A program made the translations under genes and the position numbers. Of a stretch of DNA of 64,000 bases, positions 1-64,000 are shown one piece after another. This DNA comes from Anaeramoeba ignava BMAN (taxonomy: Eukaryota; Protista; Anaeramoebae): NCBI GenBank assembly GCA_028826165.1, contig JAPDFW010000084.1, positions 1 to 64,000 of the forward strand, in the 5' to 3' direction. Under the pieces are notes generated by a model. It was not told where the DNA came from and ran no database searches. It saw nothing but the letters and a program-made list of their open reading frames with translations. Numbering within the stretch: position 1 is the stretch's first letter; each line of letters begins with the position of its first letter.

Positions 1-500
1 AATCAAAAATGAAAAATGAAAATGAAAAATGAAAAATGAAAATGAAAAAATGAAAAATGAAAAATCAAAATCAAAAATCAAAAATCAAATAAAATGAAAT
101 ATATAAAATGAAATGGAAAACCAAATGAAAATCAAAAATCAAAATCAAAGAAAAATGAAATGAAATGAAAAATGAAAAATGAAATGAAATGTGAAAATGA
201 AAATGAAAAATAGAACAAATCAAATCAAAATGAAATGAAAACTGTGTAAAAATCAAATGAAAATCAAAATCAAAATCAAAATGGGAATTCAAAACAGAAA
301 AATCAAAATGAAAATGAAAAATCAAATCAAATGAAAATGAGTCGAAAATGAAAATGAAAATGAAAATGAAAATGAAAATCAAAATCAAAATTAAAATCAA
401 ATGAAAATGAAAATCAAAAAAAATGAAATGAAAACTGAAAATGAAAATGAAAAATAAAAAAATCAAAATCAAAATCTTCAAAATGAAAATGAAAAGAAGA
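1..500. repeat. (AAAATC/AAAATG)n microsatellite, possibly an NQ/NE-coding part of the MTMR14-like gene
   Basis: Directly visible imperfect hexamer repeat. Confidence 0.85.
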
Positions 501-1840
501 TAAAGAAGATACATCAAATTTTCTTTTACACAAAAGATGGAGTTATGGGAGAAGTTAGAGATGCAGATATTGCTCTTTTAAAAACATTTAAAGTAGGATA
601 TATTATGGATTTAATGGTAGAAAAACGGAAGAAAAATATGGAGTTTATGTATGTTCATCAGAAAAAGCAGATTCTTTTGAAAGATATAAAGATTTTCATA
701 TAAATGAATGTCCATATCCAGGAGTTGAAATATTTTCAGAATTTTATAACAATAAATATTGTGGAAAAGATTTAAAATTTGATTGGTCATCACCAAGTAA
801 TACAGCCAAATTATCTATTGATAAAAACATTACTTGAACGTTTAAATTCAACAGAACTTAAAAATATTAATTATCAAGATTATCAAAAATGGGATATTAT
901 TGATATAACTTTAAATTATCTTAAATTGTTATTATTAATTGTTGCAAATCCTAATAATAAAGATGGAATTTTGATTCATTGTGTTTCAGGTTATGATAGA
1001 ACTCCTTTTTTTGTTGGATTATTAAGATGCTCATTTTGGGCTGATGGTCTTATTCATCAAAATTTAAATGTTGATGAATTTCTTTATTTGACAATTTCTT
1101 ATGATTGGTTATTGTTTCATCATTTGTTAAAACAAAGATTATCAGAACATTATGTTATTATATACTTTGCTTTTTCTATTCTTCAATTTATTAAATCAGA
1201 TGATTTTTCTTTAAAAAGATTTAAGAAATATTGGAAAGAAAATGATGAAAATAAAAATCAAAATCAAAATCAAAATCAAAATCAAAATCAAAATGAAAAT
1301 CAAAATCAAAATCAAAATCAAAATCAAAATCAAAATCAAAATCAAAATCAAAATGAAAATCAAAATCAAAATCAAAATCAAAATAAAAATGAAAATGAAA
1401 ATCAAAATCAAAATCAAAATCAAAATCAAAATCAAAATCAAAATCAAAATCAAAATCAAAATCAAAATCAAAATCAAAATCAAAATCAAAATCAAAATGA
1501 AAATCAAAATGAAAATAAAAATCAAAATCAAAATCAAATTCAAATTCAAAATGAAAATCAAAATCAAAATCAAAATCAAAATCAAAATCAAAATAAAAAT
1601 CAAAATGAAAATCAAAATCAAAATCAAATGGAAAATCAAAATCAAAATCAAAATCAAAATCAAAATCAAAATCAAAATCAAAATCAAAATCAAAATCAAA
1701 ATCAAAAAATCAAAATCAAAATCAAAAATCAAAATGAAACTTTAAAAACTCAAAGAGAAATTAAATTAGAAGCTTTATTTCAAAGATTTAAAGAAATTTA
1801 TAATGAAATTATTATTCCTTTATTAAAAATTAAAAATTAA
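490..1840 (+). CDS. Myotubularin-related protein 14-like phosphoinositide phosphatase (5' end not resolved; frameshift near 825)
   Basis: Catalytic CX5R motif HCVSGYDRT. An upstream frame (~560-820) reads DADIALLKTFKVGYIMDLMVEKRKKKYGVYVCSSEK...PYPGVEIF...LKFDWS, typical of MTMR14. It joins the 779..1840 ORF through a frameshift in the A-run at ~822-827. Long NQ repeat at 1245-1735. Confidence 0.8.
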
Positions 1841-1934
1841 AAATTTATTTTTATTGTTTATTTTCTTCTTCTAAAATTAATCTAAGAAAAGGAGAATCAG
1901 AAATATAACTTTGATGATGATAATGAATAACTTT

Positions 1935-4129
1935 TTATGTTTCATTTTTATTCTTAAAATTTTGAGGAAGTTCATTTAATTGAAGAAAATCTAAAAAATC
2001 AGATTCTGAATTAATAAAATTAAAAGAAGTTGAAGAATTAATAATTTGATTTGGCTTTTTATCATCTAAAAAATATTTAGTATGAGAATCTAAAGAATCA
2101 ATATCATCAATATATTTTTGAAACAGTTTGAACATAACTAGAAATTTGAGGATTATAATGATTTTTAGTAAACAGAATTCCCAAAGATTTGAAGAAAAAG
2201 CATTTGAATGTTCTGGTGATTTAATATTTGGATCATAAACACCTGAACTTAAATTTTCTGAATCTAATAATTGTTGAGTTTTTGGATATTGCATCATTAA
2301 ATCCTTCATCAAAATTAAAATTCCAAGAGAAACTCCTTCGTATTGATGTAAAAGTAACGATGCCAATCTTTTGATAAATCCTGCAATTCTTTCATTAGAT
2401 AATTCTTTCATTCCAAATAGTAATTTTTCAATACAATTAACAAGTAATAAGTTGATTTCTTTGTTGTAATTATAAATTGATAAATTTGGAACATATCCTT
2501 CTAATCTAACAAGACAATTATTTGAGTTGGAATATTCATAATTATCTTTGGATATTGGTAATAGATGTGTGATGAATGATTGAAACATTCTTGAATATAA
2601 TTTATCGTAAAAATCTTTGAAATCTGTTGAAATTATACTTTTTCCTTGTTTTGTAATTATTGCTATTGCTGTAAAAATGCAATGAATAGTCATTTTCAAA
2701 TTGATATTCTTGTATTTCACAGTTTCTTTTAATGTTGAAATTATATCTCCAAAAAAATTGAGATTGATTAAATGAGAAAATTTCGATAATCCTTCTAAAA
2801 CAAATGGCATCAATACACTATGTTTTGCTCTTTTTAAAACTCTGAAATATGTTATAAATATTGCATTAAGCATTTCTATTTGTAATCTTTGAGATCTTTC
2901 TTTTTCTTGGTTTTCTAATGTTTTTTTCAATTTTTTTTCAATTTTATCGTTTTCTATTTTCTTCAGTTTTTGTTTTTGAGTCATTCTTTGTTTCATTTTG
3001 CTTTTCTTTCTTTCAAGTTTTCTCTTTAATTTTTCACTTAGATTTCTTTGTTCTTCTTCTTCTTCCATTTTTTTCTGTTTAAGAATAACATCTGGATCAA
3101 TTGAAATGTGAAGAAATACTTGAACCAATTTAGGATTTGATTTATAATTTCTTTGTTTGATAATTTTGGCAATTTCTTTTATAATTACAAGTGAAATATC
3201 TCTTGATTTATCATGTTTAATAACTTCAATAATTGATCCAAAACATTCATTTGAAATATCTTCTCTTGAATCATCAATATAAGAAACTAATGATTTTGAA
3301 ATCTCATTATTAAAATTAAAATAAGGTTTTGCTTTCAATAAACTATTCAATGATTTCAATGAAATTAAAACAAGTTGATTTTCTTCTTTTTCTGATGTAA
3401 TTATTTCTCCATTAATTTTATAATCATTATTTTTTGTTTCTTCATTTGAAAAATAATCTTTCTTTCTTTTCTTTCTATTGATTCTTTTCTGTTCTTGTTT
3501 GAGAATATCAATCAAATATTGGATAAATTTATGATAATTTTGTAATAATTTCTCTTCAAATTTTCTTAATTGAAAAACTTCTTTTGATAATTTTTGATTT
3601 TTTTCTTGTTCAGAAAGTTCTCTAATTGTATAACCAGGAATAATATCTATATATATTGCTACTAATGAAATTATTGCATATTTTCTAATTGAATAAAATT
3701 TATCTTTGCAATATTTAAATATTTGATTTAATAATTCAACACTTTTTCTGGATCTTCAGTTATTATTGATGACATTTGAGCAATTAATTCTTTTTTTTTT
3801 CTTTCAAAATTTGAAATAATTTATATTCATTAATTTCTTCATTTTTATTTTTCATTTTCATCTTCATCATTTTCGTTTTCATTTCCATTTTCATTATCAT
3901 TTTCATTATAAACATTTTCATATTCATCTTTTTTATTTTTCAAATTTTTTTTTCTTTTTATTTTTTGATTAATTTCTTTTTCATTTTCATTTTCATTTTC
4001 AATTAAATTTCCTTTTCTATCTTTAAAAGGTAATTTTTTAATTTGTGTTTCTGGAATTTGAAATTGTTTTGTTTGAAAAGAACGTGGTTTTTTTTCCCAA
4101 ATTTCTTCTTGATCTGAATCTGAATTCAT
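1935..4129 (-). CDS. NOC3: Nucleolar complex protein 3 (NOC3/CBF domain); apparent frameshifts at ~3750-3950 and ~2165
   Basis: Motifs include KLPFKDRKG, DIIPGYTIRELSEQE (3600-3650), IFITYFRVLK, VLEGLSKFSHLINLNFFGD, ERIAGFIKRL, GVYDPNIKSPEHSNAFSSNLWE, and the shifted-frame HYNPQI. Confidence 0.88.
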
Positions 4130-4254
4130 TTATTATTTCTTTATTATTTTTATTTATTAATTCTAAAAAAAAAAATTTTTTTTAAATTTAAAATAAATTT
4201 ATTAAGAAAAAAAATGAAAAATTAAAAATGAAAAAATATTTTTTTTAAATAATT

Positions 4255-5612
4255 TTTATTAATAAATTTATTCCATTTTTTATTAATAAATTTATTATAT
4301 TTTTTATTAATAAATTTATTCCATTTTTTATTAATAAATTTATTCCACTTTTTTATTAATAAATTTATTCCACTTTTTTATTAATAAATTTATTCTATTT
4401 TTTATTAATAAATTTATTATATTTTTTATTAATAAATTTATTATATTTATTATTAATAAATTTATTATATTTTTATTAATATATTTATTATATTTTTATT
4501 AATAAATTTATTCCATTTTTATTAATAAATTTATTATATTTTTATTAATAAATTTATTCTATTTTTATTAATAAATTTATTCTATTTTTATTAATAAATT
4601 TATTCTATTTTATTATTAATAAATTTATTCCATTTTTATTAATATATTTATTATATTTATTATTAATAAATTTATTATATTTTTATTAATAAATTTATTC
4701 CATTTTTTATTAATAAATTTATTATATTTTTATTATTAATAAATTTATTATACTTTTTATTAATAAATTTATTCCATTTTTATTAATAAATTTATTCCAA
4801 TTTTTTTATTAATAAATTTATTATATTTTTATTAATAATAAATAGAATAAATTTATTAATAAATTTATTATATTTTTATTAATAAATTTATTATATTTTT
4901 ATTAATAAATTTATTCCACTTTTTATTAATAAATTTATTCCACTTTTTATTAATAAATTTATTCTATTTTTATTAATAAATTTATTATATTTTTATTAAT
5001 AAATTTATTCCACTTTTTATTAATAATTTTATTATATTTTTATTAATAAATTTATTATATTTTTATTAATAAATTTATTATATTTTTATTAATAAATTTA
5101 TTATATTTTTATTAATAAATTTATTATATTTTTATTAATATATTTATTATTATTTTTATTAATAAATTTATTATATTTTTATTAATAAATTTACTATATT
5201 TTTATTAATAAATTTATTCCACTTTTTTTATTAATAAATTTATTCCATTTTTATTAATAAATTTATTATATTTTTATTAATAAATTTATTCCACTTTTTA
5301 TTAATAAAATTTATTCCATTTTTATTAATAAATTTATTCCACTTTTTATTAATAAATTTATTATATTTTTATTAATAAATTTATTATATTTATTATTAAT
5401 AAATTTATTCCATTTTTTTTAATAAATTTATTCCACTTTTTTATTAATAAATTTATTATATTTTTTATTAATAAATTTATTATATTTTTTATTAATAAAT
5501 TTATTATATTTATTATTAATAAATTTATTTTATTTTTTATTAATAAATTTATTCCACTTTTTTATTAATAAATTTATTATATTTTTTATTAATAAATTTA
5601 TTATATTTTTTA
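4255..5612. repeat. ~21-22 bp palindromic AT minisatellite (TTTTATTAATAAATTTATT + ATAT/CCAC/CCAT/CTAT)
   Basis: Dozens of visible tandem units. Confidence 0.95.
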
Positions 5613-5703
5613 TTATTGCTCTTTTCCAATTTAAAATTATTAAAGAAAAAAAAGGAATTCAAAAAAATTTTTGCTTTCTTGATTTATTCTTATTTTCTGA
5701 TTT

Positions 5704-6942
5704 TTAAAGTTCTTTTTTTTGATTCTTATTTAAAGAAATAAACTTTCCTTCTCCTGAAATGATATGATCCAAAAAATTATAAACTTCTAATTCATCTTCT
5801 AATTTTCCTTCAAAAACAACCATTTTACTTTTTTTTGGATTGATAACAAATAATTCATGATTCTTTGATAAATCTGTAATATCTCCCAAATTTTCCATAA
5901 AATCATTAGAATTATCGATATCACTTTCAAGGAAATTAATATAAGAAAAGCTTTTAAATAATGGATCTTTTCTCAATTTAATCATCATTTGTTCAAAAAG
6001 TGAGATTTTTTCTTCTTCATTTTGGTTTTTGTTGAATTCGGATAAAGTTAAAATAACACAAAGACCTTTTTTTTGAAGGAAACAAATATCTTGATAATTT
6101 TGGTTTGTCATTTGATGTATAAAATTTTGATTTTTTTGATTTTCTTGTTGATTTTCTTGTTCATTTTCTTGTTCATTTTCATTTTCAAAATTTTCGAAAT
6201 TTTCTGAAGTTGAACTAACAAAAGAACTCAAATATTTTTTTAATTGTTTATATTCTGTTTTTCCTGAATAATAAGAAATTGGAGAACCATTTTTATCAAG
6301 AATAACGATTTTTGGAGAATTATCAACACCAAACATTTGCATTAAATATTTATGATCAGGATTATTTTGGAAAACAACACCGAAACCAAGATCCCCTCTA
6401 AAATCTCTTGATAAACCTTTAAACAAAGGGGGAACATCATTAAATTTACTTGAAGGAAATAAAACAACTTTTTTTCTGTCTTGAGTAGAAGAAATCCATT
6501 GATCAACATTTTGCAAATCAACAACATATGATTCAAGAAATGAAAGTGCGAAATTTTTCAGTGAGTTAAATTCTCTTTGTCCATTATAATCAATCACTTC
6601 TTTAACTCCTCCTTCTTTTGTATGTTTGAATAATTTAATTGTTGGAAATCCTTTTATTTGATATTTTTGATTTAAAACTTGATCTGAAGAATCAACATGT
6701 CCAAATATTATTAATCCTTTTAATGTAGATGCTGCTTTATTCCATTCAGGCATTAATTTTTGACAATGGGGACACCATTCTGCTGCAAATACTACAAATA
6801 CATCTTGATCATAATTTTTTAAAACGATTGAATCAAAATTTAAATAATTTAGTTCAATTACATCTTTTGTTTCTGTTTTTGTTTTTGTTTTTGTTATTAA
6901 AAAAAGAAATAATATTGTTGAATAAATTGTAATTTTCTTCAT
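5704..6942 (-). CDS. Protein disulfide isomerase family protein (PDIA6/P5-like, one active thioredoxin domain)
   Basis: N-terminal signal peptide, WCPHC active site, IKGFPTIKLF and DYNGQR motifs, and a C-terminal KKEL ER-retention-like signal. Intronless. Confidence 0.9.
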   Translation of the reverse strand: MKKITIYSTILFLFLITKTKTKTETKDVIELNYLNFDSIVLKNYDQDVFVVFAAEWCPHCQKLMPEWNKAASTLKGLIIFGHVDSSDQVLNQKYQIKGFPTIKLFKHTKEGGVKEVIDYNGQREFNSLKNFALSFLESYVVDLQNVDQWISSTQDRKKVVLFPSSKFNDVPPLFKGLSRDFRGDLGFGVVFQNNPDHKYLMQMFGVDNSPKIVILDKNGSPISYYSGKTEYKQLKKYLSSFVSSTSENFENFENENEQENEQENQQENQKNQNFIHQMTNQNYQDICFLQKKGLCVILTLSEFNKNQNEEEKISLFEQMMIKLRKDPLFKSFSYINFLESDIDNSNDFMENLGDITDLSKNHELFVINPKKSKMVVFEGKLEDELEVYNFLDHIISGEGKFISLNKNQKKEL

Positions 6943-7057
6943 TGATTGTGAAAAAAAATGAAAAATGAAAAAAATGAAAAAAAAAATATTTTTTTTGATT
7001 GAAAAAAATTAAAAAAATAAAAACGTCATTATAGAAATCTGTTTCATTTTTATTTAA

Positions 7058-8040
7058 TTTATTAATAAATTTATTATATTTTTTATTAATAAATTTATTC
7101 CACTTTTTATTAATAAATTTATTTCATTTTTTATTAATAAATTTATTCTATTTTTTTATTATTAATTTTATTCCACTTTTTTATTAATAAATTTATTCCA
7201 CTTTTTATTAATAAATTTATTATATTTTTTATTAATAAATTTATTATATTTTTTATTAATAAATTTATTATATTTTTATTAATAAATTTATTATATTTTT
7301 TATTAATAAATTTATTCCACTTTTTTATTAATAAATTTATTCCACTTTTTATTAATAAATTTATTATATTTTTTATTAATAAATTTATTCCATTTTTTAT
7401 TAATAAATTTATTCCACTTTTTATTAATAAATTTATTATATTTTTTATTAATAAATTTATTATATTTTTTATTAATAAATTTATTCCATTTTTATTAATA
7501 AATTTATTCCACTTTTTAATAATAAATTTATTCCATTTTTTATTAATAATTTTATTCCACTTTTTATTAATAAATTTATTATATTTTTTATTAATAAATT
7601 TATTATATTTTTATTAATAAATTTATTATATTTTTATTAATAAATTTATTATATTTTTTATTAATAAATTTATTATATTTTTATTATTAATAAATTTATT
7701 ATATTTTTTATTAATAAATTTATTATATTTTTTATTAATAAATTTATTCCACTTTTTATTAATAAATTTATTATATTTTTATTAATAAATTTATTCCACT
7801 TTTTTATTAATAAATTTATTATATTTTTATTAATAAATTTATTATATTTTTTATTAATAAATTTATTATATTTTTATTAATAAATTTATTATATTTTTTA
7901 TTAATAAATTTATTATATTTTTTATTAATAAATTTATTATATTTTTTATTAATAAATTTATTATATTTTTTATTAATAAATTTATTCCACTTTTTATTAA
8001 TAAATTTATTATATTTTTTATTAATAAATTTATTATATTT
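7058..8040. repeat. Second array of the same 21-22 bp minisatellite as 4255-5612
   Basis: Same unit and same orientation. Confidence 0.95.
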
Positions 8041-8082
8041 TTCATTATTAAATTTAAATTGTGTTTTGTTTTTCTTTTTATT

Positions 8083-11000
8083 TTAGTTTTTTTTGTTTAA
8101 AATTAAAAGTTGATATCGATTCCCAACTTGATTTTCTGATAAATTCATAACTTCATGAAATTGGAAATTGAAAAAATGTTTTTGTTTGGTTTTCTCATTT
8201 TCATTTTCATTTTGATTTTGATTTTGATTTGAAAATAATTTGATAAATGAAAAAATTAATGTTCCAATTACTTCACAAATAGTACTAAATTGAAAATCAT
8301 ATTGACCAAATATTTCATTTAATTTTTGTTTAAATTCGTTTTTAGAAATTTCTTTTTTTAATCTTTTTGAAATTAAAGCAAGAAAAAATTCAAAAGAATA
8401 AGCTTTTTCATTTTGATTTGAAATGACTGATTTCAAATATTCATGTTGAAGTAAATCAATTGGAATTGTTGAATTAATATCATATTTTGGTGTTCCTAAT
8501 TCTTTTTTTTGAGAAATGATCTTTTTGCTTTTTGAAGAATTGAATAAAATATTTGATAAACACGGAAGAAATAATATAAATATTTGTTTCCTTTCATTTG
8601 TGAAATAACTTTGATTTTTGATTGAATTGAAGTTGGAAATGAAATTCCTAAAACATAATTAAGATCTTCTTCATTTTCATCTTTTTGATTTTTGGAATTT
8701 TTCAAATCAATAATTTTTGTTAATTCTGATTTTGTATTGAAAAAATTTTTAATAAATTCATTAACTTTTTCATTTAGAAAACTGGAAATGTTATTAATAT
8801 CAAATTCTTTATCAATTTTTTTCATTAAATTTGTAACTGATGAAAAATATTTTTCATTATTTATTTCAAAGTTCTTTAAATTTGAAATATTTTCTATTCC
8901 AATTTGAGTAATTTTGGATATTGCATTAAAAATAATTGAATCATTAAAATCAAATACTAAATATTTGATATTTCTTTTTTTAAAGTGAATCTTTTTTTCT
9001 TTTCTTTCTTGATTAAATAATTCACCATTTCCTAAAATTTTTAAATTTTCATTTTCATTTGAATTTTGATTTGAATTTTCATTTGAATTTGAATTTTCAT
9101 TTGAATTTGAATTTTCATTTGAATTTTCATTTGAATTTGAATTTTCATTTTGATTTTGATTTTGATTTTGATTTTGATTTTGATTTTGATTTTGATTTTG
9201 ATTTTCATTTTGATTTTGATTTTGATTTTGATTTTGATTTTGATTTTCATTTTGATTTTCATTTTCATTTTGATTTTGATTTTCATTTGAATCTTCAGAT
9301 GAAAATGTATCTTCAGAATTTAATGAAGAATCTTCAGTTTCACTTGTTGAAAGTTCATCACTAGATTCAATATTCATATTATCTGATTCTTCAATTTGAT
9401 TTTTTCTAATTTCAATTTCTTTTAATAAATCTATTTATTTTATTTTTTGTAATAAATTAAAAGAATTAATAATTTAAAAATGATTTGCTTATTTTTAAAA
9501 TTAAAATTATCTAAAAAAAATAAGACAATTTACTTTTCTCATTTAATTTCCTTTTTTGTTGTGATTGAAATTTTATAATTTGATTTTCTCTTGATTTTTG
9601 AGCATATTTTTTTGTAAGATTACCAAAATGATTATTCATTTCTTTTTTCTTTAATTGCAAATATTGATATTTTTCTGTTGCAGTATTTAAAATAACTTTA
9701 ATTCCTCCTTTTGGGAATTTATTAAATAAAGATAAAAATCCATTATAATTTTTTTGATAAAGCAATTTAATAACTTTTAAATGAACATGATCTTTTAAGA
9801 AATCTATTTATTTAATAAAATAATTGAAATGAGATCTTGATTTATTTATTTCTTATTATTTGATTACTTTTTGCAAATTCTTCAATTTTTTCTTGTGAAA
9901 TTGTATCAATTTTTAATGATATTTCTGTTAAACTTTTTAATATTTTTGATAAACTTTCAAGTGACATATCAACTTCAAATCTTTTTTCTTCAAATTTTTG
10001 CATTTCTTGTTCAAATTGATCATCTTCCAAATCATGTTCTGCATTTGTTTCTTCTTTTCCAATAGCAGTTGAAACCCATTTATTATTTAAAATGGATTTT
10101 TCAAGTTTTCCTCTTGCTTGACATTTTATTTTATGATACTAAATAAAATTTATTTTAAATTTTGAAAATTAAAATGAATTAAATTAAATTTTGAATTAAA
10201 ATATTAACTTGAGAAGGTAATGCTCGATAAGAAGGTCCACATTTTTTTAATTTTTTGAAATTAAGTTGTTGCACTGGAGCTAATTTTTCAATTTCAGTAA
10301 CTGTTGAATCATCAAATAATATCAATTTCTCAAATTCAGTAAAAATATCTTTATCAAATAAAGGTTTTACAAGCAAAAGAAGTTGTTTCTTTGTTAAAAA
10401 TCCTTGATTAAATGAATTTATGCACTTCAAAAAATCATTATAATAATTAGGTTTTAATAATTGATTGATTTTCTTGAAGAAATGTTGATGTTTCATTTGA
10501 GATGAAATTTGAGGATTTTGTTCATTTTTTTGAATATTATTTGAATCATTTTGTGATTCTCCTTTTTCAACATGAATATTTGATTTATTCAACATTTCTT
10601 GTCTTTTTCTTTGAATTTGTAATAATGAAAAGTGTATTAATTGCTGTTCATATTTATTATTTGGAGGAATCATTTCTAAAAATTCTTGAATTAAATCTAA
10701 GTTATATGGGAAAATATTTTGGATTTCAATTATAATTTCTTGCAAATTAATTTGTTTTGAAAGTATTTTGTCTAAAATGATTTTAAATTGTAAAAATTCA
10801 TTTGAATTTGGTTGATATTTTTTTTCCACTTTTTGAATAAAATCAATTGATCTATTGAAATAATATGCTTGAACATCTAAATCACTAAATGGATTAGGTC
10901 TTTTTTTCTGTTGTTGTTTTTGTATTCTTCTTTGTGAAAAAAAGAAGTGATAAAATCTTGAAAGATCAAAATTATTTTGGAAAGTATAATCAATTTTTTG

Positions 11001-11269
11001 ACTAATTTCATCATAAGTTAATTCATTTTTTTCATATTTTTCAATTGAATTTATTAAATCTTCTGGAATATTAACATTTTGATTTTGTGCTTCTTTAAGA
11101 AATAATCGAATTTGATTTAAATCAAGTATTTTGTTTGTTGTTTCTTTTTTTCTCGTTTCTTCTTGATTATTACTATTTTAAATGAATAAAAAATTTGAAT
11201 AAAAAATTTGATCAATTTTTTTTTAACTATTAAACTTACTTTTGTTCTGATTTAAGAATTTTTTGTTCA

Positions 11270-11342
<73 letters not shown>

Positions 11343-11472
11343 GATTTTGATCTTCTTGATTTTGTTTTTGTTGAAATGTATTTATTAACGAATTAGAAAA
11401 ATAAGGAACTTCATTTCTAGATAAATTTGAATTACTATTTTTATTATTATTTTCATTTGCTAAGTTTTGCAT
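8083..11472 (-). CDS. SIN3: Sin3-like co-repressor (PAH domains + HDAC-interaction domain), multi-exon
   Basis: PAH-like segments (FLQFKIILD...DLIQEFLEMIP; YNDFLKCINSFNQG...LVKPLF). HID motifs CGPSYRALP, KCQARGKLEKSILNNKWVS and QFEQEMQKFEEKRFEVDMSLE. GT-AG introns at ~11175-11240, ~10140-10210, ~9805 and ~9432-9535. Confidence 0.8.
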
Positions 11473-12019
11473 TTTGTTTTTGTTTTTGTTTTTTTTTTTT
11501 TATAATTTGTTTATTTTAAATTATTTAAAAAAAAAAATGAAAAAAATTTTTTCTGTTTAAAAAAAATTATTTAACAAAAAAAAATTTTTTTTTTAAACAC
11601 AGAAATTAATGTTTTGAATTATTGGAAATTTCGGGAAAGGTGTTTTTTTAATTTTTTTTAAAATTTTAGAATTAAATTATTGTTATTTCTTTTTTAGTTT
11701 CTTTTATTTTTTTTATTCTTTTTTTGTTACTTCAAAATTATTAAAGAAGGCAATTTTTTTTTGAAATTGCAAAGAAATTAAAAGAAAAAAAATGAAAATT
11801 TAATTTAATTTTTGTTTTTTATTGTTTTTTTTTTTGTTAAATTTAAAAAAAGCAAAAAGCAAAAAGCAATTAAAAAGAATTGAATTGAATTGAATTGAAT
11901 TGAATTGAATTAATCCCCTAATATTTCTTAATAATAAATTATCTTTTTATTTGATCAAAACAATAAAAATAAATTAAATCTTCAATTCTTTATTTAAAAT
12001 AATGTAAAAGTTTAATTTG

Positions 12020-15000
12020 AAGAAAGAAAGATTAATTTAATAAATAAAAGATTAATAATTTATTATTAAATAAATAAAAGATTAATAATTTATTATTAAT
12101 AAATAAATGAAAGATTAATAATTTATTAATAAATAAATGAAAGATTAATAATTTATTATTAATAAATAAATGAAAGATTAATAAATAAATAAATGAAAGA
12201 TTAATAATTTATTATTATTAAATAAATAAAAGATTAATAATTTATTATTAAATAAATAAATAAAAAGAATAATAATTTATTATTAATAAATAAATGAAAG
12301 ATTAATAATTTATTATTAATAAATAAATAAATGAAAGATTAATAATTTATTATTATTAAATAAATAAAAGATTAATAATTTATTATTAATAAATAAATGA
12401 AAGATTAATAATTTATTAATAAATAAATAAATGAAAGATTAATAATTTATTAATAAATAAATAAATAAAAAGATTAATAATTTATTATTAAATAAATAAA
12501 TAAATGATTAATAATTTATTATTAATAAATAAATAAATAAATGATTAATAATTTATTATTAATAAATAAATAAATGAAAGATTAATAATTTATTATTAAT
12601 TAATAAATAAAAGATTAATAATTTATAAATAAATAAATAAATAAATAAAAGATTAATAATTTATTAATAATAAATAAATGAAAGATTAATAATTTATTAA
12701 TAAATAAATAAATAAAAGATTAATAATTTATTATTAAATAAATAAATAAAAGATTAATAATTTATTAATAAATAAATAAATAAAAGATTAATAATTTATT
12801 ATTAATAAATAAATAAATGAAAGATTAATAATTTATTATTAATAAATAAATAAATGATTAATAATTTATTATTAATTAATAAATAAAAGATTAATAATTT
12901 ATAAATAAATAAATAAATAAATGAAAGATTAATAAATAAATGAAAGATTAATAATTTATTATTAATAAATAAATAAAAAGATTAATAATTTATTATTAAA
13001 TAAATAAATAAAAGATTAATAATTTATTAAATAAATAAATAAAAGATTAATAATTTATTATTAAATAAATAAAAGATTAATAATTTATTATTAATAAATA
13101 AATAAATAAAAGATTAATAATTTATTATTATTAAAATAAATAAAAATTAATTTATTAATAAATAAATAAATGAAAAGATTAATAATTTATTTTTAATAAA
13201 TGAAAGATTAATAATTTATTATTAATAAATAAATAAAAGATTAATAATTTTTATTAATAAATAAATAAAAAGATTAATAATTTATTATTAATAAATAAAT
13301 AAAAGATTAAATTATTAATAAATAAATGAAAGATTAATAATTTTTATTAATAAATAAATGAAAGATTAATAATTTATTATTAAATAAATAAATAAAAGAT
13401 TAATAATTTATTAAATAAATAAATAAAAGATTAATAATTTATTAATAAATAAATAAAGATTAATAATTTTTATTAATAAATAAATAAATGAAAGATTAAT
13501 AATTTATTATTAATAAATAAAAGATTAATAATTAATAAATAAATAAAAATAAAAGATTAATAATTTATTATTAAATAAATAAATAAAAGATTAATAATTT
13601 ATTATTAATAAATAAATAAATAAAAGATTAATAATTTATTATTAATAAATAAATGAAAGATTAATAATTTATTAAATAAATAAATGAAAGATTAATAATT
13701 TGAAATAAAATGAATAAAAGATTAATAATTTATTATTAAATAAATAAATGAAAGATTAATAATTTATTATTAAATAAATAAATGAAAATGGATTAATAAT
13801 TTATTATTAAATAAATAAAAGATTAATAATTTATTATTAATAAATAAATAAAAAGATTAATAATTTATTAATAAATAAATAAATGAAAGATTAATAATTT
13901 ATTAATAATAAATAAATGAAAGATTAATAATTTATTATTAATAAATAAAAAGATTAATAATTTATTATTAAATAAATAAATAAATGATTAATAATTTATT
14001 ATTAATAAATAAATAAATGATTAATAATTTATTATTATTAAATAAATGAAAGATTAATAATTTATTAATAAATAAATAAATGAAAGATTAATTTATATTA
14101 TTTAATAAATAAATAAAAGATTAATAATTTATTATTAATAAATAAATAAATAAATAAAGATTAATAATAAATAAATAAAAGATTAATAATTTATTATTAA
14201 ATAAATAAATGATTAATAATTTATTATTAAATAAATAAATAAAAGATTAATAAATAAATAAATAAAAGATTAATAATTTATAATTAAATAAATGAAAGAT
14301 TAATAATTTATTATTATTAAATAAATAAAAGATTAAAATTTATTATTATTAAATAAAAAGATTAATAATTTATTATTAAATAAATAAATGAAAGATTAAT
14401 AAATAAATAAATGAAAGATTATTAAATAAATAAATAAAAGATTAATAATTTATTATTAAATAAATAAATGAAAGATTAATAATTTATTATTAATAAATAA
14501 ATGAAAGATTAATAATTTATTATTAAATAAATAAAAGATTAATAATTTATTATTAATAAATAAATAAAAGATTAATAATTTATTAAATAAATAAAATAAT
14601 TAATAATTTATTAATTAAATAAATAAATAAAAGATTAATAATTTATTATTATTAAATAAATAAAAAGATTAAAATAAATAAATAAAAGATTAATAATTTA
14701 TTAAATAAATAAATAAAGATTAATAATTTATTAAATAAATAAATAAAAGATTAATAATTTATTATTAAATAAATAAATGAAAGATTAATAATTTATTATT
14801 AAATAAATAAATAAAAGATTAATAATTTATAAATTATTAAATAAATGAAAGATTAATAATTTATTATTAATAAATAAAGATTAATAAATTAATAAATAAA
14901 AGATTAATAATTTATTATTAATAAATAAATGAAAGATTAATAATTTATTATTAATAAATAAATAAAAGATTAATAATTTATTATTAAATAAATAAATAAA

Positions 15001-15310
15001 TAAAAGATTAATAATTTATTATTAAATAAATAAATAAATAAAAGATTAATAATTTATTATTAATAAATAAATAAATGATTAATAATTTATTATTATTAAA
15101 TAAATGAAAGATTAATAATTTATTATTAAATAAATAAAAGATTAATAATTTATTATTAATAAATAAATGATTAATAATTTATTATTATTAAATAAATAAA
15201 TGATTAATAATTTATTATTAATAAATAAATGATTAATAATTTATTATTAATAAATAAATGAAAGATTAATAATTTATTATTAAATAAATAAAAGATTAAT
15301 AATTTATTTT
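12020..15310. repeat. 3.3 kb AT satellite, ~25-35 bp variable unit (AATAAATAAAAGATTAATAATTTATTATT)
   Basis: Directly visible, with a variable number of AATA subunits per unit. Confidence 0.95.
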
Positions 15311-15456
15311 TAAATAATTTATAAATAATTGATTTTAAAAAGATTAATAATTTAGTTAATGTTCTTTTATTACGAAATTGAAGATAAACCTTTTTGTTTG
15401 AAAAGAAAAAAAGAAAAAAGAAAAAAAAGAAAAGAAAAATTATTTTAGAATTGAAA

Positions 15457-17846
15457 TTAAAGCATCTTTTCATATTTACTACAATCCAAATTCTTTAAAA
15501 GTGTTAAAAAGAATAATTGCTCTCTTGGTTGATTCATAGTTAATTTTAATTCTGTTGTTGGTGGACAACGTAATAAATTTGGAGCAAATACAAGAGCAAG
15601 ATTTGGAAGTCCCATTTTTGTTATTGAAAGAACACTTTGTTGACTAAATTCTCTGATATATCGAATCAAGTAAGTTAAAACAGCTAAATTAATTGGACGT
15701 AATTTTTGAATAATTTTCTCTTCTTCATCTAATTTTCCTGCGCATTTTAAACAATCATCACTTTTTTTTTTGAAAGAAAGAAACAAAATTATTTTTTCAA
15801 TTTAATTTCGTTTTTCAATTTAATTTTTTATTTACTAAAATTCTTCTGGAATTAAAGATTCATATAATTCTCTAAAAAATTGTTTTAATAAAGATGCAGG
15901 AGTTGTTGGTTGAGAGAATTTAACTTCTAAACTTCCTCTATCAAGTAAATCTTTTGCATAATTAACTTCTTCATTTTGACCTGGAATTCTAAAAATTCCA
16001 ACAGTTGACATTCCTTTATAATTTTTTTTTTGAATTTTTTTTAAATTTTGAATATTTTTTTTAAATATTTTTTTTAAAGATTATTAACCTCCAGTTTCTT
16101 TAACTTGATCACATAAAAATTTAATAACTTTGGGAATTTTAAGATCAGGATCCCAATCTTTTTGATACCATAATATTTCTTCAAAAGTTATTCCAAAAAG
16201 TCTAGATTGTTGATAAGGAGCAACCTAATTTAAAAAATAATTTAAAAAATAATTGATTCAAAAATAATAAATAATTGATTCAAAAAATAATAAATAATTG
16301 ATTCAAACATTAATTGATTGAATTGTTCTATCAGGTGGAATTGAAAATTTTTTAGAATTTCGAGCTTTGGAAATGGGGAATAATTTAAGAATACAATATT
16401 GTGCAAATTCAGATATTTCAACCCTTTCATTTTTAATATTTAAACAAACAAAATTTTTCAAATAATTTTCTAAATCTTCTGATGGAGGAAATGTACTACA
16501 ACATAAAACTAAAAGTTCCCAAACTCTCTTTAAAGTTGTCCTTTTATAACATAATTAGAAAGATTTTAATTTAAATTTTAATTTTAATTATTTTAATTTT
16601 AAATTTAATTTTGATTTTTAATTTTAATTTTAATTTTACATTTCAATTCTTCCTTGTGTTTGCTTTAAAAGTTGAATATAAATTTCATCCCATAATTCTG
16701 GATATTGAAGTCCTCTTGTTAAAATTTTTTTGGCAACTTCAGGATCTCCTGCTGATTTTTTTCCTTTTTCACCAATATAACTCAAAATATCTTTAAAATA
16801 AATTTAATTTAAATTTAATTTTTAATTTTTAATTTTTAAATTTATTTTTAATTTTAATTTTAATTTTTAATTTTAATTTTAATTTTAATTTTAATTTTAA
16901 TTTTAATTTTAATTTTAATTTTAATTTTAATTTTAATTTTAATTTTAATTTTAATTTTATAAATGAATTTTAATTTTATAAATTAATTTTATTTTTATAA
17001 ATGAATTTTAATTTAGATTTCAAATTACTTTTGAAATTATCAACAGCTTCAGAAGATATTTTTGGAGTTTTAGATTTATTAACAGATAAAAGTAAAGGTT
17101 TCTTAATAGGTTTTGAAGAGAAAGAGAGTAATTGTTTTGGAGTAGCTTTTTTTAAAGATTTTTGATTATTAAAAAATTTTCTTGCAAATTCAGTAATTCT
17201 TAATTCAGGATTTTCATTCATAATATCATCAGGAATTTCATGATAACCAAAACAAGGCGGCCACTTTCTTTCTTTAGTAGGTGAAGGAGACTTTGTTATG
17301 TTTGGAGAAGTATTTATAGGTGGAGGAATTTGATTTAGTTGTTGATCAAAATTATTATTTGGAATTGATTCAATTTGTGGAATTGAAAAATTTTCATCCA
17401 GAATAGGCGGTGGTAAGTCTCCGTCAAAAACAGGCGGTGGCATATCACCATCAAATATTGGAGGTGGTAAATCCATGTCTAAAGAAGGCAGTTGGATATC
17501 ATCATTAAGAATTGGTGGTGGTAAGTCTTCATTCAATATAGGAGGTAAATCAATTGATTGATTTCCAAAATTTTCAATATTTTCAGTTTTTTTAGTTTCT
17601 TTTTGTTCTTCTAATTCTTTTGGTTTCGTCCAAACACTTGCCCCAGTTTTGTGATTATAATAGTATTTTTTTCCTGTATTTGGATCGAATATTTCTTCCA
17701 TTCATTTTTCTTTTTTTTTCTTTTTCTTTTTTTTCTTCTTTTTCTTCTAATTCTGCTGGTTTTGTCCATACACTTTGTCCTGTTCTTGAATTGTAATAAT
17801 AAATTCTATTTGAACTTGGATCAATATGTTCACTCCATTCTGACAT
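15457..17846 (-). CDS. ARHGAP39/Vilse-like protein: 2 WW domains, Pro-rich region, MyTH4, RhoGAP (multi-exon; frameshift in the T-run at ~17705-17740)
   Basis: WW motifs WSEHIDPSSNRIYYYNSRTGQSVWTKP and YYYNHKTGASVWTKP. MyTH4 motifs ELWDEIYIQLLKQT and VWELLVLCCSTFPPS. RhoGAP motifs GIFRIPG, ASLLKQFFREL and MGLPNLALVFAPNLLR. Confidence 0.88.
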
Positions 17847-18189
17847 TTTTATTATTTTTATTATTTATTCCGTTATTTTTTTTTAAAAAATAATTTTTAA
17901 TTTTTTTTGTTGTTGTTTTTTTTTTAAATTTAAAAAAAATATAAAAAATATAAAATAAATTGAAATGAAAAAAATGAAAAAAAATGAAAAAAAATGAAAA
18001 AAATGAAATTTAATTTTTTTTTTTGCTTTTTGAATAAACTAAATTTTAAATTAAAAAAAATGGTTATTTTGTTTTTTTTGTTTTTTATTTTTTAAAAGGA
18101 AAAAAAACTGATCAATTTAAATTAAAAATTAATTAAAAAAAATTTTTTTTTTTCGAAAATAATTTGATCTTTTTTTTCATTTTTTCTTT

Positions 18190-20110
18190 TAATTTTAATT
18201 TAATATTTATTTATAAATTATTTTAAAATATATTAATTAATAATTTTTCTATTTTTTAAATTTAATTAATCTTTATTTAATTTATTTATATTTATTTATT
18301 AAAATATTTTTATTCCACTTTTTTTGAAATAAATTTATATAAATATTTATAATAACTTTAATTTAATATTTATTTATAAATTATTTTAAAATATATTAAT
18401 TAATAATTTTCTATTTTTTAAATTTAATTAATTATTATTTAATTTATTTATATTTATTTATTAAAAATATTTTTATTCCACTTTTTGAAATAAATTTATA
18501 TAAATATTTATAATAATTTTAATTTAATATTTATTTATAAATTATTTTAAAATATATTAATTAATAATTTTTATTTTTAAATTTAATTAATCTTTATTTA
18601 ATTTATTTATATTTATTTATTAAAATATTTTTATTCCACTTTTTTTGAAATAAATTTATATAAATATTTATAATAATTTTAATTTAATATTTATTTATAA
18701 ATTATTTTAAAATATATTAATTAATAATTTTTATTTTTAAATTTAATTAATATTTATTTAATTTATTTATATTTATTTATTAAAATATTTTTATTCCACT
18801 TTTTTTGAAATAAATTTATATAAATATTTATAATAACTTTAATTTAATATTTATTTATAAATTATTTTATAATATATTAATTAATAATTTTTATTTTTAA
18901 ATTTAATTAATTATTATTTAATTTATTTATATTTATTTATTAAAATATTTTTATTCCACTTTTTTTGAAATAAATTTATATAAATATTTATAATAATTTT
19001 AATTTAATATTTATTTATAAATTATTTTATATTATATTAATTAATAATTTTTATTTTTAAAATTTTTTAATTTTATTTAATTTATTTATATTTATTTATT
19101 AAAATATTTTTATTCCACTTTTTGAAATAAATTTATATATTTTAAAATAATTTTAATTTAATATTTATTTATAAATTAATTTTTATATTATAATATAATT
19201 AATAATTTTTATTTTTAAATTTAATATTTATTTATTTAATTTATTTTTAAAATATTTTTATTTAAATTTATATAAATTTATTAATAATTTTAATTTTTAA
19301 ATTTAATTAATTTAATTTTTATTTTTAAATTTAATTATATTTATTTATTTAAAATATTTTTATTCCACTTTTTTTGAAATAAATTTATATAAATATTTAT
19401 AATAATTTTAATTTAATATTTATTTATAAATTATTTTAAAATATATTAATTAATAATTTTTATTTTTTAAATTTAATTAATATTTATTTAATTTATTTAT
19501 ATTTATTTATTAAAATATTTTTATTCCACTTTTTTTGAAATAAATTTATATAAATATTTATAATAATTTTAATTTAATATTTATTTATAAATTATTTTAA
19601 AATATATTAATTAATAATTTTTTATTTTTTAAATTTAATTAATATTTATTTAATTTATTTTATATTTATTTATTAAAATATTTTTATTCCACTTTTTTTG
19701 AAATAAATTTATATAAATATTTATAATAATTTTAATTTAATATTTATTTATAAATTATTTTAAAATATATTAATTAATAATTTTTATTTTTAAATTTAAT
19801 TAATATTTATTTAATTTATTTATATTTATTTATTAAAAATATTTTTATTCCACTTTTTGAAATAAATTTATATAAATATTTATAATAACTTTAATTTAAT
19901 ATTTATTTATAAATTATTTTAAAATATATTAATTAATAATTTTTATTTTTAAATTTAATTAATATTTATTTAATTTATTTATATTTATTTATTAAAATAT
20001 TTTTATTCCACTTTTTGAAATAAATTTATATAAATATTTATAATAACTTTAATTTAATATTTATTTATAAATTATTTTAGATTATATTAATTAATAATTT
20101 TTTATTTTTT
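18190..20110. repeat. ~160 bp tandem satellite, about 12 units
   Basis: The TTCCACTT core recurs at about 18315, 18478, 18636, 18796, 18956, 19115, 19365, 19526, 19689, 19850 and 20008. Spacing is 158-163 bp except for one degenerate ~250 bp interval. Confidence 0.95.
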
Positions 20111-20351
20111 AAATTTATTTAAAGATTAAATAGAAAAAAAAAGGAGAAATAAAAATTAAATAAAAAAAGAGAAAAAATATAAATTAATATGTATAGGAAA
20201 TAATATAGAAATATGTCATTTTTATTTATTCAAGTTTAAAAGAAAAAATATATTTTTTTTTTCATTTTTTCATTCTTAATCACTTGCTTAATAAATTAAT
20301 AATTAATTAAACAAAAATAATTATTAAAAATTTAACCAAGTTATTTTCAAA

Positions 20352-22292
20352 ATGAGTAAAAAATTCACAAATCAACAACAACCAGAAAAAGGGAGAGAAA
20401 ATGACATGGTTCGAAACAATGCAGGTGGATTTGTTTTCGAAGTAGATGACATGGTACGATTACGAAGATTTCTCACTTTAGGATGTGAAACAGGAACATA
20501 TTATCAAAATGCACCTCAATTAAAATTAGAAAACACAAAATCAATCACTGAACTCATTGATAAAGGAAGAGGATTAGAAGTAGTTGAAACAATTGTAGAA
20601 TACTCAGTTGAAGGAAGAGCAGCAAAACAAGAACCAGGGATTTTTGCTCTTGCAATTTGTGCCAAGTTGGCGGATCGAAAGAAATTCAAAGATACAATTG
20701 ATGCTGCTTATGCTGCTGTTCCAAAAGTGTGCAGAATTCCTACAACACTTTTTCTTTTTGTTAAATATTGTTTGCAATTTTCTAAGCTTCAATCGAAATC
20801 AAAAGGTTGGGGAAGAAAACACAGAGAATCTTTAGCCAAATGGTACAAAAATGATCATGATGCTAAGAAACTTGCTTACTTGATTACTAAATACCAATCA
20901 AGAGAAGGTTGGAGTCATCGTGATCTTTTGAGACTTATTCATCCAAAACCTTCTACAAATTCCTTGAAACTTATTTTTGATTATATTGTTAATGGAAAAG
21001 ATGCTCTTGTGAGAATTCCTCAAAATTTGATTCAATTGAGCAATGAAAAAAATGAATTGAAAACTAATCAAGAAATTTCTAATAAACAAAATGAAAATGA
21101 AAATGAAAAAGAAAAAGACAAGAACATGACAATTTCAACTGATAAAAAAGAAAATGAAAATGAAAAAGAAAATGAAAAAGAAAAAGAAAAAGACAAGAAC
21201 ATGACAATTTCAACTGATAAAGATCAAAAAGAAATGAAAATTGAAGAAACAGACAAAAAGAAAAAACCTAAACAATATCCAGTTTATACTAACGATATTG
21301 CAAATGACAAAGAATTCCAACAAGTTTTCCAATTTCTTGAAACAGTTGAAAAAATCAAAAAATCAGAAACAGCAGAAAATGTGATTGAATTGATAAAAGA
21401 ACAAAATCTTGCACGAGAACATATTCCAACAGTATGGCTTAACACAAAAGAAATCTGGGCAGCTCTTCTTGAATCAATGCCACTTACAGCAACAATTCGG
21501 AATCTTGGGAAGATGACTGAAATAGGATTACTTTCAGCTGATTCAAAGGATAGTCAAAAATACAATGATATTGTTGTTCGGAATTTTTTGAATGAAGAAT
21601 ATTTGAAGAAATCAAGAATTCATCCATTCAATGTTTTTGTTGCTCTCAAAGTTTATGGAAGAGGAAAAGGTATAAAAGGAAATTTAACTTGGAAACCTGT
21701 TCCAAAAATTCTTAATGCACTTGATGAAGCTTTTTACTTAACCTTCAATTATGTCGAACCAACAAACAAGAGATGGCTTCTTGGAGTTGATGTTTCTGGA
21801 AGTATGTCATGTGCTTTTATCAGTGGAAATCCTGCTGTTTGTGCTCGTGATGCTGCTGCTGCAATGATGTCTGTTATTACAAGAGTGGAAAAAGATACTC
21901 ATTTATGTGCATTTTCAACTACTTTCCAAAATGTTGATTATCTCAAGAAAGAAAAAAAACTTGAAGGTTTAATTTCAAAAATGTCAGGTTTTGCTTTTGG
22001 TGGAACTGATTGTGCTCAACCTATGATTTATGCTTTGGAAAAGAGAATTCCTGTTGATGTTTTTGTTGTAATGACTGATAATGAAACTTATTCTGGAAAT
22101 ATTCATCCTTTTCAAGCAATAAAGAATTATAGAAAAGAAATGAATATTCCTGATGCTAAATTAGTTGTTATTGGATTTACTGCTACAAAATTTTCAATTG
22201 CAGATCCTTCTGATCCTTATATGCTTGATGTTGTTGGATTTGATTCAAGTGCTCCTGGAATAATTCAAAGTTTTGCAAATGGATTAATTTAA
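20352..22292 (+). CDS. RO60: Ro60 / TROVE-vWA RNA-binding protein
   Basis: Motifs NNAGGFVFEVDDMVRLRRFLTLG, KYQSREGWSHRDLLRLIHPK, MPLTATIRNLGKMT and IHPFNV; vWA MIDAS DVSGSM; GGTDCAQPM, TDNET and MLDVVGFD. Intact intronless 646 aa ORF. Confidence 0.95.
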   Translation: MSKKFTNQQQPEKGRENDMVRNNAGGFVFEVDDMVRLRRFLTLGCETGTYYQNAPQLKLENTKSITELIDKGRGLEVVETIVEYSVEGRAAKQEPGIFALAICAKLADRKKFKDTIDAAYAAVPKVCRIPTTLFLFVKYCLQFSKLQSKSKGWGRKHRESLAKWYKNDHDAKKLAYLITKYQSREGWSHRDLLRLIHPKPSTNSLKLIFDYIVNGKDALVRIPQNLIQLSNEKNELKTNQEISNKQNENENEKEKDKNMTISTDKKENENEKENEKEKEKDKNMTISTDKDQKEMKIEETDKKKKPKQYPVYTNDIANDKEFQQVFQFLETVEKIKKSETAENVIELIKEQNLAREHIPTVWLNTKEIWAALLESMPLTATIRNLGKMTEIGLLSADSKDSQKYNDIVVRNFLNEEYLKKSRIHPFNVFVALKVYGRGKGIKGNLTWKPVPKILNALDEAFYLTFNYVEPTNKRWLLGVDVSGSMSCAFISGNPAVCARDAAAAMMSVITRVEKDTHLCAFSTTFQNVDYLKKEKKLEGLISKMSGFAFGGTDCAQPMIYALEKRIPVDVFVVMTDNETYSGNIHPFQAIKNYRKEMNIPDAKLVVIGFTATKFSIADPSDPYMLDVVGFDSSAPGIIQSFANGLI

Positions 22293-22568
22293 AAACAAGA
22301 CACAAACAAAATCTAAAAAAATTTCATTTCAATTTTCAATTCATTTTTCATTTTTCAATTCATTTTTTTTTTGAAAGAATAAAAAGAATAAATTTAGGAA
22401 AAGAAAAAAAGAAATTCTTCAATTTTGAAATTATTTTCTTTTGTTTTGTTTTGTTCAAATAATATTTTTCTTCTCTTTTTTAAAAAAGGAAAAAAAAAAA
22501 AGGAATAATAATTTAATTGATTGATTTAATTTGAATTTTTCATTTCATTTCATTTCTTTAAAAATTTT

Positions 22569-25473
22569 TTAATTAAATAAAGCTGTTTTTTTTGTTGTCT
22601 TTTTTTTAGAACGAGTTGAGAAAAAACTATCAAAATCATCTTCACTATTTGAAGATTTTTCATCTTTTTCTTCATTTTGATTTTCTTCATTTTGATTTTC
22701 TTCATTTTGATTTTGATTTTGATTTTGATTTTGATTTTGATTTTGATTTTGATTTTGATTTTGATTTTGATTTTGATTTTGATTTTTTGAATTTATTGAT
22801 TCAAGATATTCAATTCCATCAATAAAAGGATCTTTTTCTTTTGGTTGATTTTGTTTTTGTTGATTAACTTGTTTTATTGGTTGTTGTTTAACTTGATTTG
22901 GTTGATTAAATAATTTTAATTGTTGATTAAATTGATTTGGTTGTTGATTTAATTGTGGATTAAATTGATTTTGTTTAAATTGATTTATTGGTTGATTAAA
23001 TTGATTTGGTTGTTGATTTAATTGATTTGGTTGATTAAATTGATTTAATTGTGGATTTGGTTGATTAAATTGATTTGGTTGATTAAATTGATTTGGTTGT
23101 TGATTTAATTGATTTGGTTGATTAAATTGATTTAATTGTGGATTTGGTTGATTAAATTGATTTTGTTGTTGATTTAATTGTGGATTTGGTTTTGGATTAA
23201 TATCAAGATCAATTAAATTATTTTGTTGATTTGATTCAATTTTAGTTGGTTTTTGATTTGTTGATTTTTCTTTTTTTTGTTCATCTTTTTCATCAGATTC
23301 AGTATCACTATCATCTGATACACTTTTAAATTCATTATCACTAATACTTTCATCAGATGATTTCTCTTCTTTTTTTTCAGAATCTCCAGGAAAATCTTTA
23401 TTTCAAAATTAAATTAAATTAAATTAAATTAAATTAAATTAAATTAAATTAAATTAAATTAAATTAAATTAAAATTAAATTAAATTAAATTAAATTGAAA
23501 AATTAATTTACGAATTTCATCAACTGGTTCATGTTTCAAAGCTTTTTGATAATTTAATTTTGCAGTATTAACAATATCGTTATAAATCAAAACTTCTGTT
23601 AATAATTCATCATTATCAGTTATTTTTCCAGCTAAACGAATCATTAAATAACTAATTTGTTTCACAGTTAAATATAATTCTTGTATTGTTTCATCTTTTT
23701 TAATATCATCTGTAGGTTGAACAGCTTTTAAAGTTTCTGTTAATAATTGGATTGTTTCCTTTACTACTTTTAAATCTTTTCTAATTTTTTCTGCTTTTTG
23801 TTCTTTTGTCATGTTTGACATCATCTAAAATAGAATCAAAAATAAAAATGATTTTTTTGATTTTAAATATTTCTTTTAATTTAAATATTCTTTTAATTTA
23901 AATATTCTTTTTAATTTAAATATTCTTTTAATTTAAATATTCTTGGAAATATTTCTTTTAATTTAAATATTTTTGGAAATATTCTTTTAATCTAAATATT
24001 TCTTTTAATTTAAATATTTCTTTTTAATTTAAATATTTTTTTTAGATATTCTTTTAATTTAAATATTTTTTTAATTTAAATATTTTTGGAAATATTTCTT
24101 TTAATTTAAATATTTTTGGAAATATTTCTTTTAATTTAAATATTTTTTTTAATTTAAATATTTTTTTTAATTTAAAATATTTTAATTTAAATATTCTTTT
24201 AATTTAAATATTTTTGGAAATTGTTTTAAATTGTTTACCATTTGAGGTTGTTGTTGAAATTGTTGTTGTTGAAATTGTTGTTGTTGATAATAATAATAAT
24301 TTTGAGGAATTTGAGGAGAAAAAACAGGATAAGTTCCACCATACATTCCCATTGCCATAGGAATTGATTGAAAATTTCTAGTTGTATTTTGAGTTGATTC
24401 TTTTGGTTTTGGAATATCTGGAGGTTCTTCAAAAGTTCCTTCTGGTGGAAGTTTTGCTCCAATTTTAAGTAAATTTTGTAAATGTTTTGCAATTTTTGTT
24501 ATTTTTAGAACTTTTTGAATCAAATATCTTGCTCTATCTCTTGCTTCTGGTGCTTTTATCACTTTTGGAAATACTCATTAATTTTTCATAAAATTATCTT
24601 TTTCAATATATTTAATTAAACTTGGTATATTTTTTAAGCATGCATCTAAAAGCTTTATTGTTTTAATTTTGTTTTAAATTTAAATTTAAATTTTTTACCA
24701 TTTGAGGTTTTGTTGAAATTTTTGTTGAATTTTAATTTTAATTTTAATTTTAATTTTAATTTTAATTTTTTTTAATTTAGGAATTTTAATTTTTGATTTA
24801 ATTTTAATTTTTAAATTTTGTAAATGTTTTGCAATTTTAATTTTATTTTTTCAAAATTTTAATTTTAATTTTAAATTTTAATTTTTTAATTTTAATTTTA
24901 ATTTTAATTTTAATTTTAATTTTAAATTTTAATTTTAATTTTAATTTTAATTTTAATTTTAATTTTAATTTTAATTTTAATTTTAATTTTGATTTTTGAT
25001 TTTTAATTTTAATTTTAATTTTAATTTTAATTTTAATTTTAATTTTAATTTTAATTTTAATTTTAATTTTAATTTTAATTTTAATTTTAATTTTAATTTT
25101 AATTTTGATTTTAAATTCAATTTTGATTTTAATTTTAATTTTAAATTTTAATTTTAATTTTAATTTTAATTTTAATTTTAATTTTGATTTTAATTTTAAA
25201 TTGTTTACAATTAATGAAAGAGATTTAGTTTTTGCATTATTTTTGCCTAAACGATTTTTAATTGCATTAACAAGATGTTCTTCTCTAAATTATTTTTATT
25301 AATTAAATTTTAAAATTTTTAAAATTTTTTTTGTTATTTTTTTGTTTTTTATTTTACTCTGTTGGATGTCTTCTAACATAATTAATTATTTTAGAATTGT
25401 AAGTCCAATCTGCATCTAATAAATTATCTGTTGCTTTTTCAACTGCATCTTTAAGTGGAGAATTTGAAAACAT
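22569..25473 (-). CDS. TOM1-like VHS-GAT adaptor with a Q/N-rich tail, multi-exon
   Basis: Exon 1 MFSNSPLKDAVEKATDNLLDADWTYNSKIINYV (VHS), followed by LDACLKN. GAT domain at 23480-23824 (QELYLTVKQ...NDELLTEVLIYNDIVN). C-terminus DDFDSFFSTRSKKKTTKKTALFN*. Confidence 0.8.
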
Positions 25474-25798
25474 TTTTATTTAAAAAAAAAAAAGAAAATT
25501 TGAAAATAAAAAAATGAAAATAAAAAAATGAAAAAAATTTTGATTTATTTTTTAAAAAGAAAAAAATTAAATTTGAACTAAATTCGATTTTAATTTTAAT
25601 TTTAATTTTAATTTTAATTTTAATTTTAATTTTAATTTTAATTTTAATTTTAATTTTAATTTTAATTTTAATTTTAATTTTAATTTTAATTTTAATTTTA
25701 ATTTTAATTTTAATTTAATTTTAATTTTAATTTTAATTTTAATTTTAATTTTAATTTTAATTTTAATTTTAATTTTAATTTTAATTTTAATTTTAATT

Positions 25799-27972
25799 TT
25801 AATTCTTCTTTTTGTCTTTTTTATTTTCTAAATTTTCTTCTTGTTTTGGATTAATATTTGAAACTAATTGTGTAGTTCCATGTTTTATAATTTCAGCACT
25901 TGTTTTTAAAATTGTTTTTCCATCATATTTCTCTTCATTTTTAAAAATTTTTTGTAATTGTAAAAAAATCCAATTCATTAATTTTGTTATATTTTTTTCC
26001 ATTCTTTTACGTTCTTTTAATAAATCATTTTGATTTTGATTTTGATTTTGATTTTTGATTTTGATTTTGATTTTGATTTTGATTTAATTCAAATTCTTTT
26101 TGCTTTAGTTCAAATTCTTTTTGTTTTGTTCAAATTCTTTTTGTTTTTGTTCAAACTCTTTTTGTTTTAATTCAAATTCTTCATTTGATTTAATTGAAAT
26201 ATCTTCAATTTTCTTTTTTAATTCTAAAATTTCTTCATCTTTTTCATCTAATTTTTCTTGAAGAATTGAAATTTCATTAGAATCATTAATTGATCTAAAA
26301 TTTTGAAGTTGAACTTCATTTTCTTTGAGTTTTTCATTTTCTTCTTTTAAATTATGAATACTTTGTTCTAATTCTTTCATTTTATCTTTTGTTTCTTGTT
26401 GAGAAATTGAATCAAAATAACTTTCATCTTCAATGATATCAAATTGTTTATAAAGATTTTCCATTTTGGATTGAATTTGTAAATATTGACTTTCAATATT
26501 TGTTTGTTGATTTGTTATATTATCAATTTTTGATTCAAGTTTTGATTTCTTTTTTGATTTATCACTTTGATTTTCCATTTTTTGAATTGAATGAAGAAAT
26601 TGTTGAATTTTTTGAGAAATTGAATCAAATGAAAAGGAAAGACTATTGATAAGAATTTTACTATCCACTCCATTTCTTCTTGTATCAATTAGTAAATCTA
26701 ATATTTCATTAATATTCATTAATGGTTGTTTTGGATAATTTTGTTGAATGAAAATTTGTTTTGGTTCTTTTTCTTTTTGAGGAATTTCTTTTGGTTTTTT
26801 TTCTTCGTTTAAATTGTTAATTTCATCTGTTTCGAAAATATTATCATAAATTTTATTTTGAGTTTTTTCATCACTTTCATGTTTTTGGATATTTTCAAAG
26901 TTTTCATGTTCTTGAATATTTTCAATTAATGGAAATTCTTTTGAATCAAATTGTTCAAATTGATTAAATTGTTCAAATTGATTAAATTGAAAGGGATCAT
27001 TTTTGTCAAGCATGAGTTGTTCTGTTGGTTGAAATGAGAAATAATTATCATAATAATATTCATTTTGATCATTTTTAATTTGATTTAATGGGATTAATTC
27101 TTTCAAATCAACAAAATAAACAATAACTGAATTTTCTGAAAATTTTTGTTTAAACATTCTTTCATATTCATATTGATATTGGAAATGAAATTTAGGATGA
27201 GAACAAATTATTCTTTGACCACCTTTTTGCATTCCAAGAAGACCTAAATTCCAAACTAAATAATATAAAAATAAATATTATATTTTAAATATTTATTTAT
27301 ATTTTATATATTTTATACCTTTACTAATTGTTGAATCACCAATTTGACATCCAAATTTAATTTCTTTTTCATAAGTTGTATCGAATTTGGTTTGAATTTT
27401 AGGATTTGAAATATCATAAACAATCCATCCAATATAATTAATTCTAATTTTTGTTCCTTCAATAACTTTTTCATCATTTCCAAAAGAAATATCAAAATAA
27501 TTAATTTTTTCTGAATCAAAATCTAAATCAAAATCTGAGTTTTTTAATAATATTAAAATGAAAGCAAGTTGAGTTGAAAATTCAATAGAATCTTGAGAAT
27601 TATTAAAATTTAAAATCCATTTTTGATTATTTTCTTCATAAAAAGTTAAAAAATTTTGGTTTTGAGACTAAAAAAAAACAAGAAAATAAATTTTATCATT
27701 TTAAATTTTTTAATATTTTTAATTTTAATTTTTACTTGAAAATTAAAGGATTTATTCAAAAAAATTGTTGAAATTGGATTTCTTTTATCTTGATAAAAAA
27801 TAATTTGATAATTAAATAAATCAGGAATTCCTGTAATTGCTACAATAACTTTTCCCATATTTTCAAATTGAGAATTTGTTTGATTTATTTTTGTTAAAGA
27901 AATAAGTTTTGCTGAGAAAACTAATTGATTTTCATTTTCATTTTCATTTTCATTTTGATTTAAAGAATTCAT
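25799..27972 (-). CDS. FKBP15-like protein (WH1-like N-terminus, FKBP-like domain, coiled coil), multi-exon with a 3' frameshift
   Basis: N-terminal QFENMGKVIVAITG...YQIIFY, FKBP-like KVIEGTKIRINYIGW and WNLGLLGMQKGGQRII, and a long heptad coiled coil. Confidence 0.6.
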
Positions 27973-28064
27973 TTTTGAATTTTAAATTAGATTAGAAAAG
28001 AAAAAAATGAAAAAAATATTTTTGAAATTTTTAAATTTAAATTTAATTGATTTAATTTTGAAAT

Positions 28065-29876
28065 TTAAAAATAAACTTCAAATCTTTCAACAACAAAAGG
28101 TGGTTTATATTTAGTAAATAAACTTCTTCCTTGTGTATATAAAAAAGAAATATTTTTTGGAAGTTCATAAGTAAAACTAACATTAGAAAAACCAATTTTC
28201 AAACCTGGACCAACACATAAATCCCAACCATCTCCAAAAGCAGGACCATACTCTATTCTATTAACTAAAGCACATTTTGTCTTATCGGGAATTACGTCCA
28301 TTCTATAAGGTTCTGTTACTTCATTTGATTTTAATATAAATAGGAAAGCCTTCTTGTCTTCAATATACTCAATGTTAAAACTTGGTTGATAAATTTGGGG
28401 AATTTCCCAAAAATCTTTTTCCTTCTTTTTCTTCTTTTTCTTTTTCTTTTCCATTTCTAATTCTTTGGTTTCTTCATCACTTTGCAATTTGCTTTTTGTT
28501 TCATCTTCTTCATCTTTCTCTTGTTTTTTTGTTGTCCAACCGATTGAACTAAATCCTCCAAAAATATTCCCCTGAGCCTCGATAATAATAAGTATTGGGG
28601 CTTTATTGTCACAAAATCTATGGAATTTTTTGGTTGTTATTTTATCATCTATTGTTGAAAGAAACTGGAATTTTAATTTATTAAAAACATCATCGCCGAT
28701 CCAATTTCTCAAATAAAATTCAAATTTATTCGCATTAGTTCCTTTGATGGGAAGATTTAGCAAACGAATTTTCCCATTGCGTATCATTATTGATCCCTTT
28801 GCTTCCATATATCCATTTGGATCCAAAAATTTTCTTTTATTTTTAAACCAGTCATTTTGCTCTTCATATTTTTTCCTGATGTTTTCTTGTATATCTAGTT
28901 TGTTGTCCCTAACAGCTGCAATATAATCCGAAAGATCGCTTCTTTCGTTTTTTGTGAACAAATTATATTTTTTGGGGATTTCGGAAAATTCTCTCGATTT
29001 CATTAATCCAAAACGAATCATTTTCAAAAAATGCGTTTTGAAAAAATCATTGAATTCTTGTGAAGATTTTACTTCTTGAGTATTTTTTGAGGATCGTGAT
29101 TTATTGAGCGTGTAACTGCACACCGCTTCAAAAAGCGTGATTTCGTTTTTGATATTCAATGTATCGCGTCGAAGAAATATTTGGAGAATTTCCACTGAAA
29201 TCACTCTCAAATTATTATTTAATAGCAACACTGAAAAATTCTTGTCAATTAAATAAAGTGCTTGATTTGTAAAAACTTCATTATTCAGATTCATGATTGA
29301 TTCGAATTGTCGTAAGCCTAAGTTCTTAATAATTGTATAATACTCCGTTTTGCTAAAGGATTCGAATTCTATTTTTATTAGTTCCATTTGGATAAAGATT
29401 TCGCATTGTTTTTCCAAGTCATAAATTCCCCATTTCCGAGAAATATCACATAATTCACAAGTTAAGTTAAACATTTTGAAAGATTCTGCACTTTCGCATT
29501 GAATAGGAAGTTCCAATTCGTTTGTATAAATGAATTCAATTGCACCTTTTAAAACACAATAGTTTTGTTCTTCTGTTTCTTTTTCATGCGTTTTTATATA
29601 ATTTGAAAGTCCTTTTGAACGAAAATCTAAAAATGAACTGTAACAATAAATTTTTCCAATTTTTTCACTTCCTTCTTTTTTGCATTTTATAATTAAATCT
29701 TGTCCTAATCCTTCTATATAAATTGAAGATTTGAGTTTTTGAATAAATTCTGTTTTTTTCGTTTTAAATTTTTTTGGAGGAGATGTTTTTTGTTTGTGTC
29801 TTCTATAAATAATATTTATTTTAATAAATTTAATAAAGAATATTTTGAATTTGAATTTAAATTACATTCTTATCAT
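28065..29876 (-). CDS. BTB-BACK-TLDc protein, paralogue 1 (micro-exon 29866-29876; exon 2 from 29802)
   Basis: GLGQDL BTB start, LRRDTLNI BACK motif, IRFGLM, and TLDc FHRFCDNKAPILIII...FGGFSSIGW...GPAFGDGWDL...FEVYF. Confidence 0.85.
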
Positions 29877-30020
29877 TTGAAATAAAAAAATGAAAAAAAT
29901 GAAAATGGAAATGAATTTTTTTTTTAGTGATTGTTGTAAAAAAAAAATTAACTGAAATTGGATTTTAAATTAAAAATTTTTTTCTTTTTGTTTTCTTGAT
30001 TTGATTTTTCAAAAAATCAA

Positions 30021-31955
30021 TTAGAAATAAACTTCAAATCTTTGGATTAACCCTTCATTATATGTTCCAGTAAAAAACATTTTTGCCTTCTTTGATCGAT
30101 ATTGGATATTACCAGGAAGACGATAAGTAAAACCAGGATTAGCATAAAAAGTCTTCAAATCACCAGAAACAGATAAATCCCAACCATCTCCAAAAATAGG
30201 GCCACGTTGAGAATAATAAACTAGAGCGGAGTTCTTTTTTTCAGGAATTAAAGGGATCATTTCTTGTTTATTATTTTCTTTCTGTGATTTTAAAATGAAC
30301 AAGAAAGCTTCTTCATCCTCAATTGATTGAATTTGATCATGATTTTGATTTTGATTTGGATTTTGATTTTGATTTTGATTTGAATTTTGATTTTGATTTT
30401 GATTTTGATTTGGATTTTCATTTTGATTTTGATTTTCTGTTTTTTTCCATCCAACTGAAGTATATCCTCCAAAAACACTACCTTCGGATTCAATAAAAAC
30501 AATTACTGGTCCTTTATTATCGCAAATTTCATGAAAATCTCTGCAATTCAAGTTGTGATCTTTTGTTGAAATGAAACGAAACTTCATTTTTTGCAAAGAA
30601 TCGTTTTTCATCCAAGGTTCTAATATCTTTTTATATTGACCCAAAAGACAATCATCAATTTGCTTTTGCGTAATCGTAACTTTTTCATAAGGAGATTTCA
30701 CCAATTTCTGGAATGAGTTGCAGTATTCATGATCAAAATACATTCTTTTTGGTTTAAACCAATCAAAACCCCTTGCTTTATAATCTTGAATAATTTGCTC
30801 ATTTTCTTCATAATCTTCATCAATTTCGTTTTCAATAAAATTGGAAATATCATTGAGTTCCTCATTTGTTAAAATTTGGAAATCATTAACAATTTGTAAT
30901 TCATTCAAATTCATTGCTCCAAATCGAACACGCTTGATTAAATTTGATCTCAAGTTTTCTTTTGTATTTTCAGTTAGAATAATTTGCTCATCTTCTTTTA
31001 AATCTTCTTTTAAATCTTCTTTTAAATCTTTTTCTTTTGAATCTTTTTCTTTGGAATCTTTTTCTTTGGAAGTGCTTTTCCTCGTTTTTGTTGACTCCAT
31101 CTTCTTTTGGTAAACTTGTTCTGAATAATCAATAACCAAATAAAAAATTTCCAACTCATTCTCAACATCCAAAGTATCTCTTTCAAGAATTTTTCCCAAA
31201 TTCAAATCATCCAAATGCAAATAGTCACAATCCAATACAATCCGTTTGAAGTTTTTGTCAATTACTCTCAAGAATTTTTCAACAATACTTTCTTCTTGTC
31301 GAATATTTTTTGAAACACCTTCTAATTTTTGGATATCCTTAAATCTATTCAACATTTTGTTCTTAAAATTTGATTGATTTTGAACTAAACTTGGATCATC
31401 TCTTTGAAGTTCTGCAAGTAAATATTTTTCGCTTTTCGTTATCAATTCAGAAATCGAATATTCGCAGCAGAAACTGTATAAATCACTTGCCAATTTAAAA
31501 GGATCTAACGATTCATTTTCTGGATGTTTTATTGGAATTGCAAAAGATCCTGTATAAAGATATTCAACTACTGTTTTAACTGCATAATAATTGTATTCCA
31601 GTTCCAGTTCCATTTGTTTTTCTTTAATTTTGGCTTCAAATCCTGGTGATCTTGATTTTAATATCGTTGAAAATAAATAGAGTTTTTTGCCTGAATCTGA
31701 TTTCTTTTCATTTCCAATTTTGCTTTTTAATATTATGTCTTGATCCAAATTCGGATTGAAAATTGTCGAGAGAAGTTCGTATGATAAACTCTTTGTTCTT
31801 GAATATTTGCTTTTCATTATTATTTTTTTAACTTCTTTGTTCTCATTGTTTTTACTTTTTTTGTTTTTTTTTTAATTTAATTTAATTTAAAATAAATTTT
31901 TTTTTTTAATTTAATTTAAAAATTAAAAAATTTACTTTTCAATAATTCCTTCCAT
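30021..31955 (-). CDS. BTB-BACK-TLDc protein, paralogue 2 (probable micro-exon MEGIIE at 31936-31955)
   Basis: 598 aa ORF with the same domain motifs. The upstream micro-exon splices in frame at 31854. Confidence 0.85.
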
Positions 31956-32049
31956 TTTTAAAAAGAAAAAAAATGAAAAAAAAAAAGGAAAAAAAAAAAT
32001 TTTTATTAAAAAAAAAAAATCCACTTTTTATTATTATTATAAAAAAAAA

Positions 32050-34332
32050 TTATGCGAAATAAACTTCCAATCTTTGAATAGAAAACTCATTATTTGAAGT
32101 GAAAAAACTTCTTGCTTCATTTGAACCTGATAGAATATTACCAGGAAGTTGATAAGTAAAGCCTGGATTCAAAAAACCAGTTTGCAAATTACTCGAAATT
32201 GACAAATCCCAACCGCTTCCAAAAATGGGACCAAATTCTGAAAAATAAATAACAGAAGTATGTTTTTCATCCTTAATAACATCAAAACGATGATTAAATT
32301 GATCTTTCCTCGAATTTAAAACAAACAAAAACGCTTTATCATCTTCAATATAACTGAGTTGATCATTTAATTCAATTATTTGATTTTCATATTTATATTC
32401 TTTTTTTTTGGATTGCAGTTTTTTCCAACCGACAGAAGTGTATCCTCCAAAAACCGTGTTTTCGGATTCAATAACAACAAGCGTTGGTCCTTTATTATCG
32501 CAAATAAGATGAAAATCTCTGCAATTCAAGTTGTGATCTTTTGATGAAACAAATTGAAGTTTTAATTTCTCAATAACATTATCTTTATCAACTTGTTTCC
32601 AGGCTTCTTTACATTTTTCGAATATCAAAGATTTTTTTTCATCCAAATTCAAACTTTCTTTTTTCAAGCTTGGTTCTTTTACAGCTGATAAAATGAACCG
32701 TTGATCAAAATAGCATCTTTTATTTTTAAACCAATCATGATTCTCATACTCCTTTTTTTCAGCAATTATTTTTTTTTCAGTTTGTGATTTCGCTTTTATA
32801 AAATTTTCGATATCCTTTTTTTCATTTTCATCCAATAATTTGTAAGTGTATAAAGTTTCTAAATCTTCGATATCCAATGTCCCAAATCTTATAACTGGAA
32901 CAAAATTTGATTTGATTTCTTTTTTGTATTTTTCACCCGAATGATCAAATTGTGATTTACTCCATTTTTTTTCAAATTCAAATGTTATTTCGTCAATTAT
33001 TCTTTCACTTGTTATATTCAATGTGTCTCTCCTTAAAATTGGGGTTAAATCTATATTATCTTTCAAGTGTAATAAATCTTTATTCATAAATATTTTTTGT
33101 ATATCTCTGTCTATTAAATGAAGAACTTTTCTAGAAAGGCGATCTTGATTAAATTTTCCATCTATCCTCTTAATTTCTTCCCACTTTTTTAATGCAAAAT
33201 TTTTGATTGGATCCTTGTTTTCTAGATTTTAAATTTAAATTTTGAATTTTAATTTTGATTTTGATTTTGATTTTGATTTAAATTTTGATTTTGATTTAGA
33301 TTTTGATTTTGATTTTGATTTGAATTTTGATTTTGATTTTGATTTTAATTTTAATTTTAATTTTGATTTAAATTTTGATTTTGAATTTGATTTTAATTTT
33401 GATTTTGATTTTAATTTTGATTTTAATTTTAAATTTAGATTTTGATTTAAATTTTGATTTTAATTTTAATTTATTTTAATTTTAATTTTTAATTTTAATT
33501 TTAATTTTGATTTTAATTTTGATTTTGAATTTTGATTTTGATTTTAATTTTGATTTAAATTTTGATTTTAATTTTAATTTTAATTTTAATTTTAATTTTG
33601 ATTTTGATTTAGATTTTAAATTTAATTTTAAATTTTTTTAATTTTAATTTTAATTTTAATTTTAATTTTAATTTTGATTTTGATTTAAATTTTGATTTTG
33701 ATTTTAAATTTAAATTTTAATTTCAAAATTGATTTTGATTTTAATTTTGATTTTGATTTTAATTTAAATTTTGATTTAAATTTTTAAAAACCTGAAGATT
33801 TATTCAAAAATTGGTTTCTTTCAATCTCAGCTATAATATATTCTGCATAAATTTCTTGTGCTTCATCCATTACCCATTCAGAAGAAATTTCATATAACTG
33901 ACAAGCTAAATTAAAAGGGTCAGCTGAAAGATTATCAGGATCTCTAATAGGAAATCTGAATTCACTAGTATAAATATAATGGATTATTGATTCAATAACA
34001 TAAGGTTCATAATCTAATTTAATAACTAAAATATCTTCATTTTCTTTTTCTCGTTTTTGTTTTCTGTGTTTTGATGTTTTATCTTCTTCTTCTGTTCTTT
34101 TTTTCGTTTCTCTTTTTTCTCTTTGACTTTCTATTTCCTTTTCAATAAATGATTTTAATTGTTCAAATCTTGATCCCAAAATTGAAGAATAAACATAAAA
34201 TTCTTTGTTGTTTTTTGCTTTTAAAATTAAATCATGATAATTATTTTTTTGAAACATAGAAAGATGAAGTTGATGAATAAAGTTTGGAATTCTTGAATAT
34301 TTTTTTTTAAAAGATTTTTTGTTTTTTTCCAT
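32050..34332 (-). CDS. BTB-BACK-TLDc protein, paralogue 3 (microsatellite intron 33222-33791)
   Basis: BTB exon 33792-34332 and BACK-TLDc exon 32050-33221 join in frame across a GT-AG intron (…KSS E NKDPIKNFALK). Confidence 0.85.
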
Positions 34333-34999
34333 TTTTTTTTATTTTTGAAAATCTAATAAATAAATAAATCAATTAATTAATAAATAAATTAATAAATAAA
34401 TAAATTTTTGAATGTTTTTTATTTTATAATTAAAGGAAAAAAAGAAACAAACCTTTTCTTTTAATAAAAGGAAAAAATGATTTTAAAAAAAAAAAAAACG
34501 GAAAAAAAATTTTTTTTTTTGGATTTTTTTCCTTTTATTTTTTGAATTAAAATTGAATTAAAAATGAATTAAAAATGAATTAAAATTGAATTAAAATTGA
34601 ATTAAAATTGAATTAAAATTGAATTAAAAATGAATTAAAATTGAATTAAAAATTGTTTTTTTGGATTTTTTTCCTTTTATTTTTTGAATTAAAATTGGAT
34701 TAAAATTGAATTAAAATTGAATTAAAATTGAATTAAAATTGAATTAAAATTGAATTAAAATTGAATTAAAATTGAATTAAAAATTGAATTAAAAATTGAA
34801 TTAAAATTAAATTAAAATTGAATTAAAATTGAATTAAAATTGAATTAAAATTGTTTTTTTGGATTTTTTTCCTTTTATTTTTTGGATTAAAATTGAATTA
34901 AAATTGTTTTGAATTGAAAAAGAATTCAAAAATGAATTGAAATTGAATTGAAAAAGAATTGAAAAAGAATTGAAAATGAATTGGAAATGAATTGGAAAA

Positions 35000-36862
35000 T
35001 TAGAAATAAACCTCAAGTTTTTCAATAGCCCATTGACCAAATTCATTAGTGAAGAACATTTTTGCGTCTTTTGAATCATATTGAATATTGTTTGGGAGTT
35101 TATAATTAAAACCTGAATTAGAAAAACCAGTTTTCAAATCACCAGAAATTGACAGATCCCAACCGTCACCGAAAATTGGACCACGTTGAGAATAGTAAAT
35201 CAAAGCGGATTTCTTTTGTTCGGAAACAATAGGGATCTTTTGCTGTGACTGGTTATTGGAAGAGAGAATAAACAAGAAGGCATTTTCGTCTTCAATTGGG
35301 AAAGGTTTCTCAAATTCCTGAATTTTTTGCTCATTTTGTTCGTTTTCAGCTTGAGGACGAGACCAACCAACAGAGGTAAAACCACCGAAAGCAGCACCGC
35401 AAGACTTGATGATAACAAAAACGTTGGATTTGTTGTCGCAGATGTAGTGGAAGTCTTTGCATGTGAAACTGTCATCTTTAGTCGAGATAAAACGAAGTTG
35501 TATTTTGTTATAAATTTCTTCAGAAGTCCAATTTGTGAGTATATCTTTGTATTGTTCTATGGAAGGTTTGCATGATTTGAGACTTTCCTGGACGAGAGAA
35601 TTGGCTCTATCGGGATCAAACGAGTCACCGGAAATATAAGATTCTTGGTCGAAATAAAACCGTTTTTTTTTGAACCAATGATGAAGATCACCGGAATGTT
35701 CTTTGAAATCCTCCAGAATTTGTTGTTGTGTGTCCCTGTCGCCATCCATGGCAGCTTCGATGTAGTCCGCAATATCGTTGACCTCATCCGTATCGAGGAT
35801 CTCGTACTCGGCTGCGCTCATGAAGTCTTCCAAGCTCATTGTGGAGAAACGGATTAATTTGAGCAAATTTCCCCGCAAATGATCCTTTAATTCTTGAGGC
35901 ACTTCCTCAGTTGACTGGCTCTTATTCTCGTTGTTCTTTGAGTATCTATCATACGCATAGTCAATGATCATCTCGAAAAGACTGAGTTCGTTTGTGATAT
36001 TGAGTGAATCTCTTTGTAGAATTTCAGCAAGATCAGTGTCGTCAATTTTCAAATAGTCTTTGTTTTCAATGATTATGTTGATTTCCTTGTCAATTACTTC
36101 AAGAACCTTATTTGTGAGAGATTCGATGCTCATATTCTTGATGGTCGACAAGTTGTTCAAGGCTCTATTTTTGATGCCTGTTTTTGGATCAGGTTTGTCT
36201 TGTCGACGTCGCATTTCTGATGTCAAATATCTTTCGCAACGGATCTTCACTTCTGGAAGTGCCCAATCATTTGCTAGTTTGTAAAGCTCACTGATCAGAT
36301 CAAATGCCGCTATTTTTTGATCGTATGGATCCTTGAATGGCATGTCGAAATCGTTTGTGTAAATGTACTTAAGTGCTGCCTCTACAACCGAATAATGATT
36401 GTCTTTCTTGTCTATTGTTCCGGATTGCAAATTTGCTAATCCTGGTGAACGCGCCATTAGTATTGATGAATACGCGTAGAATTTCCCGTTTTTACAAGTG
36501 ATTGTAAAGTCTTGTCCAAGTCCGTTCTTATAGATTGATGAACGAAGATCTTGTGAAAAATCCCGACTTCTAATGAATTTTTTTTTGTAATTTTGTGGAT
36601 GACTATTTTATTTTTAAATTAAATTTATTAAATTTAATTAAATTAAATTTATTTTTATTTTTTTTCCTTTTTTTTTAATTATATTTTTGTTTTAAAATTT
36701 TTTTTTTCCTTTTTTTAATTAAATTTTTTTTTTTAAATTTTTTTTTTTTGCTTTTTTTTTGTTTTGTTATTTAAATTAAATAAAATAAAACGAAATGAAG
36801 CAAAAAATTGTTATTATTATTTATTTATTATTTATTATTAAAAATAAAACAAACCTTTGCAT
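35000..36862 (-). CDS. BTB-BACK-TLDc protein, paralogue 4 (micro-exon 36855-36862; exon 2 from 36602); GC-richer than neighbours
   Basis: Reads MQSHPQNYKKKFIRSRDFSQDLRSSIYKNGLGQDF... in frame with the 485 aa ORF. TLDc ends LEVYF. Confidence 0.88.
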
Positions 36863-37033
36863 TTAATTTCTTTCTTATTTAAAAAAAAAGGAAAAATGAA
36901 AAAAAAATTTTTTGTTTTTTGTTTTTTTTTTTATTTTTTTTTCCTTTTTTAATAAAAAAAAATTAATTAAAAAAGTGGATCTTCTTCTTTTATTTAATTT
37001 TTCTCCTTTTCCTTTTTTTTTTATTTTAAAATT

Positions 37034-38771
37034 TTAAAAATAAACCTCAAGTTGATCAACTTTCCATTCTACATATTTAGTAGTAAAAAACATCTTTGCT
37101 TCTTTTGAATCAAATTCAATATTATCAGGAAGTTGATAAGTATGTCCTGGATTTGAATATCCTGTTTTCAAATCTCCTGAAATTGCTAAATCCCATCCAT
37201 CTCCAAAAATAGGTCCTCTTTGTGAATAATAAACAATTGCTTTATTACTTTCTTTCTCTTTTAATTCAATTTTTTCTTGATTTCCTGTATATGATTTCAA
37301 AACGAATAAAAAAGCTTTATCATCTTCAATGCTATTAATTTCATCAAAATCAATATTAATATCATCAAAATAATTATCATTATAAAAATCACTTGGTTCT
37401 TGTTTTTCTGGTTTTTTCCATCCAACTGAACTATATCCTCCAAATATATCCTCTCCAGATTGAATGATAACAAGAATTGGTGCTTTATTATCACAAATTT
37501 GATGGAAATCTTGACAAGTTAATTTATCTTCTTTTTTTGAAACAAATTGAAGTTTCATTTCTTGGAAAATTTCTTCATCAATCCATTCTTTTAATTTTTT
37601 AGTATAATCTTTAATAAGTCCTTCATTTTTATCAGCATTTTTTGGATTAATATTTTTGGATATTTCTTCATTTTCAAATGAAATTATTGTATTTGAATCA
37701 AAATAAAATCTTTTATTTCTAAACCAATGAACTTCTTTTATTTTTTTGTATTTTTCAATAATTTTTTGATTTTTTGAATCATTTCCATCAAGTTTATTCT
37801 CAATAAAATCTGAAATATCATTGATTTCATCATCTGTTAATAAATCAAGTTTTTCAATTTGAAGGAATTCATCAAGAGTCATTGCCCCAAATCTTATAAA
37901 TTTAACCAAATCTTGCTTTATATATTTTAGTGCTCTTTTTTTTGCTTCTTCAATTTGATTTTGATTTTGATTTTGATTTTGATTTTGATTCTCTTTTGGA
38001 ACGTCAAACTTCGAGTTTGCGAAATTACCAATCATTTCCAAAATTTGAAATTCTCTTGAAATATTCAAAGTATCTCGACAAACAATCATTCTAAGACTTG
38101 AATCCGAAATGTGTAAATAATCTTCGCTTTTAATAACATCTTCCATTTGCTTATCAACAACACAAAGAATTTTTTCACTAAAATTTTGGAGATTCAAATT
38201 ATCAATATAATTGAGTTTTTTTAATGCGTGATTTTTGATTTGATTTGATTCATCTTTCCCACTTTTTACTTCTTCTTCTTTCTCAAATTCAGAAGCAATA
38301 TATTGTTCACATTTGTACCTGATTTCATAAAGACTCCAGATTTTAGCAAAAGAAAGTAAATCACAAGTTAAATCAAAAGATGTTTTTACTTTTTCATTTG
38401 GATCAACAACAGGAAGAACACAAATTGAAGTGTAAATGTATTCAAAAGCTTTTTTAACTACTTCATAATTATATCCTAATTTTAATTTGTTTCCTGAAAT
38501 ATGTTCTTTAAATGATTGTGAACGAGCCAATATTATTGATGAATATCCATATAATCTCTTCTTGTTATTTGTTTTAATTACTACATCTTGTCCAAATCCT
38601 GGAATAAAAAGCGATAATCGAAGAAATCGAATGAATTCTTCTGCTTTTGTGTAATTCTTATCTTCAATCATTTCATTTTTAAAACTATTTTTTTTAATAT
38701 TAAATTTAATAAAAAAGTGGAATAAATAATAATAAAATAAAAAAATTTTTTATAAACCTTTCTGTATTCAT
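37034..38771 (-). CDS. BTB-BACK-TLDc protein, paralogue 5 (micro-exon MNTES 38758-38771; intron 38685-38757)
   Basis: Intact 545 aa ORF with family motifs. Confidence 0.9.
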
Positions 38772-38898
38772 TTTTTTTTAAAAAGGAAATTAATTTAAAT
38801 TTGAAAAGAAAAAAATGAAAAAAATAATTTTGGAAAATTTTTTTTTATTAAAGAAAGAAAAAAAAAAAAAAAAAAAGGAAAAAAAAATTTGTTTTGTT

Positions 38899-40774
38899 TT
38901 AAAAATAAACCTCAATTTGATCAACTTCCCATTCTCCAAATTGTTGAGTAAAAAACATCTTTGATTCTTTTGAATCAAATTCAATATTATCAGGAAGTTG
39001 ATAAGTATGTCCTGGATTTGAATATCCTGTTTTCAAATCAGCTGAAATTGCTAAATCCCATCCATCTCCAAAAATAGGTCCTCTTTGTGAATAATAAACA
39101 ATTGCCTTTGATTTTTGATCTGGAAATAATTCAATTTTGGGTTGAATTCCTTTATATGATCTCAAAACGAATAAAAAGGCTTTTTCATCTTCAATATAAT
39201 TAATATCATCATAAAAATTGTTATTATCATTATCACTTGATTCTTGTTTTTCTGGTTTTTTCCATCCAACTGAACTATATCCTCCAAATATATCCCCTCC
39301 AGATTGAATAATAACAAGAATTGGTGCTTTATTATCGCAAATTTGATGGAAATCTTTGCAAGTTAATTTATCTTCTTTTTTTGAAACAAATTGAAGTTTC
39401 ATTTTTTTAAAAATTTCTTCATCAATCCATCCTTCTTTACTATTTTTTTTTCTTTCAATAACTGGTGCAAAAATACTAGCAAAATCTTCTTCTTTTTTAT
39501 CAGCATTTTTTGGATTAATATTTTTGGATATTTCTTCATTTTCAAATGGAATTATTGTATTTGAATCAAAATAAACTCTTTTATTTTTAAACCAATGAAC
39601 TTCTTTTTTTTGTGCGTAATCTTCAATAATTTTTTGATTTCCTGAAACATTTCCATCAAGTTTATTCTCAATAAAATCTGAAATATCATTGATTTCATCA
39701 TCTGTTAATAAATCAAGTTTCTCAATTTGAAGGAATTCATCAAGAGTCATTGTTCCAAATCTAATAAATTTAATCAAGTCATTTTTTATATATTGTCTTC
39801 CTTCTGGCGTTTGGATTTGGATTTGATTTTGAATTTGAATTTGAATTTGAATTTGATTTTGATTTTGAATTTGATTTTGATTTTGATTTTGAATTTGATT
39901 TTCATTTTGATTTTGATTTTGATTTTGATTTTGATTTTCATTTTGATTTTGATTTTTTTGATTTTGATTTTGAATTTGATTTTGAGCAGGAAATTTAGAG
40001 TTTGTGAAATTAATAATCATTTCCAAAATTTGGAATTCTCTTGAAATATTCAAATTATCTCGACAAACAATCATTCTAAGATTTGAATCTGAAACATGCA
40101 AATAATCTTTGTTTTTAATAACATCTTCCATTTGCTTATCAACAATATAAAGAATTTTTTCATTAAAATTTCGGAGATTCAAATTATCAAAATAATTGAG
40201 TTTTTTTAATGCTTGATTTTTGATTTGATTTGATTCATCTTTTCCACTTTTTACTTCTTCTTCTTTCTCAAGTTCAGAAGCAATATATTGTTCACATTGA
40301 AATCTGACCTCATAAAGACCCCAATATATAGCAAGAGAAAGTAAATCACAAGTTAAATCAAAAGATGTTTTTTCTTTTTCATTTGGATCAACAACAGGAA
40401 GAACACAAATTGAAGTGTAAATGTATTCAAAAGCTGTTTTAACTACTTCATAATTATATTCTAATTCTAATTTGTTTTGTTTATAAGCTGCAAATGTTGG
40501 TGAACGAGCTGATATTATTGATGAATATCCATATAATCTCTTCTTGTTATTTGTTTCAATTACTACATCTTGTCCAAGTCCCGGTGTATAAAGTGATAAT
40601 CGAAAATCTTGAATAAGTCCTTCTGTTCTTGTGTAATTCTTATCTTCAATTAGTTCCATTTTTAAAACTATTTTTTTTTTTATTAAAAAAAAATTAATTA
40701 AAAAAAAATGAATAAAAAAAGTGGAATAAAAAATAAAAAAAATAAAAAAATTTTTTAAACCTTTCTGTATTCAT
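38899..40774 (-). CDS. BTB-BACK-TLDc protein, paralogue 6 (micro-exon 40761-40774)
   Basis: Intact 586 aa ORF, very similar to paralogues 5 and 7. Confidence 0.9.
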
Positions 40775-40896
40775 TTTTTTTAAAAAGGAAATTAATTTAA
40801 AATCTTAAATTTGAAAAAAGAAAAAAAATGAAAAATGAAAAATAATAAAAAAAAGAAAAAAAGAAAAAAAAAAAGAAAAAAAAAATTTGTTTTGTT

Positions 40897-42668
40897 TTAA
40901 AAATAAACTTCAAGTTTATTAACTTCCCATTCTCCAAATCCTCTTGTAAAAAACATCTTTGCTTCTTTTGAATTAAATTCAATATTATCAGGAAGTTGAT
41001 AAGTATGTCCTGGATTTGAATATCCTGTTTTCAAATTTCCTGAAATTGCTAAATCCCATCCATCTCCAAAAATAGGTCCTCTTTGTGAATAATAAACAAT
41101 TGATGTTGATTTTTGATCTGGAAATAATTCAATTTTGGATTGAATTCCTTTATATGATCTTAAAACGAATAAAAAGGCTTTTTCATCTTCAATATAATTA
41201 ATATCATCAAAATAATTATCATTATAAAAATCACTTGGTTTTTGTTTTTCTGGTTTTTTCCATCCAACTGAACTATATCCTCCAAATATATTCTCTTCAG
41301 ATTCAATAATAACAAGAATTGGTGCTTTATTATCACAAATTTGATGGAAATCTTTGCAAGTTAATTTATCTTCTTTTTTTGAAACAAATTGAAGTTTCAT
41401 TTCTTTGAAAATATCTTCATCAATCCATCCTTCTTTATTATTTTTTTTTCTTTCAATAACTGATGAATAAAAATCAGCAATTCCTTCATTTTTATCAGCA
41501 TTTTTTGGATTAATATTTTTGGATATTTCTTCATTTTCAAATGAAATTATTGTATTTGAATCAAAATAAACTCTTTCATTTTTAAACCAATGAATTTCTT
41601 TTTTTTGTGTGTATTTTTCAATAATTTTTTGATTTTTTGAATCATTTCCATCAAGTTTATTCTCAATAAAATCTGAAATATCATTGATTTCCTCTTCTGT
41701 TAATAAATCAAGTTTTTCAATTTGAAGGAATTCATCAAAATCCATTGTTCCAAATCTAACAAATTTAATCAAGTCATTTTTTAACAAAATAGATGCTTTA
41801 TTTTGGTTTTCTTTTTCTTTTTCTTTTTCTTTTTCAATTTGATTTTGATTTTGAATTTGAATTTGATTTTGATTTTGAATTTGAATTTGATTTTGATTTT
41901 GAACAGGAAATTTATGTGTTATATAATTATTAATCAATTGCAAAATTTGGAATTCTCTTGAAATATTCAAAGTATCTCGGCAAAGAATCATTCTAAGATT
42001 TGAATCCGAAATGTATAAATAATCTTTGTTTTTAATAATATCTTCCATTTGCTTATCAATAATACAAAGAATTTTATCACTAAAAATTTGGAGATTCAAA
42101 TTATCAATATAATTAAGTTTTTTTAATGCTTGATTTTTGATTTGATTTGATTCATCTTTTCCACTTTTTACTACTTCCTCTTTTTTCTCAAGTTCAGAAA
42201 AAATATATTGTTCACATTGAAATTTGACTTCATAAAGAGCCCAGTATTTAGCAAGAGAAAGTAAATCACAAGTTAAATCAAAAGACGTTTTTTCTTTTTC
42301 ATTTGGATCATATATTGGAATTTCACAATTTGAAGTGTAAATGAATTCCAAAGCTGTTTTAACTACTTCATAATTATATTCTAATTCTAATTTGTTTTGT
42401 TTATAAGCTGCAAATGTTGGTGAACGAGCTGATAATATTGATGAATATCCATATAATTTCTTCTTCTTGTTATTTGTTTCAATTATTACATCTTGTCCAA
42501 GTCCCGGCATAAAAATTGATAATCGAAGAAGTCTAATCAATTGTTCTGTTCTTATGAAATTCTTATCTTGAATCATTTCATTTTTAAAACTATTTTTTTT
42601 TAATAATAAATTTAATAATAAATTTAATAATAAATTAAATATTATTTTATAAACCTTTCTTTATTCAT
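40897..42668 (-). CDS. BTB-BACK-TLDc protein, paralogue 7 (micro-exon MNKES 42655-42668)
   Basis: Intact 559 aa ORF with family motifs. Confidence 0.9.
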
Positions 42669-42760
42669 TTTTTTTAAAAAGGAAATTAATTCTGAAATGA
42701 AAAGAAATGAAAAAAATGATTTCGGAAAAAAAGGAAAAAAAAGTTGTTTTTAATTAAATT

Positions 42761-44652
42761 TTAAAAATAAACTTCAAGTTTATTAACTTTCCATTCTCCA
42801 TAATCTCGTGTAAAAAACATCTTTGATTCTTTTGAATCAAATTCAATATTATTTGGAAGTTGATAAGTATGTCCTGGATTTGAATATCCTGTTTTCAAAT
42901 CAGCTGAAATTGCTAAATCCCAACCATCTCCAAAAATAGGTCCTCTTTGTGAATAATAAACAATTGCCTTCTTGCTTTCTTTCTCTTTTAATTCAATTTT
43001 AAGTTGCTGATCCTTTTGGGTTGCTTTCAAAAGGAATAAAAAAGCTTTATCATCTTCAATATAACTAATATCTTCAAAATATTTATCATCAATATCATTA
43101 TCAATATCAATATCATTATAAAAATCACTTGATTTTTGTTTTTCTGGTTTTTTCCATCCAGCTGAGCTATATCCTCCAAATATATTCCCTTCAGATTCAA
43201 TGATAATAAGAATTGGTGCTTTATTATCACAAATTTGATGGAAATGTTGACAAGTTAATTTATCCTCTTTTTTTGAAACAAATTGAAGTTTCATTTTTTT
43301 GAAAATATCTTCTCCAATCCAATTTTGTAAATGATTTGCAAATTTTTCAATCGGTCCTTCTCTTTTTTCAACATTTTTTGGATGAATCCTTTTGGAAATT
43401 TCCTCATTTTCAAATGGAATTATTGTATTTGAATTGGAATAAACTCTTTTACTTTTAAACCAATGAACCTCTTTCTCTTTTGTGTATTTTTCAATAATTT
43501 TTTGATTTTCTTCATAATTTCCATCATTTATATTCTCAATAAAATCTGAAATATCAATTATCTCATCAGGTGTCAATAAATCTAAATGAATAACCTCAGA
43601 AAATTCATCAAGATTCAATGCTCCAAATCTAACAAATTTAATAAAATCTGTTTTTAACAAAGTATGTGTTCTTTGATCTATAATTGTTATCATTCCTTTT
43701 TTTGAATTTTGGTTTTGAATTCGATTTTGATTTTGATTTTGATTTTGATTTTCATTTTCCATTGTTTGGATTGCATAATCAATAACCATTTGTAAAATTT
43801 GTAATTCACTTGAAATATTCAAAGTATCCCGATAAAGAATCATTTTAAGATTTAAATCTGAAATATTTAAGTAATCTCTGTGTTGAATAATATCTTCCAT
43901 TTGCTTATCAATAATAGAAAAAACTTTTTCAAGAAGAACTGGTTCTCCAAGTGTATTAACACTTTCTAATTGGCACACAATCGCATTTTTGATTATGATT
44001 AATTGCGGATTGCTGTCATTTTCTTTGATGCCAGAATTCTCATCTTGCAGAATATTTTGAGGGGAAGTGATAATTGTGGAAAATGATTGAGTTTTATACT
44101 GTGTCATAGTTTCATTATGAATGTGGACTCTTTCAATTTCAGAAAGAAGGAATTTTTTACAATAAAATTCGAGTTGATGAAGAGCATATTCTTTAGCAAA
44201 AGAAAGTAAATCACAAGTTAAATCAAATGGTGTTTTTTCTACTTGATTTGGATCGACAACAGGAATATTGCATTTTGAAGTGTAAATGTATTCCAAAGCT
44301 GTTTTAACTACTTCATAATTATATTCTAATTGTAAATGGCCTCTTGGAATATTTCTTATTAATGCTGGTGAACGAGTTGATAATATCGATGAATATACAT
44401 ATAATTTCTGATTATTTGCTTCAATTATCAAATCTTGTCCAAGTCTAGATTTTTGAAGTGAAAAACGAAGATTTTCAATAAGATCTTCTGTTTTTGTTAA
44501 TTTCTTGGTTGTTGAAAATTTGTTTGATTTTTTTTCCGAAATTTCATTTTCACTAAATTTTGTTTTGTTTTGGAAGATGAATGAATAGAAAATGTTTTAT
44601 ATATTATTTAATTTTATTATAATTTTTTTTTCCCAAACCTTTTTAAACTCAT
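42761..44652 (-). CDS. BTB-BACK-TLDc protein, paralogue 8 (micro-exon MSLKS 44639-44652; exon 2 from 44552)
   Basis: Intact 556 aa ORF extended in frame by the spliced micro-exon. Confidence 0.88.
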
Positions 44653-44756
44653 TAAAAGAAAAAAAAAAACAAAAAGGAGAAAAAAAAAATGAAAAAAAAA
44701 AGGGAGAAAAAAATAAAAATTTTTTTTTCATTTTTTTACTTTTTTAAAAAAAGAAA
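44653..44756. promoter_or_regulatory. Compact ~100 bp bidirectional promoter with T-rich TCA initiator-like elements on both strands
   Basis: Divergent ATGs at 44652 (-) and 44757 (+). AAAAAATGAAAAAA at ~44685 and TTTTTTCATTTTTT at ~44725. Confidence 0.6.
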
Positions 44757-46532
44757 ATGAATGAAATTATATTTTTTGGTTCAAATAAAGAACCAAAACT
44801 TATCAAAAATGAACCAGATAAAATAAAAGATCCAACTCAATTTAAATTTGAAAATGAAAATGAAAATGAAAATGAAAATGAAAAACAAATTAAACAAATT
44901 TCAACAGGAAATTTTGGAACAATTTTCCTTTTTAAAAATGGAAAAGCAATAGAATATTTAAAAGATTCAAATCAAAATCCTTCAAAAATCCAAATTGAAG
45001 AAAATATTCAAAAAGTAACTGTTGGTCATGGAAATGAAGCTATTTTAACAAAAGAAGGAAATGTATTTGCTAAAGGAGAATATGTTAATCCAAAAAATCC
45101 AAATGAATTTATCAATATTTCATCATTAATTGAAGATCCAAATGATAGAATAATTCAAGATATTGCTTCTGGAGCTCGTGCAGTTTATTTATTAACTTCA
45201 AATCAAAATGCTTATGGAATTGGTTTAAATGATAATGGCCAACTTGGTTTTGATACTGAAGCACTTAAAGAAACAGAAAAACCAATTTTAATGATGAAAA
45301 ATATTTCTAAAATATTTTCAGGAAATTCTTCACTTTCTGTTTTTCTTTTAAATTCAAATCAAGAATTATTTGGATGCGGATATAATCAAAATGGTCAACT
45401 TGGATTAGGAGAATCAAGAATAAAAGATTCCAAAATCCAAAAATTAACCAAAATCCAAAATATTCCAAAAGGTAAAATAATTGATATTCAATCTGGATAT
45501 GTTCATTCAATAATGTTAATTGAAAATGAAGATGAAAATGAAAATCCAAAAAGAAAAATTTATTCATGTGGATTTGATATATTTAATGGGCTTCTCAGAC
45601 ATGGAAGTACTTATGAATTTACTGAAATTAAATCATTATTTGCAAATGATGATCATATTATTGATATTTCTGTTGGAGCTGGACATACTTTGATTTTAAC
45701 AACTAATAATTACGTGATAGGATTTGGGAATAATTATTATGGTCAATTAGGAACTGGAAATGAAGGAATACAAAAAATTCCAGAACCAGCTAGAATTCCT
45801 GAATTAAGATTTAATGAAGATATTTCTAATTATCATATTTCTTGTGGTGTATCGAATTCATTTCTTTATTATTCTCCTTCTTTTTCAAATCTTGAAGAAG
45901 ATTTGATAAAACTATTTAGAAGAAAAGAATTTTGCAATATTTCATTTAAAACAGAAAATGGAGAAATAATTGAAGCTCATAGATTAATATTGAAATATAG
46001 ATTAAATCAAAATCAAAATCAAATTGAAAAACTTAAAGAAATTATTTCAAAAAAATCAATTAAAGAATCAAATCAAATATTTGAAATGATTTATTCAAAC
46101 AATTCCAAAATAAATCCAAAATTATATTCTGAAATTAAAGAAATTATAAATTCTAATGAAAAAATAGAAGAAACAATGAAAAGAATTTATTTAAATGAAA
46201 ATGAAAAAGATTTTATAATTGAAAGAAAAGAAAAACAATATAAATTTCCAAAATTAATATTAATAATGAGAAGTGAATTATATCGAGGAATGTTTTTATC
46301 TGTTACAGAAGATAAATCTAATAAAGTTACAGATTATAGTGAATTAAGTAATAAATCATTTCAAATATTTGAATATTGGATTTATTCAAATCAAATTAAA
46401 GATGAAATTCAAATTACAAAAGGAATAATTGATGAAGTTAAAAAAGGAATTGATTATTTTCAATTAAATCAAACAAATCCAAATTTAATTGATTTATTAA
46501 TTAACAAATTCAATAACCAAAATCAAAATTAA
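44757..46532 (+). CDS. RCC1-repeat + tandem BTB protein, copy 1 (intact)
   Basis: RCC1 motifs GLNDNGQLG, GYNQNGQLGLG, ISVGAGHTL and GNNYYGQLGTG. BTB motifs FCNISFK...IEAHRLIL and DFII...KLILIMRSELYRGMF. Confidence 0.9.
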   Translation: MNEIIFFGSNKEPKLIKNEPDKIKDPTQFKFENENENENENEKQIKQISTGNFGTIFLFKNGKAIEYLKDSNQNPSKIQIEENIQKVTVGHGNEAILTKEGNVFAKGEYVNPKNPNEFINISSLIEDPNDRIIQDIASGARAVYLLTSNQNAYGIGLNDNGQLGFDTEALKETEKPILMMKNISKIFSGNSSLSVFLLNSNQELFGCGYNQNGQLGLGESRIKDSKIQKLTKIQNIPKGKIIDIQSGYVHSIMLIENEDENENPKRKIYSCGFDIFNGLLRHGSTYEFTEIKSLFANDDHIIDISVGAGHTLILTTNNYVIGFGNNYYGQLGTGNEGIQKIPEPARIPELRFNEDISNYHISCGVSNSFLYYSPSFSNLEEDLIKLFRRKEFCNISFKTENGEIIEAHRLILKYRLNQNQNQIEKLKEIISKKSIKESNQIFEMIYSNNSKINPKLYSEIKEIINSNEKIEETMKRIYLNENEKDFIIERKEKQYKFPKLILIMRSELYRGMFLSVTEDKSNKVTDYSELSNKSFQIFEYWIYSNQIKDEIQITKGIIDEVKKGIDYFQLNQTNPNLIDLLINKFNNQNQN

Positions 46533-47050
46533 AATCAAAATTAAAATTAAAATCAAAAATTAAAATTAAAATTAAAATCAAAATTAAAATTAAAATTAAA
46601 ATCAAAATTAAAATCAAAATTTAAAATTAAAATTTAAAAAATTAAAATTAAAAATCAAAATCAAAAAATTAAAATCAAAATTAAAAATTTTAAAATTAAA
46701 ATTAAAATTAAAATTAAAATTAAAATTAAAATTAAAATTAAAATTAAAATTAAAATTAAAATTAAAATCAAAATTAAAAAATTTTAAAATTAAAATTAAA
46801 ATTAAAATTAAAATTAAAATTAAAATTAAAATTAAAATTAAAATTAAAATTAAAATTCAAAATTAAAATTAAAATTAAAATCAAAATTAAAATTAAAATT
46901 AAAATCAAAATTAAAATTAAAATTAAAATTAAAATTAAAATTAAAATTCATTTATAAAATTAAAATTAAAATTAAAATTAAAATCAAAAATCAAAATTAA
47001 AATTAAAATTAAAATCAAAATTAAAATTAAAATTAAATTCAATTTAAAAA
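46533..47050. repeat. (AAAATT)n microsatellite spacer; similar tracts at 48878-49380, 51273-51890, 56576-57010 and, reversed, at 16800-16975, 24690-25200, 25590-25800 and 33226-33785
   Basis: Directly visible. Confidence 0.95.
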
Positions 47051-47111
47051 TTAAATTCATTTTTTCATTTTTTATTTTTTTTTCATTTTTTTACTTTTTT
47101 AAAAAAAGAAA

Positions 47112-48877
47112 ATGAATGAAATTATATTTTTTGGTTCAAATCAATATCCAAAACTTATAAAAAATGAACCAGATAAAATAATAAAACCAATTCAATTTAA
47201 ATTTGAAAATGAAAATGAAAATGAAAAATCAAATTAAACAAATTTCAACAAGTTTTTTTTCAACAATTTTCCTTTTTGAAAATGGAAAAGCAATAGAATA
47301 TTTAAATGAAAATTATTCAAAACAAAATCCTTCAAAAATCCAAATTGAAAATATTCAAAAAGTAGCTGCTGGTTCTTTTAATGAAGCTATTTTAACAAAA
47401 GAAGGAAATGTATTTGCAAAAGGAGAATATATTAATTCAAAAAATCCAAATGAATTTATCAATATTTCATCATTAATTAAAGATCTAAATGATAGAATAA
47501 TTCAAGATATTGTTTCTGGAGATAGTTCAATTTACTTATTAACTTCAAATCAAAATGTTTATGGAATTGGTTTGAATTATTATAGTCAACTTGGTTTTGA
47601 TTCTGAAGCACTTAAAGAAACAGAAAAACCAATTTTAATGATGAAAAATGTTTCTAAAATATTTTCAGGAAATTCTTCTTATTCTGCTTTTCTTTTAAAT
47701 TCAAATCAAGAATTATTTGGATGCGGATATAATCAAGATGGTCAACTTGGATTAGGAGAATCAAAAAAAGAAGAAACAAAAATCCAAAAATTAACCAAAA
47801 TAAAAAATATTCCAAAAGGCAAAATAATTGATATTCAATGCGGATTTACTCATTCAATAATGTTGATCGAAAATCAAAATCAAAATCAAAATCCAAAAAG
47901 AAAACTTTATTCATGTGGAGAGTCCGAATATAATGGACTTGGCAAAAATGATGAAAATACTTATGAATTTACTGAAATCAAATCATCTTTATTTGAAAAT
48001 GATGATAATATTCTTGATTTTTCTTGTGGAGCTGGACAAACTTTGATTTTAACATCTAATTCGAAATTGATAGGATTTGGAGGTAATTTATTTGGTCAAT
48101 TAGGAAATGGAAATAAAAATACTCACTTAATTCCAATTCAAATTAAACTTCCTAAATTAAGATTTAATGAAAATATTTCTAATTATCATATTTCTTGTGG
48201 GTTTAACAAATCATTTCTTTATTATTCTCCTCCTTCTTTTTCCAATCTTGAAGAAGATTTGATAAAATTATTTGAAAGAAAAGAATTTTGCAATATTTCA
48301 TTTAAAACCAAAAATGGAGGAAATAATTGAAGCTCATAAATTAATATTGAATTATAGATTAAATCAAAATCAAATTGAAAAACTTCAAGAAATTATTTCA
48401 AATAAATTAATTAAAGAATCAAATCAAATATTTGAAATGATTTATTCAAACAATTCCAAAATAAATCCAAAATTATATTCTGAAATTAAAGAAATTATAA
48501 ATTTAAATGAAAAAATAGAAGAAACAATGAAAAGAATTTATTTAAATGAAAATGAAAAAGATTTTATAATTGAAAGAAAAGAAAAAAAATATAAATTTCC
48601 AAAATTAATATTAATAATGAGAAGTGAATTATATCGAGGAATGTTTTTATCTGTTACAGAAGATAAATCTAATAAAGTTACAGATTATAGTGAATTAAGT
48701 AATAAATCATTTCAAATATTTGAATATTGGATTTATTCAAATCAAATTAAAGATGAAATTCAAATTACAAAAGAAATTATTGATGAAATTAAAAGAGGAA
48801 TTGATTATTTTCAATTAAATCAAACAAATCCAAATTTATTTGATTTATTAATTAAAAAATTTAATAATCAAAATTAA
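47112..48877 (+). CDS. RCC1-repeat + BTB protein, copy 2 (frameshifts at ~47225 and ~48320; sequencing error or pseudogene)
   Basis: ATG at 47112 (MNEIIFFGSNQYPK), colinear with copy 1 and split over ORFs 47203..48330 and 48272..48877. Confidence 0.8.
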
Positions 48878-49527
48878 AATTTAAATCAAAATTAAAATTA
48901 AAATCAAAAATTAAATTTAAAATTTAAAATTAAAATTAAAATTCAAAATTAAAATTTAAAATTAAAATTAAAATTAAAATTAAAATTAAAATAAAAAATT
49001 AAAATTAAAATTAAAATTAAAATTAAAATTAAAATTAAAATCAAAATTAAAATTAAAATTAAAATTAAAATTAAAATTAAAATTAAAATTAAAATTAAAA
49101 TTAAAATTAAAATTAAAATTAAAATTTAAAATTAAAATTAAAATTAAAATTAAAATTAAAATTAAAATTAAAATTAAAATTAAAATTAAAATTAAAATTA
49201 AAATTAAAATTAAAATTAAAATTAAAATTAAAATCAAAATTAAAATTAAAATTAAAATTAAAATTAAAATTAAAATCAAAATTAAAATTTTAAAATTAAA
49301 ATTAAAATTAAAATTAAAATTAAAATTAAAATTAAAATTAAAATCAAAATCAAAATTAAAATTAAAATTAAAATTAAAATCTAATTTTATTATAATTTTT
49401 TTTTCCCAAACCTTTTTAAACTCATTAAAAGAAAAAAAAACAAAAAGGAGAAAAAAAAAATGAAAAAAAAAAAGGAGAAAAAAATAAAAATTTTTTTTTC
49501 ATTTTTTTACTTTTTTAAAAAAAGAAA

Positions 49528-51272
49528 ATGAATGAAATTATATTTTTTGGTTCAAATAAAGAACCAAAACTTATCAAAAAATGAACCAGATAAAATAAAA
49601 GATCCAACTCAATTTAAATTTGAAAATGAAAATGAAAAATCAAATTAAACAAATTTCAACAGGAAATTTTGGAACAATTTTCCTTTTTAAAAATGGAAAA
49701 GCAATAGAATATTTAAAAGATTCAAATCAAAATCCTTCAAAAATCCAAATTGAAAATATTCAAAAAGTAACTATTGGTTCTTTTAATGAAGCTATTTTAA
49801 CAAAAGAAGGAAATGTATTTGCAAAAGGGAAGAAATATTAATTCAAAAAATCCAAATGAATTTATCAATATTTCATCATTAATTGAAGATCCAAATGATA
49901 GAATAATTCAAGATATTGTTTCTGGAGCTCGTGCAGTTTATTTATTAACTTCAAATCAAAATGCTTATGGAATTGGTTTAAATGATAATGGCCAACTTGG
50001 TTTTGATACTGAAACACTTGGAAAAACAGAAAAACCAATTTTAATGATGAAAAATATTTCTAAAATATTTTCAGGAATTGCTTCACTTTCTGTTTTTCTT
50101 TTAAATTCAAATCAAGAATTATTTGGATGCGGAGATAATCAACTTGGTCAACTTGGATTAGGAGAATCAAGAATAAAAGAAAAAGCAATCCAAAAAATTA
50201 ACCAAAATCCAAAATATTCCAAAAGGTAAAATAATTGATATTCAATGTGGAGGTTCTTATTCAATAATGTTGATTGAAAATGAAAACGAAAATGAAAATC
50301 TAAAAAGAAAACTTTATTCATGTGGATATGATAGATATAATGGGCTTCTCAGACATGGAAATACTTATGAATTTACTGAAATTGAATCATTATTTGCAAA
50401 TGATGATCATATTCTTGATTTTTCTTGTGGAGCTGGGCATACTTTGATTTTAACAACTAATAATTACGTGATAGGATTTGGATATAATGGGAGTGGTCAA
50501 TTAGGAGATGGAATTGAAGAAATACAAAAAATTCCAATTCTAGCTAGAATTCCTGAATTAAGATTTAATGAAGATATTTCTAATTATCATCTTTCTTGTG
50601 GATTTCAAAAATCATTTCTTTATTATTCTCCTTCTTTTTCAAATCTTGAAGAAGATTTGATAAAACTATTTAGAAGAAAAGAATTTTGCAATATTTCATT
50701 TAAAACCAAAAATGGAGAAATAATTGAAGCTCATAAATTAATATTGAAATATAGATTAAAAGATGAAAATCAAATTGAAAAACTTCAAGAAATTATTTCA
50801 AAAATCAATTAAAGAATCAAATCAAATATTTGAAATGATTTATTCAAATAGAATAATAAATCCAAAATTATATTATGAAATTAAAGAAATTATAAATTCC
50901 AATGAACAAATTGAAGAAACAATGAAAAGAATTTATTTAAATGAAAATGAAAATGATTTTATAATTGAAAGAAAAGAAAAACAATATAAATTTCCCAAAT
51001 TAATATTAATAATGAGAAGTGAATTATATCGAGGAATGTTTTTATCTGTTACAGAAGATAAATCTAATAAAGTTACAGATTATAGTGAATTAAGTAATAA
51101 ATCATTTCAAATATTTGAATATTGGATTTATTCAAATCAAATTAAAGAAGGAATTCAAATTACAAAAGGAATTATTGATGAAATTAAAAAAGGAATTGAT
51201 TATTTTCAATTAAATCAAACAAATCCAAATTTATTTGATTTATTAATTAACAAATTTAATAATCAAAATTAA
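49528..51272 (+). pseudogene. RCC1-repeat + BTB, copy 3, about 5 frameshifts (pseudogene or poorly polished gene)
   Basis: Colinear with copy 1. Single-base indels, mostly in A-runs, at ~49580, ~49640, ~49830, ~50197 and ~50805. Confidence 0.65.
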
Positions 51273-51930
51273 AATTAAAATCAAAATTAAAATTAAAATT
51301 GAAATCAAAATTAAAATTAAAATTAAAATTAAAATTAAAATTAAAATTAAAATTCAAATTTAAAATTAAAATTAAAATTAAAATCAAAATTAAAATTAAA
51401 ATTAAAATTAAAATTAAAATCAAAATTAAAATTAAAATTAAAATTAAAATTAAAATTAAAATTAAAATTAAAATTAAAATTAAAATTAAAATTAAAATTA
51501 AAATTAAAATTAAAATTCAAAATTAAAATTCAAAATTAAAATTAAAAATTAAAATTAAAATTAAAATCAAAATTAAAATCAAAATTAAAAATCAAAATTA
51601 AAATTAAAATTAAAATTAAAATCAAAATTAAAATTAAAATTAAAATTAAAATTAAAATTAAAATTAAAATTAAAATTAAAATTAAAATTAAAATTAAAAT
51701 TAAAATTAAAATTAAAATTAAAATTAAAATTAAATTTAAAATTAAAATCAAAATTAAAATTAAAATTAAAATTAAAATTAAAATTAAAATTAAAATTAAA
51801 ATTAAAATTAAAATCAAAATTAAAATTAAAATTAAAATTCAAATTAAAATTCAAATTAAAATTAAAATTAAAATTAAAATTAAAATTCAAAATTTTTTTT
51901 CATTTTTTTCCGTTTTCTTTCTTTTTTATT

Positions 51931-53031
51931 ATGTCTCTTTCTGATAAGTTAAAAAAAGTTCAACTAAAAAAAACAACACATCAACAACAAGAACCAAAGA
52001 AACCAGAAATAATTTCATTAAAAACCGAAGAAGATAATTTCGAACTAATCCAAAATTACACACATAGAGTTTTTTTAACAAATATTGAATATTGGATCAA
52101 CATTCTGGAGAAAACAACATTTAAAACAATTCTCATTCCAATGAATCAAAAAGAAACTGAATTTCTCATTCAATCTTACGAACATTTGAAGAAATCCAAT
52201 TTCGAAAAATTTGAACTAACAAACGAACTTCAAATACAATTTGATGAAATTTCAAACAAATTGGAAAAGGCAATGCTTGAAATGACAAACGGAGATCCTA
52301 CAAAGCCTGTTTTTATCAAAAGTAGTTGCAGAAGTCCTAAAGATTCTGTTGTTTATGAAAAAGAATTTCTTGATTTATACAAATCTTTTTTGGAAAAACA
52401 ATTCGATCAAAGTATAAATTCCAAAATTTGGGCACTAACAAAAGCTGGGATGAAAATGCTTCAATTCACAGATGCAAGGAAAGTGGTTCAAACATTGTGT
52501 TCATCTTCAAGGATCTACAATGATATGAATATCTATTTGAAATATTTATCACCAAATTCAGAAAATCCAAAAACGAATCAAGAAAATCAACCAAATTTTA
52601 AGCATAAAGAACATTTTGTAGTTCGCGAATGGATAGATATGGAGCCTGAAATGGAGTTTCGAGGATTTGTGACAAACTACAACTTGAATGCTTTATCTCA
52701 ATATCATTATTTTGTTTATTTTCCAAATCTTGTTGAGAAAAAGAAGGAAATTCAGGACAAGATTGTGGATTTCTACAAAAAAGAGGTTCAACCTTTATTA
52801 CAAAATCATTTCCAATCTAAAGACTATATTGTCGATTTCTGTGTTTCTCATGGAAAAGTTTGGGTTATTGAATTGAATGCTTTTGAGGAATCAACTGATG
52901 CTGGTTTATTTGATTGGGAAAAAGAAATTAATATTCTTTCAAATGGTCCTTTTGAATTTAGGATTCAAACAGAACCTCCTGTTGGAATTGAAAAAAGACT
53001 TTCTGAAGAATGGCAAAAATATATCAATTAA
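51931..53031 (+). CDS. Cdc123/D123-like (R2K clade) ATP-grasp protein with a WH2-like N-terminal peptide
   Basis: VFIKSSCRSPKDS, LCSSSRIYND, FVVREWIDMEPEMEFRGFV, ALSQY, YIVDF, VWVIELNAF, TDAGLFDW and PFEFRI are Cdc123-family motifs. Intronless. Confidence 0.85.
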   Translation: MSLSDKLKKVQLKKTTHQQQEPKKPEIISLKTEEDNFELIQNYTHRVFLTNIEYWINILEKTTFKTILIPMNQKETEFLIQSYEHLKKSNFEKFELTNELQIQFDEISNKLEKAMLEMTNGDPTKPVFIKSSCRSPKDSVVYEKEFLDLYKSFLEKQFDQSINSKIWALTKAGMKMLQFTDARKVVQTLCSSSRIYNDMNIYLKYLSPNSENPKTNQENQPNFKHKEHFVVREWIDMEPEMEFRGFVTNYNLNALSQYHYFVYFPNLVEKKKEIQDKIVDFYKKEVQPLLQNHFQSKDYIVDFCVSHGKVWVIELNAFEESTDAGLFDWEKEINILSNGPFEFRIQTEPPVGIEKRLSEEWQKYIN

Positions 53032-53134
53032 AATCAAAATTAAAATTAAAATCCAAAATCAAAATCAAAATTAAAATTAAAATGAAAATTAAAATTAAAA
53101 TCAAATTTAAAATCCAAAATCAAAATTAAAATTA

Positions 53135-56100
53135 TAACTATTTTCGGATGGGTGTTTGAATTTTTTTGGGTTTTTTTTTCTTTTAAAAAAAAAAAATTTG
53201 TTCCTAATACAATATTTTTCACCCCACCAACATCCCTCAAAAAAATTTTGAAAAAAAAATTAATTAAAGCCAAAAATTTCAAAAATTCGGAAAAAATGAA
53301 ATTTTTGTTCCTAATAGACACCTCAAAATCAATTTTTTTTGAGTCAAAAATTTTCAAAAAACTGAGTGAAAAAATTTGAAATTTGATCCAAAAATCAAAA
53401 ATAAAAAGAATAAAAAGAAAAATAAAAAAAAATTTGGAAAGTGTTGTTTTATTTTCTTATTTGTGGAACAAAAGAAATCCAAGATATTTTTGTTTAAAAG
53501 ATGAGAAAAAGAAGAAAAAGCAAAAATAGTGAAATATCAATTTTTAAAAACAAAAAGAATATCCATTTTTGTTATTTGATTCTCTTTATAATCTTTTCTA
53601 TTTTTTGTTTAGATTAATTTCAACTTTTTCTAAAATATGATTATTTATGATATTTTTTAATTCTCTCTGAAATTTATCAAGAATATATTGAAATTTCTTT
53701 GATTTTCCACAAGAATTATCTTTTAAAACTCATTTAAATTAATTTGTTTTGTTTGTTTTTTTAATTCAATGGAAAATTTGAAATCAATATTGTTTTCTTT
53801 TGATTCCTGTATTAAAATCTAAAATCTATAATCTAAAATCTATAATCTAAAATCTATAATCTAAAATCTATAATCTAAAATTTAAAATCTAAAATCTAAA
53901 ATCTAAAATCTAAAATCTAAAATTGTTATTGTTATTGTTGAAAAAAGAGGATCATTTTCTGTTTTGTGTTTTAATTGAATTAATTTCTTGAATTTGTTTA
54001 TCATTTCATGTTATTGATTGAATCAAAAATAACATCATTTTCTTCAATAAAAATAAATATTTTGAATTAAAAATAATTAAGAAAACTTCTTTTAATTAAT
54101 TGTTAAGAATTTAACTTTCAATAAAATTCATTTTAAATTACCAATTTCTATCAATCCAATTTTTATTAACTCAAAATATTAAAAGTGAACTTTGACATTT
54201 ATAAACTATTTGATAAGATAAAAATATCATTTTTAAATTCCTTTTCCAATAACATTTTATCAAAATATGGAAATCAAAAATTTATAATCAATTCCAAAAT
54301 TATTATTTTTTTCCTCAAAAAAAAAAACAAATCTAAAAAAAAGAAAATCATTAAATTCATAAAAGGAATTATTTTAAAAATGAAATCAAATTTAACATTA
54401 TCTTGTTATTTCTATTTGTGTTCTTGTAAAAAAAATTGTTAATTTATCAATAAATTTTGGATGAAAAAAATTTCTTTCATTTCTCATTTTTTTCTTTTTT
54501 TGAGAATATTTCTAACTTATTTCTAATTTCGTTATGTTTTATCATTTTAAGACAGAAATCATTGATACTTTAAATTGATATTTAAATTGATATTTTAATT
54601 AATATTTTAATTGATATTTTAATTAATATTTAAATTAATATTTAAATTGATATTTTAATTGATATTTTAATTGATATTTTAATTGATATTTAAATTGATA
54701 TTTTAATTGATATTTAAATTGATATTTTAATTAATATTTAAATTGATATTTTAATTAATATTTAAATTGATATTTTAATTAATATTTTAATTGATATTTA
54801 AATTGATATTTAAAATTGATATTTAAATTAATATTTAAATTGATATTTAAATTGATATTTTAATTAATATTTTAATTGATATTTAAATTGATATTTTAAT
54901 TGATATTTTAATTGATATTTAAATTGATATTTAAATTAAAATATTTAAATTGATATTTAAATTGATATTTAAATTGATATTTAAATTGATATTTAAATTG
55001 ATATTTTTAATTAATATTTAAATTAATATTTAAATTGATATTTAAATTAATATTTAAATTAATATTTTAATTAATATTTTTAATTGATATTTTAAATTGA
55101 TATTTTTAATTAATATTTTAATTGATATTTAAATTGAAATATTTTTAATTGATATTTTAATTAATATTTTTAATTAATATTTTAATTAATATTTTTAATT
55201 AATATTTTAAATTAATATTTTTAATTAATATTTTTAATTGATATTTTAAATTAATATTTAAAATTGATATTTAAATTAATATTTAAATTGATATTTTTAA
55301 TTAATATTTTTAATTAATATTTTTAATTGATATTTTTAATTAATATTTTTAATTGATATTTTTTTAATATTTAAAATTAATATTTAAATTGATATTTAAA
55401 ATTAATATTTAAAATTGATATTTAAAATTGATATTTAAATTGATATTTAAATTGATATTTTTAATTGATATTTAAAATTAATATTTAAATTGATATTTTA
55501 ATTGATATTTAAATTAATATTTAAATTAATATTTTAATTAATATTTTAATTAATATTTTAATTAATATTTTTAATTAATATTTTAATTGATATTTTAATT
55601 AATATTTTTAATTAATATTTTTAATTGATATTTTTAATTGATATTTAAATTGATATTTTAATTGATATTTAAATTAATATTTAAATTGATATTTTAATTG
55701 ATATTTAAATTAATATTTAAATTGATATTTTAATTAATATTTAAATTGATATTTAAATTGATATTTAAATTGATATTTAAATTAATATTTAAATTGATAT
55801 TTAAATTGATATTTAAATTGATATTTAAATTGATATTTAAATTGATATTTATTGTTTTGAGAAATTTGAGTTTTTAGGGAGAAAGAAAAGATATTTCAAA
55901 ATATTTTGAGAAGGTTTTTGGTAAATAGTTTTGTGAGAAATGGATAAATGAGTCGATATCATTTGGTTTGAATGTTGGTTTGTAATGTTTTTTTTTGTTT
56001 TGTTTTTGAAATAGAAATGAAAAATGAAAAATGAAAATTATTTTGGAAAGAAAAAAAATATTCTTTTAGATTTCCTTTAATAGAAATGAATTGGAAATGG

Positions 56101-56573
56101 TTCTTTTCCATTTGGTTTTTATCATTTTTGTTTTGAAAGGAGAAAGGAAATTGAATTGAGAAAAGAGAATTAAGTCTTCCAAAAGGAAAATTTTAATTTC
56201 TTTTCCAAAACAAAATAAGAATAAAATAAGAAATTTACTTAAAATGTTTCTAAAATATTTCAATCCAAAAAGAAAACAAAGGAATCTTATCAAATTCTAA
56301 TTAAAGAATAAACCAAAAAAAAACCTCTTTAGTAAATTTTCTTTTATTTTTGTTAATTTTTGTAAAATTTTAGAATCGATGATGTCACCAGATCTAAATT
56401 TTTCAAATCAATAAGATTTTTTTTTACAAAATTTCGATCAAAATTTCGAGTTTATTATATTTTTCTTGTTTATTTTTTTTGCAAAATTTCTATCAAAAAA
56501 TTTTCTTATTATATTTTCTTGTTTATTTTTTTGTAAAAATTTTTGGAAGCAAACACTCATCCAAAAATAGTTA
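53135..56573. mobile_element. Non-autonomous TIR DNA transposon (~3.44 kb)
   Basis: Left TAACTATTTTCGGATGGGTGTTTG (53135-53158) and right CAAACACTCATCCAAAAATAGTTA (56550-56573) are inverted repeats matching at 22/24. Each is flanked by TA, and removal restores the (AAAATT)n tract. No intact transposase is visible. Confidence 0.8.
54570..55850. repeat. 11-13 bp minisatellite (AAATTGATATTT / AATTAATATTT) inside the TIR element
   Basis: Directly visible. Confidence 0.95.
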
Positions 56574-57093
56574 TAAAATTAAAATCAAAATCAAAATCAA
56601 AATTAAAATTAAAATTAAAATTAAAATTAAAATTAAAATCAAAATCAAAATTAAAATCAAAATTAAAAACAAAATCAAAATCAAAATCAAAATTAAAAAC
56701 AAAATCAAAATCCAAAATTAAAATTAAAATCAAAATTAAAATCAAAATTAAAATCAAAATTAAAATTAAAATTAAAATCAAAATCCAAAATCAAAATTAA
56801 AATTAAAATTAAAATTAAAATTAAAATTAAAATCAAAATTCAAAATCAAAATCAAAATCAAAATCAAAATCAAAATCAAAATTAAAATTAAAATCAAAAT
56901 TAAAATTAAAATTAAAATTAAAATAAAAATTAAAATTAAAATTAAAATTAAAATTAAAATCAAAATTAAAATCAAAAACAAAATCAAAATTAAAATCAAA
57001 ATTAAAATCAATTTTTATAAAAAAAGTTTTTTTCTCCTTTCATTTTTCATTTTTCATTTTTCATTTTTCATTTTTCATTTTTAATCTTTCATA

Positions 57094-60000
57094 ATGGAAA
57101 CAATTTCTTTTCTTTATGCATGTGGAATGAATCAAAATGGACAACTTACATTAGAAGACAAAAGCAATATTAAGTATCCTGAAAAAGTGACAAAATTTGA
57201 AGGAAAAAAAGTAATAAGAATTGCAGCAGGTTATCAAAATGCACTATTTTTGTTATCTGACAATGAAATAGAACAATTTGGACTAATAACAACAACTCAC
57301 ACTCAATTTTTTTCAGATAAATCACCAATTAAAGATATTAAATCTGGTCAAGACCATTTCATTGCTTTAACTGAAAATGGAGAAGTTTATCATTGGAAAG
57401 CTGTTAATTCTCAATCTTATTTCTCTGATTCTTTAATTACTACAAATCCTACTTTGATAGTTTTTGATAAACCTGCTCAAGAGATAATTGGTGGTGGTCA
57501 TTCTACTTATTTTTTGACTGAGTATCAATTTCCAAAATAAATATTAATTAAATATTCAAAATAAATATTAATTAAATATTCAAAATATTCAAAATATTCA
57601 AAATATTCAAAATATTCAAAATATTCAAAATATTCAATATATTCAATATAAATATTCAAAATATTCAATATAAATATATTCAATATAAATATTCAATATA
57701 AATATATTCAATATATTCAATAAAAATATTCAAAATATAAATATTCAAAATATTCAAAATATTCAATAAAAATATTCAAAATATTCAATATAAATATTCA
57801 AAATATAAATATTCAATATAAATATTCAAAATATATTCAATATAAATATATAAATATTCAATATATAAAAAAAAATATTCAAAATATAAATATTCAATAT
57901 ATTCAAAATATTCAAAAATATTCAATAAAAATATTCAAAATATTCAAAATAAATATTCAAAATATAAATATTCAATAAAAATATTCAATATATTCAAATA
58001 TAAATATTCAAAATATTCAATATAAATATTCAAAAATATTCAAAATAAATAAAATAAATATTCAAAATAAAGATTCAATAAAAATATTCAATATAAATAT
58101 TCAATAAAAATATTCAATATAAATATTCAAAAATATTCAAAATAAAGATTCAATAAAAATATTCAAATATAAATATTCAAAATATTCAATATAAATATTC
58201 AAAATATTCAAAATATTCAAAATATTCAAAATAAATAAAATAAATATTCAATATAAATATTTAAAATATTCAAAATAAATAAAATAAATATTCAAAAATA
58301 AAGATTCAATAAAATATTCATATAAATATTCAATAAAAATATTCAATAAAAATATTCAATAAAAATATTCAAATAAAGATTCAATAAAAATATTCAAAAT
58401 AAAATATTCAATATATATATTCAAAATATTCAAAATATTCAAAATATTCAATAAAAATATTCAAAATATTCAATAAAAATAAAATAAATATTCAATAAAA
58501 TATTCAATATAAATATTCAAAATATTTAATATAAATATTCAAAATATTTAATATAAATATTCAAAATATAAATATTCAAAATATAAATATTCAAAATATA
58601 AATAAAATAAATAAAATAAATATTCAAAATATTCAAAATATTCAAATATTCAATATAAATATTCAAAATATTCAATATAAATATTCAATATAAATATTCA
58701 ATATAAATATTCAAAATATTCAATAAAATATTCAATATAAAATATTCAATAAAAATATTCAATATAAATATTCAAAAATATAAATATTCAAAATATAAAT
58801 AAATATAAATAAATATAAAATTCAAAAATTCAATAAAAATAATATTCAATAAAAATATTCAAAATATTCAAAATATTCAATAAATAAAATATTAAATATA
58901 AATAAATATTCAAATATTCAAAATATATATTCAAAATATTCAAAATATTCAATATATTTAAAATATTCAATAAAAATAAAATAAATATTCAAAATATATA
59001 AATAAATATTCAAAATATTCAAAATATTTAATAAAAATATTCAAAATAAAAATATTCAAAATAAATATTAAAAGAAACGGTGACTTATACGGAGTTGGAT
59101 CAAATTCACAAAATCAAATCTCAAAAAGTTCAGAATCAGTTATAACAAAACCAGAACTTATTGATAATAATGTCGAAAGAGCTTTTTCAGGACCTTATTC
59201 ACACCAAATATTTTTTATAAAAGAAGGAAAATTATATTGTCGAGGATACAACCAATATGGACAATTAGGAACAGGAAACTCAGAAAATAAATCAACAAAT
59301 TATCACCTCAAATTCTTTGACAATCAAGAAATTATTGATGTTTCATGTGGTTATTGTCATACATTAGTCTTGATTCGAGAAGGAGAAGGCCAAAAACTTT
59401 ATACAACAGGATATTTTGATTATAATGGATTAAATAAGCCTAGCAATTCAACAGAATTTTCTCTTCTTTTTAACTACGCTAACCAAGAAATTATTCAAAT
59501 GAGTTCTGGCTCTCAATTTTCTATTATTCTCGTTGAAAATAATAATTTCATTGTTTTTGGATATAATGATTGGGGTCAATTAGGAACAAAAGATACAGCA
59601 AATTATCCTCAACCAAAAAAATTAAGTTTTTCCGAATTTCCAAAAGAAATTGAAATTGAAGTTATTTGTGGATCATATTGCACTTTTTTCCTTCAAGCAA
59701 CTGAAGTAAATTTAAATTGAAAAACCAAAATAAAAAATAAAAAATAAAAAATAAAAAAAGAAAGAAGAAGAAGAAGATGATTTAAACATAATAATTTGAA
59801 TTTAATTAGAAATTCCAATCAATTAGACAAGATATGTTCGAATTTCTCCAGAAAAATGAACTTTGCGATACAACAATTAAATCAATAGATGGACACAATA
59901 TTTCGTTTCATTCACTTATTGTCACTTTAAGAACGAAGAAATTACTTTATGAAATCATCACAATTTTAGAAACAAAAACAAAAGACGAAATCATGTCAAT

Positions 60001-60502
60001 TCTAGTATTTTTATATTCATTAAGAATTATAAATTATAGCGCAATACAAGTTTTCTGCCAAGAAATTGAATATCCTGATTTAATCGGAAAAAATTCATCG
60101 AATCAATATAATGAAGATTTCGCAGATTTATATGAAGAAATGTCAACAAAGGATTTCACAATTATTAGCGGAGAAAAAGAGATTCGCGCTCACAAAATGA
60201 TTTTGGCAGCAAGAAGTGAATTATTTCATGGAATGTTTATGAGTGTAAATGATGATTCGGGAAAAGTTCATGATTATAGAGGAAGCACTCCTGTTTTGCT
60301 TGAAAAATTAATCAAGTTTTTTTACACTGATAAACTTGAAGAACCTATTACTCAAGACATGATCCAAGAACTAACAGAAATGGGTGATTTTTACCAATTG
60401 AATACAAACTCAAAATTTTTCAATGAAGTTTCAAGATTTTCACAAAAAAAAATTATCACTAAAGAAACAAAATCCAAAAAGAAAAGATTCTGGTTCTTTT
60501 AA
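57094..60502 (+). CDS. Divergent RCC1-repeat + tandem BTB protein, 3 exons (57094-57521, 59075-59705, 59810-60502)
   Basis: Splices are in frame (…YFLTE|NGDLYGVGSN…; …QATE|KFQSIRQDMF…). Motifs GMNQNGQL, GYNQYGQLGTG, VSCGYCHTL, GYNDWGQLG and BTB AHKMILAARSELFHGMF. Confidence 0.88.
57540..59070. repeat. Intronic (AAAATATTC)n-type minisatellite, 1.5 kb
   Basis: Fills nearly all of intron 57522-59074. Confidence 0.95.
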
Positions 60503-60663
60503 AGAAATTTAAAACGGAAAAACGAAATAAATTTTTTTTCTTTTTCATCCAAAATGAACAGTCAATTTTATTCCCATTTTCAATTAAAAAAGAATGAGCA
60601 AAAAAATCTGTTTCTTTTTGTTTTTTTGTTTTTTTCTTTTTTATTTAAATTAATTGATTGATT

Positions 60664-62428
60664 TTAAAAATAAACCTCAAGTTGATCAACTTTCCATTCT
60701 CCATATTGTTGAGTAAAAAACATTTTCGCTTCTTTTGAACCAAATTGGATATTATTTGGAAGTTGATAACTGCATCCTGGATTTGAATATCCTGTTTTCA
60801 AATCTTCTGAAATTGATAAATCCCATCCATCTCCAAAAATAGGTCCTCTTTGTGAATAATAAACAATTGCTGTTTTCTTTTGTTTTTCTTTCAATTCAAT
60901 TTTTATTTGTTGATCTTTTTGAGATGATTTCAAAATGAATAAGAAAGCTTGATTATCCTCAATATAATTCACTTGATTAAAATAATTGTTAATATCAAAT
61001 TCATTTGTTTCTTTTTTCTTTTCAGGTTTTTTCCATCCAACTGAACTGTATCCTCCAAAAATATTCCCTCCAGATTGAATTAAAACAAGAATTGGGTTTT
61101 GATTATCACAAACTTGATGAAAATCTTGACATGTTAATTGATCTTCTTTTGTCGAAATAAATTGAAGTTTCATTTTTTGGAAAGTATTTTTCCAAATCCA
61201 TCCTTGAACAATTGCTGAGTATTTATCAACAATCCCTTCAGTTTTGGCAAGGTTTTTTGGTTTGATTTCTTTTGCGTTTTTTTCACTTTCAATTCCAGAT
61301 GAATTAATTAAATTAGGATCAATATAAACTCTTTTACTTTTAAACCAATGAACAAATTCTTTTTCTTTTTCTTTGTTTTTTTCTTTTTCTTTTTGATTCT
61401 CGTTATTTTCATTCTCATTTGCTTTTGCTTTGTATTTCTCAATAATTTCTTTTGTTTTTTCATCAAGATTTTCAGATGAATATTCAATAAAATCTGAAAT
61501 ATCATCAATTTCGTCATCTGTTAATAATTCGAAATTTTGAACTTCAAGAAAATCATCACTATCCATTGTTCCAAATCTAATAAAATGGGCTAAATCTTGT
61601 TTCAATATTTCCTTGATTCTTTCATTAAAACTGTTTCCATTTTGATTTGGTTTTGGATCTTGAAAATTTTCCTTTGCGTAACTGACAATCATCCAAAAAA
61701 GAGATAACTCTCTTGAAATATTCAAAGTATCTCGAGCAAGAATCATTTTAAGATTTGAATCTGAAATGTGCAAATAATCTTCGTTTCTAATGATATCTCC
61801 AATTTGTTTATCAATAACCGAAAGAACTTTTTCAAGAAGATTTTCTTGATTCAATTTCACAATAGAATCTAATTTCCTCAAAGCCTGATTTTTAATTTCA
61901 CTTGATTTATCATTGGAATCTCTTTTAGTTTTTTCAATTTCAGAAAGAATATACTGTTCACACCAAAACTTAACTTCATAAAGATTCCAATCTTTAGCAA
62001 GAGAAAACAAATCGCAAGTCAAATCAAATGGTGTTTTTTCTTTTTGATTTGAATCAATAACTGGAATATCGCAATTTGATGTGTAAATGTATTTCAAAGC
62101 TTCTTTGGCAACTTTATAATCATATTCTAATTGTAAATGATTGCTTTGAAAAGCTGCAAATGTTGGTGAACGTGATGATAATATTGATGAATATCCATAT
62201 AATTTTTGATGGTTTTTTGCTTCAATTACCACATCTTGTCCAAGTTCTGGTATTTCTATTGAAAGCACAAGATCTGAAACAAATGCTTCTGTTGCTGTAA
62301 ATTTTTTTATTATTAACCGACTTTCTGATAAATTTCTATTTGTGTTTTTTGTTTCATTTTTAAATAATAAATAATTAAAATTAAAATTAAAAAATTTTGT
62401 ATTATTTTATTAACCTTTTTTCATTCAT
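60664..62428 (-). CDS. BTB-BACK-TLDc protein, paralogue 9 (micro-exon MNEKR 62415-62428; exon 2 from 62335)
   Basis: Intact 534 aa ORF with family motifs, extended by an in-frame splice. Confidence 0.88.
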
Positions 62429-62618
62429 TCTCTTCTTTTCTTTTTTCTTTTTTAAAAAGAAAAAAATGAAAATTTTAAAAAATGGAAAATAAAAATTAAA
62501 AAATTAAAAAGTGGACTTTTTTAAAAAAAAAAATCTGTTTTCTTTTCTTTTCTTTTTTTTATTTAAATTGCTTAATCGGAATCAAAAAAAAATTGTTTGC
62601 TTGATTAATTGATTAATT

Positions 62619-64000
62619 TTAAAAATAAACTTCAAGTTGATCAACTTCCCATTCTCCATATTGTTGAGTAAAAAATGTTCTTGCTTCTTTTGAACCAAAT
62701 TCAATACCATTTGGAAGTTGATAACTGCATCCTGGATTTGAATATCCTGTTTTCAAATCTGCTGAAATTGATAAATCCCATCCATCTCCAAAAATAGGTC
62801 CTCTTTTTGAATAATAAATAATACCTATTTTCTTTGGTTTTTCTTTCAATTCAATTTTCATTTGTCGATCTTTTTTAGATGATTTCAAGATGAATAAAAA
62901 GCTTTGATTATCTTCAATTTTTTGAATTTTTTGATGATCTTTTTCAATTGATTTCATTTTTTTTTTAATATACGCTGAAATTTCATTTTCTTCTTCTTTT
63001 TGATTTTGATTTTGATTTTCATTATTTTCATTATTTTGATTTTGATTTTGATTTTGATTTTCATTATTTTCATTTTGATTTTGATTTTGATTTTGATTTT
63101 GATTTTCATTTTCATTTTCTTTTTCTTTTTCTTTTTCTTTTTCATTTTCTTTTTTCTTTTCGAATTTTTTCCATCCAACTGAACTGTATCCTCCAAAAAT
63201 ATTCCTCCAGATTGAATTAAAACAAGAATTGGATTTTTATTATCACAAACTTGATGAAAATCTTGACATGTTAATTGATCTTCTTTTGTCGAAACAAATT
63301 GAAGTTTCATTTTGTTAAAAATTTCTTTTCCAATCCATCCTTGAACAATCGTTGAATATTTGTCAACAATCCCTTCACTTTTGGCAAGGTTTTTTGGTTT
63401 GATTTCTTTTGCGTTTTTTTCACTTTCAATTCCAGATAGATTAATTAAATCAGGATCAATATAAACTCTTTTACTTTTAAACCAACTAATGCTTGTTCTA
63501 TATTTTTTAATGATCTTCTTATTTTCTTTTGTATCTCCATCAAGATTATTCTCAATAAAATCTGAAATATCATTGATTTCCTCTTTTGTTAATAAATTTG
63601 TTTTTGCAACTTCATTAATTTCCTCAAGATCCATTACTCCAAATCTAATTACTTCGATAAAAGTATTTTTGATATAGTTTTGGGTTTCTGGGTATAATAT
63701 TTCTTCATCATTATTATTGTTATTATCATTATTGTTATTATTATTATTATCATTATTATCATTATTATCATTATTATTATTATTATATTATTATTATTAT
63801 TATTATTATTGTTATTATTGTTATTATTGTTATTATTATTATCATTATTATTGTTATCATCATTATTATTATCGTTTGTTTTTTGTTTTTTGTTTTTTGC
63901 ATAATTAACAACCATCTGAAAAAGAGAAAATTCGCTTGGAATATTCAAAGTATCTCGTTGGAGAATTTCTCTCATATTGGAATCTGAAATGTGCAAATAA
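62619..64000 (-). CDS. BTB-BACK-TLDc protein, paralogue 10 (5' part outside the window; frameshifts at ~63780, ~63203 and ~62960-63000)
   Basis: LQRDTLNI, FHQVCDNKNPILV and GPIFGDGWDL...LEVYF spread over three ORFs. Confidence 0.8.

Follow-up and report, generated by a model that had tools for sequence, protein, structure and literature searches.

The window analysed here, 64,000 nucleotides of contig JAPDFW010000084.1 from Anaeramoeba ignava, contains three neighbouring copies of a gene that joins RCC1 repeats to a BTB region, and the copies are nearly alike except in short loops. This locus raises the question of what function a protein with such free loops on a constant scaffold may serve, and of what process generates the variation. 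The most likely function, which is considered probable, is that of a germline repertoire of CRL3 substrate receptors in which a variable propeller face is joined to a constant BTB-BTB tail.

The tandem array and its family

The host is an anaerobic amoeba, a protist as the preliminary description had supposed. At this locus, one intact copy and two that have decayed stand in a short tandem array (Table 1). That description counted three RCC1-BTB genes; copy 1 is intact, with RCC1, RCC1_2 and BTB each above the Pfam cut-off, but copies 2 and 3 are frameshifted as assembled and the family extends far beyond three genes. Relative to copy 1, copy 2 has two frame-breaking indels, an 11-nt deletion near 47224 that sits in a GAAAAT run and a 1-nt insertion near 48319, because of which its propeller (open reading frame 47203-48330) is split from its BTB tail (48272-48877). 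Copy 3 has five indels (+1 near 49576, -17 near 49635, +1 near 49827, +1 near 50192 and -2 near 50801) and is a mosaic in which tracts resembling copy 1 alternate with tracts resembling copy 2; a runs test on 143 informative sites counts 44 runs where 62.7 are expected (z = -3.6). All the loop motifs originally listed for the three copies are present in the translations, and the differences are concentrated in the loops as claimed, pairwise nucleotide differences being 3.0-4.8% in the framework, 10-22% in intermediate codons and 32-44% in hypervariable codons. The T-rich leader of about 35 nt lies directly before the next ATG and is conserved upstream of 29 paralogues; the hexamer arrays occur across the whole window and are not specific to the family.

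A 38-nt stretch of the BTB region, the best conserved in the family, has 1,177 matches in the 42.8-Mb A. ignava genome and a control pattern has none; the RCC1-BTB family numbers about 1,100 genes. At roughly 1.8 kb for each of ~1,177 copies, it is estimated to make up about 5% of the genome. Members are so far known from A. ignava only. The search with the copy 1 protein gave 807 matches, the best of which are all from A. ignava; more than 100 proteins of this species are 77-82% identical to copy 1, and many family proteins bear the PANTHER name 'BTK-binding protein-related'. Open reading frames are intact at 29 of the 30 family loci that were fetched. Rates and entropy were analysed in these 29 intact paralogues, and 124 family proteins were also used for entropy and variant counts. 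RCC1 and BTB are absent from the main text of the A. ignava genome paper, and no link between A. ignava and BTB was found in the literature searched.

Table 1. Features of the array, by position in the window; residues are those of the copy 1 protein.
Feature	Position	Strand	Basis
Copy 1, RCC1-propeller and BTB-BTB gene	44757..46532	+	single intact ORF, 591 aa
Seven-bladed RCC1-like propeller, residues 1-375	44757..45881	+	AF2, Foldseek, Pfam
Patch 7b, residues 9-12, G-x-N-xx	44781..44792	+	entropy 2.7-3.0 bits; 89 distinct variants in 124 proteins
Patch 1a, residues 51-54	44907..44918	+	hypervariable in paralogue and protein alignments
Patch 2a, residues 91-92, G-XX-N	45027..45032	+	entropy ~3.0-3.2 bits
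Patch 2b, residues 108-113	45078..45095	+	hypervariable in paralogue and protein alignments
Patch 3a, residues 140-141	45174..45179	+	entropy 3.2 bits
Patch 3b, residues 157-161, x-N-xx-GQLG	45225..45239	+	entropy, variant counts
Patch 4a, residues 190-194	45324..45338	+	entropy, variant counts
Patch 4b, residues 209-212	45381..45392	+	entropy, variant counts
Patch 5a, residues 248-249	45498..45503	+	entropy, variant counts
Patch 5b, residues 273-276, aligned with UVR8 W94-G95-D96-F97	45573..45584	+	HMMER alignment, entropy
Patch 6a, residues 308-309, aligned with W-R of UVR8 GWRHT motifs	45678..45683	+	HMMER alignment
Patch 6b, residues 325-328	45729..45740	+	entropy, variant counts
Patch 7a, residues 365-367	45849..45857	+	entropy, variant counts
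Constant tail, residues 376-591, degenerate then canonical BTB	45882..46529	+	AF2, Foldseek, Pfam
Best conserved 38-nt stretch in the family, encoding residues 507-519 (alpha3 helix, V-T-E loop)	46275..46312	+	1,177 genome matches; predicted Cul3 contact
Intergenic (AAAATT/AAAATC)n hexamer array, then T-rich leader	46533..47111	.	sequence
Copy 2, frameshifted	47112..48877	+	alignment to copy 1; ATG at 47112
Copy 3, five frameshifts, mosaic	49528..51272	+	indels relative to copy 1; ATG at 49528

The variable propeller and the constant tail

The N-terminal domain matches the profiles PF00415 (92.4 bits, cut-off 21.7) and PF13540 (74.2 bits, cut-off 22), and its AF2 model, with pLDDT of ~90-97 over residues 45-375, is a propeller whose blade 7 is completed by the N-terminal strands. 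Its Foldseek matches include RLD2 of HERC2 (7q40, E 2.2e-25, TMt 0.82) and RCC1 (1i2m and 1a12). About 35 codons in two loops per blade are near saturation across the 29 paralogues. Both alignments place the entropy peaks of each blade in the motifs G-XX-[H/S/N] and G-X-N-XX-GQLG, which correspond to the strand1-strand2 and strand3-strand4 loops of the model; since hypervariability falls on these codons in the 29 paralogues and in the 124 proteins alike, the pattern is not due to chance. The dimer interface of UVR8 includes the W and R of its GWRHT motifs as well as W94 and D96 (PMC4501546). The strand order of the AF2 model and the alignment to these interface residues support the original suggestion that the loops lie on one face of the propeller, and point to the face used by UVR8 for dimerization. 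At the hypervariable sites Tyr (17.6%), Asn (13.5%), Asp (9.6%), Ser and Trp are frequent, whereas Ile, Leu and Pro are scarce, with Ile at 1.8% compared with 14.3% in the framework and a neutral expectation of ~16%. Each patch has 53-94 variants among the 124 proteins, every combination is unique, and correlations between patches are ~0.0-0.05.

The preliminary description placed this variable propeller on a constant BTB region, an architecture that holds except that the tail is a tandem BTB-BTB rather than a single BTB. The Pfam BTB profile PF00651 covers residues 483-572 (37.6 bits, cut-off 20.5). Over its whole length, the AF2 model of the tail obtained with a diverse alignment (pLDDT 95.2, pTM 0.89) is matched best in Foldseek by the single-chain tethered BTB heterodimers 4u2m and 4u2n, followed by the single BTB domains of SPOP, KBTBD2/4 and BCL6. 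As modelled, the tail contains two BTB domains that pack against each other within one chain as a pseudo-dimer. The protein ends about 20 residues past the profile match in the second of these domains (BTB2), and Pfam gives no BACK match, so that the 3-box/BACK extension is absent. This extension is auxiliary, and some adaptors such as the KCTDs lack one.

The genome encodes a Cul3 orthologue (L033, whose best solved match is Cullin-3 at 4e-127, compared with Cul4 at 2e-107), and the annotated orthologue P0272 ('cullin-3a-related') shares 45-52% identity with the Cul3 proteins of many eukaryotes. Modelling supports the CUL3-binding surface proposed earlier, the predicted complex of the tail with A. 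ignava Cul3 scoring 0.66 against 0.35 for the best control, though the predictor may have drawn on BTB-Cul3 structures already solved. Of 78 solved complexes 51 attain this mark, as do 2 of 108 mismatched pairs. Separate runs share at least 73% of contacts, and the pLDDT of the partner is at least 84. The predicted contacts join Cul3 residues 42-55 and 109-121, its two conserved N-terminal stretches, with tail residues 132-143, 149-152 and 191-194, the first of which (residues 507-518 of the protein) form the alpha3/V-T-E loop region of BTB2. The BTB2 residues that touch Cul3 in the model are invariant across the family; in the alignment to KBTBD4, T-E-D of the tail stands opposite L-K-E. The Cul3 orthologue and the predicted complex support a Cul3-type binding surface on the BTB tail, and we infer from them, in silico, that family members bind Cul3.

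Rates, exchange and rival explanations

By the NG86 method, the 29 paralogues have a dS of 0.086 and a dN of 0.022 in the framework and a dN of 0.845 at the hypervariable codons, about ten times the framework dS. When no sites are selected beforehand, the whole propeller has a dN/dS of 1.10 and the tail one of 0.32. Maximum likelihood gives ω of 0.10, 0.50 and 1.41 for framework, intermediate and hypervariable codons, with tree lengths of 1.65, 13.2 and 72.8, although recombination breaks the single-tree assumption behind these family estimates; κ is 3.1 in the framework and 1.7 in hypervariable codons. The claim of diversifying selection on the loops is partly sustained: the excess of loop dN over framework dS and the propeller ratio favour it, but relative to the local synonymous rate the hypervariable ω, at saturated sites, is not significantly above 1 (LRT 2.8, p = 0.09). 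Synonymous diversity at conserved codons is 0.12 at distance 1 from a hypervariable codon and 0.03 beyond 5 codons, and reaches 0.25-0.29 in the Gly codons that flank hypervariable codons. This increase indicates that gene conversion or clustered mutation contributes, and part of the contrast in rates may come from mutation, or from homogenisation acting on the framework. Framework sequences give a star-like tree with an equal divergence of ~3.3%; the four-gamete test fails for 28-39% of site pairs whatever the distance between them, with r2 at ~0.04.

The loops might instead owe their hypervariability mainly to mutation, through micro-conversion, template switching or error-prone repair, with selection acting as a mere filter. 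This explanation is unlikely, but it would fit the increase in synonymous divergence (~4-9 fold in hypervariable codons and the Gly codons touching them), the local ω, the drop in κ, and the single young pair of duplicates, L010 and L017, which are 1.4% apart in the framework and whose hypervariable codons differ by only five nucleotide changes, all in one 12-nt patch, the other 12 patches being identical. However, at saturation, hitch-hiking of multi-nucleotide changes alongside selected ones, or old patches in a homogenised framework, would also raise local dS. The residue composition of the loops is far from the AT-biased neutral expectation, nearly all sampled loci keep their frames open, and neither a targeting signal in the sequence nor a targeting enzyme was found. 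Even adjacent hypervariable residues are nearly independent, which indicates that whole cassettes are not reused. An artefact of assembling or polishing a repeated gene is highly improbable. The genome paper reports an assembly from nanopore and Illumina reads, and A-runs or hexamer repeats contain several of the frameshifts of copies 2 and 3; single frameshifts are the most that could be explained in this way, since random consensus errors would not produce variation that is codon-aligned, confined to shared structural positions across hundreds of copies and compatible with open reading frames.

Another explanation regards the family as a recently amplified and largely dispensable repeat, in which loop variation reflects relaxed constraint and many copies are becoming pseudogenes. 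The two frameshifted copies out of three at this locus, the star-like tree with its uniform divergence, and an N/S ratio of framework variants of 2.1 for singletons compared with 0.9 for shared ones are in its favour, as is the failure to find a transcriptome-derived (EukProt) identical protein for any of the 120 best family clusters, although Cul3 does have one. Little credence is given to it in view of a framework ω of 0.10-0.33, the 29 intact loci and the non-neutral loop composition, and relaxation cannot be the cause of a loop dN about ten times the neutral framework rate. RCC1, claret and RPGR bind or regulate small GTPases, and the propeller face could likewise bind or regulate the expanded small GTPases of Anaeramoeba, leaving the BTB pair for assembly only and the family outside ubiquitin ligation. 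The variable face does align with functional faces of other RCC1-like domains, one family member (P0095) is fused to a Ras/Roc-type GTPase domain, and membrane-trafficking regulators are greatly expanded according to the genome paper. Nevertheless, no GTPase family comes near the number of unique binding faces, which is above 1,000, the catalytic-loop positions are those that vary freely, the Cul3-contact residues of BTB2 are invariant and the predicted Cul3 complex passes its controls; a GTPase-directed role is improbable.

Proposed mechanism and comparison with known systems

As CRL3 receptors, the products of the family genes would be cytosolic proteins, each with an RCC1-like propeller and a tandem-BTB tail. 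The propeller framework is almost invariant, and ~35 near-saturated residues would give each member its own binding surface, while the second BTB would present the usual Cullin-3 surface. Each receptor would then deliver a target of its own to the one Cul3, to be ubiquitinated there; it is in this sense that we infer a ubiquitin-ligase function for the family. The two broken copies of this array, the missing 3-box/BACK extension and the finding that none of the 120 best clusters has a EukProt source count against this function. Selection would favour diversity at the binding face and purifying selection would hold the scaffold and tail, with pervasive short-tract exchange among paralogues keeping the framework ~97% identical and the variable patches in linkage equilibrium. 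A bolder proposal is an antibody-like intracellular system, in which more than 1,000 RCC1-BTB receptors and one Cul3 ligase would survey foreign proteins from viruses, transposons or sulfate-reducing symbionts, their faces being actively diversified by dedicated short-tract conversion or loop-targeted mutation. This is speculative and seems doubtful.

Nematodes and plants have large cullin-adaptor families that evolve adaptively, but none is known to share this design, in which more than 1,000 near-identical scaffolds differ almost solely at ~35 residues that resemble those of a binding site and lie on one face of the propeller. Should the proteins be Cul3 receptors, they would constitute one of the largest germline recognition repertoires of any microbial eukaryote. 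They would also be a tractable system in which to study how a single cell can recognise a wide range of proteins, and how diversity persists while gene conversion homogenises the remainder of the gene. An RCC1 propeller with natural 'CDR' positions may also interest protein engineers.

RCBTB1, RCBTB2 and IBTK are known or proposed Cul3 adaptors and have the same domain order, an RCC1-like propeller followed by one or more BTB domains. In contrast to the A. ignava family they are conserved, exist in one or few copies and have no hypervariable face; sequence similarity is at the domain level only, and PANTHER-derived names are what suggests orthology. UVR8 and RCC1 share the fold, and the hypervariable positions align with the W/R and W94/D96 of UVR8 (PMC4501546), but the family has neither a conserved Trp triad nor conserved catalytic residues and these positions vary freely. 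By analogy only, the highly variable LRR surfaces of plant NLRs and the binding sites of antibodies and VLRs also combine a constant repeat scaffold with a high-entropy surface in which Tyr, Ser, Asp and Asn abound, so that residue usage in the A. ignava loops is like that of binding sites; the A. ignava proteins are intracellular and E3-adaptor-like rather than NLRs or secreted receptors, and are known here as germline genes. The MATH-BTB and F-box proteins of Caenorhabditis and plants, in the account of Thomas (2006, Genome Res 16:1017) given in PMC8120010, are lineage-specific, tandemly expanding substrate adaptors of cullin-RING ligases, in which the domain that binds cullin or Skp1 is under purifying selection and the substrate-binding domain under positive selection, and for which a role against foreign proteins has been proposed. 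The A. ignava family, as predicted here, resembles the systems in that account in its lineage-specific tandem expansion of putative cullin adaptors with a conserved part that would bind the cullin. Relative to the same account, its variable domain is an RCC1 propeller and its tail a tandem BTB pseudo-dimer, its ~1,100 copies in a 43-Mb genome are all ~80% identical, and its variation is confined to ~35 near-saturated positions in a framework that exchange keeps ~97% identical.

The array and its family

The three tandem RCC1-BTB genes are copies of one gene arranged head to tail and separated by (AAAATT/AAAATC)n arrays, and every loop motif listed for them in the preliminary description is present. 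The differences are indeed concentrated in the loops: when codons are classed by their variability among paralogues, the three copies differ from each other at 3.0–4.8% of nucleotides in framework codons, 10–22% in intermediate codons and 32–44% in hypervariable codons. The array stands as a set of three copies, but only copy 1 is intact, with a seven-bladed propeller (residues 1–375) and a BTB-BTB tail (residues 376–591). Copies 2 and 3 are frameshifted and, as read from the assembly, appear to be pseudogenes (two of the three copies); in copy 2 the single-nucleotide insertion leaves propeller and tail in separate ORFs.

Features of the RCC1-BTB array and its surroundings (positions in the window unless stated)
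Feature	Position	Strand	Basis or detail
Three head-to-tail copies of one gene	44757-51272	+	ORF and sequence reading
Copy 1, intact 591-aa ORF	44757-46532	+	Pfam RCC1, RCC1_2 and BTB all above cut-offs
Copy 2, frame broken	ATG 47112	+	11-nt deletion in GAAAAT run near 47224; 1-nt insertion near 48319
Copy 3, frame broken	ATG 49528	+	Five indels, near 49576, 49635, 49827, 50192 and 50801
Hexamer arrays after the genes	46519-47050, 48860-49390, 51260-51900, many other places		Sequence
T-rich leader	e.g. 47075-47111; ~1465-1500 in the fetched family loci L002-L030		Upstream of each family ATG
Protein with BTB-like start, BACK and TLDc, 556 aa	42761-44431	-	Pfam PF07707, PF07534
D123/Cdc123-family gene, directly downstream of array	51931-53031	+	Pfam PF07065
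Divergent RCC1...BTB gene, several ORF pieces	57094-60502	+	27-32% identity to copy 1; RCC1 repeats 57094-57540 and 59370-59720, BTB 59834-60502

The observation holds, and its scale exceeds what a reader of the sequence alone could see. Beyond the three tandem copies, a 38-nt segment within the second BTB domain has 1,177 matches (three mismatches or fewer) in the 42.8 Mb, 147-contig genome of A. ignava, and its reversed control has none. The closest protein matches are all from A. ignava (77–82% identity; 807 matches at E ≤ 0.001), all 74 scored genomic matches are full length with 80–83% identity to copy 1, and ORFs are intact at 29 of 30 fetched family loci. The main text of the genome paper mentions neither RCC1 nor BTB, related PANTHER names occurring only in its supplementary table of lateral-transfer candidates (PMC11550330), and the literature searched held no paper linking Anaeramoeba ignava with BTB. 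No RNA runs are on record, the sequencing runs found being DNA from one sample and one of unknown kind. A EukProt transcriptome source is listed for 0 of the 120 best family clusters; it is present for Cul3 (annotated protein P0272) and for some distant RCC1-BTB subfamily members (P0141, P0160). The absence may reflect weak expression of individual members or their collapse by the transcriptome assembler.

In each gene the (N-Q)n at the C-terminus continues directly into a hexamer array, and the stop codon is a TAA within the repeat, which may be why paralogues range from 590 to 662 aa. The arrays are spread over the whole window, which leaves the idea of family-specific flanking arrays unsupported. 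Likewise, a transposon carrying the gene is unsupported, as upstream homology ends after a leader of ~35 nt. This T-rich leader (TCATTTTTTCATTTTTTTTCTTTTCAAAA), directly 5' of the start codon and conserved in 29 paralogues, could serve as a minimal promoter or form a 5' UTR. The BACK-TLDc gene adjoining the array encodes another BTB-type protein, and the divergent RCC1...BTB gene may contain introns or be broken.

Variation and probable selection on the propeller

Entropy is close to zero over most of the protein and exceeds 2.2 bits at 33–35 positions, whether measured over 29 genes or over 124 proteins. These positions form 13 patches of three types: the two residues following Gly in G-XX-[H/S/N], the X positions in G-X-N-XX-GQLG of each blade, and one further position immediately ahead of the next strand. 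In the propeller as modelled by AF2 (pLDDT ~90–97), the patches are the loops of strands 1–2 and 3–4 in each blade, which in an antiparallel meander lie on the same face. In HMMER alignments, residues 308–309 correspond to W-R of the UVR8 GWRHT motifs and residues 273–276 to UVR8 W94-G95-D96-F97; the UVR8 dimer interface consists of the Trp triad, R286/R338 and W94 (PMC4501546). The proposal that the loops make up one face is therefore supported by strand topology and UVR8 homology, and on that basis the hypervariable residues would cluster on a single face.

Substitution rates by codon class in 29 intact genes, all from top-scoring loci (Nei-Gojobori means over 406 pairs; GY94 fits by class on a fixed framework FastTree topology)
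Class	Codons	dS	dN	GY94 omega	GY94 tree length
Framework	468	0.086	0.022	0.10	1.65
Intermediate	81	0.147	0.288	0.50	13.2
Hypervariable	35	0.318	0.845	1.41	72.8

The preliminary description expected diversifying selection with a loop dN/dS above 1. Part of this is seen: loop dN lies above framework dS, and without site preselection dN/dS is 1.10 for the whole propeller and 0.32 for the whole tail. Likewise, pN is more than three times the framework pS at 67 codons, 61 of them in the propeller. But when the hypervariable codons are compared with the synonymous rate of those same codons, omega is not significantly above 1 (2dlnL = 2.8, p = 0.09), a test that is weak because these codons are saturated. 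Positive selection by the classical criterion is seen relative to the framework only. The hypervariable sites are rich in Tyr (17.6%), Asn (13.5%), Asp (9.6%) and Ser (9.3%), with Trp, His and Ala also enriched, and poor in Leu, Pro and Met; Ile makes up 1.8%, whereas its framework share is 14.3% and base composition predicts ~16%. This composition is not that of neutral drift, and the residue usage resembles that of protein-binding sites.

The tail and Cullin-3

A search with residues 376–591 against 1.84 billion representatives gave 342 relatives, and all 20 of those looked up are from Anaeramoeba. Partners of the tail in A. ignava are other RCC1 subfamilies, ARM-RCC1 fusions or ankyrin repeats, and in A. 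flamelloides ankyrin repeats (~31–35% identity). The A. ignava proteins P0127, P0128, P0132, P0095, P0148 and P0166 carry the same BTB-BTB tail with ARM-repeat plus RCC1 ('aardvark') or ankyrin repeats; one of these fusions is an RCC1-BTB protein bearing a Ras/Roc GTPase domain.

With a paralogue-only alignment, AF2 modelled the tail within the whole protein at pLDDT 26–50; with a diverse alignment, the tail gave pLDDT 95.2 and pTM 0.89. Sequence searches against solved structures gave weak BTB matches (E 0.03). By fold, the tail is matched best along its full length by single-chain tethered BTB heterodimers (4u2m, 4u2n), and next by single BTB domains, among them those of SPOP and KBTBD2/4 from Cul3 complexes. 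The tail is thus predicted to pair a degenerate BTB with a canonical one, the two packed together like a BTB dimer within one chain. Neither a 3-box nor a BACK domain was found after the BTB.

The genome encodes several cullins. Four loci on contigs C64, C109, C71 and C74 (L031/L035, L032 and L036; L031 and L035 are near-identical) are Cul4-like and L034 is Cul1/2-like, and none of these five was used; contig C57 holds two tandem cullin copies. Locus L033 has Cullin-3 as its best match and corresponds to P0272, annotated 'cullin-3a-related'. This public protein was used in place of a hand-joined spliced model, and the exons were searched separately. The predicted complex of P0272 residues 1–385 with the tail scores 0.66, as against 0.35 for the best control. 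Among 78 solved complexes 51 attain that mark, as do 2 of 108 mismatched pairs; at least 73% of contacts are shared between runs, and partner pLDDT is at least 84. Contacts on the Cul3 side fall at 42–55 and 109–121, the two N-terminal stretches that are conserved across the cullin alignment; these are the helices through which Cul3 engages BTB domains in solved complexes. Those on the receptor side (507–518, 524–527 and 566–569) are invariant in the family, residues 507–518 being encoded by the 38-nt stretch with 1,177 genomic matches. The suggestion that the BTB region has a Cul3-type surface, which would allow binding, is supported to this extent by the predicted complex, although the score may stem from the predictor's prior exposure to solved BTB-Cul3 complexes.

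Probable exchange between paralogues and the origin of the repertoire

Each patch has 53–94 distinct variants among 124 proteins. The combination of patches is unique in every protein, with a mean of 0.2 patches common to a pair, and identity at one patch hardly correlates with identity at another (r ~0.0–0.05, at most 0.16). Shuffling of cassettes from a small pool was rejected, since residues within one patch are nearly independent too. Terminal branches account for 89% of the length of the framework tree, which is star-like; pairwise distances are 3.3 ± 0.6%, and tandem neighbours in the window are no closer to each other than copies on different contigs. Across 85 informative framework sites, the four-gamete test is failed by 28–39% of site pairs at every distance, including below 30 nt, and linkage is low (r2 ~0.04). 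Copy 3 is a mosaic: 98 of the 143 informative sites agree with copy 1 and 45 with copy 2, and they form 44 runs, fewer than the expected 62.7 (z = -3.6); codons 91–112, for example, are copy-2-like within copy-1-like sequence. Together, the test failures, low r2 and mosaic copy point to pervasive short-tract exchange among paralogues.

Synonymous diversity at conserved residues falls with distance from a hypervariable codon, from 0.12 at one codon to 0.08 at two, 0.06 at three and ~0.03 beyond five. At Gly codons it is 0.25–0.29 within two codons and 0.01–0.02 at 3–5 codons; all ten Gly codons immediately 5' of a variable codon are polymorphic, and 7 of 14 control Gly codons are monomorphic. 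The signal fits old loop patches persisting within a framework homogenised by conversion, multi-nucleotide changes hitch-hiking with selected ones, or clustered mutational input. In the sole young duplicate pair of the sample (L010 and L017, both on contig C76; framework 1.4% apart), 3 of 35 hypervariable codons differ, all in patch 7b with five nucleotide changes in 12 nt, and the other patches are identical. These facts, too, fit all three readings. Several otherwise invariant framework residues are also changed in this pair, e.g., G216E.

On balance, the family is probably a germline repertoire of Cul3 substrate receptors, in which selection would favour diversity on one propeller face and inter-paralogue exchange would homogenise the scaffold; a mutational mechanism may act in addition to selection. 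The closest precedent, going by the citation of Thomas 2006 in PMC8120010, would be the MATH-BTB and F-box families of adaptors, which evolve adaptively.
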